From Podarcis muralis (taxonomy: Eukaryota): a DNA stretch of 64,000 bases. The stretch is taken from NCBI RefSeq assembly GCF_964188315.1, contig NC_135655.1, positions 81,406,001-81,470,000 on the forward strand, written 5' to 3'. This document shows, piece by piece, positions 1-64,000 of this stretch. The notes under the pieces are model-generated. The model was not told the origin of the DNA. It saw only the letters and a list, made by a program, of their open reading frames with translations, and did not search any database. Each line of letters opens with the position of its first letter. The stretch's first letter is position 1. A program made the translations under genes and the position numbers.

Positions 1-567
1 CGTAGTCAGCCATCCCCAGAAGCAACTCTTTGGATCACAATGTATTTGGAAGTTAGAAATGTATACAAGCTGCGTCATTATCCTCTTAACAGGATGGTTT
101 GCAGTTGGGACTACGAAGCTTCGTTTAGGTTTTCTTGCTTTTGTTTAACCATGAATATTATAAATGGTTCCATTAGAGTTACATAATAAACATTTCAAAA
201 CAACTCACTTTACAAAGTATGCAAGAACTGAGCAGGCAAATGAAATACAGTATAGAAAAAGCAGCACAGAATGGACCTGAATCAAGGATAAAAATTTAAT
301 CACTCCTGTAAACATACTGTATCAAATGGGATTAGGTTATTCAAAAAGAGACTAGTGTAAGCAAGCCTTTAAATAAGCCCACAGAAGGTACTAGTTTGTT
401 CCCATGCAGACTGTAGGGAAGGGAAACCTGCTATGATACATAGAAGAGTCTTTCATTTTTTATATGCAAAACTAAATGCCTCAGCAGAACTTTAGATAAC
501 CAATATCCAGTTAGCCAAGTTTATATTGTATCACTATATTAAGATAGAAAAAGTAAAAGAAGCTCAC

Positions 568-618
568 CTCCTTTTGGGAAGTCGTGGACTCTTGTCATCT
601 TTTCTCCTCCTTCCTCTT
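568..618 (-). CDS. ZFP91: ZFP91 exon 7 (KRGRRRKDDKSPRLPKRR, NLS-like)
   Basis: 51 bp, TTGTTCTAG acceptor, GTGAGC donor. Confidence 0.94.
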
Positions 619-2010
619 CTAGAACAAGACCACAAGGACAAAAGCGAAAACAAAGAGAAAAAGAAAGCACATTTACTGATGTACATGCAAAGGGAACTAT
701 TCTTCAGATGGCAAGTTGATTAATGACAAAAATCTACCACTAAAATAAAACAAGTACAGAACAGAACAAGTAGCTTATTCACAATAAAATGTAACTTATT
801 TACATATATTTCTGTTATCCAGCTGGCACAGAACTCATTCTAACACAACCAACCCCCAAGCAAGCAGATGTAAGGGTTAGGGTTAGCCGGTGTTCACCCA
901 CAGCTTTCTGGGGTCATGTGGCCAGCATAACTAAACCGCTACTGGTGCACGGAGGACTGTGATGAGTGCCAGAGCACAAACGCCTTTTACCTTCCTACAG
1001 CAGCAGTACCTATTTATCTATTTGCAGTGCTATGCTTTCAAACTGCTAGGTTTGCAGAAGCTGGGACAGAGCAACGGGAGCTCACCCCACAATGCAGATT
1101 CGAACTGCCAACCTTCCAATGGGCAGGCCCAAGAGGCTCAGTGGTTTAGACCACAGTGTCACCTGCGTCCCAATGTACAACTTTCAGAAGATATAAATTC
1201 TAGTATTGCAACATGTTTTTTCTAATAGGAACTTCTTTTCATTAAGGGATCTCTCCAGAGACCTAAAATTTTCGCTTGGCTTCCTAATCAAACCAATTCC
1301 TTGAGGTCTTATCAACTCCTCCCTTCTAGTCTTGAGGTATATGTGTGCAGGCAAAGTAAAGTAAAATCTTTGCAATGGGGTTTTGTGAAAAGTACACTGC
1401 TGCCTTCTACTTCAAAAGCAGAGGGAAGAGATATAATCCCTCCCTCCTTCTCCTCTGTGAAGGGAAGAAGAGGTAGTCTCTCTCTCACAAGATTATTGTT
1501 ATTTATTAAACTTATTAGTTTTTTATTTACTTACAAAAACTCAGTGACTTATAACAATAAATATAGATAGGCCTTTACAGAAAATGCAAGCAATATCCTT
1601 GCCACTGTTGCTGTTTCTTTGAACACTCCCGTGGGAAGGGTGAGAAATCCCTGATCATTACCTCTACAAAGGTTCTCGAAGAGAAGAGTGAGGTGTCTTT
1701 CCCTTCCCACTAAGCCCTAGCATGCAGCCCTAAATTTGGCCAAGAGCATCTATTTAGGAGGGAAACAATTAGCCAACTCCAGGACCATCATTTGCCCCTA
1801 CCCTCAGTACCACCAATACAGCATGGATGTTAGAAGAGCACAATGCTTGCATACACCTTAAAATTCTGAAATTGAATTTGTGTACACAACACAACTGCAG
1901 GATCTAGTACTCCTTCCCCTCAAAAAGAGAAATGCTGCAAGTTTCTACATCTTATCTAGTAAACAAAGACACAAAACCATGAGTGCAGGTAATCTCCTAT
2001 AAATGATCAG

Positions 2011-2063
<53 letters not shown>

Positions 2064-5000
2064 GTAATAATAATATATTATTATTTATACCCCACCCATC
2101 TGGCTGGGCCTCCCCAGCCACTCTGGGCGGCTTCCATAGAAACCAAAAATACACTAAAATATCACACGTTAAAAACTGGTTCTTCAAAAACAAATGAATC
2201 TAATGTGCTTGTACAATGAAACACTCCCCATCCTAAATCTGTTCTGGATTTCCTCCTCAACCCTCCAGAGAATATTTGGGGTGAGGGTGCAGGAAGAAGA
2301 AGAAGAGAGAGAAGTGAAGTTCCATTGGGTGAATGAAAGTTGTTCTGCTTATGCAATGACTTTGTTAGATTCAACTCAATAACTTATTTGTGCTCAGTGT
2401 AATGCCATGCAAAGTCAGCAGATAACTTCGATGTTGGTAGACTAGCAGAAAGTAATGAACCAGACATTCTTCTTGGCTTTAAAAATCTACACAACCACTC
2501 AACTGTAGACTTCATAGCATGGGTGATATAGAAATAAATATTCCAGATCCAGTACAAAGTACATACGTGGCCTTTAATTTTGATCACATTACAAGGCTTG
2601 TACACAAAGCCACAGAATTTTACTCACTTCCTAGGTGGATCCTCATCTTCTCGGAACTCACTTTCTTCTTTGACTTCCACCTCCACTTTAATCTCTTTCT
2701 GTTTCTCTTTTTCTTCTTTTCCCTTCCCTGTTTTTTTCTTCTGCTTTGGAGCTTCCCTGCAGAAACAGACATCACATATTCTCTACTTCAGGAAACCTTT
2801 CATCTGCAGTTTGGCAACAACCTGAATCTTTTAGACAATTCTTCAACATGGATTTTGAGGCACTTCCAAGTTTTCATGTTTGCTATCCCTGTAATTAGTA
2901 AACATGCCTTGGTCTCTGCCAATTTTTAAAGAGTCCAGTTGCTCACAAAAGTGGAAACTTAATATTTAAGTGTGTGTTTCTAACTATGGGTCTGAACTGG
3001 CAGCTATTCCATTAGCTCATCAGATTAACGACATACAATTCCTTTTTGCTTGGAAAATGCAACACACCTGTCTAAATGTGGTTTATAGGTTTCATCTCTG
3101 GGATCATCTTTGAAAGGAACCTCTTCTTCACTGATAAGCATTTCTTCTTCATCACTGTTGATGCAGTGAAGAGGAGAAAAGAAAGTGAAAGGATGAACAG
3201 AATTTTTATATCAACATATTCCTGAACACAGAAGAGAACAGTATAAACTTCATACACTTTTTCTGGGCCTTACAATATTGTGCACAGAGTACACACTAGA
3301 CAAAAGGCACTTTTTCTGGAACATGCAACAGAGACAGCAAGCTATCTGTTCACTTGCTAGGAGGCTGCATCAGCAATAGTTCAAATAATCCAATAACAGG
3401 AATCATATTGCAGGGTAGTGGGAATGCAAGTAGAACTAACATTATCTAAATCATTCTCTCTCTTTGTAACAATCTCTTTAGATATATCTTCTATTTTCCT
3501 ATCAATTTCAATGGTTAAAAACTTAGCCCTCATCAGTTCTAAAACTGGCTGAGCATTTATTTATATGGTAGACAGTTAATCCCCAATGCTTCAAACCTCC
3601 AACCGCAGCTACTGGCAATATTTCTATCAGGTAACATATTAGGGCCACAGGTTAGCTTTCCCTAACTTTAGGTCATCATCTAAGCAAGTCAGCCTCTGAA
3701 TTAATTCAAGACACCAGACATCTGTTATATTTGTATAATCCAAGCATCTTTGAGCGATATTTTAGCCTGACAGCACCCTGTTTGAATCAGTTTCTTATGC
3801 ACAAACCAATATTCTAAATACACTAATTATGGAAGAACACGGCAATCAAAACTTACCTGATTCCAGCTGGAGATGAATGCTCTTCTGTGACCTCTAAAAG
3901 TTAGAAACAAAAGCAAATTTTTATCTTAATAAGTATGGGCAGTAATCATCAGCATCTGAGAACTTATATGTACAGTGGTACCTCCGGTTAAGTACTTAAT
4001 TCGTTCCAGAGGTCCGTTCTTAACCTGAAACTGTTCTTAACCTGAAGCACCACTTTAGCTAATGGGGCCTTCTGCTGCCGCCGGAGCCAGATTTCTGTTC
4101 TTATCCTGAAGCAAAGTTCTTAACTTGAAGCACTATTTCTGGGTTAGTGGAGTCTGTAACCTGAAGCGTATGTAACCTGAGGTACCACTGTATATATCAC
4201 TGTAGTGCTGCATCAAAATGATGCAACATGTCAAATATCCGTATCATGGTTACGTATGGAGATACTGTTTCCAATTTTGCACAAAAAGGACAGTACATAA
4301 TATGTAAGAAAATTACAACCCAAGCCACGCAGGCATCAATAGGAATGAAATGTGTTGTGTGAAATGCTAATAGCTTGCATTTTAACAATTAAGCTATATT
4401 TGCACCTGGTCTGTGTTGCACGTGACTACATGGGCAAAAACTATTTTTAGTAACTGTCAACTTTAAGGCACAATACTAATTTGTGGCTTTCAAATCCTAT
4501 AAATTTTATGCTTTACAATAAGGTTCGGGAACTTCAAATGCAGTCTTCCAAGCCTCTCCATCTGGTGCTTAGGACTCTCTTCACATCATACCCTAGGCCA
4601 CACTCCTTACTGGTCCTGCTTTGCATTTTTCAAGGACTGAAAGCAGCACATACCGAATTCTAACTGGTCTGTGTTTGGTTCTGATTTGCAGATGAGCTGC
4701 AAAGACCCAGTCTTGGATCTAGAGCTCCGTGAATTATCTGTATCACACTGGCGAACAGCAGCTGCTGCCCTGTTGCTACGCCAGCCCCGACTGGGCCTGG
4801 CTATACCGACTGGGGTTCCAGCAGCAAGAATATTTGAGACTTCTTCCTCTTCTGTCTCTTCTTTGGGATCTGTGATATAAATATCAGATGGTGATTATTA
4901 TTTATTAGTTGCTTTACTCATGGAACTGATGCAAAGGGACTTACAGACACAACAGAAATAATATAACCAATTACAATAAACATGATCAATAAAAACCTTT

Positions 5001-8000
5001 AAAACCCCCAAATTTTACAAATAAAAGATACAAGCAGCGACCATTTTGCGTGTGTCCAACTGATGTATGACCACCGACAATCACACCACTTTTGGCCCCG
5101 GAATAAGCAGGGAGGGCTGATGCCCAACCGCTGACACATGCAATAACTTGGTATGCAACTGCCACGCAAATGAGGAGTTGCCTGTATTACAGATCTTGCC
5201 TCACTTATTTTAAATATAGATGTATTTTAAAGGCTTCCAAGGGCAAAAAGCCCAGGTAAAAAGGGAAGTTTTTCCCCTGTGCCTAAAAATATAGATGGCA
5301 CCAGGTGAGAGCAGGCATAGGCAAACCTGGCCCTCCAGCTGTTTTGGGACTACAACTCCCACCATCCCTAGCTAAAAGGACCAGTGGTCAGGGATGATGG
5401 GAGCTGTAGTCCCAAAACAGCTGAAGGGCCGAGTTTGCCTATGCCTGGGTGAGAGCATTCCACAAGCAGGAAATCACCAAGTGAAAAGGCCTGCTCTCCT
5501 GTTACAATCCTACAGACTTCCCAGGGCCCACAGAGAAGGGCCTCAAATGATGTACTCAGAGACCAGGTCAGTTTATCTGAATCAAGAATAAAAACAACAA
5601 CAACACCTTTGCTTTTAGAATCATATAGCTGGAATGGAACAAAAAGCAATGCATTCTCCAGACCACAAAGAATCACAAGCTGGGAGGTGCAGCGCTAGAG
5701 AAGGGCACTCTTAGAGTAAATAGCTCAAGAGAAGTTGCACAACATTTATGTAAACTTTGTTTATAAATATTGCTTTTGCTGTGATACTACCCACCCTGTG
5801 AAATGGTCTCCCTTCAATATTTAGTTAGCACCAATAGTAAATATGAACCTGTTCACCTGGGCCTTTGATATGTTAGACCAGTTTTACTTTCTCTTAGATA
5901 TAGATATAATTTTTATACTCTAAAGGTGGTCAATGTGCTTGATTTTTAATGGACTGACCTACGTTGTACACTACTTTGGCAACTTCTAGTTTCAAAGAGG
6001 AATATAAACTGTAATAAGTAAATAGGCAATGCTCTTTATAATAGGCTGCTCTGTGCAATCACTTTTACACAAAACAAATAACCTCTTCTTATACATTCTT
6101 TCTTTCAATGATTGCTTTTGATACTGTTCATTGCACCTATTCCGGATCAAATGCATTCTTAAAAATAGTTGACCAAAAATGGACACATTTTTCCAAGATA
6201 ACTATCAACACTTGTCTGAAGCTACCAATACACTGTCTAAAAATGTTTGCTCTAACAATCCCAATACTTCTTACCTTCCACAACCTAACCTATGAATCTG
6301 TGTGAACAATTAGAGAATAAATCAATAAATGCTGACATGCAGGACACTTGCTGTGTGATTATCTAATGTAAGGCCATTTAAATCTGACTATAGGAAAGCT
6401 CCAGCAGCGGTAAGGAGAAAGACACCTGCACACAAAGCTCTCCAATAGGAAACAATTTTTCCAACCTGCAATATTTTGCTCTCTGGGTAAACTCTTAATT
6501 TTTTACATTTAAAGAAGGAGAAAAATAAGATTGGGCTTTTAAGAAGAAACAAGACTGCTAATTCAGTGGACAGGGATTTCTCACTGGTACAAACAGCAGC
6601 AAATGAGTCTTTACAAAGGACCCAAAACCTTCTGAAAGAAAAAACTACTACAGAGTAGTTGAGTCTTTGACAGAGGGTCCTCAGCAAGTTGAAAGAGAGT
6701 TTATATGTCTATGTCTAATGACATTTATTTGGCAGAAACAGCTCCTTCAAGGTCCAAGAAAAGGCTGATCAACCCCTCTCACCCCTCATAATCTTAGCTA
6801 GCAGAAAAGAGAAAATAGGACCTGCAACTCATATTAGAAGACACAGGATGCGGTTACCATACCCTGTTTCAGACATGCCAGTTTCAAATAATTAAATAAT
6901 GTACTATTTGATTATTAATGTAGCTATCCTGGAAGTAGGTCTCCCACATTTTAATTAATTATATTAACAGGAAACCCAAGAGGAAATATATACTAAAGAT
7001 ATCTAAATAGAGACGTTTTCTTTAAACATGTCAGCTACAGATAGAAAGACAGTAAAACTGTTGGATGGCAAAAATTAAAAAGGGTTTTGAAGTAATTAAA
7101 GGTGTAAAGCAGGCAAATGAATGATCGGTATCAGTTTTAACTGAAGGTGCATCAGACACAGCCACATCTGATCCACCATCCATTGACAAGATATATGACC
7201 AATGTATATACGTACATATGACCAATAAAAGAAGCGATCACATTAAAATTTAAGTTATAATTGCAAAAAAGTGACAAGACAGCACATCCAGATGGGACTC
7301 TTCTAGCCTGTGAATTTGACAGTACTGTAGTTTAGGACAGACTGAAGTAGTGCAGACAATGTGAAATCAACTCATGGAATTCATTTACACGAGATGTTTT
7401 GATAACCATTAGAATTAAGATCATTTTCAAAAAGGTTTAGTCAAGTTCAGAAAAGAATCTATCAACCAACTGTTATTACCCATAATAGCTAAAAATAAAA
7501 CAATGGACCGAAGCAATACATCTCCGTGATTCTACAGTTGGTAACAAACAATTTCTACTATTCATGTGAACTTCTCAAGGATATCCAGATGTTTACAAGT
7601 TGGGAATGGACTGCCAGGCTAAATACAATTGAGGAGAGTAATTGTATTATATGAGATACATTCAAATCTTACCTTTCACCACAGTTTTATCCAGGCATCT
7701 GAAACGAAATGAAATACATGGTGAATTTCTGCTGAAACCACTAACACAATAGCATGAAAAGTAAGATTTATTCTAAGCATTATATCTGCTTCAACTTCTC
7801 AGGAAGTTTCATCATTAAGGATGATTATAGGGGTTAAAGCATTGCACTAGGAACTAGGAAATACATGTTCAAAATTCCACTCAAACACTATCTTTTAGTC
7901 TAGCCAACTTCATAGGACTGTTGTGAGGAGAAAGTTGGGAGAGAAAGCATCACATACATTGCTTTGAGCTCCTTAGAGAGGAGATAACCTTTTGTAACTA

Positions 8001-9221
8001 AGGAAAAGGTACATAGCTGTGCTCACAAGTGCTAATACTATATGTTTAGGAAAAATTCCAGGAAATTATTATTTTTTGCCACAAATGTTGAGAAATGTCC
8101 TACATGTCAGTCTTGGTTTTCCAGTTCTCTCACACAACCACTTCATTCAAGTGCTAAGCTATTTGATTTATTTTATTACAGTTCTTCATTATTTTCAGGC
8201 CCAAGTCCTCAGAAAGCAACATATACTTTCTCCCAACACTTTTTCCCACCAAAAAAAGAGGGAGGGGGAAACTGGACAATGCTTATAAAAGTACTGAGCG
8301 TAAGCCAGATTTCTTCAGCAAGGACCACACGCCACCCCACTTCAGGGCCCCCACCCCTGGAAGCATTTATTACCACTAACTAGCCACTTCTCCTATGAAG
8401 TTAAGCTGACCCTGTATAGAAACTGGCCCTACAACAGTCAGGGGCGTGTGTCTTAATCCCCAATTAGTAATGTAACCGTCCCTAATTAACATGAACACGC
8501 ACAGATGCTGTGTGCTTCCCAGTGCAGACTTGCACTGCCTGAAATAATTCTGGGGATATTTACCTAGAAGAAAGCCGACTTGAACTCTGTGGGGCTGACT
8601 TCAGAGTAAACATGCTCAGGATTACACAGCGCATGAAGCATTCTCGCATGGGGTCGTTGCCATAACGCAAAGAGGCGCTCAAAGTGAGGCAACGCGGCCA
8701 AGTTCCTGAATGTACGCTTTCTCAATGCCATTAGCGGCAAAGTGGGGATGCGACAGGGAGTTGGGGAGGGGGGGGAGATAGAAGCAACCTCTTTCTCTTT
8801 CACCAGCGAGCAGCGCCAATACTCACGCGGCGCGCGGGCTCTCCTTCCTGCCGGCAGCGCCAGGCGGAGCGGCGGTTGGTTGCGGCTCAGCCTCGGAGCC
8901 GGGCACCGACGGCGTCTCGGGCCCCTGGTTCTGCCGGGCGCCAGGGCTACTGCGGCGCCGGCGGGGATATTCGGCCTTCCTTCGGCGTGAGGCGGCAGCG
9001 GCGGCAGCAGCGGCGGCGGCGGCGGCCGCCCGTCCCCGGTCTCGGCCTCCTCGGAGCACCCGACTGCCGCCGGACTCCTCCCCCTGTCCAGCAGCGGCTG
9101 CGGGAGTGGGCGGGGGACGCCGGCGGCCGCTGGGAGGCGGAGCGCTCGCCTCTTCGCTCTCTCGTGGCTCCTGCTGCGGCTCTTCCTCCTGGGTCTCCGC
9201 CTGCTCGGGCGCCCCCGGCAT
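568..9221 (-). CDS. ZFP91: E3 ubiquitin ligase / zinc finger protein ZFP91, 5' partial: complement(join(8827-9221,7673-7698,4654-4869,3857-3893,3068-3154,2628-2756,568-618)); the zinc-finger exons lie beyond the left edge
   Basis: The spliced translation contains SRVLRGGRDRGRA12SRRRKAEYPRRRRSSP, RPSRGWRS, SRSKTGSLQLICKSEPNTDQL, MLISEEEVPFKDDPRDETYKPHL and KRGRRRKDDKSPRLPKRR, matching mammalian ZFP91 as I recall it. All seven exons have canonical splice sites with consistent phases (2,1,1,2,2,2,2). Confidence 0.96.
880..1171 (-). mobile_element. Sauria SINE (BovB-related tail), 3'-incomplete
   Basis: Reverse complement of the GGGACGCAGGTGACACTGTGGTCTAAACCACTGAGCC head and conserved body. Confidence 0.85.
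2014..2177 (-). mobile_element. Short 3' fragment of the young L2 family with a long (AAT)n tail
   Basis: Near-identical to 37790-37885. Confidence 0.85.
2628..2756 (-). CDS. ZFP91: ZFP91 exon 6 (EAPKQKKKTGKGKEEKEKQKEIKVEVEVKEE...DPPRK)
   Basis: 129 bp, TTTCTGCAG acceptor, GTGAGT donor. Confidence 0.95.
3068..3154 (-). CDS. ZFP91: ZFP91 exon 5 (SDEEEMLISEEEVPFKDDPRDETYKPHLDR)
   Basis: 87 bp, AG/GT borders, near identity to the mammalian peptide. Confidence 0.95.
3857..3893 (-). CDS. ZFP91: ZFP91 exon 4 (EVTEEHSSPAGIS)
   Basis: 37 bp, CTTTTAG acceptor, GTAAGT donor, phase 1 to 2. Confidence 0.92.
3973..4190. mobile_element. Tc1/mariner (Tigger-like) MITE, TIR CAGTGGTACCT, TA TSD, in ZFP91 intron 3
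   Basis: TA-CAGTGGTACCT...AGGTACCACTG-TA. Confidence 0.92.
4654..4869 (-). CDS. ZFP91: ZFP91 exon 3 (DPKEETEEEE...SEPNTDQLEF)
   Basis: 216 bp, AG/GT borders, conserved RPSRGWRS and SRSKTGSLQLICKSEPNTDQL. Confidence 0.95.
5312..5447. mobile_element. Palindromic hAT-type MITE, TIR CAGGCATAGGCAAAC, exact 8-bp TSD GGTGAGAG
   Basis: TSD at 5304-5311 and 5448-5455. Confidence 0.93.
7673..7698 (-). CDS. ZFP91: ZFP91 exon 2 (26-bp micro-exon, (A)CLDKTVVK(D))
   Basis: TTTCGTTTCAG acceptor and GTAAGA donor; bridges phase 2 to phase 1 as required; resembles human LCIEKVTTDKD. Confidence 0.85.
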
Positions 9222-10150
9222 CAGAGCAGCTGGCGGCGGCGGCGGCTCAAAGGGCGGCCCAAGCGGCGGCAGCGGCTGCCCCTCCTGCTCGTGACAGCAG
9301 CGCCAAGCGCTCCCCCCGCCTCTGTACAGCGGGCCCCCGCCCTCCCGCGTCGAGCGAGGCCAATCAAGAGCGAGTTCGGAGTTCAGGCCGGACGCAAGGT
9401 CTCCCCCCTCGCTCTGCGCCAGCCAGTCAGAAGGGAAGGTGCCGGACACACCCCACCCACCGCTCTCCCGACTCCACCAATCGGCGTCGCCAAGGCCGGC
9501 TGGCTCAGGACGCTCCAATCAACGGGCGAGCTTCGTCGGGGGCGCGCGCGCGCTGTCGGAATCCTGACCGTGGCGCGCGCGTCGTAGAGCGGAGCCGTTT
9601 AACAGTTATCTCTCGCGCGCCAAATGTCCTTCGTTACCCTGAGGAAGGGGCATCGTTGCGGAGGCTTCGCGCTCGCGCTCTCTCTCTCGAGCTGCCGCTC
9701 TCTCAGTGCCGCGCAGTGACGCTGTTCCCGCGAAGCCCTCAGTCCTGCCGTTGTCGCCCCCTCCCCCCCGTCCGCTCCGCAGTTTGGGCCGCTCTGGTAT
9801 CCCACAGCCTCTTGCTTTGACGAACGAAACGAAAAGATTCGGTACCTTCCGAAAACCTGTTTCCCTGAGCTTCACGCCGTCCGCGTTTCTCGGAGCTTCA
9901 CGTTCGGGAAGGATTTAAAAGGGGGGAAAAAAACATTGTAGCTTCTCCTTTAAGAAAAAAAAAGCACCGTCGTGTGGCGGGTGAAAGTCGGTGACAAAAT
10001 GGCGTCCAATGAGGAGAGGCGGGACTTGCGCAGGACGCGCGCATTTCCGCTCTCGAGGCTAGAACTGCGCAGCTGCCGGCCGAGCCGGCATTATGGGAAT
10101 TGTAGTTTATAGTATATACATAGTTACGCGTACAAGCCGAGGAAGAGTGA
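8600..10150. promoter_or_regulatory. CpG island / ZFP91 promoter, probably bidirectional
   Basis: Very high GC and CpG density. CCAAT boxes near 9360, 9477, 9515 and 10006; E2F-type GCGCCAAA 9617-9624; YY1-type AAAATGGCG 9996-10004; ZNF143/THAP11-type GCATTATGGGAATTGTAGT 10088-10106. Boundaries approximate. Confidence 0.85.
8827..9221 (-). CDS. ZFP91: ZFP91 coding exon 1 (ATG at 9221; MPGAPEQAETQEEE...RKESPRA)
   Basis: ATG in a CpG island; donor GTGAGT at 8826-8821; poly-Ala and RRRKAEYPRRRRSS motif. Confidence 0.93.
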
Positions 10151-11699
10151 GTCCCATTGGCCACAGCAGGATTTACTCCTAGTAGACATGCATAGAGCTG
10201 GGCTGTATGTCTGAAATCCCACATTCTCTTACCTAGGGAGCAGGACCCAGTACATTTAATGGAACCTATTTCTAAATAAGGTTGCACTGGAAAGCATTAT
10301 AAGGCCAGAATGCATGCTTCTCTTGGGATAATTCATTGACCACTCCCAAACGACCAACATGCATACCTGCACCTTGAAGAAGTGCATTCCTCTGTCAAAC
10401 AGCTCTTCCTGATGTTTAGTTGGAATCTGCTTTCTTGTAACTTATTGTAACATTGAATTTACAAAACACTTTGTAACTTTTAATTGTAAACCAAATTAAA
10501 CTCTTAGTCTGAAAACCTATTTCGGAGTTTTCTGCCTGCCTCCTTCGTTTTCATATTTTGTAACAGCCTTAACACACACCCAATCCAGAGTTCAGTTCAG
10601 TAACAAAAGTAAGCAGAGCCCCCTCAGTTGAGCAAAAAGAACAATAATTTTATTGCAAAGCATTATGATGCTGTTAGGACTAAACTCTGGCCTAGAGGCT
10701 GTCATTGTGAAAGAACACAGTCTCATGCTTGAGTTGTATACATGATGGTGCAACTGTCCCCAAGATATATTTAAAAAACCTTTGTATCACTTTCCATATA
10801 TGCATGCAATTTTAAAATAATCTCTTGCTACACATTGTGTATGTACTGTTAAGGAACCAGCCAAGTGGCATTAAAATTGGGTTAGAGAGGAGAGAAGAAG
10901 CTGAGACTAGTTTAAAGCCAGGTTAGGAAAACTCTCTACAGGCTATGGCCTTCAGGTATACACCTTGAGCTGCTTTAACTTCTGTATGGTACGAAAGACA
11001 AGACAGCACACCAAACATGGTTAGATATTATATAAAATGTTACATATTAACAATTATAAGATACTTTTTGCTAAATGTAATCATATTTTCAAAATGTTAC
11101 AGAGGAGAAGTCATGGCAGTCTGTAACAGCAACAAAGTTATTAGGGTGGAATTAAACATTGCACTGAGGCGATCCTTTTGTCAGCACAAGCATTTCTGCT
11201 TCTCAGATCTCCCTCCACCTGCCTCCCAAGTTGTTCTGGGATTTCACCTGACTCCCCAGGGCTGAGTTGGAGGGGTGCAGGAAAAGGAGGGGGGGGGTGA
11301 AACCTTTTTGCGCTAGCACAACTATTTGGTTGAATTCGGCCCTAAGTCTTTAAGGTACAACCTGACTTGTTTTTTAAATGTTGACAGAATTGAAGGATTA
11401 TACTTGTGTTGAGTAATATGCAGTGCTTTTTCTGGGGGGGGGGGGGACGCAGGAGGATGCATACCCCTAAACGTTCTGTGAATCTTTGTACTTGTGCCCA
11501 TTTACTGTATTTATTTTTCCCGATCTGAACTATAAAATGGTGATTTTCTTGAGTACAAATGAGAGTATCCCTAAACATTTTTAAGGGGGGAAAAGCACTG
11601 GTAATTTGTATATTTACAGAAAACAATTCTATTCAGAAAAATACTTGGTTTGAACAGATACTTCCAGGGCTATGTGTAAATTAGCATACAATTCCATCG

Positions 11700-14136
11700 G
11701 GAAAGGTTCTCCAGGTGTCCCTAATTTCCAGGATTTCCAGGGACATCCCTGCTTTAGAGAAGCCACCCTGGTTTTTTATTAGATCCCAGAATGTCTCGCT
11801 TTTCCTTAGGACATCCCTGTTTTCATTGGAGAAATGTTGGAGGCTATGAAATTATCCAACCCTTGAACTGTCTGAAAGCAATCCTGTATAAGGAAGAGGT
11901 TTTTTAATATTTAATGTTTTATTATGTTTTTATATTTGTTGGAAGCTGTCCAGAGTGGCTGGGGCAACCCAGTAAGATGTGTGGGGTAAAAATAGTAAAA
12001 TTATCGACAGGGATGCCCAATATCCCCCTTACTTTTTATAACAGTCCTGGAGGTTTTGTTAAACATGATTAGAGGGGACCAATTGGTCAAAGGAGTTCAG
12101 GTCGGAGCCAGAAATTACAAATTAAGGGCATTCGCAGATGACCTGGTATTGACTTTGCAACAGCCAGATACTAGTACCAAAAGAGTATTAGAATTAATTG
12201 AGATATTTGGTCAGGTAGCAGGATTTAAACTGAACAAACAAAAAACTAAAGTGTTGGAGAAAAATCTAACAATGGCAGAAAAAGAGAAGTTTCAGAGTGA
12301 AACAGGTTTAGTAATAACAAAAAAGGTGAAGTACCTGGGTGTGAACTTGACTTCTAAAAATGTGAATTTATTTAAAGACAATTATGATAAATGCTGGACA
12401 GAAGTGAAGAAAGATCTAGAAACATGGTCAAGGTTGAAACTTTCCTTGTTAGGTCGAATTGCTGTTATTAAGATGAATGTATTGCCTAGAATGTTGTTTT
12501 TATTCCAGACACTCCAGATCTTGGACAAGATGGACTGTTTCAAGAGGTGGCAAAAAGATATATCCAAGTTTGTCTGGCAGGGCAAAAAACCCAGAATAAA
12601 CTTTAAGATCTTAACTGATGCAAAAGATAGAGGGGGGTTTGCCCTGCCGGACCTGGGACTTTATTATGAATCGGCAGCGTTCTGCTGGTTGAAACAATGG
12701 CTGCTTCTTGAGAACACAGACATTTTGGATCTGGAAGGGTATGACAATAGATTTGGTTGGCATGCATATATATGGTATGACAAGGTAAAAATACATAAAG
12801 GTTTCAAAAACCATATTGTCAGGAAAGCACTATACAATGTTTGGATAAGATACAAAGATCTATTGGAAAGTAAAACTCCCAGGTGGCTATCACCAATGGA
12901 AGCTAAAGAGACAAAAAAACTTAATATGGAGTCCAAATGGCCAAGATATTGTGAAATCTTAGAGCAAGATGGTGAAAGAGTTAAATCACAGAGTTATGAT
13001 AAATTAAAGTCTAAAGTACGAGATTGGTTGCACTACCTTCAGATAAACGAGGTATTCAAACAGGACAGGAAAATAGGTTTTCAGATGGAGAGGTCGAAAT
13101 TAGAAACAGAATTGTTAGAACCCAATACTAAGAACTTGTCAAGAATGTATAATTTGCTGCTGAAATGGAATACGCAAGATGAAACAGTAAAATCAGCTAT
13201 GATCAAATGGGCACAAGACATAGGTCATGACATTATGTTTGATGACTGGGAAAGGTTATGGAATACTGGTGTTAGGTTTACGGCTTGTAATGCTTTGAGA
13301 GAAAACATAATGAAAATGATCTATAGGTGGTACATGACCCCAGTCAAACTTGCAAAAATTTACCATTTGCCCAATAACAAATGTTGGAAATGTAATGAGA
13401 CTGAAGGTACTTTCTATCACCTTTGGTGGACCTGCCCGAAGATTAAAGCCTACTGGGAAATGATCTATAATGAAATTAAAAAGGTCCTTAAATGGACATT
13501 TTCTAAAAAACCAGAGGCTTTTCTCCTGGGCATGGTGGGCCAATTGGTGCCAAGGAAGGACAGAACTTTTTTCATGTATGCTACCACAGCAGCAAGAATT
13601 CTTCTGGCAAAGTATTGGAAGACGCAGCAGCTACCCACTCTGGAAGAATGGCAAGCGAAGGTGATTGACTACATGGGAATGGCAGAGATGACCGGCAGAA
13701 TCCGTGATCAGGGGAGTGAGACAGTGGAAGAAGATTGGAAGAAATTTAAAATATACCTTAAAAATTGTTGTAACATTGAGGAGTGCTGAGATGTTATGGT
13801 GTTAAGAAACAGAGAATTGCAGCTGTAAATCATAAATTTAAGGAAATTATAATGAAGATGAGTTAATTAATTAAATGAAGGGTTGCTGTTAAAAGGGAAA
13901 AATAAGGATGCAGAAAAAGGGAGGTATGGGGAAGTCCGGGAAATAAGGTGAAGGAAAATAAGTTTAGGAAATTATACATGTTTATTTGTTTGTATGTTTT
14001 GTTTTGTTTTATTGTTTGTTTTTATTACATGTTTGGAAAATTAATAAAAATTATTTTAAAAAAATATAAAAATAGTAAAATTATCATTATGGAATAGGAC
14101 GTCCCTATTTTCATTGGAGAAATGTTGGAGGGTATG
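11700..14136. mobile_element. Composite non-autonomous element: ~40-bp direct repeats (11808-11850, 14097-14136) flanking an L2 3' tail, interrupted by the L1
   Basis: GGAC(A/G)TCCCT(G/A)TTTTCATTGGAGAAATGTTGGAGG(C/G)TATG occurs twice; L2-type tail at 11900-12005; left boundary approximate. Confidence 0.6.
12006..14066 (+). mobile_element. 5'-truncated L1-clade LINE with 19-bp TSD TAAAAATAGTAAAATTATC (11987-12005 and 14067-14085)
   Basis: Begins at RQGCPISP; FADD RT motif; C-terminal CWKC...HLWWTC zinc knuckle; open frame to the stop at 13789; 3'UTR with AATAAA and an A-rich tail. Confidence 0.95.
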
Positions 14137-14539
14137 TCAGGATTTCTACAGGAGCATTCCCCTCTCCCCACATGTTTTTTTCTCTCCTGTGGTGTGTCTC
14201 TGACACCTAGTGATCAGTTCAAGTAATGCAGGTTGTTTTGTCGACTCAGCGCCTAAAAGCTGAAAGATACTGGTATGCTTACATACCAAGGGTGTTTCCA
14301 GATGGGAGTTCATTGTAGAATCAGTTCTGCTTATGCACGACCTTTTTTTCTCCCCCAGCATCCACTTTATGCCACCATCATAACACCAGATCTTCCTTTT
14401 TCTTTTCCCATTTATTCTGGGTTTCCCCTCATCACTGAAAAGCCAATAAGTAAAAATAACCAATTGTGTACCTGCAGTCGCTGCTGTTAGCACATTACCT
14501 TCAGTGGGCTGTTTGTCACATGTGTGGTGACATTTCATT

Positions 14540-14805
14540 GGGAGCCAGTGTGGTGTAGTGGTTAAGAGCGGTAGTCTTGTAATCTGGGGAACCGGGTTCG
14601 CGTCTCCGCTCCTCCACATGCAGCTGCTAGGTGACCTTGGGCTAGTCACACTTCTCTGATGTCTCTCAGCCCCACTCACCTCACAGAGTGTTTGTTGTGG
14701 GGGAGGAAGGGAAAGGGGAATGTTAGCCGCTTTGAGACTCCTTAGAGTAGTGATAAAGCGGGATATCAAACCCAAACTCCTCCTCCTCCTCCTCCTACTA
14801 CTATT
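14540..14805 (+). mobile_element. tRNA-derived squamate SINE (Squam2-like / MIR-core type) with (CTC)n(CTA)n tail
   Basis: A box GTGGTGTAGTGG, B box GGGTTCGCGTC, GTGACCTTGGGCTAGTCAC core; family name from recall. Confidence 0.8.
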
Positions 14806-15283
14806 ACTTTCAGTCCCACACACATTTTATACTTTTATGAACTTGCAGAGGCTTGCGGAGGCGTTTCTGCCAATCTATTCTCTGGCCAACCAGGTCTCTG
14901 CAGCACTCAGCTAGTCCTAATCAAAAGGTGAAGCTATGGCAAAGAGATTCCTTACATGTGTCTCTGGGCAGAAAAAACACACACATGTGAAATTTGAGTA
15001 TTAGGATTGTCAGTGTTTCAGCCCCTGTTGTGAAGGTTCCCCCTCCCGCTGTTATGAGAGCAGCTCCAGCTTCTGTATAGGACAAGGCAGAAGAAGAGCA
15101 GACCTCCTTGCCTGCTGAGGTTGCTCGGAAATGTTTCCTTGAAGGCCACACCTCCAAACAGCTCAAAGCACATTTTTGTATGTATGAGGAGGGTATGGTT
15201 GTTATTTTGAGCATTTTGTTTTTGAATTAGTATTTATCAAGAGAGAGAGATGGTGGACACAATGTGTCCTTCGCTAATAAATA

Positions 15284-15752
15284 CCGTATTGGCCCAAATA
15301 TAAGCTGCACCTGAATATAAGTCACACCTTTAAAATTCGGGGGGGGGGAGAGAGAAAAAAAGACAATACCCGAATATAAGCCGCTCCCTTAAAATTCTGC
15401 AGGCACACCCACCTGAAACTGGCAAGTGTAGAAGAAAATCCTACAGGTACTGGAGAGGACCCCCAAGTGGGTTAAACACCCATTTGTAGCACTGTAAATG
15501 CAAATAAAAAAATCAATACTGCACTGTAAAATATGGGGAAAGCAATGAATGACATTAGAATTAATTGCACAACAGTCTCAAGCTTGCAAATTGGCAATAA
15601 AAAAATTTTTTTGTTCCATTTTACCATATGTCTGCTTCAGCAGCAATATTGTAAAAGCCATTTTTTGTAAGGTTGTGAATTTAAGCCTCATTTTAACTTT
15701 TCATGGTCAAAATTTGGAAAAAGAAGTGCAGCTTATATTCGGGCTAGTACAG
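15284..15752. mobile_element. Tc1/pogo-type MITE, TIR CCGTATTGGCCCAAATATAAGCTGCAC, TA TSD
   Basis: Inverted termini; second copy at 18563-18912. Confidence 0.85.
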
Positions 15753-17418
15753 TATTTATTCTTCCTTAAGTGTACAGGCAACTCACCATTTACAAGTGCA
15801 TAGCTGTCAACTTTCCCCTTTTCTTGTGAGGAATCCTATTTGGAATAAGGGAATTCCCTTTAAAAAAGGAAAAAGTTGACAGCTTTGTACAAGTGCTCTA
15901 TTCACGTGCAACCGGGGCGGAGGAAGGAGGGTGCGGGGGGTGCGGTCCGCCTCAGGTGTCGCCACTGAGGGGGGTGACAAAATGCTGGGCAGCACTCAGT
16001 GCGGGGCCTGCAGCGCACCCGAGCCACGCGTCTCTCCTGGGAGAGACATGGTGGCTTGTGCGCGCGCAGGCTCTGCGCTGCCCAAACAGTCTGCCTGCTG
16101 CTCCCAGCTGTAGAGTGGCTGAGTGGGAAGAGGCAGGCAGACTCTGCAGGCCCCGCGATGTGCGCCCCCCTGCATGCAACTGTGAACATGCATGGCGTGG
16201 GATCCCAGAAACTGATCCCAGAAATGGGGAGCACCCTGGAGATGTCCTCTTTGCCCTGGGGAGGGTCCCCTCGTGAGCCAGGAGGACTCTCTAGGGTGCT
16301 CCCAATATACAATACACAATTTCAGTTATATGCATGGAGGTGCAGAACATAACCTCCACATTGGGAGTTGCCTGTATTTCTTTTTGTGAATGGTAAAGAG
16401 GACTGGTAGGAGAAATGGTGGGTGACTTCTCCGTGTTACAGCTTTCAACACTTGTGTATTAATAAAACTGTAGGATTGTTTTCTCCCTTCTGATGTCATA
16501 AATGTGTGCGTGATTCAAGTTTTGAGAAAAGCATGAAGGTTTTGTTTTCTGTATGTTGAAAACTGATCTGTTTCTAGCATCCAGCCAGTTTTCCTGCTTT
16601 GATTACCTGTTTTTAATATACTTTTAAACATTTGTTTTCATATTAATACTGCTAAGCACTTCTTTTAAAAAAAACTTGTCTATTTGACACATTTGTACTG
16701 TTAGAATTTATGTTCTTATTTGTTCTCATTTGAGCAAGCCTCATTTATTTAAAAGAAGCCTTCTTGCCTTTCTAGTTTCCTCGACTCTTTCCATAACTAT
16801 GCTAGCCTCTACTTCAGGCATGCCCTAAAAAAAGCTCAACCACCCTGGTCGGCCCTCACACATGTTCACTTCATCAAATCTGGCCCTCTTTGAAAAAAGT
16901 TTGGGCACCCCTGCTCTACTTGGACTTAACATTTTCAAATCTGTGGTATACATTCTAGCTGAGCTTCAGTTATTGTGGTTTTCAATAAGCACTCTGAAGA
17001 GATTTGACTCCCTAGACTCACCCTTTTCAATTTCCTTGCAACTAATCCCTGCAGTTTTGCAATGTTTCCTCTTTTGAAATTAAATGTGGCTTTGTTGGAT
17101 TCTCTGGCCAACTTGCACTTATATACATGCTAAATTTGATAGCCCATCTAAACAGTTCCTTGACCATTCCAAAGCATAGTTATTTATTGTATTTGTTGGC
17201 AATTAGTGTACCAGAGGACAGTCCCCCCCCCCCCCACGTTAGATTTGGTGCCAGGGCCTCCAAACACTAGCCCCATAGATCAGATTGATGCCTTCCGTAC
17301 TTTTTGGACGCCAAGTCCCAACAGCCCCAGCCAGCATGGTTGGTGGTTGTAGATGATGGCAGCTCTAGCCCAACAACATCTGGAAGGCAACATGTTGGGG
17401 AAGACTGCCATAATGCTT

Positions 17419-17650
17419 AAAGGTAAAGGTACCCCTGCCCGTACGGGCCAGTCGTGTCCGACTCTAGGGTTGTGCGCCCATCTCACTTAAGAGGCCGGGG
17501 GCCAGCGCTGTCCAGAGACACTTCCGGGTCACGTGGCCAGCGTGACGAAGCTGCTCTGGCGAGCCGGCACCAGCGCAGCACATGGAAACGCCGTTTGCCT
17601 TCCCGCTATAAAGCAGTACCTATTTATCTACTTGCACTTGAGGGTGCTTT
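17419..17650 (-). mobile_element. 5'-truncated Sauria SINE
   Basis: (ACCTTT)n tail in reverse; GTACCTATTTATCTACTTGCAC core; possible ATGCTT TSD. Confidence 0.85.
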
Positions 17651-18488
17651 CGAACATGCTTGGGCACATGTAAATGTGCTTCCAGTTCAGCAGTGTTTCC
17701 ACTGGATCTCATTTTGTCCCTTACTGTCCCTTTCACCCACTCACTGCCTGCACAAACATCTGCTGCCATGCATCTGTGGTGGCAGCTGTGCCACAAGAGA
17801 TCGAAAGATCCATCAATTCCATTCCTCTCTATTTCTAATTTTTCCAACCATAAATTTAGTTTTTCACATTTCTGCAGTAATTTCCACATTTTTAAAAATC
17901 AGCATTTTAATGCGAATCTCTCCTAGTAAACACATTTTTGCATGCAGTTTTGACTAACGAACACCAAATTTTTGCAAGCATTTTCTCTTAACACAATGCA
18001 TTTTTGTATGCTCTTTTAATTAATATATGCATTTGTATGCACAGATTCCCCTTTATAATGTGCATTTTTAAAGCGCTGCTGGGTAAGTCTGGATTTTGAA
18101 GGAGAGGAGAACTCTTTCTCATTTAGTTTTGGAAAGTGCAAATTAGATGAAACTGGCTTGAAGTACAAACTGAATCGAATTTCCTTCTCCATCCCTGGAT
18201 GTGCCACTGTGTGTCATGTGAACAGCACAATGCATGAGCACGTTCAATCCCTACTGGAATGCATGGCCTATACTGGCTGCCTTTCTGCCACCTTGCTTGG
18301 TCAGAAGTCTTTCCCTCTGGTACTGTCTGTGATGCTTTGGGAGAAGGCAACTAGTTAGCACAGCCAACTAGCACAGACAAGCAGCAGGCCAGCGTTAAAA
18401 CCAGTGGAGTGCCAGCTTAGAAGGATGGGAAGGTGGGGTTCCACTGGAGGAGTGGGCAGGGGGTACTGTTAAACAAGCACACACACAG

Positions 18489-18536
18489 CATTCATTCATT
18501 CATTCATTCATTCATTCATTCATTCATTCATTCATT
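18489..18536. repeat. (TTCA)n microsatellite
   Basis: Direct reading. Confidence 0.95.
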
Positions 18537-18562
18537 GTAAAGCATTTCTAAACAGCTTACTA

Positions 18563-18912
18563 CTGTATTGGCCCAAATATAAGCCACACCTGCAAATAAG
18601 CCGCACCTCTAAAATTCAAGAGGGGGGGGCATGAAAAAAAGACAATACCCAAATATAAGCCGCTCCCTTAAAATTGGGTTACAGGCTGAAAATTGCTACA
18701 ATTCTGCAGGCACTCACACCCATAAATGGCAAATGAACAGTCTCAAGCTTGCAAATCAGCAATAAAACATTTTTTTGTTCCGTTTTACCGTATGTCTGTT
18801 TCAGCAGAGATATCGTAAAAGCCAATTTTTGTAAGGTCATGAATTTAAGCTGCACTTTAATTTTCATGGTCGGAATCTGGAAAAAAGTGCATCGTCTATT
18901 CAGGCCAATATA
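18563..18912. mobile_element. Second, shorter copy of the 15284-15752 MITE
   Basis: Shared left TIR and internal sequence; right end degraded. Confidence 0.8.
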
Positions 18913-19009
18913 CAAGATTACATAAAAACAATAAAACAATATCATAAAAACAGAAAAACAGCGCCCACTGCCTTGGGATGGCCATTTCATTCTACCTAAA
19001 GGTGCAGCC

Positions 19010-19401
19010 GGGGACACGGGTGGTGCTGTGGTCTAAATCACGGAGCCTCTTGGGCTTGCCGATCAGAAGGTTGGTGGTTCGAATCCCCACTCTGGAGTGA
19101 GCTCCAGTTGCTCTGTCCCAGTTCCTGCCAACCTAGCAGTTCAAAAGCACGCCAAAAAGTGCAAGTAGATAAATAGGTACCACTCCGGTGGAAAGGTAAA
19201 TAGCGTTTCCGTGTGCTGCTTGCTCTGGTTTCGGTGTTCCATTGCGCCAGAAGCAGCTTATTCATGTTGGCCACATGACCTGGAAAAACTGTCTGTGGAC
19301 AAACGCCGGCTCCCTCGGCCTGTAAAGCAAGATGAGCGCTACAACCCCAGAGTCGTCTGTGACTGGACTTAACTGTCAGGGGTCCTTTACCTTAACCTTT
19401 T
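19010..19401 (+). mobile_element. Full-length Sauria SINE, 13-bp TSD TAAAGGTGCAGCC (18997-19009, 19402-19414)
   Basis: tRNA-like head with GGTTCGAATCC B box, ACCTTT tail, exact TSD. Confidence 0.95.
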
Positions 19402-19639
19402 TAAAGGTGCAGCCAAGCCCTGTGTTTTCCAAAGATGTGGTGGAAAATGTCAGGGTATAACTGATGCCTTCTACTTTTCAGCACCTGTTAAGTGTTAACC
19501 TCAGTTATTAACTTATTCCAAGGCTGGTCATTATCCTATTCTGAAGAGATTCATGGGGTATGTTACAATCTGCCTGATGCAACAGGGCACACACCAAATC
19601 TACAGGAAAGATCTCACAAAACAGCCACGTCAGATTTGC

Positions 19640-19916
19640 ATAAGCTTGGATTGCTGTCTCTTCCTGTTCAGCTATGTTGAGTACATTTTTTAGCTGCGCA
19701 AAATGTGACTCGCAGGGGGGAAAGAACCGTTCAGCTTCTAAAGAAAGGAAGTACAGCTAGAGAGAGGAACTGAAAAAGTCTGCATGAATTACGGTCCCAC
19801 TCACTCACCATCTTGTTCATTTCCCCTTCAGTTCCAAGACCCAACAAACCTGTCTCTGTGTTGGGGATCCTTTGAGCTCTCTTGCAGAGAGAAGACCCCG
19901 TATGCGAATATAGGCA
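19640..19916 (+). promoter_or_regulatory. Proximal LPXN promoter with ETS and ETS-IRF composite motifs
   Basis: AAAGGAAGTA 19744-19753; GAGGAACTGAAA 19764-19775 (GGAAnnGAAA); CTTCCTGT at ~19660; about 140 bp upstream of the ATG. Confidence 0.55.
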
Positions 19917-19929
19917 ATGGATGATTTCG
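19917..19929 (+). CDS. LPXN: LPXN coding exon 1 (ATG GAT GAT TTC G | GTAAGT)
   Basis: 13-bp MDDF(D) start with a perfect donor; completes LD1 with exon 2 in phase 1. Confidence 0.85.
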
Positions 19930-22900
19930 GTAAGTAACTCTTTCACATTATACCAAAACAGTAAGGACTGACATGGTGCGGAAAGCACAAGAAGATTGCA
20001 CAATATTTCATCTTTTCTTTTATGGGGGGCGAGAGAACAGGGAGAATTGAAGATGTGAAGAGATTGAACACCGACTGTTGAGATGACACAGTTCCATCTG
20101 GGAGAGGCTTTGTGCCTCTAACATTCACAGCTGCATGACAGGCAAGAATTCAGCAGGTACAGCTTTTTCCATAACAAGAAAAAATAAGGTGAAGTAAAAA
20201 GAGCTGCAGATGTTGAATTTCTACCTCTCGGACAGCTGTTAAAAGCACAAAGACTTTCTTTACAGAAAAGCACCAGCCTTATTTGGGTCACTGGTGTTCC
20301 AGAAGGAAGAGCTCAAGTTAGGACAGAGGAACTTGAATAAATTTGAGGAATGGAGAACCAAAGATCCACACCATACCTTTAAATCTCATTCAAAGCACAT
20401 TTAAAACCCACGATTTCTCCCAAGAATCCTGGGAACTGTAGTTCATTAAGGGTGCTGGGAGTTGTAGCTCTGTGAGGGGAAAACTTTATCCACAGAGATG
20501 GAAGAAGCTTGTCCTTGTTAGTTTCCAATATATGGCATTTACAAAAGGTGATACATTAGAAAGATAATGATTGGTAAGGCAGTAGAAAGAAGAGGAATGG
20601 TTAGAGAAAACTGTGGTTGCAAATGACATCTGAACCAATTTATATGGAAAACAGGGGAGAACATTTTAAAGAAATTATTAGCAGTTTTAAATTCTAAAAT
20701 ATTCTAGAATATTCTAGATTGTGCTGGATACATGCAGAAAGGATATCTTTCTCTTTCACTGTGGTCTCACATTTAATTCTATCATCCTGCCCTTCCCTAC
20801 CTCACTTCCTTTTTTGCATCAGAGCTACTACCATAAATGGGTAATCCTGTTTGTGTGTCTGTGCGCGCGCACATACAATAAAAGCCACAAATCAATGTGG
20901 TGGGTCAGAGAGATGCATCATAATGTAATGAACAATAAAACAGAATTAAGCACAACCAATTACAAGTTACTTAATAAACTTGGTTGTTGACCCTTAAAAT
21001 GGCATAACTACCAAGTTTAGCTCAGCCTGTAATTTGTCTAGGTTTGATTTTCCATCATAACAATTTTTAATTTCAGTTTGCACTGAAGTTGGCCATAATG
21101 AAAAATACGTGCGTAAAAATGAGATAATTGAACCATTCAGGCTTCTGCAATAATATATTGCCTGTTGAACTTGTGGAATATGGTTCATGCCTTTAAAAGG
21201 TGGCAACTTTTGTCCTTTATTTGACATTCCTTTGTGTTATTTGAATCTAACTGGATGTAAGTTTGAGGTCTTTGTTAGGCCACATGACAACTATCTTTCC
21301 TTTCCGCGAGAAGAGGTATCTGAACAACAACTTTGTGGCTCTCACTTTTCTGATTTTGGACACTTCATTTCATGAGAGAGAAAAGCCACCGGATATTATA
21401 ACTCCATCTTTTAAAGGTGAAATTATGTGTCATGTACAACACACTAAAGGTCAACGGAGGAAGCAGAAATTAGGGCAAGGAGAAAGGCTATTGAAAGCTC
21501 CTCCCACAGATGAGACAATTGTGCTTCCTGAGAGCAAGGTATGTGGTAGAGGAAGCCAGCAAGTATTAATAGCTCTCTTTGAAGGTGCACCTAGGACAGA
21601 AGATGTACTGAATTGGGCTGGGCACCATATAAATAGGTGACTTGCATAGCCCAAGAGTGTCTGTGAGACAACTGTATGCAAGTCAGCACAAGAGAGATGC
21701 AAGGCAAAGAAAGAGAACACATATACTGATTTATCAAACTTCTGTTTCAAGCTGTTCCACAAGTTCAAGACAAGAGGCACCCAGGGCCAAATCCACACCT
21801 TACATTTAAAGCACTATTATACCACATTAACAGTCATTGCTTCCCCCAAAGAATCCTGGAAACTATAGTTCATTAAGGATTATGAAAGTTGTTAGAAGGC
21901 CCCCATTCTCCTCTTGGCACACTCAGCTACAGATCCCAGGATGCTTTGGGGGTACCATGGCTCTCAAACTTAATCCGTTCCGGAAATCCATTCCAAAACA
22001 AAGCATTCCAAAACCAAGGAGCGCTTTCCCATAGAAAGTAATGCAAAATGGATTAATCCATTCCAGACTTTTAAAAACAACCTCTAAAACAGCAATTTAA
22101 CAGGAATTTTAATATCTAACAAGACTATTGATCCATAAAACAATGTACTGCAGCCACACAATCAATCAATCAATCAATAGCTGAACTGGGTTCCACATAG
22201 TCACAAAAACAAAACAAAAAAGCCACAAAAGCAAAAATGCAAAATAAATAGCAAAACCAGGCAGACCTCAGCGTAGCACTCAAATCAGAAGCTTAACACT
22301 CAAAACGGAGCCCATTTGGCTTCCAAAAAAGGTTTGCAAAATGGAACATTTACTTCTGGGTTTGCAGTGTTTGGGTTCCAAGTTGTTTGAGTACCAAGGC
22401 GTTTGAGAATCAAGGTACCACTGCACCAATGCTTTAAATGTATGGTGTGGATGTTGGCAGTGGGCATGATAGGGGCAGGAAGAGAGGATGAACGATGGGA
22501 ATGGCAAAATTTAAACTATAATCGTTTTGTTTAGATGCTTTGTTGGCAGAACTGGAACAAGCCTCAGCAAGTTTAACTGTGAGTGATCCAGTAACGTCAA
22601 AGGGCTACTTTCTTCTGGAACGTGACAACAAGGAGAAACCAGCTGCGGCGGCAGCAGAGACCAGTGTCATCCAGAAGAAGAAACCAGTTGCTCCAGCCAA
22701 GAAGGTATTCTCCTTAAGCTGTTTACCTTCTTAGCAAGTTGCAGGTTAATTCAGCTTTTCAAGATGAATTACACTGGGGTGACTACACTTTGGGGGGCTT
22801 TGGGAGACATCCCCAGCTTCCAAGCCCTCCAAGTGCCAAATGCCAGTGATAGGCATGGTCACCCCACAACAGACATGTACACCACACACACACCAGAGCA

Positions 22901-25900
22901 CACACAGCCAGCAACACACTCAGAAACACCCAGATCCAGATGCATGCACACACCTACACACACAGATGCGCGCAAAGGATGCAGATCGCTCCCTCTCCCA
23001 CCTCACCAGATTGATCCTCTGGTCAGCAGGGTGAAGGAGCAATCTCCGTCCTGATCCTGGCGCTGGGATGGGTGGAGAGGTTTCAGTTTCTCTGCTCATC
23101 CCAGGGCCAGGGTGAGGATGCAGATCCTCCTTCACTCTGCTTACCAGATAATTGATCTGATTGCGGTGAGTGGAGGAGAGGGAGTGATCTGTATCGCGGT
23201 CTTGCATGAATCATCTAGGAAGGGCTTCCCAAATGTTGCAGAAATGACCCTTCATAAGGAGTATCAGAGAATCAGTTCAGCAGTTTGTTTGTTTGTTTGT
23301 TTGTTTGTTTGTTTTCCCTGCACTCCCAGAGTACAGGGAGTCTTGGGGAGGCACACACACACACACAGCTTAACAGGCTGGATATGGCTTGCAGGTCACA
23401 GGGGAACCACATGACAGCTTGTGTCCCCAGCAGACAATCCATTCCAGTTATTGGCTTAATCCACCACATTGCCGCCATTTTTCACCTAGTCCAGAGTTTG
23501 GGTAAAAGCACTTTGTCTTTTATATGGTTGGAGAAAACAAATCACAAAATGTGGCTAACCCATAAAAAGTCCATTAAGTTGCAAAACACAGACTAAAGAC
23601 CTGCCTGACGACCTCAGAAAACTGAACCCCTTTCAGCAAATCAGCTACATTTGTAGAGTCAAAGTCAAAGTTTATTTCTTGGTGCAACCATCCTGGTCAT
23701 TTCAGTCAAAAAGGAAATCAAACTATACATGACAACTTCATCACCCCTGACCATGGGCCATGCTGGCTTGGGCTGTTGGGAGTTGGAGTCTAACAACATC
23801 AGGAAAGCCACATTTTCCACACCCTGGGGTTTAAGGACCACAGGTAGAAGCCTGGGAAAGACCTCTGCCCCTAGTTCTGGAGACCTGCTCACTGAGCTAT
23901 AGTGGTCTTGAGAAGCCTTTGGCTTTGGCTTGATTCAGTTTACAGCAGCTCCTCAAACTGCATATATCCTTTCACACATGAGACTTCCCAATCTGGAGAC
24001 AGTTGCATAGCATAGTTGCCCCGATCCTATGCTGTGATGATCCAGTTGTCTGCTTTTCTCTCCTCTGTGTTTTGAATATAATTGAATACTTTCCAGCAGT
24101 AACAGGAGATAAGGGCAGTCAATAGGTATGGGATAAAATATATTTGAGATCTGGTCCAAAGTCTTCTAAAATAGGAGCTAGCTTCACACTGTGAGATGGC
24201 AATTTAACTATAAAGCAGCTCAAAAGAAACAGAGGAGAGTAACAATTTCTGGTGGTTCTTTGCTTTTCAGAACTGGTTGATACAGGGTAACAGCCAATAT
24301 TGGAGAGGAGCATATGATTGGTGGATTTGAGGGGAGACAGTGTCCTTTTTGTATATCTTCTGTTGTGTATATTACCAGGTGCCACCAGCACATGATGTTC
24401 AACGCTATGAAGAAGATGCAGACCATATTTACAGGTAAATGAACGCTGAATCAGGAAGGCAGGTTACACGGCTCACTTGTGCTGCATGTTTGTTTGCTTT
24501 TTTTTTTTTAAGAGAAGCCTTCCACAGATAATGGATCAAAACTGTACGGCATGTAAACTTTTGCTCTCTTAATGCTTAGTTAGCACTGCATCAAAGGCTA
24601 CCAGAAATGGTCACTGGTAAAAGGCAAGCTTATCTCCATTCATATGCATACATATGCATCTATACCATACCACAACCCCAGAAGTAAGTTTTATAACTGT
24701 TGAATGGCTTCAAGGAGCTTGCTTCCCCACTATCTGCCAGAAAGAACAATCTGTCAGTTGCCCTGGGGCTGAGAGCTGAAGGAAAGCACACTTTGGCTCC
24801 ACCCATTGTGTTGGGTCTGAGGAGAAGCTTGTGCATCTCATATACGTTCTTAACACAAAAGGGGGGAACCAAACAGAGAGGCCTGTCTGTTCATATAGTC
24901 CTTTTATCATTCTTATTCCAGAGCTTTAAATGTCCCAATCGGTGATATAAACTTTTTTGAAACTCTTGAACGTTAATAAGGACAGGTTGATTCATTTAAG
25001 CATAGCATGATTATTTTTCAGAATAGGGAACTGTGCCATCATTTTAAGCAGAAGGAACATTCTTTCGTACTACTCATATGCTTGATTTTACATGCATTGT
25101 GTGTCAGGGGTACCTGGGCTGGAAATTATCCCCATTTCCAAGAACCCTCAAGCAAATCACAAAGTATAATTTTTGGACTCCAAAGAAGGTGAAAATTCCT
25201 CTTGAAAAAACTCAACTCAGCTTATTAGCTATAATTCACATATAATCTTGCCTGTAGTTAACTAGATAATGGTATCAGGCTGGCTTCAGGTCAAGGGTAT
25301 CCAGCATGGGCAATGGCCAGGGATGAAGAGAGTTGTAGTTCAACAACAAGAGGCTACCATGTTGGCTACCCCCCTGCTTTAGATGTATGAATTTAGTGAA
25401 GAAGGTGAGGGATGAGATTAGATTTGTTGCAACTTGACCTTCTTTCATATGTTTGGATGTATATAGGGGTGGGGAGAGATGAACCATGCTATACGTGGTC
25501 AGTGTGATTTATCCCAGGTGGACTAAGACACCCCACCCCCACTGGCAGCATGCCTTGAGAAATGGAGGCAATCAGTGGGAGGGCAGATACTGCTGCCATA
25601 TGGCTTTCCTGAATCAGATACAGTACATGGAACTGATGCACCAGTTGCGGAATGAGGATGTGGGAGAGTTTTTCGTTAAAAGGATCTCAGGCACATTGTA
25701 GCAGCAGTGAGTAGCTTCCTGGTATGTGGATTATTGTTGCTTACCGGGAAGCAGAAGGTCAAAGTGATGGGGAGGTCAGTGTGGTGCAAATGCACTAGCA
25801 GACCCAATTTAGTGCTCCTGCTGGTGCATTTGCTATGTGCCAACCTTCCTGTCCTTCCACATCTCCTGGTAAGTAACGATGGCCCACCTGCTAGGAAGCT

Positions 25901-27718
25901 AGTGTAGTGACTCTACCCCCACCCAGTGATCCATTTCTGCCTTCTAAGTTTTTGAGGTTGGTAGCAGTTAAGGAGTAGCCAGGGTTGGGGTCTATGTGTG
26001 AACATGCATGATGGACAAAGGGAACATGGTTCATTGTAGAATTTTAATAACGTCCTTCCTCCTTTCCTTCAGTCATAAATTTGGCTTTCTATTCCCTCTA
26101 GCAAAGTGCAAACTCCACAGCCAGTGCTCTCTTCGTCTTCATTCACCACACCTGCTCAACAGTTGGATGAACTTTTGGCTTGCTTGGGAACAATCCAGGA
26201 CCAGGTGAGTCACAGACCTGGCTGACCCTCTGCAGGAGAAACAACAGCAGTTTCTGGGAAATGATAGTGAAGCCCCAAGACTGTAGGAATGCTTAATGTT
26301 TTTTGTGGTTATTGTATTAGCCATAGAAAATTAAAAGCAGAAGTTACATTCCCATCTCCAGCTTAGGCAGAAGAAAAACTAAGGCAGAAGACAGGCTGCA
26401 ATAAAAATTAACAGAAGGTGTAGGTTGTGCGGGGAGAGGGGACACTTCTGTGGGACAAGATAGAAAAGGTTCATGCATGGTGATCCAGGAAAAGCTTTGT
26501 AGAATAAGTGAGATTTAGGAGTTTTAAGTGGAGAGAGAGAGGAAACTTGAGTAATACAGAAGATGAGAGTATTTTTTATGTATAGGGAGGAAGATTTGTG
26601 GCACTGTTAAAATTCACCATGTTGAGTATATCTATCTATCTCCTCTTTTGCTGTTAAGTATTATTTGCTTGTTTTACTGTGCTTGATGTGTTATCACTTT
26701 ATTTTTTCCATTGTTAACCACTTTTGAGTTATTGATAAGAAATGTGGAGGGTTGTTTTTTTAAAAAATAAAAAAGTAAATAGAAATAAATGAATGAAAAA
26801 GTGAAAGCCCAAATCATTTGCTTTTCTGCAGATCTCAGATGGGAAGGAAGGTCCTGAGAAGCCATCACCAGCCAAACAGAATACCATTGACAACCTAGAC
26901 AGCATGTTGCAGGGCCTGACACATGATATGCAGGACCTTGGTGTTGCCACTGTGGCCAAGGGCCACTGTGCTTCCTGCCACAAACTCATCGTTGGAAAGG
27001 TAGGAGAGGGAGAGAGAGAGAGAGAGAGAATCGACCTCTCCGGTAGTTTTCAGCCCCACTGGGTTAGAGGTTTGTTATGAACAACCAATGGTTTGTCACA
27101 TATCTGCTTTGTGAAGTGTTTGGTTTGCCTCAGATAGAAGGAAGGGATTTCTTCTCCTGCAGTTTGGTCATTTAATGTCTGCCACATATTGCTGAGGGTC
27201 CTGCCCTCTCAACCCAAAGTGGTCCTGTGGTGCACTGAGCAATGTGGGGCTTGTTGATTAGAAACATGGACCCATGACAAACGTCTGAGAGACATCCTGT
27301 TGGAAAGGGACGTGTGCCTCTAAACTCTCCTCTTGGGCTTGCTGGTTTCTAGGTAATTACAGCGCTGGGAAAGACGTGGCACCCTGAACACTTCACCTGT
27401 GCCCATTGTGGAAAGGAAGTGAGCTCTATCCCCTTCTATGAGCGGGACAGCAAGGCCTACTGCCCTGAAGACTACCACGATCTCTTCTCTCCTCACTGCG
27501 CTTACTGTGCTGCACCGATCAAGGAGGTACGTCATGTTAGCCTCACCTTCTGACTGCTATTGCTCCCTTTGATTTGACTCGATTATTGACTTTCTGTATC
27601 ATTTAATGTATTAAAGAATATCTCTAAGCGGTGTACAAAAAACTGAAGCACCAACAGACAACTCAAACAAAATATTGCAAAAATACAGAGTTACATATAA
27701 AAATTTTACATCAAAACA

Positions 27719-27756
<38 letters not shown>

Positions 27757-28210
27757 CTACTGGCACACCCTCCCTCTCAGCCTCTGGGTCCTCACCCAGG
27801 GTCCAAACAAACTCTTGGCCCACCTACAAAAGTCTCACATCAAGAAGAGTTTCTGGAAACAGCAGACATCACCCTAGTCTCTCACTCTAGACTTGTTTCT
27901 TTGGGCAGGCCCAAGGTGGATAGTACTTCCTCAGGCTGTGTCCAACTCAGCTGTACTCTCTGCACCCAGTTCCAGGTTTGTTGAGTTTCCAGGGGGTGAT
28001 TTCTTTCATCAATGAAGAACATACAAATAGGAACTTAATGATCAAGTGAACAGTATTTGGGGAGCTGTAGAGTTCTATACCACCCAATGGCCCCCCAAGG
28101 TGTGTAGGGGGGGTTATTGTTTTTGTTTGCTATTATGCTATGCATTTTTGTGTTTTAATACTATAAACCGTAATACTGTGATTCTCAAATGAAGAACAGT
28201 ATGGAAATTT

Positions 28211-28261
<51 letters not shown>

Positions 28262-31200
28262 GGGCCCCTCCACTCACATCTCTTTCTTCACCCTCTCTCT
28301 CCTCCTCCAGCTGCTTTGAGAGAAGGTTCTGATTCAGAGCAAGAGCAAGTTGAGAGTTTATCCAATCTGCCTTACTCTCCCTGCCCCCACCTTCCTTTGC
28401 CCTTTTAACCATCAGTGTTGAAATCCCACGACCATTTCTTCTCCTTTTCTTTGCAGAAAATCCTCACAGCCATGGATCGCACCTGGCACCCAGAGCATTT
28501 CTTCTGCGCTCACTGTGGGAAAGTGTTTGGCAATGATGGTACGTCTTCTTCATCTCCCTCAGCCCCTGACCCTTCCCTCAGCTATTCCATGCTTGCTTGC
28601 ACTGTAAAAATCCACACAATTTTTGCCTTTTCAATCTTCACTTGCTGCTCCCTGCCATTTGAAACCTCCCTTTCCCACCCTACCTTCTTTTTCAGCCAGA
28701 CTAAAATCTGCTAAATCGCAATTGTTTTCTGCAAAATCCTAACTACTCTTCACCAGGGAACAATTCTCGTTGAGCTCAGAGGGACTTGCTTCTGAGTAAA
28801 CATGCTTAGGATTGCATTGTGTAGCATTTTGGTATCAGGGAGGCCGGAGTACTCTTTCCACAGAGCTGACAAGACGATTCTCTGACATCCTGCAGCTGCC
28901 TGTCATACCAATGCATACATTCAAAAGTATGTTATATTTGGGGAAATTGCTTGGAAGACTGTGTTTGTTTGACAGAATTGTATTAAAAATGTGTATATTG
29001 GAAGAAGTGCACACTAAAATATTGATGGAATTAACTTAAGGTGGGAAACAGAGAAATCAAAATTGGCAGATTTGTTTGTCCCCACTCTAAAGCATTTTCA
29101 TTCACATTGATCTCAATGGGAGAGGTATGCTTTACTGTCCCACTGAAACCAATGAGGCAAGTTAAGTGCTTAATTTTGATTGAATCATCCCCCTGGTATT
29201 TAGTATAAGTACTAAAGCCTCTTAGTGTGACCCCGGAAGCCTGGCTAAAAGCAGAAGCAACTCAGTCACCTCTTCAGGGCTGTTAAACTAAGGCATTGAG
29301 ATGACCAGAAAGTTTATGGAATTATTGTAACTCTTTCAAAAAGACCTGAAGCTGTGAAAACACTGTTGGTTCAAGATGTGGGCATGCTTAGAGGAGACTA
29401 TTGAAATCAGTGGGACAAATGAGTCAGAAGTAAGTCTGGATCCAATGCAGTACATAGAAGTCACCCATAATGTGCTCAACTTGACCTGACATGAGAACCA
29501 GCCAGGATTCATGAGTGACAACTTGTTTGCTAAAACACGCATCACTCTTTCTAAGTTGTGATCTGTAAGAGACTGTTTTGGGAATTCTATAGTGACTCGG
29601 AGTCACTATGGTATCAGCATTCTACCAAAGCATCACAGTTCTCATTGAAAGCTTGTGTCTGTGTCCTAGGAGGAAGTCAGTGCATTGTGACTTATTATTT
29701 CCTTCTCTGAATAACCATCAGAAAAGCGTAAACACACTTGTGCTCACTGTGGGACTTTTGATCACAGACTGGCTCTGATGTGCTCCCAGGAGCCCAGCTC
29801 CAGTAATTGGCCCCCAAGTGGGTTAACTGAGCACATAGTGCTCAAGTCCCCAGACTGCTAATTATAACTAGAGCGCAGAAAGTTTTGTGGGTGAATTTAG
29901 AGTCTGACTCGTCCCTGAACTCTGTGGATTGGTTCCTTTTGCCAGCTCATGGCAACCATTCTTTGCCATTGGAGTGGCTTCTCCTGAAAACACCCCAGTG
30001 TTATTGCTTCACGCTATTAGAAGCAACTTTGAGAAATGTGCTAGCGTTGCAACAGTTTCTTAATCCTTGGTGTGACGATGGCTCAGCTTCCGTTGCTTCC
30101 TTTGAGCAATTATGGATTGATGAGCTGTAAGCATTTTAGGGGAACTGTCACTGCAAGAGTTTAGCAAAGCATTGTGTGATCCTATTGTTGCGACTGGCCT
30201 ATGACTGTACCAGATTATTCTTAGAATCGGTATGGATTAGTGCAGTTTAGCTGGCCAGCAGCACGAACAGCCCAATCTGCTTGGATGAGTTGTTGCATTT
30301 TTGTTTTTGGGAGGAAAAGAGCAGCCTGCCTAGAACCTGAGTACTCTAATTTCCCAATAATTAACATGCTTTAGTTGTGAAAAATATATTTGAGCCCAGG
30401 TGGACCGCTTAGAGTTTTCTGCTGAAATGTGGAGTGATCTATTAAGTAAATAAACAATATGTTCCCAAGACAAACCATGAACCAGGCAGATCAGTTGAAG
30501 GAATCTCGATCACAAGGACCTGTTGAGTACTTAATGTTCCCAAGGGAGGCACCCCGGGGAGTAAAACACCCAAAGTAAACTAGACATGGCTTACTGGGCC
30601 CATGCAGAAAAACCATTCGGCAGAAGCTGATCACATTCAGCCTTTTGATGTTGATTTGACTGGAAGGTAGTGGGTCAAAATCCCAACGAAGGCAAGAATA
30701 AGATCATGGGCAGAATTCATGTAACAGACCCATTTGTGGTAGGGCTTCCACTTGTGCAGTGGGGCTTCTCCTTCTCTCCCACCCCCAGCCCCCTGAAATT
30801 GGCTTGGGGAACCCCCAAAACAGCACCAGAGGGAGGAAGATTGTTCCATCTGATATGGTTATATACTTGCACAGATGGATTGTTTGTAATAGTGTGATGC
30901 TGAATTCCACCCCCTTGGCTCCACATTCGTGTGAAAGGGAGCCACCTACAAGGCTGATTCTGACTACTGAGAAGACAGGCAGAGAAAGGCTGAGAGGATC
31001 AAAGAGCAGCTGACCACCTTTTTGCAGTGAAGGAGGGACGCTTATTTTCTCGAGGGGTTCTGAGAAGGGACACTTATCTGCTAAAGAGAGAGGAGATAAT
31101 AATAGATAAACATTGGTTGGGTGATGTCGAATCTTCACCGGTGGGATGGGAGACCCCCAGAAAAGCAAGTGGGACAAGCAGATATGATTGTGCTGATGGA

Positions 31201-33281
31201 ATAATCTTATTGCTACATTGAATACAAACCATGGTATGCTGTTCCTCTTCTCTAAAAGCTCTGTCTCCCCATACTTACTCTACAGGTTTCCAAGAGAAGG
31301 ATGGGAAGCCATATTGCCAAAAGGATTTCATGGCCCTTTTTTCTTCCAAGTGCAAAGGCTGTGACAAGCCTGTGATGAATCAGTATCTGTCAGCACTGAA
31401 TGCTGTCTGGCACCCTGAGTGCTTTGTGTGTGGGGTAAGTAAATCCAGAATAGCCTGCTCCAGTTAGAGGTCATTCTGGGTTGCTGGGCGGAAAACCTAT
31501 ATACGCCACGAAACTTGTATTGAGGAGGTTGCTAACAGAACCAAGAATTATGAAGTCCAGACAGAGTTCAGATAGGATTTAGCTGCAATCCTGCACACAG
31601 TTAGGTTGCTTAAATCTCCAAAACATGATTCATTCCTTTGTTTGAAAAAATGTATATTGCTCCTCACTGAATTTGATTCCAGGGCAGGTAACAAAATTAA
31701 AATATCAATAAAACAATAAATCTCCAAAATAAAAACAAATAAGCAATGACTTTAATGGGTTTTAAAAGCTGGTGTGCAGGACGACAGCCCTTTCCCAAAT
31801 AGAAAACTGTCAAAGCTCTTTGAACTGCAAAGTTCAGGTTTTATTCTTCATGAAATTTTTATTAAGATTTTCTTAATAAGATTTTCTCAGGATTAAGACA
31901 GTGAAATTACAACTACAGAAAATACAAATCAAATAAGTAAAAGACAGAGTTCTCTCTTAAAAGTAATTCTTGGCCCTTACCACACACAGAGGACAGTAGC
32001 TTATTCCAACCCTCACCTGGAATATTTCCTTTCTCCTCCTATACTCTCACCCTGGGAGACTAACATTTGCTGTCTCTCATCCAGGGTCCTCCATCAACCC
32101 ATATATCACCCCCATGAGTATACAATCTCTGGACCTTAATAAGGGCCCTATACATAGGACTCTAAAGAGAGAAGAAAAAGAAGAAAAACAAAGGAGAAAC
32201 AGAAAACAAAAAGAAAGGGACAACAGAAAGAAAGAAAAGAAAAATAGAGAAGAGTAAATTAAAAAAGTCAAAAGAAATAGAAAAACATTCTACAGGAAAA
32301 ACAAAGTTCAGATTTTAAAAACCAAATCGTGAAAACAAAAACTTGATTTGCAGAATTTAAATACTAGTTGCATACTGTAACACCCCCCCACACACCTGAA
32401 CTGCCAGATTCCTAAGCATCCTTCAAGTGATTCCTGGTCCATGCCTCTAGCCCCACCCACAGACTTCCATGTGTTGGTGCAGACATCCTCACTACAGATA
32501 CCTGTGCATGAGCAGCTGCTTCTTTGTGTGAAGGCTTCTTCAGTGCAGGCATCTGTGGATGTCCATAAGTGGGGCCACCACTAGGCTCCATTGCCAGGAG
32601 CAGGGCCTGCAGTGCATGCCTACTCCCTGCTTATCACAATTCATATGTGAAGGGGGATCTGGTTTCAGATCAAAATGTTTCTATTTTAAAACTTCATTTT
32701 TCAATTTTAAAATTTCATTTTTCAAAAATAATAACAAAGGAACAAGAGCAGAATTATTTTTGATGGGGAAACTGCAAATTCTGACAAATGTGGACTCTAT
32801 AAAGCACTAAATATAAACTACAAAGCTGAAAAATTGATTTAAAGCAAGAACCAAAACACAAACGTGAAGAACTTATTTCAAAACAGTAGCTGACTGGTGA
32901 TGGTCATGATAACTCTATCCAGACTCTGTACAGTATGCTGACTGGCTTGTTCTTATGTAAATCCCAGAAATAGTTATTTTCTGATGCCCTAACACAGGCT
33001 TCCTCTGCTTTCAGGACTGTTTTTGCAGCTTTCAAGATGGTTCCTTCTTTGAATTAAACGGACGTCCCTATTGTGAGCTTCACTACCACCACCACCAGGG
33101 AACAGTGTGCTTTGGTTGTGGGAAGCCCATTGTGGGGCGCTGTGTCAGTGCCATGGGGCACAAGTTCCACCCGGAGCACTTTGTCTGTGCCTTTTGCCTC
33201 ACCCAGTTGCACAATGGCATCTTCCAGGAGCAGAATGGCAAGACCTACTGCCACACCTGCTTCAACAAACTCTTTGTCTGA
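19917..33281 (+). CDS. LPXN: Leupaxin (paxillin family, LD motifs + 4 LIM domains), complete: join(19917-19929,22535-22704,24379-24434,26102-26204,26832-26999,27353-27526,28457-28538,31286-31434,33015-33281) = 1182 nt, 393 aa
   Basis: Spliced [15 protein letters not shown]...[10 protein letters not shown]...[29 protein letters not shown]...four LIM domains...CFNKLFV*. All introns are GT-AG with matching phases. The short N-terminus and the position next to ZFP91 favour LPXN over PXN/TGFB1I1. Confidence 0.95.
21948..22424. mobile_element. Tigger-like MITE with eroded left end, nested in a GATCCACAC-type MITE (~21792-22452)
   Basis: Right TIR AAGGTACCACTG; the host ends ATCCACACC...GGTGTGGAT match the intact host copy at ~42203-42364. 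Confidence 0.65.
22535..22704 (+). CDS. LPXN: LPXN exon 2 (DALLAELEQ...APAKK)
   Basis: TTTTGTTTAG acceptor, GTATTC donor, LD1 motif. Confidence 0.92.
22978..23195. repeat. Long imperfect inverted repeat (arms ~22978-23080 and ~23087-23195, 6-nt spacer) in LPXN intron 2
   Basis: GATGCAGATCGCTCCCTCTCC...GCAGGGTGAAGGAG pairs with CTCCTTCACTCTGC...GGAGAGGGAGTGATCTGTATC. Confidence 0.85.
24379..24434 (+). CDS. LPXN: LPXN exon 3 ([19 protein letters not shown])
   Basis: 56 bp, phase 0 to 2, GTAAAT donor; HIYS resembles paxillin-family phosphotyrosine sites. Confidence 0.8.
26102..26204 (+). CDS. LPXN: LPXN exon 4 ([13 protein letters not shown] motif)
   Basis: TTCCCTCTAG acceptor, GTGAGT donor. 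Confidence 0.92.
26832..26999 (+). CDS. LPXN: LPXN exon 5 ([11 protein letters not shown] motif, start of LIM1)
   Basis: 168 bp, AG/GT borders. Confidence 0.95.
27353..27526 (+). CDS. LPXN: LPXN exon 6 (LIM1/LIM2)
   Basis: [19 protein letters not shown]...[14 protein letters not shown] borders. Confidence 0.96.
27719..27753. repeat. (AC)n microsatellite
   Basis: Direct reading. Confidence 0.95.
28211..28261. repeat. (TAG)n microsatellite
   Basis: Direct reading. Confidence 0.95.
28457..28538 (+). CDS. LPXN: LPXN exon 7 (LIM2)
   Basis: [27 protein letters not shown]. Confidence 0.96.
31286..31434 (+). CDS. LPXN: LPXN exon 8 (LIM2/LIM3)
   Basis: [15 protein letters not shown]...[15 protein letters not shown] donor. 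Confidence 0.96.
33015..33281 (+). CDS. LPXN: LPXN exon 9 (LIM3/LIM4, stop TGA)
   Basis: [24 protein letters not shown]...[15 protein letters not shown]...CFNKLFV*. Confidence 0.96.
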
Positions 33282-34340
33282 CCGGAAGCTGCAGGGAGCA
33301 TATTTCTTCTCTCAGGCCTTTGCATGAGAAACAGGCAAGGGCAAAAACGATTTTGAGGGACAAAGGCTGCAATCCTGTGCCCACTTACTTGAGAGGGAGT
33401 TCCACTGAACATAATAGGACTTACTCCTGGGTAAAGAAGCATAGGATTAAGCTGTAAGAAATGCAGTGATGGAAATATGCTGTTGCAGCAATATCCATCA
33501 ATGCACCTAACAGCTTCAACACACCCAGATCCTCAACTGCGAGGCAATTGCTCTACTCCACTGTGTTTCAAACAACTTTTGCCAGCTTACAGTAGTTTAT
33601 CAGAAACAGTAGCCTCTAAGTAATATTGTCTCTTCATCCCGTATCCTTTCCTGCTGGCAATAGCAAGTATTTTATTTACTCATTGAAAAAAATATCCATC
33701 TACACAAAACATATTACATTGATATGTGTTGTTTACTATGCAATCCTATGCATGCCTATTCAGAAGTAAGTTGCACTTGGATTTACTCCAAGGTAAATGT
33801 GTATATGTTTGTACCCAGGCAAACCAATCCTATTCACTAATTGTGTCAGATAAGGGAGATACACACTAGAGGAGAGCAACAACCATACCCTCCTCCCAAA
33901 GCCCACTGCACAGGGACTGTGCCAGCAGCAATGCCCACATGCCACCCAAAGAGGTGTGATGGTGGTGAATATCATATAGTTGTGCATTACACATTTGCGC
34001 TTTTGACTGGCAGGAGTACCATGCACAGGCAAACTTGGCTGCCCCCATTTTGCTAACCTGCTGAATCTCACACATGTGTTCAAGCTCTCTTTCGCCAATT
34101 CATTAGAATAGCTTCCTATCTTAGAATACTCCCCATGTTTTTCAAGGACACTGTGCTGGATGCCTAGATATTTTCAACATGTTCTTTGTAACTGAACAGG
34201 TAGCATGCATTGAAAAATAAACATCACTTTTCTATTGGTTATATGAGTGCTTCTTTGCGTTCCAGGACTGTCTTTGGTACAGTTTAGTTCTTGTGTGTAT
34301 CACATAGGGATCATGGTTGCTTCAAGTGAGGATTTGAATA

Positions 34341-34724
34341 AGGGATGGGGGGGAATTTATTTCAATTCATATTTGAAGTTGAAGCTGCCTAATTCACACT
34401 TTGTGAATTGCTATGCAAACTTAAACCTAGTCATCCTTCAGAATTCATGCGTCACTAAATATTGCAATGCAGTTCTCCAGCCAAGGAATGTGTATAAAAA
34501 TGCATATATTACAGAAAACAGCATACAGAAAATGCATTATATTAGGCAAAATTGCTTGCAAAATGTTTATATTAGAAGAAATTCACACTAAAATGGTGAT
34601 GAATTTTCATAAAGACTTTTCCCCCAAAAAAATTCAGATGATGTGGAAATGTCGAAAACTGAATTTAAGATTGGAAAAATGAGAAACAGAGAGAAACTGA
34701 AATTGACAGATTCTTCCATCCCTA
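34341..34724. mobile_element. Dispersed MITE-like repeat with AGGGATGG...CCATCCCT ends; related copies at ~17780-18200, 28890-29090, 32690-32900, 62503-62930
   Basis: Shared AT-rich core (TGCATATATT..AGAAAA..TGCATTATATTAGG); boundaries approximate. Confidence 0.65.
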
Positions 34725-34844
34725 ATCTGAGTTAGCAAGTACATACAGGGGCCTTATTGATTTATTAGCGAAACAATATCATGGTGGACAGAAGAAAATT
34801 AACAAAATTACATTCATACCAGGGTTGCCCCTCTGTAAACTTCC

Positions 34845-35426
34845 ATGCAGGGCTGACTTTAAGGTTTCTAGAGCACAAAAATAACAAGAGAATATGGCTA
34901 GTCAGTGCCAACAATGGCAACTCTTCCCAGTAGGTCTTGCCCCAATGAAGCAGTTGCAAGGTCTGAAGGCCCCCACCTTCCCATCACTCTCTAAGGCTCC
35001 TCCTCTCCAAGGTCTTTCCCAAGCAGTTGCAAACTGTGTTTGCGCACAGCCAATCTCTGCTCTGCTCTTTTCATTTCTCAGCATGATCTAGGAGACCAGG
35101 GGGGAGGAGAGCTGGTTGCAGCAGGAGGGAGAGACTCCCTAGATTCTTCAGCAGCCTGTCTTCACTCTGCCTCTTGGCCAACCTCCTCTCCAGCCTCTGC
35201 TTCAGCCTTGGAGACTGAACTGCTCTCTGCCACGGCCTCTTCCTGCTCACCACACCCTGTTACCTCTTCTGCTTCTGACACCTCTTCCTCCCAGTCTTCT
35301 TCCTCTTCTCCCACTGACCGCTCACTGTTGTCCCACCACCAGTTCCCTGGCTGTGAGCCTTCTTCCCTTGGGAGTTCCCCGGTTGGTGCCTCCCATCCCT
35401 CCTCTGCATCCTGCCAGTGTATGACA
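34845..35426 (-). mobile_element. Solo-LTR-like element, family B (~580 bp), carrying a decayed acidic ORF
   Basis: Minus strand starts TGTCATA; imperfect 5-bp TSD CTTCC/TTTCC; left end less certain. Confidence 0.65.
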
Positions 35427-36435
35427 TTTCCCCACAAAGCAGAGTAATTTCTTATTAAATAGGCCAATGTTATCTAATCTCCCTGCAAAAAACTCCAACT
35501 CACACACATTGATCGCTTGAGAAACAAGTTAGCTGGAAACACCCAAGTTGACAAGCTGACAACTTTCTTTTTGTACTTTATTATTTTTAATTTTTCGCCT
35601 CCTTCCCCCTCTGTTTTGTATCACATCTCTGCCAGATGAAAAGCTCTGGAGACTCAAAAGCTTGCCATGCTTTTGTGACATTATGGTTGGTCCCAGTATA
35701 AGTGTTGTCCAACTGTGGAAAAGAAGTGTCGTTTTTAATGACAAAAAAAATCACTGTAGTTTTTCTCTCTTCAACACCCTTAGGGAGAAAGCTCCACTGT
35801 ACTAATTAAATACTTAAACAGGAAATTGTCCAACATTTTGTTTGACTAAATAATGGGGAACCAATCCCCCTACTTATTTCAAAAATTCTTGTACATGCTG
35901 TAAGTATATTGAATATGTTAGGCAATACTAAGTACTGTAGATAAAACTGCAGAAGATCAGCCAGGCTTTCCAGGTCTACTAGTTTAAAAATAGAGCTCAA
36001 AACAATTCTCCATCATCCGCTGACTTGAATTAGGCTGCTGAGATCAGGAAACCTGGGTGGTGGTAGTAGGGGGAACAGGAATAGAATTGGGTGAAAACTC
36101 CAGTTCTGGTACCGTACTGAAAATAATCCTCAGGCTAAGCTAGTGCTCAGAGGTGCCACGTTCTATAATTGTGTCCATCTTCCAGGAAACACCATTTTGC
36201 TGCTGGCTCTGGTTGGTGGACCTCAGGTTTCTAGTGAAAAACAAGTTGATCCTTCAAACCTAAAGTTTGCCTGCCTCTGCCACAGATGATCAGAGCGGTG
36301 AAGCCTGTTCAGAGGTGCATTTAGGGCAGTGCAACTGGTTCCCCCACACAACTGACATAGAGCAGAACGGAAGGTGAGAGGCAGATTTGTGTGGATTCTG
36401 GCATTGCTGAAATTTCAAAGGCCCAAATCCAGCCC

Positions 36436-36941
36436 TGTGAGGCTTCAGGGAATTGACTTTCTCCTCCTGTGGCAGTAGATAAGAAGATCAAAGAAAGCAA
36501 CGTCTTAACAGTTAGGAACTTTAATAATGACAGTGGGAGAACAAAGAACACATCTCCTAGACATGGTGGGCGCTCCCAATTAAGGATCCAATCTCCTTAC
36601 GTCTCTATTAATCTGCATCACTCCTACGTCTTGTAATCTGAGCTTGTACCCTGTATATTTTCTGTTCTGAGACTTTCTGAGCTCTTCTTGACCTTGGGCT
36701 GAGCAGAGGAATGCTGTCCAGAGACCATGAAGCCATTAACCCTCTCTCTTCCAGTGTTTCTCCTCCTAGTTGTTCCGGTATTTCCCAGCTTCTGCCTTCT
36801 GAACTATGTCCCTCTGCAAACCACTCTTCCAAATCTATACTGTCCTCCTGCTTCTGGGAAGATTCAGGAGCGGGAGCAGGGGGAGGGGGTGGCTCCCACC
36901 ATTCCTCCTCAGTGCAGCCCTCCTCAGCACGGTACCTGACA
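36436..36941 (-). mobile_element. Solo LTR, family A (506 bp), TGTCAGG...CCTCACA, imperfect 5-bp TSD AGCCC/ACCCC
   Basis: TG...CA inverted termini; homology with 63329-64000 starts exactly at the terminus. Confidence 0.8.
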
Positions 36942-37572
36942 ACCCCTGAGGCTGTTGTAAATTGACACAACTACAAGGTTAAGAAGACCATTTGAGGGCT
37001 GACCCTAAGACTGCTATGGGGGCTACCTCAACTAAGTGGATTAAAGGATCTCAAACAGTAGGAAAGCTCTGCTGCTACTCAAGGGAAATAGAAGCATCAT
37101 AACTGGTGGTTCCTCTTGTGAGATGTAGCAGGCACTATCGGAAACAAGTGCTGGGCTATGAATAAGATACTGCCTGTGGTTTGTGGTGACTCATCTCCCT
37201 CAGCTTCCTTTGAAAAATGCAATCAGCAATAAAATATGTACTCTGGGGCTGGTGAAGATCTCTTGCATTGCTTTCCTATCAACCAAATGAGCCCTTCCTT
37301 GTTTTGTTAAATGCCGTAAAAAGAAAACAAGCAACTGTATATACAAATTCACCCCAGTGGATAGAACGTGTGGAAGGTGGAAAGATCTCTCACATATGTC
37401 TCTGACCTGATATTGCTATTGCAATGGTATGTGCATACCCACCCCGTCCTTTCAGCTGCAGACAGGGAAATTGTGCGATAGATGTCACATAACCACAGCA
37501 GTGCTTGCAGCAAGGAAATGCAATATTAAGCAATTTCAGAGAAAGTTCTGTTCCTATCAGCAGGGCCAGTTG

Positions 37573-37577
<5 letters not shown>

Positions 37578-37628
<51 letters not shown>
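37578..37628. repeat. (TAT)n microsatellite
   Basis: Direct reading. Confidence 0.95.
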
Positions 37629-37632
<4 letters not shown>

Positions 37633-37764
37633 TTGAGGAGTATGCTCAGCTTGGAGACTATCCTGAAAACATCTCCTCTTTAAATGAATTTTATTTCCTT
37701 AGATTTATATCCTCCTCATCATTTGTTTTATTTAATATACCACTTTTTGGCCCCAAAGTCCCCA

Positions 37765-40700
37765 AATAATAATAATAATAATAATTTATTATTTATACCC
37801 CGCCCATCTGGCTGGGCCTCCCCAGCCACTCTGGGCGGCTTCCATAAAAACCAAAAATACAATAAAATATCACATGTTAAAAACTTCCCTGAACAGGGCT
37901 GCCTTAAGATGTCTCTTGAATGTCAGGTAGTTATTTATCACTTTGACATCTGCTGGAAGGGCGTTCCACAGGGCGGGCGCCACTACCGAGAAGGCCCTCT
38001 GCCTGGTTCCCTGTAGCTTTGCTTCTCGCAATGAGGGAACCGCCAGAAGGCCCTCGGCGCTGGACCTCAGCGTCCGGGCAGAATGATGGGGGTGGAGACG
38101 CTCCTTCAGGTATACTGGACCGAGGCCGTTTAGGGCTTTAAAGGTCAGCACCAACACTTTGAATTGTGCTCGGAAACGTACTGGGAGCCAATGCAAGTCT
38201 TTCAAGACCGGTGTTATATGGTCTCGGCGGCCGCTCCCAGTCACCAGTCTAGCTGCCGCATTCTGGATTAGTTGTAGTTTCCGAGTCACCTTCAAAGGTA
38301 GCCCCACGTAGAGTGCATTGCAGTAGTCCAAGCGGGAGATAACCAGAGCATGTACCACTCTGGCGAGACAGTCCGCAGGCAGATAGGGTCTCAGCCTACG
38401 TACCAGATGGAGCTGGTAAACAGCTGCCCTGGACACGGATTTGACCTGTGCCTCCATGGACAGCTGTGAGTCCAAAATGACTCCCAGGCTGCGCACCTGG
38501 TCCTTCAGGGGCACAGTTACCCCATTCAGGACCAGGGAATCCTCCACACCTTCCCGCCTCCTGTCCCCCAAAAACAGTACTTCTGTCTTGTCAGGATTCA
38601 ACCTCAATCTGTTAGCCGCCATCCATCCTCCAACCGCCTCCAGACACTCACACAGGACCTTCACCGCCTTCACTGGTTCTGATTTAAAAGAGAGGTAGAG
38701 CTGGGTATCATCCGCATACTGATGAACACCCAGCCCAAACCTCCTGATGATCTCTCCCAGCGGCTGCATGTAAATGTTGAAAAGCATGGGGGAGAGGACA
38801 GAACCCTGAGGCACCCCACAAGTGAGAGCCCAGGGGTCTGAACACTCATCCCCCACCACCACTTTCTGAACACGGCCCAGGAGGAAGGAGCGGAACCACT
38901 GTATAACAGTGCCCCCAGCTCCCAGCCCCTCAAGACGGTCCAGAAGGATGCTATGGTCGATGGTATCAAACGCCGCTGAGAGATCCAGCAGAACTAGGAA
39001 ACAGCTCTCACCTTTGTCCCTAGCCCGCCGGAGATCATCAACCAGTGCGACCAAAGCAGTTTCAGTCCCATGATGAGGCCTGAATCCCGACTGGAAGGGA
39101 TCCAAATGGTCCGCTTCTTCCAGGCGTGCCTGGAGTTGTTCGGCAACCGCTCGCTCAATCACCTTGCCCAGGAATGGAAGATTTGAGACTGGGCGATAGT
39201 TGGCCATCGTGGCCGCATCTAAAGATGGTTTTTTAAGAAGCGGTTTAATAACCGCCTCTTTCAGCGGGTCTGGGAAGGCTCCCTCACGGAGGGAAGCATT
39301 CACCACCCCACGAAGCCCATTGCCCAGTCCTTCCCGGCTAGCTTTTATAAGCCAGGATGGGCAAGGATCCAGGAGACAGGTGGTTGGTTTCACTCGTCCA
39401 AGCAGCCTGTCCACATCCTCGGAGGTAACAGATTGGAATTGATCCCACTCAACTTGACTAGACAGAACTCTAGCACTCTCCCGCCCCGGCCCTGCTCCCA
39501 CGGTGGAGTCTACTTCTTCCCGAATCTGAGCGATTTTATCTGCAAAAAACTTTGCAAAATCATTGCAGGAGAACATGTGGCCCGTACTGGGCCCCGATGT
39601 TGCAGGTGGTTCCGCTAAATTGTGAACCACCTGAAAAAGTCTCCTGCTGCTGTTTTCTGCAGATGCAATAGAGGCGGTGAAGAAATTCTTCTTCGCCGTC
39701 GCTATCGCCACTTGGTAGGCTCGACGTTGAGCTCTAACCTGTGTCCGGTCAGATTCGGAATGAGTTCTCCGCCACCGGCGCTCTAGCCGTCTCAACGATT
39801 GTTTCATTGCCCTCAGATCCGTGGAAAACCACGGGGCTGTCCGGGCTCCATGCAATCGGAGAGGGCGCTTCGGAGCCAAACAGTCAATAGCCCTGGTTAA
39901 CTCCACATTCCAGCGGGCCACCAGGGAATCAGCTGAAAGGCCATCAACATGGGATAAAGCATCCCCTACCACTCTCTGGAAACCATTTGGATCCATTAAG
40001 TGGCGGGGGCGGACCATCCGAATTGGTCCCACCTCCCTGCAGAGGGGATGGGTCGCAGAGAAGTCCAGTTGCACCAGGAAGTGATCTGACCATGGCACTT
40101 CTTTCGTTTCGCTTTTACTTAGTGTCAGATCACCAACATCCATAGAGGTAAACACCAGGTCCAAGGCATGTCCACGGCTATGGGTTGGGCCAGACTTATT
40201 CAGGGACAGCCCCATGGAGGCCATGCTTTCCACGAAGTCCCGAGCGGCCCCTTGTAAGGTCGTGTCGGCATGGATGTTAAAATCCCCTAGGACGACCAAG
40301 CTAGGTGTCTCCAGGAGAACATCCGCCACGACCTGAAGCAGCTCGGGCAGGGAATCCTTGGTGCAGCGGGGAGGTCGGTACACCAAAAGGAATCCTGTAC
40401 TGCCCCTATTGCCCAACTTCCAGAACATGCACTCAGAAAACTGGGTCTTCCCAACAGGACGCCTGGTGCAAACTAATGACTTCCTAAAAATCACTGCAAC
40501 CCCCCCTCCCCGCCCACATGACCTGGGTTGCTGTGCGTAAGAGAAACCTGGTGGACAAGCAGCGGCAAGGACAGGCCCATCTGCTTCATCCAACCAGGTC
40601 TCTGTTATACATGCCAGGTCAAATCCTCCATCCATGATCAAGTCATGGATGGCAGTGGTCTTATGAATCATTGACCTGGCATTGCACAGCAGCACCTTCA

Positions 40701-41381
40701 GGTCATGTGGGTATCCCTTGCTGATTCTAGTATCCATCCGGTCAGGACCAGACCCGGAGGCAGGGATAGTCCTCAGACAACGACTAAACCTGCCTCCTCT
40801 GTAATGATAGGGTCTGGTCTTAGCGTAACTCCTCCTCCTACCCGTGATCACTGAGATCGGTTGTCCCAGTGCATCCTGCCCTGTGGAACATGCCCCAGCC
40901 ATTTTATGGGCTGGGGCCCACTCCCCGGCAGCCCTGAACCCTCCCCCTAAAAACAAAATAACACCTTAAACAAACAACCAAAACCAATAAAACAATACAA
41001 ACGAAAAATGTAAAAATTACAAAAACATCAAAATAAAATAATAATAATAATTTCCCCAAGCCCAACCAACATCCATCCCACCCCCACCCCGCACATACAA
41101 AAAATCCAAAGAATTAAAAAACAAACCAAAAAAACACATTTTAAAAACACTCTGTGCCTCTCCGGCAGTAACAACTGTCCTGGTGAGGCCTGTCAGGCCC
41201 CGCCCTGGGCCAGATGGTAAGTGGCAGGAAGGAGCAGGGCCCTCAAGCACTCACTCAGGGAGTCTTCCTGGGCAGCAGGCCGCAAGCCGCACGCAGTCCT
41301 TATGAGGCCCCAGGCCCCGCCCCAGGCCAGATGGTAAGTGGCAAGAGCAGGGCCCTCAAGCACTCACTCAGGGAGTCCACC
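37765..41381 (-). mobile_element. Apparently full-length L2-clade LINE: ~480-bp 5'UTR, one APE+RT ORF, short 3'UTR, (ATT)n tail
   Basis: The 3' end ...GGAAGCCGCCCAGAGTGGCTGGGGAGGCCCAGCCAGATGGGCGGGGTATAAATAATAAATT(ATT)n is shared with short copies elsewhere in the window; no clear TSD. Confidence 0.92.
37870..40902 (-). CDS. L2 LINE ORF: apurinic endonuclease + reverse transcriptase, 1010 aa from ATG 40902, uninterrupted
   Basis: APE motifs CNARS, ITETW, VYRPP, GDFNIH, PTH..G..LDLVF; RT motifs YRPVSNLPF, QSGFR, LDLSAAFDT, GVPQGSVLSP, YADDTQLY; C-terminal SRLDYCNALY and HWLPV typical of L2. The ORF track start at 40956 is a TTG. Confidence 0.93.
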   Translation of the reverse strand: MAGACSTGQDALGQPISVITGRRRSYAKTRPYHYRGGRFSRCLRTIPASGSGPDRMDTRISKGYPHDLKVLLCNARSMIHKTTAIHDLIMDGGFDLACITETWLDEADGPVLAAACPPGFSYAQQPRSCGRGGGVAVIFRKSLVCTRRPVGKTQFSECMFWKLGNRGSTGFLLVYRPPRCTKDSLPELLQVVADVLLETPSLVVLGDFNIHADTTLQGAARDFVESMASMGLSLNKSGPTHSRGHALDLVFTSMDVGDLTLSKSETKEVPWSDHFLVQLDFSATHPLCREVGPIRMVRPRHLMDPNGFQRVVGDALSHVDGLSADSLVARWNVELTRAIDCLAPKRPLRLHGARTAPWFSTDLRAMKQSLRRLERRWRRTHSESDRTQVRAQRRAYQVAIATAKKNFFTASIASAENSSRRLFQVVHNLAEPPATSGPSTGHMFSCNDFAKFFADKIAQIREEVDSTVGAGPGRESARVLSSQVEWDQFQSVTSEDVDRLLGRVKPTTCLLDPCPSWLIKASREGLGNGLRGVVNASLREGAFPDPLKEAVIKPLLKKPSLDAATMANYRPVSNLPFLGKVIERAVAEQLQARLEEADHLDPFQSGFRPHHGTETALVALVDDLRRARDKGESCFLVLLDLSAAFDTIDHSILLDRLEGLGAGGTVIQWFRSFLLGRVQKVVVGDECSDPWALTCGVPQGSVLSPMLFNIYMQPLGEIIRRFGLGVHQYADDTQLYLSFKSEPVKAVKVLCECLEAVGGWMAANRLRLNPDKTEVLFLGDRRREGVEDSLVLNGVTVPLKDQVRSLGVILDSQLSMEAQVKSVSRAAVYQLHLVRRLRPYLPADCLARVVHALVISRLDYCNALYVGLPLKVTRKLQLIQNAAARLVTGSGRRDHITPVLKDLHWLPVRFRAQFKVLVLTFKALNGLGPVYLKERLHPHHSARTLRSSAEGLLAVPSLREAKLQGTRQRAFSVVAPALWNALPADVKVINNYLTFKRHLKAALFREVFNM

Positions 41382-41754
41382 AAAGTGGTGGACAGATTAC
41401 TACAAAAGACAAATGCAATTATTTTTATGTAGAAAGATACATAAAAATCAAGGAAAATATACAGTATCTCCTGCCTGCCTTCAAACATGGAACCTTTCTA
41501 ACCTTTGACAAAAGCATTATCAAACCCCATAAATTTTTATGGGATCTCTTGTGTGGATGATCTCCCATTTCTTGTTGGGAGGTACATTCCACGCAGTGGG
41601 ATGTGGTTCACCAATGCTCCAAGAAACTGGTGCAATGGAATTGGGGTTACTTCAACAGCAGAGTCCTTTGGTGCTGGAAGTCATGGACATAGCCAGGATT
41701 TTGTTAGGGGTGGGGGCTTTTTTTAGGGGATCCAGAAAAGTTGTTGAGCTACAC

Positions 41755-41890
41755 CAGACACAGGCAAACTCGGCCCTCCAGATGTTTTGGGGCTACAACT
41801 CCCATCATCCCTGACCACTGGTCCTATTAGCTAGGGATGATGGGAGTTGTAGTTCCAAAACATCTGGAGGGCCGAGTTTGCCTATGCCTG
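41755..41890. mobile_element. Second copy of the palindromic hAT-type MITE
   Basis: Similar to 5312-5447; TSD degenerate (AGCTACAC/AGGTATGC). Confidence 0.88.
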
Positions 41891-44738
41891 AGGTATGCCC
41901 ATGCTGGAAGTGGAATCAAAATGCAAGTTTCACAGAGCACTTAATATAATGCTGTATTGTTGAGCATTGCTATTTCCCATGGCTTTCCCCTATCTTTCTT
42001 TTAATGTTTTTCCATTCAGAAAAACTCACAGTTTGCAAAAGAAGGATAAAAGGTATGCAGATTCTGGTTGGTGGTTGCAGGTTTAGAAATCATAGTTGTT
42101 TATTTCCCTCTGACTTTTAAATTCATTTTTCACCTGTGCCTAAAGATAGTGTGGCTTCGTACAAGGTTTACTCCTTTTATTTCCACCTTGAAACTATAGA
42201 CAGATCCACACCATACATTTAAAGTACATCCAACACACATTTAAATCACTTGACTTCCCCCAAAGAATCATGGGAACTGTAATTTGTTGAGTGTGCTGGA
42301 AATTATAGCTCTGTGAGGGGATTTAAATGTGAGTTTGTTGTGCTTTAAATGTATCTTGTGGATCTGACATTATAATACCAATGGAACAGCACAGGAACAT
42401 ATACTGAGGAAATTTCTTACTATTTATAGGCAACCTCTAGTGGTGAGCAGATGGCTGGGAAATGTAGTTCATTGTTATAATTCTTTTATTGTGATACCAT
42501 GATCTCTATCGCTATTCCCACTCCACTTCCAGATGTTGATTCCTTATATGTATTGTGCTGAATCTATAAGATGCACTTTTTGTGGCATGACTGTGGGGAA
42601 AGTGCAAAGATAATGTAGTTTTTAGCTTCCCAAATTTACTATTATCTATATATTGTTGGGGGAATAGAGCACGCTAGAAAATATTCAAGATGGTGTCATT
42701 GTCAGCAGGGAAGTTTACAAGCATTAGGTCTACTACCAAAAAACTGGTCATTGAATACTTTGGCTTGGATCAGTCCAAAGTTTGTGACAATTAGATATTG
42801 CCTCCATAGTGAATAGGTACTGTTTGGGACAGGAAGACTGTAATGTGTTTATCATGAGTTCATTGACCTTTGGGGTTTGTTTGATACAGTAAATATATTT
42901 GTAACAGAGAAATTCTGAAGAAGAGGGTGATGTTCCCTCTAAACAAAAACCAACAGATACTTAACAACTCTACTGGGGATAATTCGCTTCTTCTGGAAAA
43001 AAGCTAAGTGATAATCTGGAGGATTAGGTGGTGGCAATGCATGGATGGTTGATGTTGCTTTGATTCTGTTGATATTTCAGTGGTGGGAGAAGGTCTCTGT
43101 ATATCTTTCCACCCTAGCAAATAAACCAGAATACCCTAAGATCCACTGCTATACTGCAGAAGAAATGGTGACAGAGTTGAGTGGGGTGAAAATAACGCTG
43201 GACATATCACTTGCTTGTTAATACTTGCCTTCCTTTTGGGGAACCAATATCTCAGCCAAAGGAGATCGCCAGAAGGAGCACTCACTTTTGACGGTCATCC
43301 TGTGAGTCTGAAGAAACTTAGCAAGGTAAGAAGAGCCCCTTGCAGGCATAGCCAGTAATATAGCCAGTTGTTTCCATGTTATTCTTAAACGGGTTACATG
43401 CAATCAATCAAATCATGCCTAATCCACTTCTTATCCTTTGCCAAAGGGATGGGAACCAGCGACCCTCCAGATATTGTTAGACTTGAACTTCCCTCAGCGC
43501 CAACCAGCAGGCAGTCAAAGTTATCTAAAGAGCCACAGGCTACTCTCCATCCCTGCTTGACAGAATACTCATGAAAAATCATTTATTCAATTGTGCCATG
43601 GATAGGGAGGATGCTGGGGATAAGTAACAAAGGCTATCCATTATCTTCATGCCCTGCTTGTGAGCTCTCCAAGGTATCTGGTTGGTTACTGATGGAAACT
43701 GAATGTTGGGCCAAATGGGCTTTTTCTGGAACCAGAAAGGCAAGTGTTTTTGCACACAATGGTCCGCTCTCTCACTATGCTGATACTCACTGATTGTTCC
43801 TGCGGACTGAAAAGATGGGGTGGGGGTGGGGTTGTAATGCAATTGAGCATGCTTGCTAATGCAGCTTTGCATTAGTGATGCAGATCTCAGTGAAGTACTA
43901 TGTATTTATTAATTAATAACATTTTATCAGCATGCAGGGTTCTCTCTTCCTCTCCATTTTACTCTCGCAACAATCTTGTGGAAATCCTTTATGTTCTGTG
44001 GGTGGAAAGCTGCATCTGGATTTATCTTGTCCCTGCTTAAAGTGCATTAATTTTATTTATTTATGTTTATTCCACGATTCCTCCGAAGAGATAATATACC
44101 TCCTCTCTCTCCCAATGTCATCTAGTAACCTTATACCTGACAGTGAGTGAAGATCTGAAGATCTGAAGTGCTTTGAGAGAGGCTTTCAGTTCTCAGTGTC
44201 CACACATTTCCTTTGTGCCATTGTTGTGCCAAACAGACTTGGCAAGTTTTTGAAACTTGCTTGCCTGAGGTAAAAGCTGGATAAGTGTATATGTACATGA
44301 GCAGCAATTCCTCTTTCGTTCCACCTTCAACTTTATGAAAACAGGGAACCCAATATTTTCACAACTGAAGCATTAAGGTCAGACCAGCAGTGAGAGATAC
44401 TCTTTAAAAAGCAGCAACATGAGGGGGGACAAGCCCTGCTGGACTGGACCAAAGGGATAATTCATCATCCTGCTTCCCACAGTGGCCAATCACCTATTTA
44501 CTTAAGGGCAAAGTGTAGGTTGCCCTTTTGCGCTCACCACTTTTCCATTTCCAGTCCCTCTCCCTGGCCTAGCTGCTCTCCCCCAACCCCACCTATATCA
44601 ATTATGCTGGACTGGCAGCCGAATCTTAATTCAACACCAGCAAAGGAACAGTGTCTGTCACTGCACCTGAGGCCAGCAGGCTATTTTATGTGGCACGGGC
44701 AGTGAGGCATGCACAGCTTGTTAAGTATAATTGTTTAA

Positions 44739-45136
44739 GGGGACGCGGGTGGCGCTGTGGCCTAAACCACTGAGCCTCTTGGGCTTGCCAGTCAGAAGGT
44801 TGGCGATTCGAATCCCCACAATGGGGTGAGCTCCTGTTGCTCTGTTCCAGCTTCTGCCAACCTTGCATTTTGAAAGCACACCAGTGAAAGTAAATAAATA
44901 GGTACTGCTGCGCCAGAAAGGTAAACGGCGTTTGCATGCACTCTGGTTTCTGTCATGGTGTCCCGTTGCTCCAGAAGCGGTTTAATCATGCTGGCCACAT
45001 GACCCAGAAAGCTGTCTGTGGAGGACAAACGCTGGCTCCCTTGGCCTGAAAGCGAGATGAGCGCCACACCCCATAGTTGCCTTTGACTGGACTTTACCGT
45101 CCAGGGGTCCTTTACCTTTAGCTTTTTACCTTTACC
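44739..45136 (+). mobile_element. Full-length Sauria SINE, 11-bp TSD TAATTGTTTAA (44728-44738, 45137-45147)
   Basis: Head, body, (ACCTTT)n tail and exact TSD. Confidence 0.95.
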
Positions 45137-45856
45137 TAATTGTTTAATGTATATTGAAATGGGAAATAAATATATAATGTGCCAGTATGTGACATGACTG
45201 AAAATTTCCATTGAAAACAGCTTACCGGATTAATCATTAATGGGACTGTACCTTTGTAGCTCATTCACAAGGTTTTTAGCTCACAGTCACATGAAAGAGA
45301 TAGTATTACAGGTCTACACATATGCTAATCTGCAAGGCAACCACGGAAGAGAATGGATGTGTTAATCTGTGTGAGCACAAAGCCTGAGCCTAAAAGAGGC
45401 TGCAATGGAGAAGACACTGAGTTTTGATTTTAGCTCTGAATACAATATATTTGTAATCTAAATTATTATGCCTCATGCTGGGAAATTATGCTACTAGGTG
45501 AATGTAACTTTATTTGTTTTACGTTGTTTGGAGTTAAATTCTGTAAGTAAAGTTTTGAACAGATTAGAAAGTTGCATGCTGTTTTTCAAAAAATATTTTA
45601 TAATTATTAGTAATATTTCATAATGATTCACTGACATTTGCATGGGAGGTATTGTATAGGATCTAAAACCAATTCAGTCTGTATTCATGGCGACCACAAT
45701 ATTTACGTGGTAAATTAGATGCATGGGAGTGAAAAGTCTGAGGCTGATAATCAAGTTTCCAGGTACCGTATTTGAATCCCATATGCTCCAGTGAGATAAC
45801 TATGAATTATGTATTGATGTTTAACCCACTGTTTCTTTTGTACAGTAACTGATGCG

Positions 45857-46816
45857 ATGCACTTGGCACTTGCAAACCAGAGCAACCAATCCATTGCCTA
45901 TGAGTTTATCTTCCGGGCATTCTCCGCCATTCCTGAAATCCAGGCTCTCCTCTTCACGTTCTTCCTTCTGCTCTACCTCACCATCCTCTTTGGCAATGTC
46001 TCCATCATCTGGGTGGCCTGCACAGATCATTCCCTACGCGTCCCCATGTATTTCTTCCTGGGCAACCTCTCTTTTCTGGAGATCTGTTACACCACTGTAA
46101 CAGTGCCTCAACTGCTGTCCAGCATCTTAGATGCCCACAGACCAATCCCATTTGCAAGCTGCGGCATACAGATGTTCTTCTTTGTAGCACTTGGCAGCAC
46201 AGACTGTTTCCTGCTGGCTGTCATGGCATATGACCGTTACGTTGCCATTTGCCACCCACTTCGCTACAGCCTCATCATGACCTGGGAGGTATGCACATGG
46301 CTCGTGGTTGGCTCACTGATCCTTGCACTTGTGTTGTCATTGGAGCTGACAGTGCTGATCTTCACCTTGCCTTTCTGTGGCCACCAACCCGAAATCAACC
46401 ATTTCCTGTGTGACGTGCCACCTGTGTTGCGCCTGGCATGTGCCGACACCCGTGTGCACCAGACTGTGCTGTACAGTGTTGGTGTCATGGTCCTAACTAT
46501 TCCCTTCATTCTAATATGCATCTCCTACATCTACATTGTGACTGCCATCTTGCGGATCCACTCAACAACTGGGCGGCAACAGGCCTTCTCCACCTGCTCC
46601 TCCCACTTGACAGTGGTGATCATACAGTATGGGTGCTGCAGCCTTGTCTACCTGCGTCCCAAGACAGATTCGTCAGAAGATGACGATCGCCATCTTGCTC
46701 TCATATACACTTTTGTCACTCCACTGCTAAACCCCCTCATCTACAGCCTGAGGAACAAGGATGTCAAACAGGCTCTAAAGAAGGCCATGGCGGGAACTAA
46801 TGACTCTCAGGTCTGA
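45857..46816 (+). CDS. OR10Q1: Olfactory receptor, family 10, OR10Q1-like copy A (319 aa, intact)
   Basis: GN, PMYFFL, MAYDRYVAIC, STCSSHL and PLLNPLIYSLRNKDV motifs. EINHFLCDVPPVLRLACAD and QYGCCSLVYLRP..SEDDD match OR10Q1 as I recall it. Splice acceptor TTTCTTTTGTACAG at 45832-45845. Confidence 0.9.
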   Translation: MHLALANQSNQSIAYEFIFRAFSAIPEIQALLFTFFLLLYLTILFGNVSIIWVACTDHSLRVPMYFFLGNLSFLEICYTTVTVPQLLSSILDAHRPIPFASCGIQMFFFVALGSTDCFLLAVMAYDRYVAICHPLRYSLIMTWEVCTWLVVGSLILALVLSLELTVLIFTLPFCGHQPEINHFLCDVPPVLRLACADTRVHQTVLYSVGVMVLTIPFILICISYIYIVTAILRIHSTTGRQQAFSTCSSHLTVVIIQYGCCSLVYLRPKTDSSEDDDRHLALIYTFVTPLLNPLIYSLRNKDVKQALKKAMAGTNDSQV

Positions 46817-46869
46817 TTCCTATTCATATGGGAAATCCAGTTCCAAACATTCCATAGAACCATCTACCA

Positions 46870-47220
46870 TGTCTAAGAAACAGGAGGCAGAATGTGGTTA
46901 TGCAACGAAGGGAAAACGAGCGAGGTCCAAACTAAAGAATGGCAACTTAAGCTGATGGAATATGCGCAGCTTGTGGACTTAACCTATAGAATAAGAGAAC
47001 AAGAAGAACATACGTTCAGAGTGTACACTTGAAAACATTGGCAGCATTGAGATAAATTCAACAGTGTAAATAAGTTTTGATGTGTGTATTAATGGAATAC
47101 TGAATGGTTTAATTTGTATAAAATATACAGGGATTTATGATATGCAAAATGAACAATGGAAAGAGAAGGGATGTTTAAATGAGTATTCTAAATTGCAAAA
47201 CAGAAAATTTAATTACATAT
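46870..47220 (+). mobile_element. L1 3' fragment immediately downstream of OR copy A
   Basis: Translates EVQTKEWQLKLMEYAQLVDLTYRIREQ, homologous to the L1 ORF2 end at 13630-13740. Confidence 0.7.
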
Positions 47221-47338
47221 ATATATATAATGACTGCTCCCAGCTGTTCTTACACAATAAATAAGATGAGCAAATTCCATGCAAAGGGTCATTTGGAAAG
47301 GAATTGAAATTAAAATTGCCAGGATCATAATGCCATTA

Positions 47339-47584
47339 CAGTGGTACCTCTGGTTGCGAATGGGATCCATTCTGGAGGCCTGTGCACAACCTGACAAGAA
47401 CGCAACCCGCGTCTGGGCACACACGGGTCGCTATTCGCCACTTCTGCACATGCGTGTGATGTCATTTTGTGAGCATGTGCGAGCGGTGAAACCGAAAAGT
47501 AACCCTTTCCAGTACTTCCGGGTCGCCACGGGACACAACCTGAAAACACGCAACCAGAAGCAAACGTAACATGAGGTACGACTG
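47339..47584. mobile_element. Related mariner-type MITE, TA TSD
   Basis: TA-CAGTGGTACCTC...GAGGTACGACTG-TA. Confidence 0.88.
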
Positions 47585-47744
47585 TATACAGCATTGAGAA
47601 TGCTCTTTACAGTTTGGTCACTTCACCTCAAATAATATTGTAGGTTGGAAAATGTTCTGAAACGGGTGACCAAAATGATAATGGAGGTGGAATAACTTCC
47701 CTATGAGGAAAGGTCACAGCATTTGCAGCCTTTCATTTCAGAGT

Positions 47745-48400
47745 GAGACCTTGTCAGCAAAGAACACTCGTGCTCCGAAATCTTCACCGGTTGCCATTTT
47801 GCTCCCGGGCCAAGTTCAAGGTGTTACTATTCGTATATAAAGCCCTGAAGAACTTGGGACCAGTTTACCTGCAAGATTGCCTTACCCCATATATGCCCAC
47901 TCAACCTCTCCAATCTGCAGAACTGGCACTGTTACAGGTGCTGCGTGGTATTTGTTCCACATTGGTAAGAAATCAATCTTTCAGCGTGGCATCACCCACA
48001 TGCTGAAGTCCCTGCCTATTGACATTAGACTGGCACCATCACTGTACAGTGGTACCTCTGGTTAAGAACGTAATTTGTTCCGGAGATCTGTTCTTAACCT
48101 GAAACTGTTCTTAACCTGAGGTACCAGTTTAGCTAATGGGGCCTCCCACTGCTGTTGCACCGCTGCCATGCGATTTCTGTTCTCATCCTGAAGCAAAGTT
48201 CTTAACCCAAGGTACTATTTCTGGGTTAGCAGAGTCTGTAACCTGAAGCGTCTGTAACCCGAGGTACCACTGTACTCTTTTCAGCACCTGCTAAAAACAT
48301 TTTGGTTTAGATAAGCCTACTCAGATATGTAGGAAGTTGATGTATCTTTTAATGTTTTTAGTTTATCACTGATTTAATCTTTTGAATGTTTTAAAGTTTT
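47745..48400 (+). mobile_element. Older degraded L2 3' fragment interrupted by a mariner-type MITE
   Basis: Translates LHRLPFCSRAKFKVLLFVYKALKNLGPVYLQDCL, homologous to the intact L2 C-terminus. Confidence 0.75.
48047..48272. mobile_element. Second copy of the same mariner-type MITE, TA TSD
   Basis: High similarity to 3973-4190; intact TIRs. Confidence 0.92.
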
Positions 48401-49812
48401 CCCTTATGTTTTTATCAACAATCTTATTCTTTTATTCTTTTTGAGCTTTGAGATTTTCTATGCTATGTATACATTTTATGAAATAAAAAAAAAGAAGAGA
48501 AATAACTGTTCAATTAATTATGGACTACCTTGTCTGAGATCTGTCCACAGTTTGCGACAATTACCTATTACCTCCATTGTGGGAAAGTTGGGACAGAAAG
48601 GTTGTAATGAGCTTATCATAAGTTATTGGCCTTCGGGAGTTTATTTGTTTGTTTAAAATACTTCCAACTGTAGGATTCTGAAGTGGAGGCTGATGTTCTC
48701 CTAAAACAATGAACAAAAAATATCAGGCAACCCTACTGGGGATAATTCACTTCTTTCAGAGAAAAATAAATAGTACCCTAATTGACTTGAGAATTAGATA
48801 ATGGCAGGACATGGAAGAGGGTGCTGCTTTGATTCCACTGTAATTTCAGTGAAGGGAGAAGGTTTAAACACCTCTTCCCACCCTAGCACACAAATCAGAT
48901 TCATGCTAAGTACCATTGCTATTCTGGATTTAAAAATGGACAAAGCTGAGTGGGGCAAGAATAATACTGTCCCTCCAGCACACTAATATTTAATGGGACT
49001 GCACTTAACTCATTCCTGTTTGGTACCAAAATCCCAAGAAAGGACGTTGCAAGCAGGTGCACCGCATCCGACTTTTGACTGTGGTTGTGTGAGTCTGAGG
49101 AAACCTAACCAGGTAAGAAGAGATTATGTTACAGGTATAGTCAGTAACAGACAGGTTCTTTCCATGTTGGTGTCAAAGTCAGATTCATGGCTGAGCAAGG
49201 GTTTGAACCCAGTTTTGAGCCCACCATCCCATCTGGTTCTCACTACAGGAGAGATGGACTATGCAGCCCCCAAAGCTCTGAGGATTGGGAAATAGAAAGC
49301 TGCAGTTGAGAGATGAGGAACCTCCCTCTTGTTCAGAACTGTGTTAGTACGTCATGGGGGGGGGGGGGAGACAAAGAAGTTTTTGGCACCTTAAAGGATA
49401 ATAAATTTATCATAAGTTTCATGAACTCAGGATAACATGGGATGTCTCTGATGAAGTGGTCTGTACTCCATGGAAGCTTAGTCATGATACCTTTGTTACT
49501 CTTCAGAGTACCACAAGACTGCTTTTGTCATTTTTTAAAAGCACAATAGCACTTGTCCATTTCACAGTGGAGAAAGGGTCCATTCCACAAACACTGGCTC
49601 TCCCTTACATTGGTTCATTCATTTTTCCAAGGCTTTGGAAACAACGTTCTCTTCCTGCAATGTTGTGGAGCTACACATCTGGCTAGTTTATTAAAGGGAA
49701 AAGATGAAGATGAGCAGTAGCCTGGCAACTCACCTTCTGAACATTCGCACCAAGTTTATATCCCCAACAGCATTATGGATGAAGACCTGAAGCTAGAGAT
49801 AGACAGTGGGAG

Positions 49813-49937
49813 AAGGGCCATAGCTCAGTGGTAGAACATCTGCTTTGCATGCAGAAGGTCTCCGGTTCAAACCCTCACATCTCCAGCATGTGGTGGAGGA
49901 AGAAGGGACAATATCAGGCAGAGTCCTATGTTCCTAC
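49813..49937 (+). mobile_element. tRNA-Ala(TGC)-derived SINE (Squam3-like), internally deleted
   Basis: TAGCTCAGTGG A box, TCTGC-TTTGCAT-GCAGA anticodon arm, GGTTCAAAC B box, CCTATGTTCCTA end; acceptor stem does not pair. Confidence 0.75.
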
Positions 49938-50784
49938 ACTTGGGTTTGTTTGTTTTTTAGTGCTTTGCATGAGGTACACATCTCATGACTGAAATATGAA
50001 GGGCAGACCAGCAGAGATGGATAATCTTTCCAAAACAGCAATGTGAGGGAATTTCCTTAAGAACATAAGAAGACCCTTACTGGATGAGACCAAAGGCATC
50101 ATCCAACATCTTCTTTCCCACAGTGGTCAACCAAACACCTATGGGAAGCCCAGAAGTACCTCCTGCCATTGTGCCCCCAGTGGCTGGCATTGGGAGACCC
50201 ACTCCTCTGATCCTGAAGACAGCATATCTAGCCACCATCACAAGCAGCAGGCACTGATCACCTTGACCTCCACGAATTTGTCGAATCCTTTTTTAGTTGG
50301 TGACCTTACCGTTAGCACACCTAACGGTAGTGATTCCCCTTGTTTGAAAAAAGCTATATGAAGTCCTTCCCCCACCCCAACCCATCCTGAATCTCTTGCT
50401 TTTTTGCTTCACTGGATGACCTGGGCAGCCACAATGAAGATGGAGGGAATAAATAAGACTTCTCTCTGGGCTCATTCACACTTCTGTTTGTCCTGTGAAT
50501 TCTGAGCGTGGGTTGGGGAGGTTTTTATTTCATCCCACTGCTTTCCCTGGGTGGGAAAACCCACAGTTTACTGCTGAATCAAAACGAATGGCAATTGAGT
50601 TTTCTGCAGATAGATGTTTGTTCTGATTCAGCAATAAACAGTGGCTTTTCTCAGGGAAAGTGACAGGATGGGGAAAAAACAACAACCTCTCAGACCTGTG
50701 CCAAGAATTCACAGGAAAAATGGACATCACAGAATAAAGGTAAGAGTGAATGAGCCTTAAGTCCACTCTCTCCAGACCAATCAC

Positions 50785-50836
<52 letters not shown>

Positions 50837-50912
50837 TTTATTATTTATACCCCGCCCATCTGGCTGGGCCTCCCCAGCCACTCTGGGCGGCTTCCATAAA
50901 AACCAAAAAAAC
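50785..50912 (-). mobile_element. Short 3' fragment of the young L2 family with (AAT)n tail
   Basis: Near-identical to the L2 3' end at 37790-37850. Confidence 0.85.
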
Positions 50913-52419
50913 CAAAATTGTATCACACTCGTCGTCCCCCCACCAAAATTGTATCACAATTGTATCACACTCGCCCCCCCACCAAACCCCCCCACATTTT
51001 TTGCAAATTACTTTTTTTTTAGCCCAGATACCGCAGTAGTAGCAGGGTGCCTATATAAAATGAACAGCTCATGCTCCTGGGGAAATCGTCTGACTATGAG
51101 AAAACACCGAGCAAAACTATTCACTTGTGAGACTAAGGGGAGATTGCTGGCTGCCCTGATTTCTCCCTGTGGTTCTCACTTGTGGGCTTGCGTAGTGGGA
51201 CCAGTGCAATGGGTTGCTGCCAGGACTGGGTAAGGCTGCTCATTCATGAAAAAGGAAGGCTGGCCACTTCAGTAATGCCACCAGGAGATGGGGGTCCTGG
51301 TCGATACTGGGTGTGTTGAGATGTCTATTGACCTGAGTTTGGTTGGCAGTGGGTGGGACCTGTGCACAAATTAGTTATCAAGATAGGAAGAAGATGAAAG
51401 GAAATGCAACATGAACACAGGTCTTGATGTAACTCTACTACATTATCGACTATATTATTACATTCAGCTTGAGGGTCTCAATTCCTGCTTATAAAACAAA
51501 GTAGGGTTTGCAGGTGATTACTACACCGCTAACAACAGCAATTCAGTGTATTATACAAAAATGGAAAAATAAAAATCCTCCTGCCATAACCGACTGGTTA
51601 GGGCAAACCTGGCAAACTATCTTAATGATTAAACTTACATAAAAGGGAAATACAACTCCTCCTAGTGGTGCAGCAATAAAACTGTCAGGATATTTGCTAA
51701 GCTAAGCAGGGTCCAGTATGGTTTCAAATTGAGAACACTTTAATTTACCGTATACTATGGAAATTTAATTCAGTGTGTGGCCCATGGGTTCTGTGTTGCA
51801 GCCCTCTTGGCCTGAGAGGTTGGACAGCCCTGAGGTAAATGATGATATTTTCCCTCTTAATTTATTCACAGTACTATAGAGGGTTTTTTTTTTTGCTATT
51901 TTGTCTCTCTCCCCAATCACATGTCATGTTCTTTCTTTCTTCCTTTCTATGCCATTTGCTTTCTTTTTCTTCTTCACAAGGAAGAATGCTTAATGCATAA
52001 TGGTTTTGGCTACAAATTGTAAAAAATATAATATGAATAAAATTATTTAACATAAAATAAGGCAGGGATAAGGAACCTGTGGCTTTCCATGGGTTGTTGT
52101 ACCCCAGTTTCCATCAACCCCAGCCAGCATGGCCAACAATCAGGGATGATGGGAGTTGTAGTCCAGGAATATCTGGAGAACTACAAGTTCTGTATTCCTG
52201 AAATAAGTGGTGATTATAATGACTTAAGCATTAAGTATGCTGTGAGGGGGAAACACAGATTAATCACATGACGTTTAAAATAATACTAATAATTACAAAG
52301 CATCTATTTCATATTCATGCAGTGGCACTTCTATATTGTTGTTGTTGTTACTTTTATTATTACCTGCCTTTTCCCTAGAACTCAAGGTGTACATATAAAG
52401 TATAATAGTTAAAAAGAAA

Positions 52420-52770
52420 TTCAACTATAATCCTATAAAAACAGTATAAGAACAAATTGTTAAAACACAGATAGTAAAAACAACAACAGCACCACACTAT
52501 TAAAAGCCCTTTCCTTAAAAACAATCATTTCCCCCAAAACGTGTTGGAATTGAATATTCTTCACCTGCAGATGGAAGGAGAACAAGGAGGGAGCCCGTTT
52601 AACTTCTCTAGGAAGGGAGTTCCAAAGTCTGGGAGCTGCCAGCAAAAAAGGTCTTCTCTCTTCTCCTCACCAAGCATGTCTGTGAGAATGACGGGACTGG
52701 AAGAAGGCCTCTTCCAAAGATCTTAGAGCCCGGGCAGGTTCATATGGGAGGATATTGTCCTTCAGACACC
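52420..52770 (-). mobile_element. Older L2 3' fragment
   Basis: Minus strand gives CLKDNILPYEPARALRS...APRLWNSLPREV. Confidence 0.75.
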
Positions 52771-52951
52771 CTACATTTGTGATGATTGCCACATTTACAA
52801 TACAGTGTAACATAGATGTATGGAGAAAGAAGTGAAACATCTGAGGTTGATAATCATGCCAAGAATTTGAGTACCACACATTCCAGTGAAATAACTGAGA
52901 ACAGCATATTGATGTTTAACCCACTGTTTCTTTTGTACAGTGACTGATGAG

Positions 52952-53914
52952 ATGTCCTTGGCACTTGCAAAACAGAGAAACCAATCCATTGCCTATGAGT
53001 TTATCTTCCGGGCATTCTCCACCGTTCCTGAGATCCAGGGTCTTCTCTTCACGTTCTTCCTTCTGCTCTACCTCATCATCCTCTTCGGCAATGTCTCCAT
53101 CATCTGGGTGACCTGCACAGATCATTCCCTACGCGTCCCCATGTATTTCTTCCTGGGCAACCTCTCTTTTCTGGAGATCTGTTACACCACTGTAACAGTG
53201 CCTCAACTGCTGTCCAGCATCTTAGATGCCCACAGACCAATTCCAGTTGCAAGCTGTGGCATACAGATGTTCTTCTTTCTGGCACTAGGGGGCATGGACT
53301 GTTTCATGCTGGCCGTCATGGCATATGACCGTTACGTTGCCATTTGCCACCCACTTCGCTACAGCCTCATCATGACCTGGCAGGTATGCACATGGCTCGT
53401 GGTTGGCTCACTAATGCTTGGTATTGTGGTTTCATTGGAGCTGACAGTGCTGATCTTCACCTTGCCTTTCTGTGGCCACCAGCCCGAAATCAACCATTTC
53501 CTGTGTGACGTGCCACCTGTGTTGCGCCTGGCATGTGCCGACACACGTGTGCACCAGACTGTGCTGTACAGTGTTGCTGTCACAGTCCTGACTATTCCCT
53601 TTATTATAATATGCATCTCCTACATCTACATTGTGACTGCCATCTTGCGGATCCGCTCAACAACTGGGCGGCAACAGGCCTTCTCCACCTGCTCCTCCCA
53701 CTTGACAGTGGTGATCATACAGTATGGGTGCTGCAGCCTTGTCTACCTGCGTCCCAAGACAGATTCGTCAGAGGATGACGACCGCCATCTTGCTCTCATA
53801 TACACTTTTGTCACTCCACTGCTAAACCCCCTCATCTACAGCCTGAGGAACAAGGATGTCAAGCAGGCTCTAAAGAAGGTGATTAGGACCAGAGCTGGAA
53901 CTAGGGTGGGGTAA
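52952..53914 (+). CDS. OR10Q1: Olfactory receptor, family 10, OR10Q1-like copy B (320 aa from ATG 52952, intact)
   Basis: Paralog of copy A (22 aa differences in the first 309 residues); same acceptor at 52927-52940. The ORF track's GTG start at 52940 overlaps the splice site, so ATG 52952 is preferred. Confidence 0.9.
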   Translation: MSLALAKQRNQSIAYEFIFRAFSTVPEIQGLLFTFFLLLYLIILFGNVSIIWVTCTDHSLRVPMYFFLGNLSFLEICYTTVTVPQLLSSILDAHRPIPVASCGIQMFFFLALGGMDCFMLAVMAYDRYVAICHPLRYSLIMTWQVCTWLVVGSLMLGIVVSLELTVLIFTLPFCGHQPEINHFLCDVPPVLRLACADTRVHQTVLYSVAVTVLTIPFIIICISYIYIVTAILRIRSTTGRQQAFSTCSSHLTVVIIQYGCCSLVYLRPKTDSSEDDDRHLALIYTFVTPLLNPLIYSLRNKDVKQALKKVIRTRAGTRVG

Positions 53915-54646
53915 GCAGGGTCCTTGCCATGGGTGCCTGATTCAAGAGAGGAGCCACACTGAGAACAAATGTTTTTAGAACTGGGACTTTACCAGAGGCC
54001 AGTGGGATTGCTATTATTGACATGTGGGCATGTTTGTAGACCTAATGTTATCCCTGATCCTCAGGTCATAGCTTTGACCAGCACACACAATATTTGGCGG
54101 TGTACAGCAAGATTTACAGGATAAATATAATGCAATTAATCACAAAATTGAATAATGATAAAAATGGCTGGTTCGTCTTAAAAGTTTAAACCACAGAACA
54201 GGCCTGTTGACAGCATTCCCACGGAGATTCAGCAGGTGTCTCTCCTACCTGCACTTTACAGAAATGAAGACTTTTTTGTTTAGGCAAGCTTTCCTAGATG
54301 GAAGTCTCTGCCACAGGTGACCATTTTGCATAGTGTTTGAAATTATTTTCTGTTACTCTTGTGTTGTTTCATCACTGTGTTTTAGTTGGTCCGTTCTATT
54401 TTTACATAGCCTTGAGGGAAAGTGATCAATAAATAGAAACAACAGGCACCACAATAATAATAAAAACAACTGCTCAATTAGTTCTTGACTACCTTGGATG
54501 GAAACTTCTTTTCTACTGCTCTGGAAGGTAGAACTTGAACCAATGCATTCAAGTTACAAGAAAGGAGATTCTGACTACCAGGAAGAACTTTCTGATGTAT
54601 GAGCTGCTCAATAGTGGAACGGTCTCCCTCAGGAGGTTGTGGACTC

Positions 54647-55063
54647 CAGGGGTGTAGTTGGGGCCCGTGGCACTCCCATGACAGGCTCCCTCAGTTGCCA
54701 AGCCATGCCCAGGCTGCGCATTCAGGGCTAGGGCAGCAGCAGGGGTGCCTCTTTCTCCTCATGGCCGGCAAAGGGATGTCCACACACCCGCCACCCTTGG
54801 GCAGTTGACAGAGAGGGATGCGGTGGGTGCCACCACCACCACCCACCAAGGAGAGGCAAGAGGCTCTCGCGGCCTCCTCCTTTGCAAATGGGGTGCCCCT
54901 TCGAGCCCCCTTCTCCCTCCCCTCGTCTCCCTTGTCTCTGGCTCAGGCTGCTGAGGTTTGGTCTGTGGTGAGGACTTGGGGCTGGCATGGCCATCCTCCA
55001 CTCCCCACCCCATCCCGGTGCATGCATACATGCTCCAGGCGCAGAGGACCCACACCACGCCAC
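54647..55063. mobile_element. GC-rich hAT-type MITE with exact 8-bp TSD GTGGACTC (54639-54646, 55064-55071)
   Basis: CAGGGGTGTAG left end; removing it restores CR1 GTGGACTCTCCTTC. Confidence 0.85.
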
Positions 55064-55150
55064 GTGGACTCTCCTTCATTGGAGGTTCTAAGGCAGAGAT
55101 TGAATAGCCATCTGTCACTGATGCTTTAGCTGGGGGTCAGACTAAAGGAC

Positions 55151-55594
55151 TGTCAGGAGCTCGTCCTACTCTCGAGTAGGACCCTGGCAGAGACACATGT
55201 CTGACTGGCATGTTCCCTCCCTCCTGGTTGATCGTTCGGGAGCTTCAAAAGCTTTCTTCTGCCCGAACATCACAGCGACCGATGCCAACAGACATTGGCA
55301 CACTTAGGGATCCGTAGAGTCTTCGCAGTTTGAGTAACAGACCTCAGCAACTCAGCATTTTGGCTAATCTACTTTATTTACATATAAATACACACAGAGC
55401 ACTGCAACATGGCTCCTTCTCTCTCTAGCATCAGACAGCAAAAGAGAATGAACAAAGGACAATAGTCCCACTTCACGGAACAGTAACACAAACAATCTGT
55501 CCCCATCACTTCCCACTCTGTGCAGTCAAAACATACACCGTCATGTGAAAGACAACAATCCCATGACTGCAGTCATGGAGCAGGAATTCTAACA
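55151..55594 (-). mobile_element. Solo-LTR-like element (ERV-like), TGTTAG...CTGACA, inserted into a CR1 tail
   Basis: TG...CA termini, AATAAA at ~55374-55379 (minus); the CR1 tail resumes on both sides; no convincing TSD. Confidence 0.65.
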
Positions 55595-56899
55595 TCGGCC
55601 CCTGGAGTCCCTTCCAGCTCTACAATTCTACAATTCTATTTAATTTGCATGGTATTTAATTAATGTCATATCAAGAAGACTGATATCTCAAATCTGCAAT
55701 TTATTCTCTTTGTCATTCCATATTGGTTCACAGGTGAGTAATAATGCTTAGGAGATGTATTATCCTTCCCAATTCAAACAGTAGGCACATCACTTTTTAC
55801 ATGAAATTGCAAGCAACATAAGGCACTCATATAAACGGAAGTCATAACTTAAAACAAAAACCAAAAACAAATCTGATGGCTTAGTTGGTAACCTACACAA
55901 CCATTTTAGAGCGGTTCCCTACACGGAGAAGGAAACCATTTGGGTATTTCATGGAGGTAGGTTAGCTGGATCCCATGTGTCACAAGGCAAATATATTAAA
56001 CTTGATCACTTTGGGGATATCATGGAGGATGCAGTAGGAAAACTTCTTCATCCATAGATCTACAAAGATTTACAGGCAGGAGGACATATCTGCGCATTGG
56101 AAAATCTCCTAGCCTCTCTCTTGAAAGAAAGCACATCACAAGAAGCTTCTCATTTTAGCAGTGAAAAGAAGGAGCCAGTACACCAGCACTGTCCTTCCCA
56201 GTTCTGCGTCCTGTGGTGGTGAGTTGTGAACTTGGCAGTAATTCAGTGTGATCCTGCTGCCAAATGCACACTGCTAAAGATGAATCATAACCTGCACAGG
56301 AAAGTGGGAAAAGAGTTCAGGGGGTGGAATTGACTGTTTCACAAGAACCATGGACTGGCTTCTATGGATGTTCACATGCAAACGTTATGGCATGGATTCT
56401 GTTTCCCTAAAGCCGTGTCCTTCAGCCTTTGCTCCCCATTTGTTGTTGGATTAAAGCTCTCATCATCCCTGACCACCGTTGGCTAAGCTTCCTGCAGATA
56501 GTAAGACTTAGTACCTGGGACTGAAGAAACCCATAGATATAAACTCTTATGCTCTTTGTGCTGAGGGTTCTCAGAATTCTATACTGTTAAAGTGGTGTAA
56601 GAGTCTTTTAAATGTCTGGTGTGGATGTGACCTGATGCCATCCATGTGTATTCTTTGAACTGAAGGGCAAGGTATAAATTGAAATCCTTCTGCTACTCAT
56701 CACCTTTCCATTGCAACACTTCCTACAGAGTAGGAGCTCACATGTGATCCCCAGGCAAGTGAGGGAAAGGAGCCAGAATCTGTGGGTATGAAGAAGAGTT
56801 GAGCAGCCCCTTCCCCGCTCCTCCACCCCACAAACAGGGCACTGCTGCCGAATATCTGTTTCCACCCTCAGCTCAATAACAGTAATCTAGAAGCAATAG

Positions 56900-57860
56900 G
56901 ATTTTTAAAAGAATTTTTAATGATTTAAACAAGAACACGTATTCCAATAACACACAAGGATAAAGAAATAAAGAAAAACAATACAGTTGAATTAAAATGT
57001 AACTCACACACACAAAGTATAAATTTAGGACATTTTATTCACATTCCTTGGAAAAAATAATCTAATTGGTGTTGAGAGAGTAGTATTTTTAAACTATATA
57101 TATATAATGGTATTGTCATCTAAGTCTTGTGATATTCTCACTCAAAGCTGAAATGTTATTAAGAATTCCAAATAGCAGCATATTTCAAAGGAGGCATGTG
57201 AACATAGTTGAAAAGGGATCTTGTTTTGTTTGTCCTCCTAGTATATCTTAAATTTTTTTGAGTTAGTTTTTCAGCTTTCACTATGAACCAGATTTGACTA
57301 TGCTACAACTCCTTATTGAATCCTTCTACATATCTCTTTTTTTCTTGCAATAACCATATTGTCAGCTTATAAGTACAAAATCAATTCTTCATCCAAACCA
57401 TCGTCACTTGGCCCATCCCATACCACCAGTAATGCTAATGAAGGGATTGGTATCAAATCTTGTTTTGTTATAAAATTGATTTCTAGGAACACCATTTGCC
57501 TCTGGGCAAGACTGCCACCATAAGAGAAAATGCTTTCCTTTGTGTGTGTGTGTGGGGGGGGGGGGGGTTCTTCAATGCTAACATTTCAGGGACAGATTGG
57601 GGTTAATGTGTGATAAAATTACCAGTGACTAAATATTACTTTATTCTTGAATCTTCGCTGAGATTGATTTCATATGCACCTTGTTCCATGGTATTTCCCA
57701 TTAAATTGGCTCAATAGCATAACACAAATCCTATTCCCAACATTTTTGTAATCCTGTTACGTATCTAACTTTGTCAATATTCTTTGGGTAAATTTGGGTG
57801 ATCTGTCAAAAAATGAAACACATTTTTTAGAAATAATTTATATTTAATTTATTTCCTCTT
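56900..57860 (-). mobile_element. Old, frameshifted L1 ORF2 C-terminal remnant
   Basis: Minus-strand pieces KCWE*DL..WEIPW..KSIS..PNLSLKC, WWQSCP, LILYL..MVIARK; boundaries approximate. Confidence 0.6.
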
Positions 57861-58225
57861 ACTCAAATTCTGGATTATAAATATTTAGCAATGAACTGCA
57901 GTTTATCTCTAAACTTTGAGGGCTAGAAACTGAAGCATAAAACTGGGGCTCCCATTAAGCTCTGATAATCAAAGGACTTGTAATCAAAACACAAAGCTGA
58001 CCATTACAGTTTATTAATGAAATCATTTTTGCCTGGTATGAGCACCTGAGTCCTGGCCTTGATGTTCTCATTAGTCAGTGGACTTGATGTTCTTCCAGGT
58101 AGTATGTTTCCTTTCCTGTTGGAGCCTATTTTTCAATATCAGATACATCCAGGCTCTCTAATTAGCACTGATGCTATCTTGTTTTTCATCCTCATTACTC
58201 TGTAGAACGGGAGCTAGTCGGTTGG

Positions 58226-59179
58226 ATGCTCCAGGGGAACTGCACTGCAGTGCTGGACTTCATGCTGTTGGCTTTCCCCACCCAGCCAGAGTGTCAGATC
58301 TTACTTTTCCTGGGCATCAGTGTGATCTATGCTGCCATAATCACAGGTAACGTCCTCATTATGGTAGCTATCTGGGGCAACCCTCACCTACACACTCCCA
58401 TGTACTTCTTCCTGGGGAATCTCTCTGTGGTTGAGCTTTGCTACACAGCAGCTGTAGTCCCACAGATGCTGCTGACCAGCTTGCAGGAGAGGAAGTCCAT
58501 CACTTTTAGAAGTTGCTGTGCTCAGATGTTCTTCTTCATTGGACTGGGCAGTGCCGACTGCTTCTTACTGGCCATCATGGCATATGACCGCTATGTAGCC
58601 ATTTGCAAACCCTTGTACTATACCCTCATCATGACGCAGCAGCTGTGCATTCAGCTAGTGGCTGCCTCCCTGCTGATTGGTTTCTTGATTTCATTCATTC
58701 TGGTGTGGCTGGTCTTCCACCTCCCCTTCTGTGGCGAGCATGGAATTGAACACTTCTTCTGCGATGTGCCACCTGTATCAAAGCTCACCAGTAACAAGAC
58801 CAAGCTCGATGAGGCTGGGGTGTTCCTCAGTGGGATAACGGCCATCGCTGTACCCTTCATATTGATCTGCGCCTCTTACCTTTTCATCGCTGTTACAGTG
58901 CTGCGGATCCATTCTGCAGACAGTCGCCGAAAAACCATCTCCACTTGCTCCTCCCACTTAGCTGTGGTGGCCCTGCAGTACGGTTGCTGCAGCTTCATGT
59001 ACCTGCGCCCAAGCTCCAGCTTTTCTCCAAAGCAGGACCAGATGCTATCAATGGTGTACACTCTGGGTACACCGCTACTTAACCCCATCATATACAGCCT
59101 GAGGAACAGAGAGATGAAAGTAGCCCTGAGGAAAGTCATCAGACACCGAATCTTCCAAAGGGAATCTGAATGCCACTAA
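58226..59179 (+). CDS. OR10W1: Olfactory receptor, family 10, OR10W1-like (317 aa, intact)
   Basis: OR motifs plus LGSADCFLLA, GIEHFFCDVPPV, QYGCC.FMYL.PSSS..PKQD and VYTLGTPLLNP, which match OR10W1 as I recall it; acceptor AG at 58204-58205. Confidence 0.85.
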   Translation: MLQGNCTAVLDFMLLAFPTQPECQILLFLGISVIYAAIITGNVLIMVAIWGNPHLHTPMYFFLGNLSVVELCYTAAVVPQMLLTSLQERKSITFRSCCAQMFFFIGLGSADCFLLAIMAYDRYVAICKPLYYTLIMTQQLCIQLVAASLLIGFLISFILVWLVFHLPFCGEHGIEHFFCDVPPVSKLTSNKTKLDEAGVFLSGITAIAVPFILICASYLFIAVTVLRIHSADSRRKTISTCSSHLAVVALQYGCCSFMYLRPSSSFSPKQDQMLSMVYTLGTPLLNPIIYSLRNREMKVALRKVIRHRIFQRESECH

Positions 59180-59745
59180 ACTTCATGCATTGCGGGCTGG
59201 TGGTCACAAGTTTGCTTGACCTCTTTTTATGGAGAAATCACTTCTAGGCCCCAGAGGAGGACCAACATGTGTTATCTCAGCCAGCCTAAGCAGCTTCTGG
59301 GTAACTTAGAGCAATATTTTGATGGGTGCTTCCAGACAGAGGCTTAATGATGCAAATGGACCATTCAGATATTGGCAATTGTCTGTTGTTGTTGTTTTAA
59401 CTTATCAGATTTCCCCCCAAAAAAGAGTAAATCTGAATTAAAGGGCACTTTGGTGCTGATAATGTCATGTGATCTCTACAAAATACTTTACATGCATGAG
59501 CTGTACCCAACCCACAGTTAACACCCATCTGTGTGCTCTCAAGGTAGAACTATACTAAGATGAATTTTGCATGCTGGACTAAAAAGGTCTTCAGTCAGCT
59601 CTAGCAGAACTCAACTTGAATTCAATTAGAAACAAAGAGGCTTTTCTTCTGTGAACACAATTTCTGGGAACAGGGTTATCCGTGTGGGTTGCCCCAAGGC
59701 AGTAACTGAAAGAGTGTTGAAACCCCACGACACTGCTGTATCCCA

Positions 59746-59975
59746 ATAATAATAATAATAATAATAATAAAAATTTGTACCCCACCCATCTGGCTGGGTT
59801 TCCCCAGCCACTCTGGACAGCTTTCAACGGAACATTAAAAACAGAATAAAACTTCAACATTAAAAACTTCCCTAAACAGGGCTGCCTTCAGCTGTCTTCT
59901 AAAAGTCAGATAGACAGGAGGGCGTTCCACAGGGCGGGCGCCACCACCGGGAAGGCCCTCTGCCTGGTTCTAAGA
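59746..59975 (-). mobile_element. L2 3' fragment (related subfamily)
   Basis: CCCATCTGGCTGGGTTTCCCCAGCCACTCTGG tail and GGGCGTTCCACAGGGCGGGCGCCAC body. Confidence 0.8.
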
Positions 59976-60344
59976 AACCAGGTCGGAAGGGGCGACTCAT
60001 CTTCATACAGTATCCCCCTCCTAGCCAGAGGGCAAAGCACTCCTGTGTGTGAAAAGAACAATAGACTGCAGCTGAAACAAAGAGCTTGGTTGGGGGCTCT
60101 GTAAGTGTATAAAGATCTGAGGCCATTGGCTGTCTTTCTTGGAGATCTGCGAGGTTCAGTTCTCTGTCAGAGTGTTTAATCTGTCTGGCTCCACCTGTGC
60201 TCAACATGTATATTTGTAACTAAACACAAATATTACAAAATGTCAAATAAGCTTTCAGCGGCCTCTTTCCCAAGTAAACCAAACCCAGATAAAATCTGAA
60301 CCTTTAGTACTACTCATTGTTCAGGGAAATGAAGTGAACATAAC

Positions 60345-60484
60345 GATCTATCAGTCAGTAGGGCAAAAATACTCTTAATCTCAGAGTCGTGGATTTGACC
60401 CCCATGTTGGGTGAAAGATTCCTACATTTCATGGGGTTTAGCTAGATTATTCTTGTGGTCCCTTCCAACTCTATGGTTCTATGA
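60345..60484 (+). mobile_element. tRNA-Lys-derived SINE with CR1-type 3' tail
   Basis: ACTCTTAATCTCAGAGTCGTGG tRNA-Lys-like head followed by GTCCCTTCCAACTCTATGGTTCTATGA. Confidence 0.75.
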
Positions 60485-62217
60485 AAGACACAAAGTTCCC
60501 CATTCTGCATTTTCCTCATAAGGCAAGCACATCATTTTTGTTGGTTCAAGAGGGGAAAAAGTAGTATTAAAAAATGAGAATTCCTGGATTCTAGGATCCA
60601 AGTTTGGGGCATGACTAATTGGCACCTCTGTGTCACTTATAGTGTCTTGTTTGCCCCTTAGGCAAAGCTCTCTCACTAGGCTACTCTCAGCTGAAAATAA
60701 AATTGTGTATTTGTGAGTCCTACGGAGCCCATGGGATAGGGTAGGAAAGAAATAGTTATGAATTAGAAGTTATTTAAATTGCTCCCATCAGCAATAGCTT
60801 TCTATAGTGAAGATGATCTAGGTCGAAGTGATACGTTTAAGTCAAGAAAACAGTATTAAAGAATTCCCAGGAGCAGCTAAGATTAAAAAACAAACCTATT
60901 TGTAGTTCTTTGTTATTATCTTCCTTCACTTCCTACTCACTGCAAAAAGTGCTAATTTAGGTGGAAGGGATGTTGATGTGCAAAAGTGGCCTGGGACCAC
61001 TGGTGAAAAGAAGGATCACATCACGTGCAGATCACCAACAACATGCCGTTTGCCATCCATATTTACACACATCCAAAAACATCTTGAGAGTTCTGGCAAA
61101 ATGTGTGATTAGTTCCACTATGGAAGTAATACTGAGCTCTGCTGGTGAAGTCAAGCACAGAAGGCAGAGGACAGACTTGCACGTTGTGGAAATAGCAGGC
61201 GACCTCTGCAGCAAGGGTAGAAGCAATAGCCTTTTCCAACTGGCGTCATGACATTTCTTGGGAAGAGATTGGCACTGCAGCTCAACCCGTGCTTAGCAGC
61301 ACTTCCAACATAACACTTCAGAGATAAGCCTCTGAAGACCCATGTCTTACATTGTGTACAAGTCTTACTTAGGAATGGTTATATCTCCATCTGTCTCATT
61401 GCAAAGAAAAAGAAAAAAGGAACTCGTATAACCTGTGGTTGGTTTCTGAATTCACCTCTGCAGTGATACCCATGTAGATATTGTTTTTAAGTGACACTTT
61501 CATACATAACACATATTTAAAGTAATATAAGAAGCCTCTATGGGTGTACTTGGAAAAAACAGAACATATTTCGCTCAAAAGAAAGCATTCTCTGACCAGG
61601 GACTTGGCCTTTCTTCTCCTAGGAAATAAGCACTGGGAGAAAGACAAGATGCAAGAATTACAGAGGATTGGGCCCAAGGGGCACACGTTGAAGTAAGAAT
61701 AATAAGATGAGATAATAACAGCTATTCTTTTAAATTACAATAATCTCTATGCAAAGGTCTAACTTGTTGAGAAATAGAGGGCTAGAATGGTGCTATAGGG
61801 TGCACCATATAACTTCAAAAGAAGTCCTTGAATATTTTCATCTTGAAATTCAGAGCAGGTAACATTAGCACAAGAGGAGGTGATATGTATAATAAAGTGT
61901 TCAGGAAACTTAGGGGTGACAAAAATGTAGGTGTTGGTCTAGCAATGGTGCCTTGATGATAAAAGATGTCTTGAATGCAACTGTCTTACCTGTGCCAGGC
62001 TAAAATGGTTTACCTGCTAAGCTACTCATGGACACCAACAGTGAAAGTTTCTCTTCAAACTTCCACCTGTTCTGTTTTCATAAATGCCAGCTGCATGCTT
62101 ATCTCAATCTCAAGCCTTGCTCAAGACAGAGGTGACTTCACCGCCCAGGAGCATAATCTGGTGCTCTCATGAGCTTCTACTACTATTAGATATTTTGCCC
62201 CAGCATATGACATTTCG

Positions 62218-62341
62218 AAGCTACAAACATGAGTCTGACCAAACTGCGGGAGGCAGTGGAACACAGGAGTGCCTGGCGTGCTCTGGTCCATGGGGTCATG
62301 AAGAGTTGGACACGACTAAACGACTAAACAACAACAACAAC
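62218..62341 (+). mobile_element. RTE/BovB 3' fragment with (CAA)n tail, TSD ATGACATTTCG (62207-62217, 62342-62352)
   Basis: GGTCCATGGGGTCATGAAGAGTTGGACACGACTAAACGACTAAACAACAAC is the BovB-type 3' end. Confidence 0.9.
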
Positions 62342-63328
62342 ATGACATTTCGCACACATCCTTTCCTATGTCAGTGTGCTATTTTATTTATTTTATTGTA
62401 TAGTTAACTTTTGTTTTCGTTTTCCTAAATAAAATTTACTTTCGGCTTTTCCCTTCATTATTACTGAATCTCACGGCAACCTTTCTACCTTCTATGTACA
62501 CATCTAGGGATGGGGGACAAGTTCAATTCAGTTAACATTTAAAGGTGAACCTATGTCATCTGCTTGCTCCAAAAACCATACAAGAACCAAAACATCCTTC
62601 AAAATTCAAATTTCTCTGAATTCTGCAGTGCAGTTCCCCAGCCAAATAATGTGTCCCAAAATGCACAGACTAGGATAAAATGTCCACAAAACAGGCATAT
62701 TTTGTTGAAAATAACATACAAGAATGCATTATTTTAGGGGGAAATGCTTTGCAAAAATGTGCCTGTTCAGCCAAATTTAATACAAACATGTGCATATTAG
62801 AAGAAGGTTGTGCCAAGATGCTGTTGAATTTTCATGAGGACTTTACAAAGACTTATAGGAATAGGGTGGTCAACTGAACTGCATGGTTGCATCCAGTGCC
62901 ACTTCAATCAAGTTTGAATTGAGAAAACCAGCTGTGAAGGATATATGGTATTCCTCTCACTAATATAATGCGCACCAAGGGAAAGCTGGGCCTGGCATGA
63001 ATACAGGCACACCACTACTACATGCATTCCACTCACGCGCCACTGCATTTATGTGAGCTGCTGCGAAGTAAATAAATTGGCCTTCCCTCAGGATTGCTGC
63101 CCAAGCAAGGGATGGCAGCCTTTGATTGACCAGTGACACAGGCCAGGAGGTGCCTTCTCCCTGCCTCCACCACACGTTTGCGCCCCCATCCTGGCACCAG
63201 TTCTGCTGGCTGCCCTTCTTGGCCCTCACCCTCTGGGGCCAGCCACCACCACTATGTGCACTGGCTGCCCTCAGGTAGGCAGGCTCAGGACAGGACAGTC
63301 AGCGTCCCCAAGCAATTTCCAGGGTTGG

Positions 63329-64000
63329 TGTCAGGCTTCAGGGAATTGGCTTCCTCCCCTGTGGCAGTAGATAGGCAGAACAAAGGAAAATGAGTCTTCT
63401 TACCAGTTAGAAACTTTAATAATCCCAGCGAGAGAACAAAGAACACATCTCCTAGACATGGTGGTGCTCCCAATCAAGGATCCCATCCCCTTAAAGTAAA
63501 GGTAAAGGGACCCCTGACCATTAGGTCCAGTCATGACCGACTCGGGGGTTGTGCGCTCATCTCGCTCTATAGGCTGAGAGAGCTGGCGTTTGTCCGCAGA
63601 CAGCGTCTGGGTCATGTGGCCAGCATGACTAAGCCGCTTCTGGCGAACCAGAGCAGCACACGGAAACGCCATTTACCTTCCCGCCGCAGCGGTACCTATT
63701 TATCTACTTGTACTTTGACGTGTTTTCGAACTGCTAGGTGGGCAGGAGCAGGGACTGAGCAACGGGAGCTCACCCCATCGCGGGGATTCGAACTGCCAAC
63801 CTTCTGATCGGCAAGTCCTAGGCTCTTTGTTTTAACCCACAGCGCCACCCGCGTCCCATCCCCTTACGTCCCTATTAATCTACGTCATTTCTATGTCTTG
63901 CAATCGGAGCTTGTACCCTCTGTGCTTTGTGTGCTTTCTGTTCTGCCACTTTCTGAGCTCTTCTTGACCTTGGGGGAGAGCGGAGGAATGCTTCCCAGAG
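63329..64000 (-). mobile_element. Second family-A LTR copy, interrupted by a Sauria SINE, truncated by the window edge
   Basis: Colinear with 36436-36723; ends ...GAAGCCTGACA on the minus strand. Confidence 0.82.
63494..63857 (-). mobile_element. Full-length Sauria SINE inserted in a solo LTR; TSD TCCCATCCCCTTA (63481-63493, 63854-63866)
   Basis: Exact direct repeat; the paralogous LTR near 36585-36602 shows the empty site. Confidence 0.93.

What the first reader, a model, noticed from the sequence alone, without database searches (positions are those of the whole stretch)
34845..36941. Two dissimilar solo-LTR families carry the same ATG-less acidic/Trp-rich - SPRSRR - basic reading frame starting at LTR base 2
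Seen in the sequence. LTR-A (36436-36941, minus) is open from its second base for 110 codons: VRYRAEEGCTEEEWWEPPPPP...DLEEWFAEG...LLSPRSRRAQKVSEQKIYRVQAQITRRRSDAD*. LTR-B (34845-35426) shows no obvious DNA similarity but opens in the same register (T-GTC = Val). It reads VIHWQDAEEGWEAP...GNWWWDNSE...EEEEDWEEEVSE...QEAE*RQAAEESRESLPPAATSSPPPWSPRSC*EMKRAEQRLAVRKHSLQLLGKDLGEEEP* (35425-34991) with no frameshift. Both internal stops are TGA, and SPRS-TGC-TGA is what CGC-CGA (RR) gives on CpG decay, restoring SPRSRREMKRAEQ. So the architecture is shared: acidic + W/WW motifs, Pro run, SPRSRR, K-x-x-EQ, basic tail. Inference: with no start codon at the 5' end of either LTR frame, this is probably the C-terminal part of an internal ORF (pol/IN tail or an accessory gene) that reads across the PPT into U3, in the way lentiviral nef overlaps the 3' LTR. 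I know no described protein with this architecture in reptile LTR elements, but could not search.
Basis: partly seen in the sequence, partly recalled or inferred. Interest (0 to 1): 0.78.

Follow-up and report, generated by a model that had tools for sequence, protein, structure and literature searches.

The report
Lizard retrotransposon integrase tail inside LTR
Two old solo repeats in a lizard genome carry a reading frame that, in intact sister retrotransposons, is the end of the integrase gene running into the repeat, and this tail likely helps the element grip chromatin, echoing a layout described for plant centromeric retrotransposons.

Summary
The frames are real. Both stretches are decayed solo LTRs of Ty3/Gypsy chromoviruses (Tf1/Sushi group) in a Podarcis-type lizard. 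Across copies, the base-2 frame has no majority stop for 110 codons (A, 26 copies) or 144 codons (B, 30 copies). The window's two B stops are private to it.

Relatives with internal DNA place this frame about 146 nt after the integrase chromodomain, across the polypurine tract. In a young, intact sister family Pol reads in frame into U3 in 25 of 25 junctions. It stops just before a TATA-like box, and its tail is under purifying selection (dN/dS 0.25-0.51 between subfamilies). Tegu, amphisbaenian and cobra gene models show the same junction.

Corrections: the families are related, not independent. Most B copies have an ATG at codon 2. The second B stop is not at a CpG site. The nearest A- and B-linked junctions are off frame and decayed.

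The solo copies decay neutrally. The function (a chromatin tether through an SPRxRR-helix or HMGN-like RRSARL motif) is inferred, not shown. The layout parallels the plant CRM CR motif, but the chromodomain is kept. New variant of a known kind.

The parts
36436..36941 (-). Solo LTR of family A (Ty3/Gypsy chromovirus, 506 bp, family ends TGTCAGG..CCTGACA)
   Evidence: 2127 first-look candidates, 40 scored at 83-100%; ends and target duplications; fits Sushi att motifs TGTYANR / CNTNACA of PMC3601003
36608..36940 (-). Frame from LTR-A base 2: 110 codons plus stop; inferred relic of the Pol/integrase tail in U3
   Evidence: family-wide open to LTR nt 332; an A-type LTR follows RT/RH/IN/chromodomain and PPT in L178
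36617..36700 (-). SPRSRR motif and following basic stretch (predicted helix) of tail A
   Evidence: S, P and R invariant and E nearly so in 15 natural segments from five LTR types, picked by a motif pattern and so biased
36520..36525 (-). ATTAAA, possible polyadenylation signal of LTR-A, downstream of the frame's stop
   Evidence: function inferred
36942..36946 (-). Target-site duplication, 5' copy (GGGGT)
36431..36435 (-). Target-site duplication, 3' copy (GGGCT, one mismatch)
34917..35426 (-). Solo LTR of family B, part that matches the family (510 bp); its 3' end is damaged or replaced
   Evidence: 4589 first-look candidates, 40 scored at 78-100%; 3'-end test
34991..35425 (-). Frame from LTR-B base 2: 144 codons plus stop, broken in this copy by TGA at 35162-35164 and 35078-35080
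   Evidence: family-wide open to LTR nt 434; stops in 2 of 28 and 1 of 29 copies
34845..34916 (-).
   Evidence: only its first ~25 nt match the family 3'-end profile, E 0.031

Best explanation
Both stretches are decayed solo LTRs of related Ty3/Gypsy chromoviruses, and the frame at LTR base 2 is most likely the relic of the Pol/integrase C-terminal tail, which in intact sister elements reads from the chromodomain across the polypurine tract into U3 and likely acts as a flexible acidic tether ending in a basic motif predicted to contact chromatin. Shown: the layout in the intact sister family, selection on its tail, and family-wide openness in A and B. Inferred (about 0.9): A and B parents had the same fusion. 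Inferred (about 0.4): the basic motif binds nucleosomes, probably the H2A-H2B acidic patch, beside the chromodomain during integration. Only the 3' LTR copy of U3 is in the element's RNA, so solo LTRs keep the frame as a passive fossil.
For: Chromodomain in frame with LTR base 2 in L086 and other decayed relatives. The chromodomain W codon lies 146 nt before the LTR in 8 of 8 young elements, and 145-162 nt in 14 decayed relatives, 8 of them in frame (two of the 8 may be duplicates of one insertion). L178 has RT, RNase H, IN and chromodomain, then a full A-type LTR at 78% over 489 nt. L097 has IN and chromodomain, then a B-like LTR start at 72% over 131 nt. Young full-length elements with 94-100% identical LTRs have Pol frames of 1264-1644 codons ending inside the 3' LTR, with the Pfam order PR-RT-RH-IN-SH3-Chromo. 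25 of 25 located junctions are in frame and 20 tails are complete. The stop is at LTR nt 353, a TATA-like box at 361 and the self-priming complement at 392, so the tail fills U3. Tail dN/dS is 0.25-0.51 between subfamilies against 1.0-3.3 in shifted frames; Fisher p 0.0004-0.03, or 0.002-0.09 with a transition bias of 3. A versus its sister subfamily: pN/pS 0.47 (p 0.05) against 0.87 and 0.96, with group-level indels of 15 and 6 nt in the frame and 1, 1, 2 and 1 nt after it. A-, B- and young-linked integrases fall in one clade, 97/98. Same junction and acidic start in Rhineura, Salvator and Naja models. PRRSARL in the young tail matches the RRSAR core of HMGN that binds the acidic patch (PMC12487698).
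Against: The junctions nearest to A (L114/L178, L151) and the only B-like one (L097/L259) are off frame, in copies with other frameshifts too. No full-length element of A or B proper was found. A and B profiles match each other no better than reversed controls (hhalign probability 1.4%). Private indels in solo copies are neutral: in-frame to shifting 6:19 in A and 19:58 in B. Selection tests use few, non-independent pairs, and U3 DNA may be constrained as promoter. The window tails have SPRSRR or SPRS, not the HMGN motif. A, B and the young family show no clustering at chromosome ends. In a third family only 4 of 14 junctions are in frame. Most non-squamate hits have short or unrelated sequence after the chromodomain.
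Confidence: 0.8

Rival explanations
1. Same Pol tail, different job: the basic end is a nuclear localisation signal or a docking motif for a host transcription factor on a disordered linker, as in the Ty1 integrase C-terminus.
For: Arg/Lys clusters end every tail seen. Ty1 IN has a large disordered C-terminal half (PMC8487063 abstract) and a small targeting domain (PMC7459421, listing only). SP sites next to basic residues suggest phospho-control (recalled). Dispersed insertions fit a non-targeting role.
Against: The young tail carries the exact RRSAR core, and a proline-S/T-Arg motif plus helix after a tether is the layout of the plant CR domain (PMC11302176). Neither excludes an NLS.
Confidence: 0.35
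2. The frame is a separately made accessory protein, nef-like, started at the ATG at LTR nt 5-7 from a spliced or internally started RNA.
For: ATG at codon 2 in 16 of 21 B copies, in the young family and in three foreign models. In the third family the 215-codon LTR frame stays open although 10 of 14 junctions are off frame.
Against: The ATG overlaps the integrase attachment site, and family A lacks it. Young junctions are always in frame with pol. No splice joint into the tail in 4 runs, at depth of only about 1-4.
Confidence: 0.1
3. The frame is a by-product of purine-rich U3 DNA; read-through from pol is tolerated junk with no selected function.
For: 60-65% purines; B's antisense frame is open too; private changes in solo copies are neutral; no Pfam, PDB or Atlas match; tails differ strongly between families.
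Against: Composition-matched shuffles are open in only 0.3-0.4%; the open frame is the pol frame; it ends just before the TATA-like box; dN/dS is below 1 in this frame only.
Confidence: 0.07

Closest known systems
[quoted passage not shown]
   Same: Gag-PR-RT-RH-IN-SH3-chromodomain order, TGTYANR..CNTNACA ends, 5-bp target duplication, 10-nt self-priming complement; group known from fish, amphibians and reptiles (PMC4131045; PMC6317226).
   Different: A 110-215-codon selected tail behind the chromodomain, coded in U3; not mentioned in the passages read.
Plant CRM group A chromoviruses with the CR motif (Cereba, Beetle)
   Same: [quoted passage not shown] The CR domain is TRARAR/K plus a helix behind a poorly conserved tether (PMC11302176).
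   Different: CRM elements lost the chromodomain when they gained CR (PMC6317226) and sit in centromeres. The lizard elements keep a Y-W-Y chromodomain and are dispersed. No sequence comparison with CR could be run; likeness is in layout only.
Beet Reina-type Bingo elements
   Same: Chromodomain upstream of the PPT with the ORF extending into the LTR in Bingo1-4 and 7 (PMC3605345), so chromodomain plus LTR read-through is already in print.
   Different: Plant group II chromodomain; the passages read describe no conserved tail motif or selection.
HMGN / Dsup nucleosome-binding motif
   Same: RRSAR core in the young family's tail (PRRSARLKA) and in an unnamed ENA protein (RRSARIAAR, P0127).
   Different: Absent as such from window tails A and B; binding untested; a five-residue motif can arise by chance in basic tails.
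Lentiviral nef overlapping U3 (recalled, no call)
   Same: Coding sequence inside the 3' LTR U3.
   Different: Nef is a separate spliced gene; here the frame is fused to pol.

Membership tests
Ty3/Gypsy chromovirus, Tf1/Sushi group | Pol order PR-RT-RH-IN with a C-terminal chromodomain | tested here: met
   Pfam on L134; RT-RH-IN-chromodomain hits before the A-type LTR in L178 and IN-chromodomain before the B-like LTR in L097
Ty3/Gypsy chromovirus, Tf1/Sushi group | LTR ends TGTYANR..CNTNACA and 5-bp target duplication | tested here: met
   Ends in A and B copies; duplication in 15 of 19 A copies but only 2 of 6 B copies; motifs from PMC3601003. The young family's ends (TGTGATG..GCACA) deviate.
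Ty3/Gypsy chromovirus, Tf1/Sushi group | Self-priming: PBS complementary to the RNA 5' end inside the LTR | tested here: inconclusive
   10-nt complement about 30 nt after a TATA-like box in 2 of 3 young elements; no 5' LTR with PBS found for A or B
Ty3/Gypsy chromovirus, Tf1/Sushi group | RT phylogeny with named V-clade elements | not tested
   No named reference elements were fetched; the tree holds only this genome's copies
Plant CRM group A (CR motif) | Pol extends into the 3' LTR | tested here: met
   25 of 25 young junctions; inferred for A and B
Plant CRM group A (CR motif) | Canonical chromodomain absent | tested here: not met
   PF00385 E 7e-15
Plant CRM group A (CR motif) | Centromeric accumulation | tested here: not met
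   A 1 of 35, B 3 of 38, young 8 of 94 hits within 2 Mb of a contig end, and no central cluster; centromeres are not mapped here
Plant CRM group A (CR motif) | Sequence homology to the CR domain | not testable with these tools
   No CR profile among the families searched; the motif profile found only two lizard-type proteins
HMGN-like acidic-patch binders | RRSAR core | tested here: inconclusive
   Present in the young family, absent from window tails A and B
HMGN-like acidic-patch binders | Binding to the nucleosome acidic patch | not testable with these tools
   Needs a binding experiment
nef-like accessory gene | Separate ORF on a spliced RNA | tested here: inconclusive
   Frame fused to pol; no splice joint at low depth

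The most novel reading that the evidence does not exclude
Squamate chromoviruses evolved, independently of plant CRM elements, a U3-encoded second chromatin reader: an acidic/Trp tether ending in an arginine anchor (SPRxRR-helix, HMGN-like RRSARL in young elements) that works with the chromodomain to steer integration. Tail differences would then set each family's niche, as hinted by a third family with a degenerate chromodomain and a 215-codon tail that piles up at chromosome ends (30 of 108 against 5 expected).
Probability: 0.3. Interest if true: 0.68.

Novelty: new variant of a known kind. Interest (0 to 1): 0.42.

Why it matters
How vertebrate Gypsy elements choose insertion sites is little studied, and their integrase is usually taken to end at the chromodomain. 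Here thousands of lizard solo LTRs carry the fossil of a further, selected module coded in U3, laid out like the plant centromere-targeting CR domain. It gives a short natural peptide to test for nucleosome binding, and several families in one genome to compare. It also explains why lizard gene models pick up these acidic or basic peptides. The two window copies themselves are inert relics.

Tried and rejected
No family match for the tails: Pfam, longer homologues of tail A, ESM Atlas (best 0.86, a lead at most), PDB sequences. The motif profile found only a Podarcis gene model and an unnamed fragment.

The complex prediction of the tail A motif with lizard H2A-H2B returned no verdict (score 0.02); it is not evidence either way.

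PPT-anchored patterns for B found 5 and 2 sites, none with an internal region. A search with the B-like junction found no second junction among 40 scored. No RNA holder is listed for the window's LTR-A, which says nothing on expression. The scan's earlier findings were empty.

Rejected: a DNA transposon with TGT..ACA ends (relatives carry RT and paired LTRs); the LTR frame itself being a chromodomain (the real one lies upstream); independent origin of A and B (bridging family; tree).

Ten literature searches found no description of this tail in reptiles. Repbase, Dfam and the subscription papers on vertebrate chromoviruses (Butler 2001, Kordis 2005, Gao 2008, seen only as references) could not be read and may mention the overlap. 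No supplements were opened.

Full report
Observation. Both stretches are repeats: 2127 and 4589 first-look candidates, 40 scored each. I aligned the top 30 loci of each, less 4 segmental duplicates for A, giving 26 and 30 copies with mean pairwise identity of 88% and 79%. Copies begin TGTCA and end TGACA; 15 of 19 A copies and 2 of 6 B copies with both ends have a 5-bp duplication. No shared flanks were found among these top copies apart from the duplicates, so they are solo LTRs. The window's B copy matches its family only to about 34917.

Is the frame real? In A, no codon column of the base-2 frame has a stop in most copies before nt 332, while the other five frames have 2-5 such columns in that span. 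In B the first is at nt 434, though one antisense frame is open too. Dinucleotide shuffles are open in 0.44% (A) and 0.34% (B, no stops); the window's B copy with two stops is not significant alone (10%). Its stops are private (2 of 28 and 1 of 29 copies), and the second is not at a CpG-type site in other copies. 16 of 21 B copies have an ATG at codon 2. Private indels are neutral (6:19 and 19:58, against 3:10 and 3:12 in the non-coding part); shared ones are too few to judge (3:2 and 5:4).

What lies upstream. A PPT-anchored pattern gave L086, where a chromodomain is in frame with LTR base 2. A protein search with it found decayed relatives and young intact families. L178 has RT, RNase H, integrase and chromodomain, then a PPT and a full A-type LTR (78% over 489 nt). 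L151 is similar at 69%. L097 has integrase and chromodomain before a B-like LTR start. The chromodomain W codon lies 145-162 nt before the LTR in 14 decayed relatives; 8 are in frame, but L114/L178, L151 and L097 are not (a few more junctions were missed by the pattern). In a DNA tree of 36 integrase-chromodomain stretches, the A-linked, B-linked and young rows share a clade (97/98); the young rows have a long branch and odd composition, so their place is less sure. A and B profiles do not match each other beyond reversed controls. The family of L097's LTR bridges them: it aligns to B over 142 residues (E 2e-19, reversed controls about 1e-4 to 1e-5) and shares the SP..EQKAQR block with A.

Intact sisters. 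Seven young elements have LTR pairs 94-100% identical and Pol frames of 1264-1644 codons ending inside the 3' LTR (Pfam order). Of 28 stretches examined, 25 had a located junction; all 25 are in frame and 20 tails are complete at 111-120 codons. These were chosen mostly from hits with long open frames. The stop lies 8 nt before a TATA-like box and about 40 nt before the self-priming complement, so the tail fills U3. Between subfamilies, tail dN/dS is 0.25-0.51 against 0.10-0.18 for integrase and 1.0-3.3 for shifted frames; close pairs are uninformative. Fisher p is 0.0004-0.03, weakening to 0.002-0.09 with transition bias; the 31-codon motif block has 1-3 replacements, too few for significance. 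For A versus a sister subfamily, pN/pS is 0.47 (p 0.05). This Pol is in UniRef at 98% identity as a Podarcis muralis Gypsy protein with the tail included. A stranded RNA run shows sparse sense reads over the internal region (199 reads laid, 29 of 30 bins) and no joint into the tail.

Range. Among 77 single- or two-stretch hits read from the best 150, three squamate models show the same junction and an acidic start: Rhineura floridana (with a basic end), Salvator merianae and Naja naja. Most others have short or unrelated ends, often from chimeric gene models. A third Podarcis family has a degenerate chromodomain and a 215-codon acidic-then-basic LTR frame, in frame at 4 of 14 junctions because of variable G runs.

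Mechanism. Shown: pol reads through the PPT into U3 in the young family, and the tail is under selection. Inferred: the same for the parents of A and B. Inferred and untested: a disordered acidic tether presenting a basic motif to chromatin. The grounds are the RRSAR core known to bind the acidic patch in HMGN (PMC12487698, passages) and the tether-motif-helix layout of the plant CR domain (PMC11302176, passages, itself a modelling result). An NLS or transcription-factor dock, as in Ty1 (PMC8487063, abstract), is nearly as likely. A, B and the young family are dispersed, which argues against centromere targeting.

Known versus new. Read-through of pol into the 3' LTR is in print for plant CRM group A (PMC3059260, passages) and, with the chromodomain kept, for beet Bingo elements (PMC3605345, passages). 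Group membership rests on PMC3601003, PMC6317226 and PMC4131045 (passages). Passages of three preprints added nothing on this tail. Ten searches (listed under tried and rejected) found no reptile description, but the key older papers, Repbase and Dfam were out of reach. The nef comparison and the acrocentric build of lacertid chromosomes are recalled, not from a call. Verdict: a real fossil of a selected integrase tail; new variant of a known kind; interest 0.42.

Noticed in passing
L145:364-6970, L214:477-6949 and about 6700 first-look candidates: Third Gypsy family (777-bp LTR, no Pfam chromodomain hit, 215-codon LTR frame): 30 of 108 top hits lie within 2 Mb of a contig end against 5.2 expected (C13, C18, C20 and small contigs left out). 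G runs at its PPT vary, so pol and the tail are in frame at only 4 of 14 junctions; biology or assembly error is unresolved.
   Followed up: partly
L197, L199, L119, L125, L126, L128: Other chromovirus lineages carry an acidic, Trp-rich stretch between chromodomain and PPT, i.e. before the LTR; L128 also has an SPRSRR block further on. The PPT/LTR border seems to have moved relative to the tail.
   Followed up: no
P0168, P0002, P0006: Podarcis gene models (a SPARC model, a gag model, a receptor model) begin with or include these LTR tails; probably annotation artefacts, possibly exonisation.
   Followed up: no
L131:824-9902: A young element is inserted inside the pol of a third-family element.
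   Followed up: no
G000 C20, loci L262-L283: Many near-identical copies of one B-like solo LTR with shared flanks on C20, and many Gypsy hits on C20 generally; it may be a repeat-rich sex chromosome (inference).
   Followed up: no
window 37870-40965 (minus): 1031-codon open frame that reads as a non-LTR endonuclease-RT, apparently intact, next to LTR-A (named from reading, not searched).
   Followed up: no
window 45818-46816, 52913-53914, 58172-59179 (plus): Three intronless frames of about 333 codons with olfactory-receptor motifs (named from recalled motifs); the first two are about 92% alike.
   Followed up: no
window 8500-9900 and 11999-13789: A GC-rich island with long open frames, probably a gene start, and a 596-codon LINE RT fragment.
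   Followed up: no
L138:2-4329: Retrovirus-like pol and env frames (839 and 486 codons) near a decayed chromovirus junction on C7 (named from reading).
   Followed up: no
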